In this document: positions 1 through 11,073 of the stretch, in pieces
How the letters are laid out: the number at the start of each line of letters is the position of its first letter
Position numbering within the stretch: the stretch's first letter is position 1
Origin: a virus
Taxonomy: Duplodnaviria > Heunggongvirae > Uroviricota > Caudoviricetes
Reading direction: 5' to 3' (one strand)
Virus record (IMG/VR): IMGVR_UViG_3300033069_001366
Coordinates: 111,108 to 122,180 of that record
Length of the DNA: 11,073 bases
The notes under the pieces: generated by a model
The model's database searches: none
What the model was told of the DNA's origin: nothing
What the model saw: only the letters and a program-made list of their open reading frames with translations
Program-made: the position numbers and the translations under genes

Positions 1-205
1 ATGTAAGTTTTATAATATTACCATTAAGAACTGAGCCATGTTTTGCAGCTTCTTGTTCTATAGTTTTACAAGGGTATGGATCTACAGCAATCTTAAATTT
101 ACAAGATACCTCATCAAAAGAATAACCTTTATAGTAACCTATCTCAAGATAAGACTTATACTTATTTTGTTTAATTAGATTATTTATTATATCCCATCTT
201 TGCAT
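1..205 (-). CDS. Class I SAM-dependent methyltransferase (Methyltransf_24-like), N-terminal part, runs off the window
   Basis: Not in the ORF track. Manual translation from ATG at 205 gives MQRWDIINNLIKQNKYKSYLEIGYYKGYSFDEVSCKFKIAVDPYP..., open to the window edge. YLEIG motif I and a VDP motif are present; the start overlaps the end of the upstream gene. Confidence 0.8.
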   Translation of the reverse strand, partial: MQRWDIINNLIKQNKYKSYLEIGYYKGYSFDEVSCKFKIAVDPYPCKTIEQEAAKHGSVLNGNIIKLT

Positions 206-375
206 TTATCCACTATTTTAAAGTCTTTAAAGTATTTTTCCAGAACATCAGCAACATTATGTTTTTGAGTATAAGTCTCGGAAGTTGCTATGACTTCCCC
301 ATTATCACCAACTAAATTAAATCTAAATTCACCTTTTCTCTTACCATGAGAAACTTTTTTAATTACTGCTACCAT
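187..375 (-). CDS. YegP/DUF1508-like small protein (single domain)
   Basis: GEFRFNLVGDNGEVIATSETY resembles the DUF1508 signature (FRFxLxAxNGExIAxSExY). Confidence 0.75.
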   Translation of the reverse strand: MVAVIKKVSHGKRKGEFRFNLVGDNGEVIATSETYTQKHNVADVLEKYFKDFKIVDKCKDGI

Positions 376-667
376 TGTAAAAAATTATTAAAATTGAAAT
401 AATAAGGTTTGATATAAGTGATATTAAAAATAAACCCCATGTTTGATTAATATCAACTTTTCCATCTGTTCCATCTAATCCTTTGATTTCATATTTAAAA
501 TCAGAGAATTTTGTAATTAATCCTGCACCAATTACTGAAAAAAGAATACACAATAATATTATCCAAGACCCAGTCTGTTTCTCTAAAAAGAATAATAGAG
601 GTGCTCCGAATCCAATAAATAACCCTAAAATCTTTTTTATACTTTGTTTATTTATAAATTTAGCCAT
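359..667 (-). CDS. Hypothetical membrane protein, about 3 TM segments (holin candidate)
   Basis: 102 aa with three hydrophobic stretches and a basic N-terminus; overlaps both neighbours. Confidence 0.65.
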   Translation of the reverse strand: MAKFINKQSIKKILGLFIGFGAPLLFFLEKQTGSWIILLCILFSVIGAGLITKFSDFKYEIKGLDGTDGKVDINQTWGLFLISLISNLIISILIIFYNGSSN

Positions 668-846
668 ATTTCTATAAGTATTGCTGGTATAACTGTTATA
701 ATAAAATCTTTATAATCAGGTTTACCATGTTTTAAATAATCAAATCCTTCTTTTAATCCAGCTATTAAAAATACTAGATATAAACTATTGAAAAGCAAAT
801 ATATAACAATTCCTACAAAAAAGTGTAAAATTTTATCTAGTTTCAT
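652..846 (-). CDS. Small membrane protein with DKxLHF motif (VanZ-like phage family)
   Basis: MKLDKILHFF...LKEGFDY...GKPDYKDFIIT pattern. The start at 846 is preferred over 867 because it lies 1 nt after the upstream stop (848-850). Confidence 0.6.
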   Translation of the reverse strand: MKLDKILHFFVGIVIYLLFNSLYLVFLIAGLKEGFDYLKHGKPDYKDFIITVIPAILIEIWLNL

Positions 847-847
847 T

Positions 848-1558
848 TTATAATGATTTTCCTGCAACTAACCCTAGTGCAACTAGTACTGCATACAAAG
901 GTAGTTTATTTTGTTTAGGTGGTTTATAAATTACAGAATTCAAACCTGTTGTTTTTACATAAGGGTTTGTATGAAACATCTGAATCTCATATATAGGTTT
1001 CTTAAATAGTCCTTTTTTGACTTTTGCAACTCTAATATATTGAGAATCAGGGAATTGAATATTATTTATTCGAAAAGAATCTTTTTCTACTGTTCCTTGG
1101 AATACAAAGTATGCAGAAGAATCCTTTACAGTTTTGGGAACTTGAATAGCACTATCCCTATAGAACTTAATGACTTCTGCACATCTTTGCTCAACAGAGT
1201 CTGTAAACCTTTTCATGGCTTTTTTATCAAGATAAGGGACAGCCACATCTCTAATCCCTGTATTCGAAGTAGTTGAATAAAAAGCAATTAACTCTTTTAT
1301 TCTTCTATTATGTTTATCTTTTAGTCTAAAAATAGAATCTGAAAGATTTGCAATGTCATCTTTATTATTTGTTATAATTGCTTCCTGAGTAAGAATTGTC
1401 TCTCCATATTTATTTTTTATAGAGTCTATTTTCTGATTTTCAAGTTGTTGTTTTGACATTGATAATTGATAATAGTCAGAACTACACTTATTTAAACCCA
1501 GTAAAAATATAATTGCTAAAATCATTAATACTCTATCTATTGTTAAATACTTTTTCAT
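848..1558 (-). CDS. Envelope protein with N-terminal TM/Cys and C-terminal TM (DUF6549-like, possible spanin)
   Basis: MKK plus a hydrophobic stretch ending GLNKC, then a coiled-coil-like segment, a beta-rich part with HTNPY, and a hydrophobic C-terminus LPLYAVLVALGLVAGKSL. Confidence 0.6.
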   Translation of the reverse strand: MKKYLTIDRVLMILAIIFLLGLNKCSSDYYQLSMSKQQLENQKIDSIKNKYGETILTQEAIITNNKDDIANLSDSIFRLKDKHNRRIKELIAFYSTTSNTGIRDVAVPYLDKKAMKRFTDSVEQRCAEVIKFYRDSAIQVPKTVKDSSAYFVFQGTVEKDSFRINNIQFPDSQYIRVAKVKKGLFKKPIYEIQMFHTNPYVKTTGLNSVIYKPPKQNKLPLYAVLVALGLVAGKSL

Positions 1559-2090
1559 TTAATATCTTTTTACATTTTTTACAAAAGAAATACTCCCTAT
1601 CATACATTTTTAATTGATTAAAGTATCCTCCACCTTCCATAAAACAACCTTTCGTTTTACAGTGGTTATAAATACCATAACTATGACCTAACTCATGCAT
1701 AGCTAATTTTGATAATCTTCTTACATTTCCAACATTATATATTGTTATAATAGATCTATTTTCTACTGTCAATCCATCCAACATTTCATCAGTACAATGG
1801 TGAGATAAACTCCTATAAGTTATACCTAATGTTCTTATATTAGTATCCAGATAATCAAGATACATATTAGCATCATAACCAAAAATATTCCCACACCAAG
1901 GCTCTTTTACAAATCTTATACTTACAGTAGAAACTGTATCTGGAAGATGTCTTCTGCACATTCTCTGCAAATCATACATTATTGCATATCTATGAAGAGG
2001 AGGTACATCAGAAAAGAAAACACATTTAATCTGACTATAACCTATTAAAAATGAACTACTTAGTAATAAGCTTAGAAATAGCTTTTTCAT
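1533..2090 (-). CDS. Secreted zinc metalloprotease, archaemetzincin-like (peptidase M54)
   Basis: HELGHSYGIYNHC-KTKG-CFM...FCKKC matches the metzincin HExxHxxGxxH motif plus the archaemetzincin Cys cluster, with one extra residue before the third His. Signal peptide MKKLFLSLLLSSSFLIGYSQ. Alternative start at 2096. Confidence 0.8.
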   Translation of the reverse strand: MKKLFLSLLLSSSFLIGYSQIKCVFFSDVPPLHRYAIMYDLQRMCRRHLPDTVSTVSIRFVKEPWCGNIFGYDANMYLDYLDTNIRTLGITYRSLSHHCTDEMLDGLTVENRSIITIYNVGNVRRLSKLAMHELGHSYGIYNHCKTKGCFMEGGGYFNQLKMYDREYFFCKKCKKILNEKVFNNR

Positions 2091-2259
2091 CACCATCTGT
2101 TTTATTTATTAAATCTTCAAGAGTTTTAATGGATGAACTCTTTAATACTAAAGGAGAATTATAATTACTAAAAAGTAAATTATAATTGTCCCTCTTTACT
2201 GCACACCATTTATTAGTGTAGCAGTTTTTATGAAAAATCCAGTCATGTATATTATTCAT
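2056..2259 (-). CDS. Hypothetical phage protein
   Basis: 67 aa ORF in the operon, overlapping both neighbours. Confidence 0.7.
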   Translation of the reverse strand: MNNIHDWIFHKNCYTNKWCAVKRDNYNLLFSNYNSPLVLKSSSIKTLEDLINKTDGDEKAISKLITK

Positions 2260-2677
2260 TATTAATATTTAAAAGTTTACAAATATATCTAAATTCATTT
2301 ATTGATTTACATTGTCCAGAAAACAAATGCGTTAAGGGAATTCCCTCTCTAAATACTTCTAACCATCTCGCTTCATAAAATAAAGCCCTTGTTCCTAGTA
2401 TTATATTATTCTTTTTAGCATAAAATCTAAGACCATATTGAAATTCCCCAAATTCCCATCCTTCAGCTTCTATTTGTTCTTTGGTTAGATATGGAGTTCT
2501 AAATATTTTTGAGTAATCTGTTATAGGATCGTGATACATTAAAAGATCTCTAAATCCTTCAGAATTTATAGTAATTTTTTTCCATTCAGGATTGCTTATA
2601 ATATTACTCTGCATCGCCTCACATTCATATCCAACTCTTATATCTTCTATATTTGGTGTATAATATTGTTGACTCAT
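2252..2677 (-). CDS. Hypothetical phage protein
   Basis: 141 aa ORF with YYTPxIE..VGYE and LTKEQIEAEGW patterns reminiscent of Bacteroidota phage ORFans. Confidence 0.8.
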   Translation of the reverse strand: MSQQYYTPNIEDIRVGYECEAMQSNIISNPEWKKITINSEGFRDLLMYHDPITDYSKIFRTPYLTKEQIEAEGWEFGEFQYGLRFYAKKNNIILGTRALFYEARWLEVFREGIPLTHLFSGQCKSINEFRYICKLLNINNE

Positions 2678-2898
2678 TTACTTGATAATGCTGATGTTAA
2701 TGAATAAGTATTTGTAATATAAGGAACTTCTGTTGAAGTAGGCATACCTGCATATCCACCTGTTGTATTTCCAACTCCAATTATATTAGTAAGTCCCTTA
2801 TCATAAGTCCAGTCACTAGGACTCCTTTTTCGGAACATATCATTCCCAAATCCTCTACTATTATTTGTAGAGGTTCCTACTGATTTGGGAGGATTTAA
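2674..2898 (-). CDS. -1 frame extension (74 aa, S/T/G/N-rich) of the 2895..3104 protein; alternatively a 54 aa ORF from ATG 2838
   Basis: The frame is open from 2922 to TGA at 2676-2674, which overlaps the next ATG (ATGA). It fills the only gap in the operon. Confidence 0.65.
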   Translation of the reverse strand, partial: LNPPKSVGTSTNNSRGFGNDMFRKRSPSDWTYDKGLTNIIGVGNTTGGYAGMPTSTEVPYITNTYSLTSALSSK

Positions 2899-2904
2899 AA
2901 ATTT
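2832..2904 (-). other. Programmed -1 ribosomal frameshift signal
   Basis: Slippery heptamer A AAT TTT (2904-2898) directly before TAA, a 7-nt spacer, then a 15-bp stem (2890-2882/2852-2844 and 2872-2867/2858-2853) with a 9-nt bulge that can pair with GTTCC (2836-2832). Confidence 0.7.
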
Positions 2905-3104
2905 CTGATTAAGATTTGTACGTTATCAGGATCTGATGCATACTTTTCATCAATCTCCCTTGTTGCTCTAAACACTACTTCTTTTTCAGTAGCTGCAAGA
3001 ACAAACTTAGGTTCTTGTACTAATACTGAATCTTTGTAAACTTTACCTTTTTCTCCTTCTTCAAACTGATGGTAAATAACAGTGTACTGAAATAAACTTT
3101 TCAT
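2895..3104 (-). CDS. Hypothetical small phage protein (0-frame product)
   Basis: 69 aa ORF ending ILIRNF-stop on the slippery site. Confidence 0.85.
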   Translation of the reverse strand: MKSLFQYTVIYHQFEEGEKGKVYKDSVLVQEPKFVLAATEKEVVFRATREIDEKYASDPDNVQILIRNF

Positions 3105-3115
3105 GGTTTTTATTT

Positions 3116-3778
3116 TTATTTGTTATAAACAAAGTCTAGAATCTTTCCTACAAGATCTGACCTATGATTCTCTTTAAGATTTATTCTTTTTATATCTTTA
3201 ATATTTTTAGAAAGCTCTATTGCAAATTGCAGACCATTTTGAGATTCATGTTTTAAATTTATATCCTGTTGGTCATTATCACCATTTATTATCATCTTTC
3301 CTGTCTTTCCAAGTCTCGTCAGAATAGAAAGCATTTGGAACCTTGTTAAGTTTTGAGCTTCTTCAACTATTAGAACATCATCAATTGTTTTACCTCTTAT
3401 GAAATTAATAGGACCAGCGATGATTCTTTCTGCAGTAATCAAGTCTTGAACTTTTACCTTATCTATACACTTCTCCAGATTTTCTCTGAAGGCTTCCATA
3501 TAAGGCGCAAATTTCTCATTCTTAGAACCAGGAAGAAATCCCATAGAATCATCCTCCAGTTCAATCATTGCTCTGGTTACCAGCACTTTATCACACATCT
3601 TCTTATTAAGAAAATCCAGTGCAGTCTGAGCACCAACAAGAGACTTTCCAGAACCTGCCCTACCTGTAATTATAACTATTTGATTTTCAACAATTAATCT
3701 TTTAGCTTCTTTCTGTTCATCATTTAAAGTAACATTGTACTTTATTTCATTCTTTCTTTCCCTATTTGGATCTTTCAT
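3116..3778 (-). CDS. phoH: PhoH family ATPase
   Basis: LNDEQK, Walker A GRAGSGKS, FIRGKT, IVEEAQN, LTRLGKTGKMIINGD, NHRSDLV motifs. Confidence 0.95.
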   Translation of the reverse strand: MKDPNRERKNEIKYNVTLNDEQKEAKRLIVENQIVIITGRAGSGKSLVGAQTALDFLNKKMCDKVLVTRAMIELEDDSMGFLPGSKNEKFAPYMEAFRENLEKCIDKVKVQDLITAERIIAGPINFIRGKTIDDVLIVEEAQNLTRFQMLSILTRLGKTGKMIINGDNDQQDINLKHESQNGLQFAIELSKNIKDIKRINLKENHRSDLVGKILDFVYNK

Positions 3779-4194
3779 AATAAGTCTTTTAATCTTTGTA
3801 ATACATCTTGAGAAGTATGTCCATCAAAAGGATATTTAGCTTTCTCTGTTTCAGGAATTTTAAAAAGGTCCCAATCTTCTGCTTTATAGTGGTTTGTAAT
3901 CTGTCCTGTAGGTAACATAGCTACAACGACAAACCACCCACCTCCAAAACACAATTCTCCATCATTATGTTTCCAAGATTTGTGAACATCATATTTACTT
4001 GTACTAGAATATTCCCCGTCCCTACCTATCTCTGTAGATCCTTGAGTAGACCATTCATTAAATAATGCAGCATTGTATAACTTTCTAAATTCGTAGAGTT
4101 CTTTAAAGGAGTGATAACCATCAGAGGTTAGTTCTTTTTCCTGAGGAGTTAAGAGAGAAACTGCTAATTGAGTCCCTTGTAAATTAGTTACCAT
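3775..4194 (-). CDS. Conserved phage protein, WDGH-type domain
   Basis: SDGYHSFKELY...KSWKH.DGE...GWF...LPTGQITNHY...WDLF...FDGHT pattern. The stop overlaps the phoH ATG. Confidence 0.75.
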   Translation of the reverse strand: MVTNLQGTQLAVSLLTPQEKELTSDGYHSFKELYEFRKLYNAALFNEWSTQGSTEIGRDGEYSSTSKYDVHKSWKHNDGELCFGGGWFVVVAMLPTGQITNHYKAEDWDLFKIPETEKAKYPFDGHTSQDVLQRLKDLL

Positions 4195-4214
4195 ACTATC
4201 TTGGTTTTGTGATA

Positions 4215-4222
4215 CAAAGGTA
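4215..4222 (-). promoter_or_regulatory. Bacteroidota-type -7 promoter box (TAnnTTTG) for the leftward operon
   Basis: Minus strand reads TACCTTTG, 20 nt upstream of the ATG at 4194, in the intergenic region. No clear -33 TTTG. The octamer also occurs by chance inside CDSs. Confidence 0.6.
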
Positions 4223-4354
4223 AATTAACTTTTTAAATTAAAAAAATTTTTATTTTTTTTTTGTTTTTATGCGTGATTTTGGGGAGGATATATAGATTTG
4301 GTGGCTTGGTCAAGTTAGAAGTCGCCTAGTACCCCCCATATCTAAACCTATGAA

Positions 4355-4367
4355 AATCAACAACTTG
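4355..4367 (+). promoter_or_regulatory. IHF-consensus site
   Basis: AATCAACAACTTG matches WATCAANNNNTTR exactly, in the divergent intergenic region. Confidence 0.35.
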
Positions 4368-4462
4368 GGTAGAAATCCAATCAACTATGAATAATTTGGA
4401 GAACAACACTGCCAATATTAAAGTGTGTTGACAAAACAAAAACAAAAACAAAATAAAACACT

Positions 4463-4672
4463 ATGATAAAAGCCGAAAGGCAGGAAACAAGAATTGACGA
4501 GGATGGTTTCGTTACCAACCTACCAAAAACATGTATATGCAGGGCGATTATAACATGTACATGGTATCAGGCAATAAAGCTTGATGGTAGGTGGATTGAG
4601 ACAAACAATAAAATCTCCTTAGCTAAGGCTAGGAGATTGCATTCCAGATTATTAAAGATTTGGAACCCTTAG
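4463..4672 (+). CDS. Hypothetical protein
   Basis: 69 aa ORF after an A-rich leader; first gene of the plus block. Confidence 0.6.
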   Translation: MIKAERQETRIDEDGFVTNLPKTCICRAIITCTWYQAIKLDGRWIETNNKISLAKARRLHSRLLKIWNP

Positions 4673-4678
4673 TCTTAA

Positions 4679-4703
4679 GACCTGAGTATGTCATTAAACT
4701 GCT
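4679..4703 (+). ncRNA. Possible compact H-type pseudoknot
   Basis: GAC(4679-81)/GTC(4690-92) stem; loop AGTA(4685-88) can pair with TGCT(4700-03) across an A-rich linker. Helices are short. Confidence 0.35.
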
Positions 4704-4759
4704 TCCTGTCCAGCACTGTGTGGTGCTGCTGATGATGACTCAAAAGAGTCGAAACAGGG
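4704..4759 (+). ncRNA. Type III hammerhead ribozyme
   Basis: GUC cleavage triplet (4708-10), stem I CAGCAC/GTGCTG, core CTGATGA (4729-35) plus an extra T, stem II GACTC-AAAA-GAGTC, GAAA (4751-54), stem III TCCTGT/ACAGGG. Confidence 0.92.
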
Positions 4760-4848
4760 TTCATTCCACTATAATAAGGATATTAATTTATAAACAAACT
4801 CAGTTTAGAGGTAGGAAACCTGAGTCTAATTAAAACCTCACAAGTATT

Positions 4849-5163
4849 ATGAGTATAAATTATTTTAATGTGTCAAACTTGAACTTAATTAAGTTTATAG
4901 AAGAACACAAAGACGCAACTATCAGGAGCTGTAGCTCACACTCAAACCCTGCGTATTACGCAGAGTATGAGAATAAAATTGTATTTCATTGGGGTAATGA
5001 CCCAAGATACACAATCTTGGGTTTGACCCAAGAAAATATAATTAAATTTCGGATGTTGTCATCCGAACTGCCAAGTAATTATTGGCAATTAACTGATATT
5101 CTTAAGGATATCAGAGAAGGAGTCTTCGTCTCAATAGAGGAGTCTATTGAAGAAGCATTGTAA
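4849..5163 (+). CDS. Hypothetical protein
   Basis: 104 aa ORF in the operon. Confidence 0.8.
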   Translation: MSINYFNVSNLNLIKFIEEHKDATIRSCSSHSNPAYYAEYENKIVFHWGNDPRYTILGLTQENIIKFRMLSSELPSNYWQLTDILKDIREGVFVSIEESIEEAL

Positions 5164-5165
5164 CA

Positions 5166-5213
5166 AATAAAGTCCAACTAGGTTGGCTGCATGTTCAAGT
5201 CATGCCTTTATTT
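5166..5213 (+). ncRNA. tRNA-like acceptor/T-arm element 1
   Basis: AATAAAG/CTTTATT stem, inner hairpin CCAAC-TAG-GTTGG, T-arm GCATG-TTCAAGT-CATGC, followed by T-CTA. Confidence 0.7.
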
Positions 5214-5251
5214 CTAAAGTAGAGACACTACTATAAAAACTGTATAAAGTT

Positions 5252-5473
5252 ATGGAAAGCATGACAAACTGGTCAGAAGACCAAATCAACCAAAGGTTGA
5301 AAGAGATTGACCAAGCTGAAATGGAAGCAGGTCGTCCTAAACCTCAATTCTTATGTAGAGATGACGATGATGGTGATGACTATCAGGAGAATCTTGAATT
5401 GGGATGGTATTTAGACGAATTACGTGATGAGCGTAAATTCCTTATTGATTTAAGGAATAAACTTCATCAATAG
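5252..5473 (+). CDS. Hypothetical acidic protein
   Basis: 73 aa ORF with a D/E-rich centre. Confidence 0.75.
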   Translation: MESMTNWSEDQINQRLKEIDQAEMEAGRPKPQFLCRDDDDGDDYQENLELGWYLDELRDERKFLIDLRNKLHQ

Positions 5474-5517
5474 CCAAGGTAGGAGTGTAGGTTGGGGTTC
5501 GATTCCCCAGCTTGGCT
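5473..5517 (+). ncRNA. tRNA-like acceptor/T-arm element 2
   Basis: GCCAAG/CTTGGC stem (extendable by A5472-T5517), 13-14 nt linker with two GG, T-arm TGGGG-TTCGATT-CCCCA, followed by T-CTA. Confidence 0.7.
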
Positions 5518-5556
5518 CTAAACTTCTGGGAGGAGTTATAAAACCCTATATATAAA

Positions 5557-5724
5557 ATGAAAACAGAAAAGATGATCAAGGTGACAATGTCTTGGCAGGA
5601 GTATTATAACTGCTGGAGACCATTTGTAGATCAAAAGTTGAGAGACTGGGATCTTCAAGCAACTAGTAAAGAAGTAGTAATCTTGTGCAGTGAGAAGCTG
5701 TATAAGGAATTTGAAAACCAATAA
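5557..5724 (+). CDS. Hypothetical protein (55 aa, not in ORF track)
   Basis: MKTEKMIKVTMSWQEYYNCWRPFVDQKLRDWDLQATSKEVVILCSEKLYKEFENQ; AAAATG start context; fills an operon gap. Confidence 0.7.
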   Translation: MKTEKMIKVTMSWQEYYNCWRPFVDQKLRDWDLQATSKEVVILCSEKLYKEFENQ

Positions 5725-5733
5725 ATTGTAAAA

Positions 5734-5967
5734 ATGAAGTACAAAGCCATGATGGAACTCATCGCCATCGAAAAAACAGATGATAAGGCAATCTATGAGG
5801 TTATAGGACCTAATGATCCTATAGACTTATTTGGATTCAAAGATCCAATGAGTGTATCGTACATCTACTGCAAATGCATGGATGACGGCTTTAGGACTAT
5901 TGGGTCTTACAAAAGACATAAGGATGCTAATATTACTAGTGTTCTGATTATCAACCATTTAAACTAA
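5734..5967 (+). CDS. Hypothetical protein
   Basis: 77 aa ORF with AAAATG start. Confidence 0.75.
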   Translation: MKYKAMMELIAIEKTDDKAIYEVIGPNDPIDLFGFKDPMSVSYIYCKCMDDGFRTIGSYKRHKDANITSVLIINHLN

Positions 5968-5972
5968 AAAAC

Positions 5973-6194
5973 ATGAAAACAAAAGACTGGTTATTATTCT
6001 CCTATTTTGCATTTAATCTGGTATTATTTGCAGGAGTAGGTTTTGGGAATTTATTTCTCAAGAATGGGGAGAATCCATTTTTTCCTGGAATTAATACAGA
6101 TGCAATGGCAACATTGTTTATGTTCCTAATTGCAGGAATATGTGGACTGGCAATGTATATTACAATCACTTTAAACAAAACCACAAAACCATGA
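5973..6194 (+). CDS. Hypothetical two-TM membrane protein
   Basis: 73 aa with two hydrophobic segments. Confidence 0.75.
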   Translation: MKTKDWLLFSYFAFNLVLFAGVGFGNLFLKNGENPFFPGINTDAMATLFMFLIAGICGLAMYITITLNKTTKP

Positions 6195-6508
6195 AAAGAG
6201 TAAGAACAAACTGCATCGAAGCGATAGTAGATGCAAGGGGAAAGGTAGTTAACTATCGCATGACATTTCCTGTCCCAAGGGATTATGCTAATGAAATTCA
6301 TGAACGCTTCTCATGTGTTCAATCAAGGCTCAACTTTATAAGAGGTAGAGCTTATATTGAACTGTCTGACAAGGACTTCGAAGCATTATGGGCATACAAA
6401 TGCAGAATCCAGATGATTGTTGCTGATACTAAAATCAGAATACTTAGTATAAAAAGGGACAATGCCATGATGGAATACACACATTATCTCAAAACAATAC
6501 ACCAATAA
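6191..6508 (+). CDS. Hypothetical protein
   Basis: The start at 6191 (MKRVRTN) is preferred because of ATGA overlap with the upstream stop; 105 aa. Confidence 0.75.
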   Translation: MKRVRTNCIEAIVDARGKVVNYRMTFPVPRDYANEIHERFSCVQSRLNFIRGRAYIELSDKDFEALWAYKCRIQMIVADTKIRILSIKRDNAMMEYTHYLKTIHQ

Positions 6509-6553
6509 ACCAGCCTAAGGAGCTTAGTGAGGGTTCGAATCCCTCGCTGGTTC
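6508..6553 (+). ncRNA. tRNA-like acceptor/T-arm element 3
   Basis: AACCAGC/GCTGGTT stem, inner hairpin CTAAG-GAG-CTTAG, T-arm GAGGG-TTCGAAT-CCCTC. Confidence 0.72.
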
Positions 6554-6564
6554 AATAAGTTTCC

Positions 6565-6587
6565 ACTAAACAACAGCCTAGGAACTG
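6565..6587 (+). repeat. 23-nt intergenic repeat, copy 1
   Basis: ACTAAACAACAGCCTAGGAACTG, 22/23 identical to 7896-7918, ending 17 nt before ATG 6605. Confidence 0.85.
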
Positions 6588-6604
6588 GGAAACTTAGAGT
6601 TCAT

Positions 6605-7792
6605 ATGAAAAAGTATCTGAAAATCGTGAACAATGGTCTCATGCACAATGAAGATCTTACTCTTGTTGGTTCTTCTACTAAGAGAGGAGCATCTGACAAG
6701 ATTGGACAGTATGGTTCAGGGAATAAGTTTGCTCTGGCTTATTACCTAAGGAATGACATTCTTCCTATTATTTACAGTGGTAAAAGGAGGATAGACATTG
6801 ACTGCGAAATTGTTCTCCACCGTGATTCACCTATTCGTGTTCTTACTGTTGATGGACAAAAGACATCCATTACTGCAGGAATGGGTGAGTTGGATTGGAA
6901 AGCATGGATGGCATTGAGGGAAACTGTCTCCAATGCTATTGATGAAGGAGGGTTTGAAATGACCACATGCTTCTATAATGATGAGAATCAATTGGAGTAT
7001 TGTGATGATAAAACCACAATTTACATTCCTTTGTCAAAAGAAATCTCTGACATCGTGATTAACTGGGATCATTACTTTGCATTTGACAGGAAGCATGACT
7101 ATGCAAATGAAGTGGGAAGAATATTCTTCAAGAATGAACCTTCTCCTTATAATGTATACAGAAAGGGGATACGCTGCTATGACAGTGATGTAAAGAGATT
7201 ATTTGATATTGACTTTAACAATATTGAAATAAATGAGTCAAGGGTTACCAGCAGCGCCTACATTAGCAACTATTTCAGAAAATTCATGGCAAAAATAGAT
7301 GATGAGGGTATATTCATAAGAGTAATTAAGAGTGTACCTATTGACTTTTTCTGTGCTAATATTCCCAATATAGGATATGCAGCGTTTAAAAATGCTGTAA
7401 GTGAAGGTATAGAGTTTGTACCTGCATTTGCCAAAGAATTGATTGGATCATTATTTATTGGAAAGTCGATTGTTATACCTGATGAATGGTATGATGATTT
7501 AAAGTCAAGAGGTATAATCGTAGGTAAAGAGGAATTGAGTAAAACAGGAAATTTTGTCTTTACAAGGCTTGACAATATGAATATAGCTAAGATAAAGTAT
7601 TACCTCAAGTCAGTGAACTGTAAATTGGATGTGAGAACAGGTAAAATCTTGAAAGGTTCATATATAGAAGTACACAATGGAATTGCATACGTTGATGAGG
7701 ATAATGCAAAGTTTTACACCGAGAAAGAAATTGCCAGAGATATTGTGTATAATATGAATAAAGTTGATCTTCTGGAACTGTTTCTTGACTAA
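6605..7792 (+). CDS. GHKL (HATPase_c-like) ATPase-domain protein
   Basis: NNG, GSSTK...IGQYGSGNK and LRETVSNAIDEGG motifs. The start at 6605 is preferred over 6527, which would run through the RNA element. Confidence 0.8.
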   Translation: MKKYLKIVNNGLMHNEDLTLVGSSTKRGASDKIGQYGSGNKFALAYYLRNDILPIIYSGKRRIDIDCEIVLHRDSPIRVLTVDGQKTSITAGMGELDWKAWMALRETVSNAIDEGGFEMTTCFYNDENQLEYCDDKTTIYIPLSKEISDIVINWDHYFAFDRKHDYANEVGRIFFKNEPSPYNVYRKGIRCYDSDVKRLFDIDFNNIEINESRVTSSAYISNYFRKFMAKIDDEGIFIRVIKSVPIDFFCANIPNIGYAAFKNAVSEGIEFVPAFAKELIGSLFIGKSIVIPDEWYDDLKSRGIIVGKEELSKTGNFVFTRLDNMNIAKIKYYLKSVNCKLDVRTGKILKGSYIEVHNGIAYVDEDNAKFYTEKEIARDIVYNMNKVDLLELFLD

Positions 7793-7856
7793 TAATATGT
7801 TGGCTAGACCAATACTTGTGGTGATGTAGGTGAAAATCCTGAACCATAACATATTA
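7793..7856 (+). ncRNA. Three-way RNA element with T-loop variant (element 4)
   Basis: TAATATGTT/AACATATTA outer stem starting right after the stop; arm GTGGT/ACCAT plus AGG-TGAAAAT-CCT. Confidence 0.5.
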
Positions 7857-7895
7857 CCAATATCCACCAAATGTTCTATGGAAAACAATGGTCCA

Positions 7896-7918
7896 ACTAA
7901 AAAACAGCCTAGGAACTG
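7896..7918 (+). repeat. 23-nt intergenic repeat, copy 2
   Basis: ACTAAAAAACAGCCTAGGAACTG, ending 17 nt before ATG 7936. Confidence 0.85.
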
Positions 7919-7935
7919 TGGACTCATGAATTATT

Positions 7936-8367
7936 ATGAAAGCTCTTAAGAATCTCAAAGAGATGCCAAATGCTGAGTTTGTATTCAAAACTGTCATTAA
8001 GGACCCAGTATCCATTAATGAAAAGGGTGATGAAACTCAGAACTACAGGTTCATTCTTGAAACTGAACTTGAAGTGAGGGGTATTTCTCCTATCTACAAT
8101 CCTGATGACAGGATGGCTACTCCTAAGTATGATCAAGTCTTTACTACAGAGATAAGGGTTAATGGAGACCTGTTGGAGAGTATTCCAGAGAGTGAGTTTG
8201 ATCTTACCAATGAGGATGATATTCGTGATGGTGGTACTTACAAAGGTAAGTGCTACTTGGATATCTCAGCTTCAGGTGAGGTATGGCTCACCAAGACAAG
8301 GCTCAGTGACTATGCAAAGACCTCAAGGATGGACAGGGGAAGAGAAAGGTGGAGGAGGATTAACTAG
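7936..8367 (+). CDS. Hypothetical protein, apparent paralog of 8488..9006
   Basis: 143 aa; shares VRG, GxYxG..LD..A...EVW and an Arg-rich tail with the next gene. Confidence 0.85.
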   Translation: MKALKNLKEMPNAEFVFKTVIKDPVSINEKGDETQNYRFILETELEVRGISPIYNPDDRMATPKYDQVFTTEIRVNGDLLESIPESEFDLTNEDDIRDGGTYKGKCYLDISASGEVWLTKTRLSDYAKTSRMDRGRERWRRIN

Positions 8368-8380
8368 TCCTGTAGTTAAT

Positions 8381-8418
8381 AGGGAGGCACACAATATGTG
8401 TGCTTCCTTATTTTTTTT
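8381..8418 (+). terminator. Rho-independent terminator
   Basis: AGGGAGGCACACA-ATA-TGTGTGCTTCCTT stem followed by T8. Confidence 0.85.
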
Positions 8419-8487
8419 ATGCCTTCACAAACCAACTGTGTATAGTGTCGAGTTATTTAATTATTTAACGATTTAAAACTTTAGCGT

Positions 8488-9006
8488 ATGCGTAAAAGTA
8501 TCTTAGCTGCCATCAGTAAATTTGATAAGATGGAGCTTACATGGGATTCCTTTGTGAAAGTCCCCGACAGTGAGGGTGATGGTGCCACACTCATCCTGAA
8601 ACTCAGTGATCCTATTCCTTATGTAAGGGGTTCACAGGATGTGGAATTGGATGGAAAAATGATTCCTGTTGACCAACATGATGTGCAGGAAGTTAAAATC
8701 CATACATCTACGATTAAGTCCCTGGAAGATAAGTACAATGAAAAGTACGATGCTTTAGTGGCTGCTGGAAAAGAGCAAGAGGCAGAGAAACTTGAGCCTG
8801 AAATGTACTTCGATGAAGACAAAACAGGTGGTTACTCTGGTGAAAACCTCATTTTGGATGTGGCTGCAAGGACAAGGGAAGTATGGTTTAAACTTCCAAA
8901 TGATTCCTTCAAGAATGCATCCACGTCTTATCGCAACCAACGCAGGTTGGAACAAAGGCGTACCGTGTATGGTGGTGCCATTTCTTCCAGGAAGGTTACT
9001 GGATAA
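8488..9006 (+). CDS. Hypothetical protein, apparent paralog of 7936..8367
   Basis: 172 aa with an acidic body and basic C-terminus. Confidence 0.85.
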   Translation: MRKSILAAISKFDKMELTWDSFVKVPDSEGDGATLILKLSDPIPYVRGSQDVELDGKMIPVDQHDVQEVKIHTSTIKSLEDKYNEKYDALVAAGKEQEAEKLEPEMYFDEDKTGGYSGENLILDVAARTREVWFKLPNDSFKNASTSYRNQRRLEQRRTVYGGAISSRKVTG

Positions 9007-9012
9007 GTAAAA

Positions 9013-9028
9013 ACAGTTCCTAGGCTGT
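9013..9028 (-). repeat. Inverted copy of the repeat core
   Basis: ACAGTTCCTAGGCTGT is the exact reverse complement of 7904-7919 (ACAGCCTAGGAACTGT). Confidence 0.8.
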
Positions 9029-9030
9029 AA

Positions 9031-9068
9031 GGGGAGAGAGTTGTAATGACTCTCTTCCTCTTTTTATT
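9031..9068 (+). terminator. Rho-independent terminator
   Basis: GGGGAGAGAGTT-GTAAT-GACTCTCTTCCT stem followed by C-TTTTTATT. Confidence 0.8.
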
Positions 9069-9089
9069 AAACCCTCTAAATCTTATAAC

Positions 9090-9269
9090 ATGCTGGCAAT
9101 CAAAGGATTAATCCCTGTCTTTGATGGGGAGGTAAAGAAAGAAGTATTTGTAGAGAACTCCTTCAAAAAGGGAGATCGAAACTACATACGGTTCAAGGAT
9201 GAGCACAATGTATCCAAAGTTGCTATATTCTCTAAGAGTAAACAACAATGGAAAGTTGTGGCTTATTAA
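9090..9269 (+). CDS. Hypothetical protein (59 aa, not in ORF track)
   Basis: MLAIKGLIPVFDGEVKKEVFVENSFKKGDRNYIRFKDEHNVSKVAIFSKSKQQWKVVAY. Confidence 0.65.
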   Translation: MLAIKGLIPVFDGEVKKEVFVENSFKKGDRNYIRFKDEHNVSKVAIFSKSKQQWKVVAY

Positions 9270-9362
9270 TTTCTTCCCCTGTAAAATCTACAGGGAAATT
9301 GGTCTCATACAACCTTCAAAAAATAATCAAAAGAAAGGAGTTTTCTTTGCTGATAATTATTT

Positions 9363-9434
9363 GGCCTTGTAGTTCAAGGGATAGAACGGGAGTTTTCTAA
9401 ACTCTTAATATAGGTTCGAGTCCTATCGGGGCTA
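9363..9434 (+). tRNA. tRNA-Arg (anticodon UCU)
   Basis: Full cloverleaf: GGCCTTG/CGGGGCT acceptor, GTTC/GAAC D-stem, GGAGT-TTTCTAA-ACTCT anticodon arm, ATAGG-TTCGAGT-CCTAT T-arm. CCA not encoded (A-CTA). Confidence 0.9.
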
Positions 9435-9468
9435 CTACCCCATTTTTAGGGGTTATATGTGAAAAAAC

Positions 9469-9499
9469 AGGGATGTGTTTCTACACTGTCCCTCTTTTT
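9469..9499 (+). terminator. Rho-independent terminator after the tRNA
   Basis: AGGGATGTGT-TTCT-ACAC(T)GTCCCT stem followed by CTTTTT. Confidence 0.7.
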
Positions 9500-9551
9500 A
9501 AAACTTCGTCTATAGGTAACCTGTTAGGTATGTATACGAAGTAAAAAAACG

Positions 9552-9570
9552 TAAAGTATTGATAATCAAT
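9552..9570 (-). repeat. TAAN3ATTGAWAATCAA repeat / IHF-consensus site, copy 1
   Basis: Minus strand TATCAATACTTTA is an exact WATCAANNNNTTR match; contains the palindrome ATTGATAATCAAT. Confidence 0.55.
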
Positions 9571-9640
9571 CAACTAATTGAATTTGGACTCTTAGGAAAA
9601 TCAAATTGGATAGGATAAAAACCGTTAGTATCCTATTTTA

Positions 9641-9659
9641 TAATGCATTGATAATCAAT
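9641..9659 (-). repeat. Same repeat / IHF-consensus site, copy 2
   Basis: Minus strand TATCAATGCATTA is an exact match; identical 13-mer palindrome. Confidence 0.55.
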
Positions 9660-9754
9660 TGTTTTATGCTTTACTGTTAGTTTTTTATTGATATTCGATA
9701 AATTTTTATTGAATAAGGATGAAAAGAGGGTGCATTTTCCCCTCAAGAAAAACA

Positions 9755-9773
9755 TAACTCATTGAAAATCAAC
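9755..9773 (-). repeat. Same repeat, copy 3 (one mismatch to IHF consensus)
   Basis: AACATAACTCATTGAAAATCAAC versus AACGTAAAGTATTGATAATCAAT, 17/23 identical. Confidence 0.45.
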
Positions 9774-9820
9774 ACAATTCACAAAATTGCTCAACCGCAC
9801 TATATACTAAATCAAAACAT

Positions 9821-10156
9821 ATGTACATTGCTATTGTGGTCTTTATATTTCTTCTCTGCGAGTTAGTTACAACTATTCAGTTTAATCTTTGGTATCCTAT
9901 TAGAGCTTCTGGTTTAGAACTTCTAGAAAAAGAACTCGAAAATGTTGCTCCTGGAGAAAAAGGTTCCCCTATCTATCTATATAAAAGAACTGTCTTAGAA
10001 GCTAGCGTACTTGAAGAGACATACTCTTTAGTCTTTCCATATGCTGTACTTTCTTCAGATGGTTTGACTTATAGTATCTTGAGATATTCCAAGGCATATT
10101 ATATAGTTAGACAGAAATTCTATTCCCCAAAACCTAAAAGAGTCAAATTCAAATGA
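9821..10156 (+). CDS. Hypothetical protein with N-terminal TM/signal anchor
   Basis: 111 aa, hydrophobic N-terminus, stop overlaps the next ATG. Confidence 0.75.
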   Translation: MYIAIVVFIFLLCELVTTIQFNLWYPIRASGLELLEKELENVAPGEKGSPIYLYKRTVLEASVLEETYSLVFPYAVLSSDGLTYSILRYSKAYYIVRQKFYSPKPKRVKFK

Positions 10157-10425
10157 AAGAATTACCTAATTTCTGTACAGAGCTATTTCCCAATGAGGAA
10201 GAATTTGAGAAAGCTGCTAATTATGCTAGAGCTAAAAGATTGCCAGTATTTTTTGGTACATCAAAAGCTTCTTTTAGAGCTGGTTATAAAAGACTACATG
10301 TTGATGGTGGAGAGATATGTGGGTATAGAGATCATATTGATCTTAGTAAACAACTCATATCTATTTCTGAATTCTACGAAATGGTTGATAGTTTAACTGC
10401 ACTTCCAAATTACTATTTATTATAA
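10153..10425 (+). CDS. Hypothetical protein
   Basis: 90 aa ORF whose start overlaps the upstream stop. Confidence 0.75.
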   Translation: MKELPNFCTELFPNEEEFEKAANYARAKRLPVFFGTSKASFRAGYKRLHVDGGEICGYRDHIDLSKQLISISEFYEMVDSLTALPNYYLL

Positions 10426-10446
10426 ACCCTTAAAATTCAAAAAGTT

Positions 10447-10956
10447 ATGACTGGTCGTATTCAAAGAGCAATTGATACATTCCTTGACGCTGTTAACAAT
10501 GGCACATTGGTTAAAGGTACTTGTACAGCTTGTGCCGTAGGTAACCTTGTAGCAAAAGGTATGGGTGGAACAATTAGTAAATTTGGTAATACCCTTATTT
10601 GTAATAAAACAAATCAAATATGGGGTCATTTGTTTTCCACTACAGCAAACTATCAAACTCCTTCACCTTTTTTAAGTTTTATTCGTGATGATCCTGAGAT
10701 GTGGGAAAAAATTATAGAGAATATTGAAGCTACGGAATTTACAGAAGAAGAGTTGAAAAAGATCGAATATGCTTTTGAAACAAATACTTCAATTTATTAT
10801 AAGGAGTATAAGAATTACACTGCTGGAGAAATTCGTGCTGACCAGATACGTGGCTTAGAAGCTGTAGTAAAGGTTATGCTTGAGTTTGATAAGCAATCTG
10901 ACAAAGTAGCAGAGGTATTTACTGAAAAAGCATTACTCATACCTATCAACTCCTAA
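10447..10956 (+). CDS. Hypothetical phage protein (GTCTACAVGN motif)
   Basis: 169 aa ORF with a CxxC-containing N-terminal motif. Confidence 0.85.
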   Translation: MTGRIQRAIDTFLDAVNNGTLVKGTCTACAVGNLVAKGMGGTISKFGNTLICNKTNQIWGHLFSTTANYQTPSPFLSFIRDDPEMWEKIIENIEATEFTEEELKKIEYAFETNTSIYYKEYKNYTAGEIRADQIRGLEAVVKVMLEFDKQSDKVAEVFTEKALLIPINS

Positions 10957-10958
10957 AC

Positions 10959-11073
10959 ATGGTAAAAAATCTTAATTTTAGAAAAAAAGAAGACAGGCAC
11001 ATATTCTACAAATCCTTACTTAAACAGGTTTGTAATGATCCTGATGTTAGATATGGTTTATGTGTTGCAATTC
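10959..11073 (+). CDS. Hypothetical protein, N-terminal part
   Basis: MVKNLNFRKKEDRHIFYKSLLKQVCNDPDVRYGLCVAI..., open to the window end; starts 2 nt after the previous stop. Confidence 0.65.
   Translation, partial: MVKNLNFRKKEDRHIFYKSLLKQVCNDPDVRYGLCVAI

Follow-up and report, generated by a model that had tools for sequence, protein, structure and literature searches.

A probable programmed −1 ribosomal frameshift cassette closing a small phage gene

Why should a small phage gene end precisely on a slippery heptamer, with its stop codon abutting the last slippery base and an RNA hairpin a few nucleotides beyond? This question is raised by a locus on the minus strand of the window, by which we mean the whole stretch of 11,073 nucleotides that was analysed, corresponding to the final 11 kb of a contig of 122,180 bp whose GC content is 30.8%. 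The initial annotation had read the locus as a −1 frameshift in a non-tail gene, with products of 69 and 143 residues. That reading is now strongly supported by comparison of homologous sequences, and we consider it very probable that a programmed −1 ribosomal frameshift cassette has been built into the end of this gene.

The zero-frame gene (2895..3104, minus strand) encodes 69 amino acids, the short isoform and a compact domain, whose C-terminus LIRNF is followed by TAA. Direct reading of the minus strand between 2500 and 3300 gives the end of this open reading frame as ...CTT AAT CAG AAA... AGA AAT TTT TAA. The heptamer A_AAT_TTT, which has the form X_XXY_YYZ in the zero frame and had been proposed to lie right at the stop, indeed occupies 2898..2904 (2904-2898 in the sense of the gene), and the stop TAA adjoins it at 2895..2897 (2897-2895). 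These three nucleotides are also the first of a 7-nt spacer (2897-2891) that separates the heptamer from a hairpin at 2844..2890. The hairpin, identified by direct reading and with ViennaRNA, comprises two helices totalling 15 bp, a bulge of 9 nt and a loop of 8 nt; the outer pair of arms reads TCCCAAATC and GATTTGGGA, the inner pair CTCTAC and GTAGAG. These 15 bp are also recovered by ViennaRNA, in an 8+7 register, with a ΔG of −19.1 kcal/mol and a z of −3.77, and only 1 of 200 dinucleotide shuffles was as good. The bulged 15-bp stem claimed for 2890-2844, 7 nt past the heptamer, is confirmed.

A further proposal, that the GGAAC of the bulge (2877-2873) pairs with GTTCC at 2836-2832 to form a pseudoknot, fared less well: both sequences are present, but their complementarity has a z of only 0.42 and is equalled in 34% of shuffles. 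Pairing of the hairpin loop or bulge with the 40 nt downstream was likewise at chance level over 21 loci (mean z 0.28). An H-type pseudoknot is accordingly rejected as the stimulator, on the window value as on the mean over these loci.

Beyond the heptamer, the −1 frame (2674..2904, minus strand) reads KF-LNPPK...SSK for 76 codons and closes on TGA, an opening that is unlikely to arise by chance off-frame in a genome of 30.8% GC. A long isoform would consist of residues 1–69 and 74 further residues, 143 in all. As the initial annotation stated, this frame stays open for 74 codons past Asn-Phe and has no early ATG, the first being codon 23 (2836..2838), which is the start of a 54-aa ORF in the list of open reading frames. 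The tail is rich in S/T/G/N, as had also been noted (49%), and it carries near its end the motif NTYSLTSA (residues 65–72 of the −1 peptide, 2689..2712, minus strand), which is conserved in the alignment.

Relatives of the 69-aa protein allowed us to ask how general this arrangement is. A word-indexed protein search returned 20 relatives with 59–77% identity, all of which end in NF (RNF in 19, QNF in one), P0012 being counted at its true TAG stop. Homologous DNA was taken from viral and metagenome contigs. In 21 loci of the A_AAT_TTT type, the last codons are xxA AAT TTT (once TTC) with TAA, TAG or TGA adjoining, the −1 frame is open for 53–80 codons, except in two loci at a contig end, and the −1 peptide starts with KFLxxP. 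One locus, L027, ends in RPF and has the heptamer C_CCT_TTT. A profile search run exhaustively over 1.84 billion representatives then yielded 205 homologous clusters at E ≤ 1e-3. Among the best 150 of the 205 cluster representatives, 104 end in PF (95 in RPF) and nine in NF, and the domain nearly always extends to the last residue. The wider DNA set added the genes of six of these proteins, 49 more viral loci and an uncultured phage of 735 kb, which is the sole match of an RPF-type member in the phage GenBank collection; the window protein had neither a nucleotide nor a protein match in that collection, and no relative came to light when cellular genomes were scanned by pattern.

The resulting comparison set comprises 73 non-redundant loci with GC contents of 30–70%. 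A canonical zero-frame X_XXY_YYZ heptamer directly before the stop is present in 63 of them, as it is in the window; in four the first base is mismatched (n_XXY_YYZ), one (L041, CGC TCT TTT) has T_TTT only, and five have no heptamer. In all 68 frameshift-type loci the stop adjoins the heptamer, whichever stop is used (TAG 38, TAA 22, TGA 8). Two types of heptamer account for nearly all of these loci. The A_AAT_TTY type, found in AT-rich phages, occurs in 30 loci, 28 of them below a GC content of 0.40, and its preceding codon ends in A in every case (AGA 24, CGA 3, AAA 2, CAA 1). The C_CCT_TTY type prevails in most others: C_CCT_TTN heptamers, predicted beforehand as C_CCT_TTT for homologues ending in RPF, occur in 37 of the 68 frameshift-type loci, and the codon before them ends in C in 33 of the 37 (CGC 32, TGC 1), with four exceptions. 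CGC is retained even in seven loci with a GC content below 0.40, where it is expected to be a rare arginine codon. Since arginine is kept while its codon shifts to suit the heptamer, the conserved R-[PN]-F end is largely the footprint of a nucleotide signal.

The downstream structure is conserved in a comparable manner, in position rather than in letters. A perfect helix of 4–14 bp (median 8) begins 4–9 nt after the heptamer (mode 5) in 67 loci and encloses a region of 5 to 116 nt, so that a spacer of about 5–9 nt followed by a stable RNA structure, as found in the window, recurs in the family with a spacer of 4–9 nt. The helix score averages 20.1, as compared with 13.3 ± 3.3 when positions are drawn at random from these loci (p 4e-27), even though 39% of the helices fall below the 95th percentile of the controls with this simple contiguous-pair score. 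The arms themselves are wholly different between loci, for example TCCCAAATC/GATTTGGGA, GCCATGAGAAT/ATTCTCATGGC and GGGTCACTG/CAGTGACCC. As a swap control, the first 24 nt of one locus were joined to the downstream sequence of another of similar GC content: the own downstream sequence scores 20.1 and the swapped one 14.4, the own being higher in 57 of 67 loci (p 4e-10). Because a locus's own downstream sequence outscores that of another locus, the two helix arms can be said to co-evolve. The check on homologues suggested by the initial annotation, namely a conserved terminal heptamer and stem covariation, was thus borne out, with the signal kept in 68 of 73 loci and helices matched within each locus. 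Rfam contains no match to the cassette.

The −1 frame has been kept open across the family. It is open for 47–156 codons (median 68) in 65 homologous loci, as compared with medians of 11 codons for the +1 frame and 13 for the zero frame after the stop, and the −1 peptide begins with [KP]FL in 61 of 68 loci. Reassignment of the stop codon was considered and rejected on the grounds that all three stops are used and that the zero frame closes again at that median of 13 codons. In close pairs, substitutions in the extension have no third-position bias (e.g., 12:7:14 and 17:19:18 over the three positions), so that selection on the extension is visible only in the openness of the frame, its composition and its terminal motif. 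A motif of this type, containing Tyr or Phe, is found within the last 25 residues in 59 of 65 loci, whereas composition-matched shuffles give 12.0 on average and 21 at most. In the alignment of the A_AAT_TTT-type loci (alignment A2), it takes the form N-x-Y-[TS]-L-T-x-A, in which the Tyr never varies. The 122-kb phage genome contains the motif only once, a search of all six frames for a second copy having found none. Outside the motif, the tail evolves fast, and S/T/G/N/A/P/Q make up 60% of it. The signals, their conservation and co-variation throughout the family and the selection for an open −1 frame are thereby all visible at the level of sequence comparison.

Nature provides its own controls. 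In L022 and L025 the domain and tail lie in a single frame (P0022, 123 aa, junction IRKFLKN, motif NSYTLTS), and the DNA of this fusion contains neither heptamer nor helix, its helix score of 12–14 being that of the background. Seven further single-frame fusions occur among the best 150 of the 205 cluster representatives: P0025, P0026, P0034 and P0045 end in a motif of the YTLT/YTIT type, and the motif is less clear in P0029, P0086 and P0157. A protein search for longer relatives had found none, and these fusions came from the exhaustive profile search. Conversely, in a lineage ending in LIKKF (L004/6/7/13) the tail is gone, and the heptamer and helix are gone too. The signals are thus present where a change of frame is needed and absent from the L022/L025 fusion and the tail-less lineage.

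AlphaFold2, run with 20 homologues, predicts the 69-aa domain with a mean pLDDT of 93.8 as a long β-hairpin (residues 3–37) followed by helices at 40–50 and 53–56 and a strand at 62–68. The tail is predicted to behave like a disordered linker: in the model of a natural fusion, the tail has a pLDDT below 50 and the domain above 90. This fusion was folded with domain rows only, MAFFT having misplaced the extension rows in combined alignments. Complex prediction of the last 37 residues of the tail with the 69-aa domain gave a score of 0.28 (mark, 0.32). Neither the window protein nor 46 family members have a match in Pfam or PHROGs, and the ESM Atlas returned only viral clusters without names. 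Foldseek with the 69-aa domain gave no hit at E ≤ 0.001 in the PDB or BFVD and nothing above noise in AFDB. The best VIA-align hits, PurS (Z 6.2 over 60 residues, rmsd 2.9) and eL20 (L18Ae; Z 6.0), lie below the noise level of this tool, which is 7–8.

The surroundings of the gene suggest an early or middle, non-structural setting. In the window, a WDGH-domain protein and PhoH are encoded upstream on the same strand, and the downstream genes encode proteins without assignment, one of which has a weak match to a zinc metalloprotease. The genes that flank it in other phages encode RecA, dUTPase, HNH, MazG, dNMP kinase, NADAR and nucleoside deoxyribosyltransferase, and in several phages they thus belong to nucleotide metabolism and recombination. 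The position downstream of phoH, emphasized by the initial annotation, proved incidental: phoH lies within 1.5 kb in just one other locus, and there it is downstream. The −1 frame TGA (2676-2674) does overlap the ATG (2677-2675) of the next gene, a 141-aa ORF (2677..2252, minus strand), in an ATGA at 2674..2677. However, the idea that frameshifting gates translational coupling to this gene did not hold up, as L020 is alone among the 16 loci examined in sharing the ATGA of the window, and phages differ in the gene that follows. As a separate observation, the tail in the 735-kb phage extends over 190 codons and has collagen-like G-x-y repeats, which count against a non-structural setting, and a virion role may be envisaged.

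From this body of sequence evidence we infer the frameshift event and its efficiency, the manner of slippage and the role of the tail, and propose the following mechanism. Most ribosomes would decode ...AGA AAU UUU and stop at UAA, releasing the 69-aa globular protein. A fraction of them would be held up by the hairpin located 7 nt downstream, allowing tRNA-Asn in the P site (from AAU to AAA) and tRNA-Phe in the A site (from UUU to UUU) to slip back together by one base. Decoding would then resume with UUA AAU CCU..., producing the 143-aa isoform with the junction ...R-N-F-L-N-P-P-K. Since U_UUU runs straight into the stop, a second route to the same protein is conceivable, in which the ribosome pauses with the stop codon in its A site and peptidyl-tRNA-Phe slips by itself. 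In either case, the phage would make a set ratio of the bare domain to the same domain extended by a flexible tether that carries a docking peptide, by the same logic as λ gpG/gpGT or the γ and τ forms of dnaX.

Among the alternatives, the one that survives best concerns the route and leaves both the products and the cassette unchanged. Stop-stimulated slippage of a single tRNA, tRNA-Phe on U_UUU, might be the main route rather than tandem slippage of two tRNAs. It would explain why the stop abuts the heptamer in 68 of 68 loci and why T_TTN is invariant, when the first base is mismatched in four loci and XXY is lost in L041. Still, XXX and the matching preceding base are maintained in 63 of 68 loci, including by CGC in AT-rich genomes, a pattern to be expected only with re-pairing of the P-site tRNA on AAU or CCU as well, and the spacing of the helix (4–9 nt) fits the tandem model. 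We therefore regard single-tRNA slippage as an unlikely main route, while tRNA-Phe slipping alone on a stop-stalled ribosome may contribute.

It could also be argued that the 69-aa gene is followed by an independent gene of 54 aa starting at ATG 2838, in which case the heptamer and hairpin would be there by coincidence or for some other purpose such as mRNA stability. The ATG exists, the 54-aa ORF is listed and a free-standing product is conceivable in the window phage; the gene callers of public assemblies sometimes call a separate small gene as well (52 aa in L031, 64 aa in L033). Yet this ATG is not a feature of the family, since starts are missing from many of the homologous −1 ORFs: 35 of 65 have no ATG before the last 15 codons, and 17 of 65 are devoid of ATG, GTG and TTG alike. 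The −1 frame is nonetheless always open back to the heptamer, and upstream of it this frame lacks ATG, GTG and TTG in 63 of 68 loci and is open for a median of only seven codons, so what is conserved is a −1 frame that stays open from the slippery site onward and lacks a start signal of its own. Moreover, heptamer, adjoining stop and helix persist over GC contents of 30–70%, and in-frame fusions exist. On this comparative evidence, independent initiation is excluded as a family-wide explanation, and we judge two separate genes to be very improbable as an account of the locus.

Least credible of all is an origin of the frame change in transcriptional slippage on the T run, in a sequencing or assembly indel or in a decaying gene: the window does contain a run of five T's (TTTT and the T of TAA), but productive slippage by RNA polymerase needs runs of about 8–9 and 17 loci have C_CCT_TTC and then the stop, with three T's only; transcriptional slippage also assigns no role to the XXX part, the matching preceding base or the spaced helix, and an assembly error or pseudogene is excluded by the same arrangement in 68 independently assembled loci.

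Programmed −1 ribosomal frameshifting, which we prefer to these explanations, is textbook as a mechanism, and its closest parallel is the conserved −1 frameshift of tail assembly chaperone genes, exemplified by λ gpG/gpGT (Atkins et al. 2016, PMC5009743). As in λ, a −1 slip on X_XXY_YYZ near the 3′ end of a small gene would produce a short and a C-terminally extended form with a common N-terminal domain, presumably in a fixed ratio, and some relatives have an in-frame fusion instead. The two systems differ in the heptamer, which is A_AAU_UUU or C_CCU_UUY in the window family and G_GGA_AAG in λ, in the stop, which adjoins the heptamer in the window family, and in the extension, a linker predicted to be disordered and a motif in contrast to the folded T domain of λ. 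The gene cannot be taken for a tail assembly chaperone: its neighbours across the family (PhoH, dNMP kinase, dUTPase, RecA and MazG) are not the major tail and tape measure genes, and the searches of Pfam and PHROGs with the window protein and 46 family members gave no match to a chaperone family.

Frameshifts at the ends of capsid genes offer a second comparison. In the major head protein of Lactobacillus phage A2 and in gene 10A/10B of T3 and T7 (PMC5009743; Garcia et al. 2004, cited in PMC10885494), −1 slips take place in the last zero-frame codons, stimulated by a downstream RNA structure and giving a major short and a minor extended form, as we propose here. Those products, however, are capsid proteins with folded or Ig-like extensions, whereas ours is a 69-aa protein with a low-complexity tail encoded in a nucleotide-metabolism neighbourhood. 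The dnaX variants in which τ is made by −1 frameshifting and the γ stop lies directly after the shift site (PMC5009743) resemble the cassette in this placement of the stop immediately 3′ of the shift site, in a hairpin stimulator and in a long product that adds an interaction region to a shared core, although dnaX serves replication in cells and is related neither in sequence nor in fold. By eye, the window sequence reveals no upstream stimulator resembling a Shine-Dalgarno sequence.

Taken together, these observations incline us, if only slightly, towards a joint reading. The locus would represent a previously undescribed family of at least 205 clusters at 50% identity, including the 735-kb phage, that is defined by a built-in recoding cassette. 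Its R-[P/N]-F-stop end would be a frameshift signal at the nucleotide level and not a requirement of the protein, with A_AAU_UUU and C_CCU_UUY exchanged for one another under matching of the Arg codon, and the cassette would have been repeatedly swapped for in-frame fusions or lost. The abutting stop would provide two chances to slip, first in tandem and then in the P site of a stop-stalled ribosome, and the long isoform would present a tethered docking peptide that recruits a partner.

The family and its cassette are absent from Pfam, PHROGs, Rfam and the records of cultured phages, and our literature searches found no description of the cassette. In one large set, 2397 of 2476 joined genes were tail chaperone genes (PMC10885494). 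A broadly conserved frameshift outside the structural genes would therefore stand apart from nearly all annotated phage cases, which are tail chaperones. Databases list the family only as hypothetical proteins of 66–74 aa, with what looks like a gap or a spurious small gene behind them, and a gene that ends in R-[PN]-F, then a stop and then a hairpin would serve as a rule for its annotation. More generally, a recoding signal can pose as protein conservation, and the family would offer a natural series for the evolution of frameshift sites across GC content, with two types of heptamer, relaxed first positions, fusions, losses and possibly, in L037 with its CGC CCC TTT TGA, a +1 variant. Lastly, the conserved terminal motif of the extension would provide a handle for finding the partner of the long isoform and hence the function of this protein in its phages.

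In the window, the probable frameshift cassette (an X_XXY_YYZ heptamer, abutting stop, downstream helix and open -1 frame) shares its string of minus-strand genes with a 187-aa ORF (1533-2096), which weakly matches Peptidase_M54 (archaemetzincin; E 2e-6) over that family's zinc-binding C-terminal part. On the same strand, the gene for a WDGH-domain protein (3775-4194; PF25311, E 1e-34) shares 4 nt with the start of the gene for a short, 220-aa PhoH-like ATPase (3116-3778); a WDGH homolog also lies near the family gene at homologous locus L016. The gene that follows the cassette (2252-2677, minus strand) encodes the N-terminus MSQQYYTP, and the downstream gene at L020 and in the tail-less lineage (L004, L006 and L007, which have the domain without extension, heptamer or helix) begins M(T/N)QFFYTRKEP. 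These downstream genes possibly constitute one family, the only recurrent downstream neighbor seen.

The -1 extension receives three different treatments in public gene calls (L031:1761-1919, L033:1443-1637, L036:1346-1573 and L029:1073-1351). It appears as a small gene in its own right, as an overlapping gene whose start lies upstream and, at L029, as the product of read-through with TAG decoded as Gln. None of these calls joins the extension to the 69-aa gene.

One family member, L037 (1399-1590), ends in CGC CCC TTT TGA, a sequence that does not fit the X_XXY_YYZ pattern. Its +1 frame is open for 60 codons (PFDQQPE...) and its -1 frame for 57, the latter encoding an Arg-rich peptide. Because UUU_UGA is a classic context prone to +1 shifting, this lineage may have switched to a +1 frameshift.

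The cassette is also carried by a 735-kb uncultured phage (LR756501.1; L087:786-1360), with the site CGC CCT TTT TAA. There, the -1 extension spans 190 codons and contains collagen-like G-x-y repeats (SGTSGTSG...), the sole hint that some phages may have a fibrous or structural tail peptide.

Follow-up and report, generated by a model that had tools for sequence, protein, structure and literature searches.

Ribozyme and tRNA-like elements at gene boundaries in a small-gene block of a crAss-like phage: candidate punctuation of a polycistronic RNA

What are the discrete structured elements in the gaps between the small genes of a crAss-like phage, and what could they do to the RNA that contains them? 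The question is raised by an 11,073-nt stretch of DNA (the window) from a phage whose 122 kb genome carries 21 tRNA genes. A sequence-only reading had proposed that these elements may segment and stabilise one early polycistronic RNA, or release small decoy RNAs. We found that structure conservation, fixed position and the equivalence of slots speak for the first of these, while repeats that had been counted among the processing sites have to be taken out of it. As a class, most of the elements were upheld; the exceptions are a pseudoknot at 4679-4703 and a T-arm element at 7793.

Genes, terminators and repeat hairpins of the block

The features of the block are listed in Table 1. Its nine small genes at 4463-8412 encode products of 69, 104, 73, 55, 77, 73, 105, 395 and 143 aa. 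A scan for terminators showed this segment to be terminator-free, with the first plus-strand terminator-like site at 8378. We regard the segment as a cassette-built operon of small accessory genes that is transcribed as a long polycistronic RNA, a view that forms part of our best explanation and shares the moderate confidence that we place in that explanation as a whole, cleavage included. In the flanking arms, as had been stated before, the genes are tightly packed and such RNA elements are missing (ORF list, motif and fold scans).

Table 1. Features of the block, in window coordinates
Feature	Position	Strand	Evidence or description
Long transcription unit, nine small genes	4463..8412	+	ORFs; homologues in L001-L005
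Type III hammerhead ribozyme	4704..4759	+	Full core and three stems
Mini-tRNA A	5166..5212	+	Acceptor 7 bp, U8, 4-bp D-like hairpin with GG loop, T arm GCATG/TTCAAGT/CATGC
Mini-tRNA B	5472..5517	+	T arm TGGGG/TTCGATT/CCCCA; CM match
Mini-tRNA C	6508..6552	+	T arm GAGGG/TTCGAAT/CCCTC; fold, CM, orthologue
5'UTR hairpin 1 of 395-aa gene	6556..6596	+	Covarying outer stem, A-rich bulge, inner CAG/CUG stem
Conserved element	7793..7862	+	After 395-aa gene; conserved core, no fold class
5'UTR hairpin 2 of 143-aa gene	7888..7927	+	Loop CCUAGGAA 7908-7915
Intrinsic terminator	8378..8420	+	16-bp stem (hairpin 8378-8412), U8 run; z=-6.0
3' hairpin with inverted repeat copy	9013..9028	+	Loop UUCCUAGG 9017-9024; directly 5' of a terminator
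Intrinsic terminator after 172-aa gene	9031..9066	+	Fold and terminator scan (hairpin 9031-9059)
7-bp hairpin	9277..9295	+	7 nt past stop of 59-aa ORF; z=-3.6; no U-run after it
tRNA-Arg(TCT)	9363..9435	+	61.6 bits; CCA not encoded
Terminator-like hairpin closing block	9463..9499	+	Flanked by A-run and U-run; z=-3.5 for 9436-9500

Terminators had been placed at 8381, 9031 and 9469, and all three proved to be real upon folding. The sites at 8378-8420 and 9031-9066 consist of a GC-rich hairpin followed by a U-run and were also detected by the terminator scan; 9463-9499 is absent from the simple scan and was recognized by folding alone. The hairpin described at 9274-9297 and the tRNA-Arg are likewise present (Table 1).

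A 15-nt repeat, ACAGCCTAGGAACTG, occurs at 6573 (+), 7904 (+) and 9014 (-) and has no other copies in the genome. These are the 23-nt repeats reported earlier at 6565, 7896 and, inverted, at 9013; the three copies stand as the only ones in the genome, but their assignment as processing sites does not, and they constitute a hairpin system separate from those sites. In the 5'UTR hairpin of the 395-aa gene, the 8-nt loop CCUAGGAA occupies 6577-6584, and the repeat ends 17 nt upstream of the ATG. The loop UUCCUAGG of the 3' hairpin is complementary to both 5'UTR loops, and in one relative all three repeat copies are altered together. The 8-nt loops of the two 5'UTR hairpins could pair with the hairpin preceding the 9031 terminator, and the repeat hairpins probably exert translational or stability control over the 395-aa and 143-aa genes.

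The hammerhead and the mini-tRNAs

The stems I (4711-4717/4722-4728), II (4737-4741/4746-4750, loop AAAA) and III (4704-4709/4754-4759) of the hammerhead comprise 7, 5 and 6 bp; stems I and II are closed by loops, and stem III is left open. The core consists of CUGAUGA (4729-4735), GAAA (4751-4754), the U4709-A4754 pair and C4710 as H17, and the predicted GUC cleavage site would lie 3' of C4710. An extra U (4736) is inserted between A9 and G10.1. The motif is found a single time in the 122-kb genome and not at all in 20 shuffles. Together with the core and the three stems, this upholds one half of the "pseudoknot plus hammerhead" that had been described at 4679-4759. The other half was not confirmed: the flanks of 14 related hammerheads contain no conserved pairing that would correspond to a pseudoknot at 4679-4703.

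The copies in the related contigs L001 and L004 are identical to that of the window. A core-only pattern matched 126 places in IMG/VR, 74 of them with all three stems, compared to 3 of 2520 shuffled controls. Among the 14 members of the same length, the loops UGUGU(R) and AAAA are kept. The window hammerhead belongs to a subclass that is widespread in phages and is marked by one additional U behind A9. The Rfam models (RF00008 and its clan) score it below threshold (best HH9, 11.6 bits, E=5), and the Rfam 15 models also remain below their gathering scores on six hammerhead relatives, including those in L179, L086 and L141. It is possible that the extra U causes the low score. According to PMC3705267, which cites De la Pena & Flores 2001, hammerheads tolerate an additional nucleotide between A9 and G10.1, and the rate rose when this nucleotide was a U.

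Of the T-arm elements that had been listed at 5166, 5473, 6508 and 7793, the first three turned out to be acceptor plus T-arm folds with CM support, and the last did not. These three, mini-tRNAs A to C, combine a 7-bp acceptor with a canonical T arm through a short connector that contains GG, lack an anticodon arm, and are the sole short folds of this kind in their own genome. A to C and their relatives show the t-element type of fold (7-bp acceptor, 5-bp T stem, UUCRANN T loop, G53-C61). They are not canonical tRNAs: only 12-19 nt separate acceptor and T arm in the twelve elements of the clade, and neither ARAGORN nor the Rfam tRNA model called any of the twelve. A1-U72 and G53-C61 are invariant across this set. 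The elements read by eye have an A-U pair at position 1 and a pyrimidine as discriminator; since both are unusual for tRNAs, recognition by RNase P and RNase Z is not guaranteed.

The position of the elements is tightly constrained. Mini-tRNA A begins 2 nt past the stop of the 104-aa ORF, the acceptor of B begins within the stop TAG at 5471-5473, and that of C on the last base of the stop TAA at 6506-6508. A and B each end 39 nt upstream of the next ATG. The three start between 2 nt inside and 2 nt past a stop codon, and 39-52 nt separate them from the next start. Within the clade, starts range from -8 to +4 nt relative to the stop codon and the leaders that follow from 30 to 63 nt; in unrelated phages the elements begin 8-10 nt past the stop.

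Orthologues of mini-tRNA A (L002 475, L004 1183, L005 61) carry compensatory changes, and in the orthologue of C (L002 1791-1837) acceptor and T stem are altered with the pairing kept. The elements were located by descriptors that require pairing, so their pair counts are biased towards structure: 99% of cells pair both in the 12 mini-tRNAs of 5 related contigs and in the 14 same-length hammerheads, and 10 of 12 and 13 of 17 pairs, respectively, have changed on both sides. The mini-tRNA descriptor gave no match in 5 shuffles of 1.55 Mb. Mini-tRNA B was recovered by the CM at E=0.003 though it is absent from the CM seed, and the unrelated contigs L068, L057, L179 and L062 gave CM matches of E=1e-6 to 1e-2. 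In L179, a hammerhead is followed by two mini-tRNAs on the same strand. We found no paper and no Rfam family on mini-tRNA punctuation in the literature and in Rfam.

The element at 7793 lies outside all known element classes. As a T-arm element it has neither a CM nor an Rfam match (z=-0.76). L005, a relative with a HATPase-like protein of 76% identity, contains the 47-nt core (7801-7847) unchanged, and a canonical mini-tRNA occupies the orthologous gap of L002.

Exchange of elements and cassettes among relatives

The survey of related genomes that had been suggested showed that the elements recur at gene boundaries, with compensatory changes, in relatives as well as in unrelated phages. In the gap upstream of the 104-aa gene, L002 has a mini-tRNA where the window has the hammerhead; in the one upstream of the HATPase-like gene, the window has a mini-tRNA, L007 a tRNA and L003 a perfect hairpin of 23 bp. 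Hammerhead, mini-tRNA, tRNA and long hairpin occupy equivalent slots across relatives.

Gene order changes at the same places. Homology between L004 and the window breaks off 27 nt past the hammerhead and resumes at mini-tRNA A; L004 then omits exactly one unit, consisting of a leader, the 73-aa ORF and mini-tRNA B. In L002, the module after the HATPase-like gene is the one that precedes this gene in the window. Cassette breakpoints coincide with the elements, and it is there that gene cassettes are exchanged. The conserved modules would act as joints for such exchange between related phages.

Proposed cleavage of the polycistronic RNA and its alternatives

Our best reading, which we hold to be somewhat better than an even guess, is that the elements would punctuate and help to stabilise a polycistronic mRNA, through a ribozyme that cleaves itself and through cuts made by host RNase P and RNase Z. 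This reading is built on the observed structures, their conservation and covariation, the positions, the slot equivalence and the cassette breakpoints; the cleavage itself, the acting enzymes and an "early" timing are inferred, as would be a decoy role. The hammerhead would cut itself after C4710, and the downstream mRNA would retain the ribozyme body as a structured leader with a 5'-OH end. Host enzymes would excise the mini-tRNAs like a tRNA. RNase P, RNase Z and the CCA-adding enzyme recognize the 12-bp acceptor/T-arm stack, the T loop and the GG-containing connector, all of which the mini-tRNAs keep. Excision would leave an upstream mRNA that ends at or 1-2 nt inside the stop codon and a downstream mRNA that begins about 40 nt before its ATG, and the tRNA-Arg and the intrinsic terminators would complete the units. 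Against this reading weigh the low Rfam score of the hammerhead, the element at 7793 with its lack of a known class, the tRNA-untypical A-U and pyrimidine discriminator, and the damage to stop codons that cuts at the 5' ends of some mini-tRNAs would cause.

Several known systems offer parallels. The RNase III processing sites between the early genes of T7 are structured RNA signals that give discrete mRNAs with stable ends. The present block resembles them in its structured intercistronic signals, among them the 23-bp perfect hairpin in the L003 slot, but it uses a ribozyme and tRNA mimics, and the proposed enzymes are RNase P and RNase Z instead of RNase III. In plant mitochondria, for which a tRNA-punctuation model exists, RNase P and RNase Z cleave t-elements, in some cases upstream of a stop codon (Forner et al. 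2007, PMC1920247). Like the mini-tRNAs, they are tRNA-like folds with a T arm (GGTTCRANYCC in t-elements) adjoining ORFs; their cutting makes mRNA ends, and excision yields a small RNA that is stable and receives C/CA (PMC1920247). However, t-elements are organellar, few per genome, about 74 nt long and shaped as non-canonical cloverleaves (PMC1920247), whereas the elements described here belong to a phage of bacteria, measure 44-50 nt, lack an anticodon arm, occur several times per operon and are interchangeable with a ribozyme, their cleavage being a prediction. By analogy, the mini-tRNAs may be the phage counterpart of known tRNA-like processing elements.

Polycistronic RNAs of about 2 kb are cut in vitro by hammerheads that lie in sense orientation between small genes, in vitro processing by tandem hammerheads extends to polycistronic RNAs of phages and prophages, and in a halovirus a mapped 5' end lies at most 3 nt from the hammerhead cleavage site (Perreault et al. 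2011, PMC3088659). The window hammerhead differs from the tandem ones in being of type III, in its extra U after A9 and short closed loops, and in a role that it would share with mini-tRNAs. The same geometry is seen in crAss001 (MH675552), where the 5' ends of tRNAs lie 3-4 nt past, or 9-14 nt inside, the end of Gp5-Gp8. Since these tRNAs abut or overlap the stop codons, RNase P must cut the mRNAs there. The crAss001 tRNAs are full decoding tRNAs, however, while the mini-tRNAs of the window cannot decode.

An unlikely alternative is that the excised mini-tRNAs themselves are the product, namely abundant mimics of the tRNA elbow that titrate a host tRNA-binding factor (SmpB/tmRNA, a tRNA-targeting defence nuclease or a modification enzyme), with mRNA cutting as a by-product. 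Like the tRNA-like domain of tmRNA, they combine an acceptor, a T arm and a reduced D region with no anticodon arm. A "TLD-only" gene is present in mycobacteriophage DS6A, and tmRNA is strongly inhibited by a similar molecule (PMC4131195). In both L057 and L068, 3-4 mini-tRNAs are clustered within about 600 nt. Many of the elements overlap a stop codon, so that cutting would create stop-less messages, the substrates of tmRNA-SmpB; a cut at the 5' end of B, C or L002 1791 would take away the preceding stop codon, wholly or in part. On the other hand, the mini-tRNAs differ from the tmRNA domain in their many copies per operon, differing acceptors and location at stop codons. They also lack G3-U70: none of the 8 3:70 pairs read is the G-U that specifies the alanine identity of tmRNA (U-A, C-G, C-G in the window; C-G, A-U, C-G, C-G, C-G in L002 and L003). 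Acceptor and connector sequences diverge without restraint among the copies, which is easier to reconcile with a signal read by its shape than with a specific ligand, and the same slot can be taken by a hammerhead or a long hairpin, neither of which could be a decoy.

The elements could also be chiefly DNA-level joints at which homologous recombination shuffles ORF cassettes, which we consider improbable as their main role. Promoter/stem-loop cassettes have been described in T4-type phages, and the breakpoints and skipped unit of L004 and the shifted module of L002 are as expected of such joints. But recombination needs sequence identity and not pairing, yet the stems change on both sides with pairing kept, and the hammerhead core and T loop are conserved across unrelated phages. 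This role is in any case compatible with punctuation by cleavage and does not exclude it.

Signals for pausing, termination or anti-termination by the unusual RNA polymerases of the phage itself would also suit the location of the elements at gene ends; the signals of such a polymerase are known only in small part. This is very improbable, as the mini-tRNAs are not followed by U-runs, ordinary intrinsic terminators are already used in the block, and unrelated phage contigs with 34-50% GC contain elements of the same kinds. Least probable, and disfavoured, is that the mini-tRNAs are functionless remains of decaying tRNA genes or tRNA fragments of mobile elements: the genome does have 21 tRNA genes, the single crAss001 CM match overlaps the end of an HNH gene adjoining a tRNA, and prokaryotic tRNA gene fragments are common (PMC9897764), but both strands of the acceptor are present in each mini-tRNA, a common architecture of 45-50 nt is found 20 times or more, the position relative to stop and start codons is fixed, and compensatory changes keep the pairing in relatives whose HATPase-like proteins are 54-96% identical.

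A wider form of the punctuation reading seems rather improbable to us: phages of several lineages would practise tRNA-punctuation of accessory-gene operons, with mini-tRNAs, ribozymes, tRNAs and long hairpins as interchangeable cut signals that travel with the cassettes, and with excised mini-tRNAs that might also blunt rescue and tagging by the host tmRNA-SmpB.

In the complementary 5'UTR and 3' hairpins, one phage operon also offers a small example, open to testing, of RNA control that would act over a long range or in trans. If the cuts are real, phages would share the organellar solution of tRNA-shaped punctuation, in stripped-down forms of 45 nt that annotation tools do not call, and many "empty" intergenic gaps in phage genomes would be explained. 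Phage hammerheads would gain a function, ORFan cassettes would carry their own RNA-processing signals when they move, and host RNase P and RNase Z would be factors in phage gene expression.

The block and its relatives

The window forms the final 11 kb of a phage contig of 122,180 bp (GC 30.8%) that carries 20 tRNA genes clustered on the minus strand and one more within the block at 4463-9499. As the sequence-only reading had proposed, the arms flanking the block are tight: on the left, minus-strand genes at 2-4194 overlap or lie a few bases apart, and on the right a second packed arm starts at 9821. The main tRNA cluster also holds two more tRNA-shaped sequences (G000:C1:86670-86745 and 85923-85995, both on the minus strand) each combining a 7-bp acceptor with a TTCGA T loop; ARAGORN calls neither.

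Nearly all ORFs of the block are ORFans. Pfam, PHROGs and PDB gave no function beyond the match of the 395-aa protein to phrog_8203 and the label 'HATPase' carried by some of its distant phage homologues, and the PDB holds no sequence relative of this protein. The 55-aa ORF (5557-5724) has a sub-threshold match to Pfam APOBEC_C (22.7 bits, the cut-off being 23.6; E=1e-4). Inside the 104-aa ORF, at 4968-5051, we noticed a strong hairpin and repeat, CCCAAGAT...ATCTTGGG followed by TTGACCCAAGA, which gave a chance match to a miRNA family and terminator-like calls on the minus strand.

A megablast comparison of the window with a phage collection gave no match, a search of IMG/VR with the 395-aa protein yielded no related loci, and tblastn with one left-arm protein (848-1558, minus strand), aimed at a cultured close relative, found only a distant match. 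Homologues of the 395-aa protein are numerous in metagenomes, and relatives were obtained by protein search and contig look-ups. Their identity to this protein is 96% (L001), 88% (L004), 76% (L005), 74% (L002), 54% (L003) and about 40% (L006-L008). The order of genes is kept from the 77-aa to the 172-aa gene, and the left end differs in its small genes.

When Rfam was run on the entire window and on the segments 4640-4850 and 7780-7940, the tRNA alone passed, and no ribozyme or other family was called. The tRNA-Arg and the terminators predicted near 8381, 9031 and 9469 were all recovered, the last as a hairpin with an A-run on one side and a U-run on the other. The hairpin placed near 9274-9297 is real, and the sole relative covering it is 98% identical. 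A 5-bp hairpin (ACCCC-AUUUUUA-GGGGU, 9437-9453) follows 2 nt past the tRNA-Arg, ahead of the final terminator. Further on, GACTCTTAGGAAAA is kept at 9587-9598 and in L002 (4557-4568) amid diverged non-coding DNA 3' of the block.

Features of the block, its relatives (L001-L008, contigs with homologues of the 395-aa protein) and unrelated phage contigs (L057, L062, L068, L179)
Feature	Contig	Position	Strand	Remarks
Hammerhead	window	4704-4759	+	
Stem III	window			6 bp, then GUC; predicted cleavage after C4710
Stem I	window			7 bp, loop GUGU, then CUGAUGA
Extra U	window	4736		between CUGAUGA and stem II
Stem II	window			5 bp, loop AAAA, then GAAA
Mini A	window	5166-5212	+	
Mini B	window	5472-5517	+	
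Mini C	window	6508-6552	+	
Repeat ACAGCCTAGGAACTG	window	6573	+	
395-aa ORF	window	6605-7792	+	
7793 element	window	7793-7862	+	
Repeat ACAGCCTAGGAACTG	window	7904	+	
Terminator	window	8378-8420	+	strong
Repeat ACAGCCTAGGAACTG	window	9014	-	
Terminator	window	9031-9066	+	strong
Hairpin	window	9277-9295		
tRNA-Arg(TCT)	window		+	61.6 bits; no encoded CCA
Hairpin between A-run and U-run	window	9463-9499	+	
Minis	L002	68, 475, 1791, 3083		same gene borders as window
Minis	L004	1183, 2236		same gene borders as window
Minis	L005	61, 1141		same gene borders as window
Mini, weaker	L003	1322		same gene border as window
23-bp perfect hairpin	L003	2424-2480		resembles RNase III substrate
Minis	L068			three to four
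Minis	L057			four
Mini	L062			one
Minis	L179			two

The hammerhead ribozyme

A pseudoknot plus hammerhead had been proposed at 4679-4759. The hammerhead stands: by its core and its three stems it is a full type III hammerhead in sequence. The pseudoknot found no support; by eye, the upstream segment offers just alternative pairings of 4-5 bp, and nothing common to the flanks of 14 relatives of the ribozyme pairs with it.

A fold descriptor found this one hammerhead in the 122-kb genome and none in 20 shuffles. Rfam made no call (top clan match 11.6 bits), and six hammerheads of three other phage contigs (L179, L086 and L141) likewise score below the Rfam gathering score. For IMG/VR we used a pattern that fixed the core letters, the extra U and the GUC and left the stems free to avoid circularity. 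All three stems were present in 74 of the 126 matches versus 3 of 2520 interior-shuffled controls. In the 14 hammerheads with the lengths of the window copy, pairing holds in 99% of cells and both partners vary at 13 of the 17 pairs. Loop 1 (UGUGU-R) and loop 2 (AAAA) are constant, as expected if the loops touch. According to a passage of PMC3705267 that cites De la Pena & Flores 2001, the CChMVd hammerhead has an extra nucleotide at the same position, and a U there raises the cleavage rate 3-4-fold. In many of the pattern-matched phage contigs, two or three hammerheads lie among the small genes, in the gaps between them, which is the tandem layout of Perreault et al. (PMC3088659); intergenic hammerheads in phages are already known.

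Mini-tRNAs and paired repeats in the gaps

A genome-wide descriptor (T loop TTCRANN, 5-bp T stem, 7-bp acceptor) matched, besides real tRNAs and a few AT-rich chance sequences, three short elements, minis A to C. Each has a 7-bp acceptor stem, a connector of 14-16 nt and a canonical T arm with G53-C61. The connector of the mini A family consists of U8 and a hairpin of 4 bp with a 5-nt loop ending in GG, and is a miniature D arm; in the remaining families it contains GGAG. As the minis have neither anticodon arm nor variable loop, they cannot decode, and neither ARAGORN nor Rfam calls them. T-arm elements had been claimed at 5166, 5473, 6508 and 7793. The first three are borne out by the descriptor and by the gene borders of relatives, but the fourth is not: folding, the CM and comparison with L005 ruled it out as a mini-tRNA. 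Its 47-nt core is identical in L005, and we found no significant fold, Rfam family or IMG/VR match to the core.

The final CM, R2, replaced R1, which stayed too near its seed. Seeded with relatives and two window copies, R2 recovered the third window mini, outside the seed, at E=0.003 and matched nothing else in the genome. Among 12 minis 99% of cells pair, 10 of the 12 pairs vary in both partners, and A1-U72 and G53-C61 are invariant; these pair counts lean towards structure because the alignment was fitted to the model. The recurrence of minis at orthologous borders is independent of that alignment. Within the clade they start from 8 nt before to 4 nt after the last base of the stop codon and end 30-63 nt ahead of the next start.

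Two leader types lie downstream of minis. At 5218-5251 and 5518-5556, CTAAA and a small hairpin are followed by (U)AUAAAA(A)C some 10-15 nt before the ATG, and leaders of type 'a' (AACTTCTGGGAGGAGTT...) are likewise found after minis of L002 and L004. Another leader, AAATGGGGGACAGC-N5/6-ATCTGAACA...ATG, which the window block lacks, recurs immediately 5' of start codons in two relatives (L002:118-158, L003:800-839, L003:2488-2527) and may serve as a promoter or as a leader for translation.

The repeats, claimed as two direct and one inverted, are the sole copies of ACAGCCTAGGAACTG in the genome. Each direct copy sits in a hairpin whose outer stem covaries between phages (AAGTTTCC/GGAAACTT, AAGTTCTC/GAGAACTT, GTATCCA/TGGATAC), with a short inner stem (CAG/CUG; in L002 AAGG/CCUU) and the loop C(C/G)UAGGAA. 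In the window the direct copies stop 17 nt short of the ATG of the 395-aa or the 143-aa gene. Immediately 5' of the 9031 terminator, the inverted copy folds into a small hairpin whose loop is UUCCUAGG. All three copies have changed in step in L002 (CGUAGGAA in two, UUCCUACG in one), which preserves their complementarity. We read the repeats as a putative RNA-RNA contact linking the 3' hairpin next to the terminator with two 5'UTRs. A protein-binding DNA site, the less likely reading, would leave the covarying stems unexplained.

Proposed cutting at gene ends, and shuffled cassettes

The survey of relatives found minis at their gene borders, and also in unrelated contigs. An IMG/VR scan with one T-arm sequence returned mostly real tRNAs, and the core pattern of mini C had no match there; descriptor and model together revealed minis in unrelated contigs of 34-50% GC and none in shuffles of the 1.55 Mb searched. 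L179, chosen for its hammerhead, carries on one strand the hammerhead, two ORFs, a mini 8 nt past a stop, an ORF and a mini 10 nt past its stop, and is the window's architecture repeated in unrelated sequence.

Different elements occupy equivalent slots. The gap 5' of the 104-aa gene holds the hammerhead in the window and L001 and a mini-tRNA in L002, where the gene is homologous (58% identity); the gene following the L004 hammerhead belongs to a different, unrelated cassette. Before the 395-aa gene, the close clade has a mini, L007 a genuine tRNA and L003 a perfect hairpin. After it, L002 has a canonical mini and the window the 7793 element. The L007 tRNA (9886-9971, 86 nt, called Val(GAC)) has an oversized middle part and lies just 5' of the homologous HATPase-like gene; a weak fold resembling a mini, its acceptor 6 bp long (11307-11358), lies about 110 nt past that gene.

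The simplest reading has a single long transcript, which would be cut by the hammerhead and, at the minis and the tRNA, by host RNase P/Z. A cut at mini position 1 would leave the 104-aa message its stop and deprive the 73-aa and 105-aa messages of theirs wholly or partly. Plant mitochondrial t-elements and tRNA punctuation are the closest precedents; some of their cuts likewise lie 5' of the stop codon (PMC1920247). Alternatively, the excised minis could serve as decoys, tRNA- or tmRNA-like products in their own right; however, they have no G3-U70, and their slots also hold elements unable to act as decoys. The 122-kb contig, which is 66% complete, encodes no CCA-adding enzyme, RtcB or RNase Z-like protein.

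The proposed cutting of messages by tRNA processing has a counterpart in the cultured phage crAss001 (MH675552), whose annotated tRNAs start 3-4 nt past the ends of Gp6 and Gp7 and 9-14 nt inside the ends of Gp5 and Gp8. From these positions, tRNA maturation must cut the Gp5-Gp8 mRNAs at the stop codon, and the minis copy this geometry. The single CM match in crAss001 overlaps the end of an HNH gene and may be a tRNA fragment. The same genome (1966-2870) encodes a TROVE (Ro60-like) protein, Gp96, followed past its 3' end by ~900 nt of unannotated DNA that could hold a Y-RNA-like gene. tRNA-shaped cut signals are already described for organelles; in the literature and Rfam we found no description or family of such signals or of mini-tRNA punctuation in phages.

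The breakpoints between relatives fall at these elements. L004 is ~90% identical to the window as far as 4786, 27 nt beyond the hammerhead, continues with a different ORF and resumes homology at mini A (5160-5218). From there it passes to 5520 and therefore lacks exactly one unit, the 73-aa ORF with its leader and mini B. L005 has mini A and the leader after it in common with the window and continues with another ORF, and the module of mini and hairpin 3' of the 395-aa gene in L002 is the one found 5' of this gene in the window. Judged from these breakpoints, the RNA modules are the conserved joints among shuffled ORF cassettes.

What the first reader, a model, noticed from the sequence alone, without database searches (positions are those of the whole stretch)
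4704..4759. Type III hammerhead ribozyme with an extra core nucleotide
Seen: the complete catalytic core and three stems on the sense strand, predicting cleavage after C4710 (GUC), with one extra U (4736) between A9 and G10.1. Loop I (UGUGUG) and loop II (AAAA) are compatible with a loop-loop contact. Established: an extra nucleotide at this position is tolerated in natural hammerheads such as the chrysanthemum chlorotic mottle viroid plus strand. Inference: co-transcriptional cleavage separates the first ORF from the rest and gives the downstream RNA a 5'-OH hairpin end.
Basis: partly seen in the sequence, partly recalled or inferred. Interest (0 to 1): 0.8.

Follow-up and report, generated by a model that had tools for sequence, protein, structure and literature searches.

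The report
Phage hammerhead ribozyme with extra U
A genuine self-cutting hammerhead RNA with one extra core base lies after the first small gene of a phage operon; this kind of element is known, but the extra-base form is a conserved subfamily that standard databases miss, and here it is fused to a widespread, apparently undescribed RNA pseudoknot.

Summary
Bases 4704-4759 (+) form a complete type III hammerhead: GUC cleavage site (cut after C4710), 7-bp stem I, core CUGAUGA, an extra U4736, a 5-bp stem II capped AAAA, then GAAA and a 6-bp stem III. Rfam does not detect it. A model built from 15 relatives scores it at 81.8 bits, and 145 distinct relatives in phage contigs keep all three stems through compensatory changes (96% of cells paired).

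About one fifth of this phage family carries an extra U (15) or A (5) after A9, never C or G. The extra base usually comes with a 5-bp rather than 4-bp stem II. This matches published mutagenesis of the chrysanthemum viroid hammerhead. The cultured Tetrasphaera phage TJE1 has the same form.

Family members lie about 32 nt after a stop codon and 26 nt before the next start, directly behind a stable fold. In this window that fold is a 27-nt pseudoknot (4678-4704). The pseudoknot is itself found in hundreds of phages of many bacterial phyla and is supported by covariation.

The most likely role is self-cleavage of a polycistronic message. Cleavage itself was not shown. This scan has noted similar stop-fold-hammerhead layouts before on other DNA. 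It is a known kind of element and of modest interest.

The parts
4463..4672 (+). Upstream 69-aa ORF, the first gene of the rightward block. It has no known family.
   Evidence: ORF list. No PHROG hit and no GenBank phage match. Its stop codon ends 6 nt before the pseudoknot's GAC, the modal spacing in 227 other pseudoknot loci. RNA-library contigs of two studies cover 4464-4633 and 4490-4636.
4678..4704 (+). H-type pseudoknot directly 5' of the ribozyme. S1 is 4679-4681 with 4690-4692. S2 is 4684-4687 with 4701-4704. An A-rich linker spans 4696-4699.
   Evidence: Conserved motif GACCUGAGYANGUCNNNAAACUGCUC in more than 120 viral contigs and more than 120 bacterial genome contigs. The outer S1 pair covaries: 176/238 paired against 100 expected. 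S2 shows compensatory changes: G-C to A-U in 65/83 and A-U to G-C in 89/97.
4704..4709 (+). Hammerhead stem III, 5' strand, ending in U16.1 (4709).
   Evidence: Pairs with 4754-4759. Five of six stem III pairs covary in 145 relatives.
4710..4711 (+). Predicted self-cleavage site: C17 (4710) then C1.1 (4711). Expected products carry a 2',3'-cyclic phosphate on 4710 and a 5'-OH on 4711.
   Evidence: GUC triplet in the canonical position. Column GUC/GUA/AUC is conserved in family alignment A2. The chemistry is inferred from the hammerhead mechanism and was not measured.
4711..4728 (+). Stem I (4711-4717 with 4722-4728) and loop 1 (UGUGUG, or GUGU closed by U-G).
   Evidence: All 7 pairs are kept, 6 of them with double changes, and 99.7% of cells are paired. 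The loop bases U, G and U are nearly invariant.
4729..4735 (+). Catalytic core strand C3 U4 G5 A6 U7 G8 A9.
   Evidence: Invariant in A1, and only N7 varies in A2.
4736..4736 (+). Extra unpaired U between A9 and G10.1.
   Evidence: Present in 32 of 145 distinct relatives, with A in 6 more. In the neutral sample the counts are 15 U and 5 A of 93 parsed. Precedent: CChMVd A10/U10.
4737..4750 (+). Stem II (5 bp, G10.1-C11.1 first) and loop 2 AAAA.
   Evidence: All 5 pairs covary across the family. A 5-bp stem II goes with the insertion: 14/20 against 0/73.
4751..4759 (+). Core G12 A13 A14 A15.1 and the stem III 3' strand.
   Evidence: GAAA is invariant. It pairs with 4704-4709.
4849..5163 (+). 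Next ORF (104 aa, unknown), the first gene on the 3' cleavage product.
   Evidence: ORF list. No family or homologue found.

Best explanation
Bases 4704-4759 encode an active type III hammerhead ribozyme. It belongs to a large family that sits between co-directional genes of phages and some bacteria.

When the rightward transcript is made, the RNA folds into three helices around the conserved core. Loop 1 (UGUGUG) docks on loop 2 (AAAA). The extra U4736 bulges out between A9 and G10.1. The chain then cuts itself after C4710.

This splits the message into two products. The upstream piece carries the 69-aa first ORF and ends in the pseudoknot (4678-4704), about 6 nt of tail and a 2',3'-cyclic phosphate. 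The downstream piece starts with a 5'-OH buried in the stem I hairpin and carries ORF 4849 onward.

Both new ends are therefore structured and are poor substrates for end-dependent RNases, so the two parts of the operon can have separate stabilities. The other gaps of the same operon hold tRNA-like T-arm elements, which probably recruit host tRNA-processing enzymes for the same purpose.

Shown here: motif, family, covariation and position. Inferred: cleavage, end chemistry and the effect on stability.
For: - Structure: the complete core and three helices are at the stated coordinates.
- Model score: 81.8 bits, E 2.9e-20, with the family model.
- Covariation: in 145 distinct relatives 96% of pair cells are paired, against 31-48% when partners are slid, and 16 of 18 pairs show double changes.
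- Link to the curated family: canonical relatives align end to end with Rfam Hammerhead_3 at E 1.7e-7.
- Extra base: the extra-U/A class keeps an invariant core and its own stem II covariation. The U>A preference with no C or G matches published kinetics.
- A cultured phage, TJE1, has the same form at 68.8 bits.
- Position: family members sit a median 32 nt after a same-strand stop and 26 nt before the next start. Many contigs carry 2-5 copies one gene apart.
- Upstream fold: the 48 nt upstream fold to -15.8 kcal/mol on average, against -4.0 downstream.
- Precedent: clustered prophage hammerheads cleave polycistronic RNAs in vitro and in E. coli (PMC3088659).
- T-arm elements in later gaps of this operon are visible at 5473-5520 and 6508-6552.
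Against: - No RNA data show a cut at 4710/4711.
- The phage's own RNA-library contigs stop at 4633-4636 and none covers the ribozyme, so co-transcription of ORF1 and the ribozyme is not shown.
- The curated Rfam model does not recognise this sequence.
- The insertion lies next to the A9/G10.1 metal site (general knowledge of the hammerhead structure), so activity could be reduced.
- This copy lacks the strong hairpin that abuts most relatives. Its upstream 48 nt fold to only -5.1 kcal/mol, because the standard fold does not count the pseudoknot.
- It is the only hammerhead in 122 kb.
- It lies 89 nt, not about 26 nt, before the next start codon.
Confidence: 0.68

Rival explanations
1. The ribozyme works at the 5' end of its own transcript. 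Transcription of ORF 4849 onward starts shortly upstream of 4704. The hammerhead then trims off a short leader, or the pseudoknot, and replaces the 5' triphosphate with a 5'-OH. It does not separate two cistrons.
For: RNA-library contigs from two studies cover 4464-4633 and 4490-4636 and both stop at the 4612-4638 hairpin. This is a weak hint that the upstream RNA ends before the ribozyme. A halovirus hammerhead variant lies 13 nt before the first gene of a polycistronic transcript, whose 5' end was mapped within three nucleotides of the cleavage site (PMC3088659).
Against: No promoter-like site was found on the + strand between 4637 and 4703. The conserved element at 4678-4704 is an RNA pseudoknot with covariation, not a promoter. 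It is single-copy in the contig. In the family there is no room for a promoter between the upstream fold and the ribozyme. The hairpin at 4612-4638 lies inside the 69-aa ORF and has no U tract.
Confidence: 0.12
2. The main job is to make the 3' end of the upstream RNA. The pseudoknot or hairpin plus hammerhead acts as a terminator substitute that caps the upstream message. The downstream fragment is a by-product or is degraded.
For: Almost every family member is directly preceded, at 0-3 nt, by a very stable hairpin or, in 8 cases, by the pseudoknot. Nothing comparable follows it. The fold starts about 6 nt after the stop codon, like a terminator.
Against: Ribozymes are followed at a median 26 nt by the next gene on the same strand, and they come in series along operons. 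The downstream RNA must therefore be used. This reading overlaps with the best explanation rather than excluding it.
Confidence: 0.12
3. The motif is an inactive relic. The extra U next to the A9/G10.1 metal site has killed catalysis, and the sequence persists by descent or for another structural role.
For: Rfam's model rejects it. Most core insertions tested by Perreault et al. lowered activity.
Against: The insertion class has at least 38 distinct members with an invariant core, several different covarying stem II sequences and fully covarying stem I. That is purifying selection on a working fold. Only U or A is found at the extra position, the two bases reported as tolerated or beneficial.
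Confidence: 0.05

Closest known systems
Clustered type III (and I/II) hammerheads in prophage and phage intergenic regions (Perreault et al. 2011, PMC3088659; review PMC6155905)
   Same: Same ribozyme class. Same position between small, mostly unknown co-directional genes, with ArdA-like and HNH genes among the neighbours. Several copies per operon in relatives. Same proposed role of cutting long phage transcripts into gene-length pieces. U-U at 10.1/11.1 also occurs in this family.
   Different: That study lists core insertions after A6, after A13 and near C3, but none after A9. This copy is single in its contig and is fused to a pseudoknot. Rfam's current model misses even the canonical members of this family at the gathering score.
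Plus-strand hammerhead of chrysanthemum chlorotic mottle viroid, with extra A10 (De la Pena & Flores 2001, as summarised in PMC3705267)
   Same: One extra unpaired nucleotide at exactly the same place, between A9 and G10.1, in a type III hammerhead with a loop 1-loop 2 contact. U or A is acceptable there, C or G is not.
   Different: The viroid has A, kept for a second role in the viroid's global fold, and the U form was man-made. Here U is the natural, predominant base, in a DNA phage mRNA context. It is coupled to a stem II that is one pair longer.
RNase III processing sites of phage T7 mRNAs (textbook knowledge, not tested here)
   Same: Both work by cutting a polycistronic phage message between genes, leaving a structured 3' end on the upstream product.
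   Different: T7 relies on a host enzyme and long imperfect hairpins. Here the RNA cuts itself and needs no host factor, which would explain its spread across phyla.
tRNA punctuation and t-elements (organellar model), and the mini-tRNA elements noted in this same operon (scan note e1-5429296)
   Same: Discrete RNA folds placed at stop codons that mark where a long transcript is cut. In this operon the hammerhead fills the first gap and T-arm elements fill later gaps.
   Different: Those elements recruit RNase P or RNase Z. The hammerhead is autonomous.

Membership tests
Hammerhead ribozyme, type III (Rfam RF00008, clan CL00010) | Core strand C3 U4 G5 A6 N7 G8 A9 | tested here: met
   4729-4735 = CUGAUGA. 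Invariant in relatives except N7.
Hammerhead ribozyme, type III (Rfam RF00008, clan CL00010) | Core strand G12 A13 A14 with the A15.1-U16.1 pair, and cleavage triplet N-U-H | tested here: met
   4751-4754 = GAAA. A4754 pairs with U4709. The triplet is GUC at 4708-4710.
Hammerhead ribozyme, type III (Rfam RF00008, clan CL00010) | Three helices around the core, with stems I and II capped by loops and stem III open (type III topology), supported by covariation | tested here: met
   The minimum-energy fold equals the model. In 145 relatives 96.0% of cells are paired, 16/18 pairs show double changes, and slid controls give 31-48%.
Hammerhead ribozyme, type III (Rfam RF00008, clan CL00010) | Uninterrupted core (no inserted nucleotides) as in the strict consensus | tested here: not met
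   Extra U4736. This is a consensus property rather than a requirement: the accepted CChMVd (+) hammerhead has an insertion at the same place and is active.
Hammerhead ribozyme, type III (Rfam RF00008, clan CL00010) | Score at or above the curated Rfam gathering threshold (48.5 bits) | tested here: not met
   No RF00008 hit for the window at E<=10. Insertion-free relatives reach 44.1, 42.2 and 32.5 bits with full-length alignments, E down to 1.7e-7. This is a detection threshold, not a biochemical criterion.
Hammerhead ribozyme, type III (Rfam RF00008, clan CL00010) | Loop 1-loop 2 tertiary contact (loop 1 UNmYN, loop 2 ending in an open A) | tested here: inconclusive
   Loop 1 UGUGUG fits U-N3-Y-N and loop 2 AAAA ends in A. 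These bases are conserved in the family, but no structure or mutant was tested.
Hammerhead ribozyme, type III (Rfam RF00008, clan CL00010) | Divalent-ion-assisted self-cleavage giving 2',3'-cyclic phosphate and 5'-OH ends | not testable with these tools
   The RNA runs available were contigs only and none of the phage's own contigs covers 4637-4848.

The most novel reading that the evidence does not exclude
The ribozyme is one half of a composite. The 27-nt pseudoknot at 4678-4704 may be a previously undescribed RNA class found across bacterial phyla and their phages. It is placed 6-7 nt after stop codons and often sits ahead of head scaffold and capsid genes. It would define or protect mRNA ends. 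In a minority of cases, including this one, it has recruited a hammerhead at 0-3 nt so that the end is made without any host enzyme. In addition, the extra U plus the extra stem II pair may be a coupled structural solution that keeps the loop-loop contact in register.
Probability: 0.3. Interest if true: 0.7.

Novelty: new member of a known kind. Interest (0 to 1): 0.42.

Why it matters
What phage and bacterial hammerheads do is still an open question (PMC6155905). This case adds three usable facts.

1. A whole phage family of type III hammerheads falls below the Rfam threshold, and its extra-nucleotide members are invisible to it. Surveys therefore undercount them.
2. Nature uses the U10 insertion that was only known as a laboratory improvement of a viroid ribozyme, and couples it to a longer stem II. 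This is a simple, testable structure-function rule.
3. The ribozymes always follow a stable fold that starts a few bases after a stop codon. This points to a specific job, making protected mRNA ends, that can be tested in cultured phages: Tetrasphaera phage TJE1 for the ribozyme and Staphylococcus phages such as B236 for the pseudoknot.

Tried and rejected
- Rfam at gathering and E-value thresholds, on the window and on the whole contig, gave no Hammerhead_3 hit. On six related loci nothing reached the gathering score.
- DNA and protein BLAST of the window, the flanking region and the two flanking ORFs against GenBank phages found no close relative. The 421-aa protein has only distant hits at 24-26% identity.
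- RNA evidence. One search found six RNA-library runs and four were laid. All are assembled contigs. None of the phage's own contigs covers 4637-4848, so neither a cut nor read-through at 4710/4711 can be judged. Two contigs from other organisms carry the pseudoknot plus hammerhead with different flanks, which shows presence only.
- I first read the conserved 26-nt block in front of the ribozyme as a phage RNA polymerase promoter. I rejected this because it is single-copy in the contig, occurs in hosts of many bacterial phyla and shows RNA-type compensatory changes.
- Resemblance of that block to the pistol ribozyme, the preQ1-I riboswitch, lambda boxB, type III antitoxin repeats, an oriT nick site and an anti-D-arm was considered from memory. 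None fitted or could be tested. One 32-nt tandem array exists.
- The T-arm-like hairpins in front of the L010 and L016 ribozymes are not tRNA genes by ARAGORN.
- A second hammerhead in the 122-kb contig was sought and none found.
- Literature searches by motif sequence and for RAGATH motifs found no description of the pseudoknot.

Full report
**What is there.** The window is the last 11 kb of a 122,180-bp viral contig. DNA runs place it in activated sludge and wastewater. Earlier notes of this scan call it crAss-like; I did not test that.

Genes left of about 4200 run on the minus strand, among them a PhoH-like gene. Genes from 4463 on run on the plus strand, and the GC skew changes sign there.

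Read directly, 4704-4759 is a complete type III hammerhead:
- stem III: 4704-4709 with 4754-4759
- cleavage triplet GUC, ending at C4710
- stem I: 4711-4717 with 4722-4728
- core CUGAUGA: 4729-4735
- one unpaired U: 4736
- stem II: 4737-4741 with 4746-4750, capped AAAA
- GAAA: 4751-4754

The minimum-energy fold of the isolated stretch is exactly this structure.

**Is it more than chance?**
- Rfam does not report it at any threshold.
- The exact 27-mer from the core through GAAAC occurs in 20 other viral contigs. There stem I differs completely yet always pairs.
- A broader pattern hit more than 119 contigs.
- A covariance model built from 15 distinct copies scores the window at 81.8 bits, and nothing else in the contig scores above 16.6.
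- The same model found 171 hits in 100 loci.
- On 145 distinct sequences, 96.0% of pair cells are standard pairs and 16 of 18 pairs change on both sides. Sliding the partners drops pairing to 31-48%.
- Insertion-free relatives align end to end with Rfam Hammerhead_3 at 42-44 bits (E about 1e-7), just under the 48.5-bit threshold. This ties the family to the curated class.

**The extra nucleotide.** Counts in the family:

| Sample | No insertion | Extra U | Extra A | U-U at 10.1/11.1 | A-A at 10.1/11.1 |
|---|---|---|---|---|---|
| All 145 distinct sequences | 72 | 32 | 6 | 10 | 7 |
| Neutral sample (not selected for the insertion), 93 parsed | 73 | 15 | 5 | counted under no insertion | counted under no insertion |

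- No case has an extra C or G.
- In the neutral sample, 14 of the 20 insertion forms have a 5-bp stem II. None of the 73 others does (Fisher p = 3e-12, not corrected for relatedness).
- Inside the insertion class stem II still covaries (GACUC/GAGUC, GAUUC/GAAUC, GACCC/GGGUC, GGAAC/GUUCC and others). The class is therefore under selection and is not decaying.
- Published work on the chrysanthemum chlorotic mottle viroid plus hammerhead reports that an extra A here lowers the rate moderately, that C or G is very harmful, and that U raises the rate 3-4 fold (PMC3705267 summarising De la Pena & Flores 2001). I could not read the original paper.
- Perreault et al. 2011 list other natural core insertions and the U-U 10.1/11.1 variant, but none after A9.
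- Loop 1 fits the UNmYN motif and loop 2 ends in A, the pattern of the common loop-loop contact (PMC2632901).
- The cultured Tetrasphaera phage TJE1 carries the same extra-U form, unannotated and antisense to an annotated ORF (68.8 bits).

**Context in the family.**
- Hits lie a median 32 nt after the stop of a same-strand ORF and 26 nt before the next start.
- Many contigs carry 2-5 copies spaced by one gene on one strand.
- Neighbouring genes are mostly unknown, with HNH endonucleases, ATPases and ArdA-like anti-restriction genes recurring. This is the picture drawn by Perreault et al. and by De la Pena's review.
- The 48 nt upstream of the ribozymes fold to -15.8 kcal/mol on average, against -4.0 downstream. 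A 9-12-bp hairpin, often with a T-loop-like UUCAAAG loop, ends 0-3 nt before stem III.

**Context in this window.**
- The ribozyme follows the 69-aa ORF 4463-4672 and precedes ORF 4849-5163.
- It has no abutting hairpin. It is directly preceded by a conserved 27-nt element, 4678-4704.
- I found this element because two RNA-library contigs from other organisms match only 4682-4759 and 4682-4776. The same 19-mer also turned up in unrelated viral contigs that have no ribozyme.

**The pseudoknot element.**
- The consensus N-GAC-CU-GAGY-AN-GUC-N'-NN-AAACU-GCUC occurs in more than 120 viral contigs and more than 120 genome contigs from many bacterial phyla.
- It also occurs in 118 GenBank phages, 92 of them Staphylococcus phages.
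- It is an H-type pseudoknot. The pair flanking GAC/GUC covaries: 176 of 238 paired against 100 +/- 7 expected.
- Targeted scans for changed loop bases returned the compensating change in the tail. G7 to A goes with C23 to U in 65 of 83. A6 to G goes with U24 to C in 89 of 97.
- It starts 6-7 nt after the upstream stop codon in the modal case. In the window the spacing is 6, which supports ORF 4463-4672 being real.
- Its downstream gene is most often a head scaffolding protein. In S. aureus phage B236 it lies between the head-morphogenesis gene and the scaffold and capsid genes.
- Only 8 of 448 instances are followed at 0-3 nt by a hammerhead.
- It is absent from Rfam, and I found no paper that contains its sequence.
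- Its function is unknown. Because the ribozyme would leave it on the 3' end of the upstream product, where other family members have a hairpin, a 3'-end cap or insulator role fits best.

**Mechanism and its limits.**
- The best reading is self-cleavage after C4710 of a polycistronic transcript, leaving both new ends structured.
- Later gaps of the same operon hold T-arm or mini-tRNA folds, which I could see at 5473-5520 and 6508-6552. The whole block looks punctuated for RNA processing.
- No RNA data show the cut.
- The phage's own RNA-library contigs, from two studies, cover 4464-4633 and 4490-4636 and stop at the 4612-4638 hairpin. That is only a weak hint of an RNA end upstream of the ribozyme. 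It keeps alive the rival reading that the ribozyme trims the 5' end of a separate transcript.
- No plus-strand promoter-like site was found in 4000-5300 by the simple scan. Such scans do not cover Bacteroidota-type promoters.

**Novelty.**
- Phage hammerheads, their clustering between genes and the tolerated insertion after A9 are all published. This scan has also recorded stop-hairpin or stop-pseudoknot-hammerhead layouts on other DNA.
- New here, as far as I could check:
  - the natural extra-U/A subfamily and its link to a 5-bp stem II
  - the failure of Rfam to see it
  - the fusion to the widespread pseudoknot
- I rate the given finding as a new member of a known kind, with moderate interest. 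The pseudoknot is the more novel lead.

Noticed in passing
window 4678-4704 (+); also L140-L264 (viral), L265-L384 (bacterial genomes), L620 (S. aureus phage B236): A 27-nt H-type pseudoknot (GACCUGAGYANGUC..AAACUGCUC) occurs in hundreds of phage and prophage loci across bacterial phyla. It starts 6-7 nt after a stop codon and is often ahead of head scaffold genes. Both stems are supported by compensatory changes. It is not in Rfam and no paper was found by its sequence. Function unknown.
   Followed up: partly
window 4464-4636: RNA-library contigs from two different studies (a wastewater metatranscriptome and an oligo-dT sludge library) cover 4464-4633 and 4490-4636. Both stop at the 4612-4638 hairpin, inside the 69-aa ORF. 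This is a weak hint of a discrete RNA 3' end, or of an abundant short RNA.
   Followed up: no
window 5473-5520 and 6508-6552 (+): Acceptor-plus-T-arm folds (GGGGUUCGAUUCCCC and GAGGGUUCGAAUCCCUC) sit in later intergenic gaps of the same operon.
   Followed up: partly
L622:386-447 (Tetrasphaera phage TJE1, HQ225832.1, minus strand near 12321-12382): A cultured phage carries an unannotated extra-U type III hammerhead preceded by a GC hairpin. It lies antisense to the annotated orf18, so that ORF call may be wrong.
   Followed up: partly
L004, L019, L020, L030, L035, L051, L092, L110 and others, directly 5' of their hammerheads: Many family ribozymes are preceded by a 10-12-bp hairpin of the form GUGUC-UUCAAAG-GACAC. 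Its loop looks like a tRNA T-loop. L010, L016 and L121 have GAGAGUUCAAACUCUC-type arms. ARAGORN calls no tRNA there.
   Followed up: partly
L284:1-110 on its reverse strand (Saprospiraceae MAG contig end): At least 3.5 tandem copies of the pseudoknot motif with a 32-nt period lie at a contig end. The layout is reminiscent of type III antitoxin RNA arrays, but it could be an assembly artefact.
   Followed up: no
window 4682-4688, 4798-4803, 4820-4826 (+): CCUGAGU occurs twice, once in the pseudoknot loop and again 60 nt after the ribozyme. ACUCAG between them can pair with either copy. UGAGU 4684-4688 could also pair with ACUCA 4738-4742 of stem II. Alternative folds around the ribozyme are possible.
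   Followed up: no
L065, L075, L120, L050, L121 (viral contigs): Four or five hammerheads of this family lie on one strand within 4-5 kb, one per gene gap. Copies within one contig mix canonical forms, U-U or A-A 10.1/11.1 forms and extra-U forms.
   Followed up: partly
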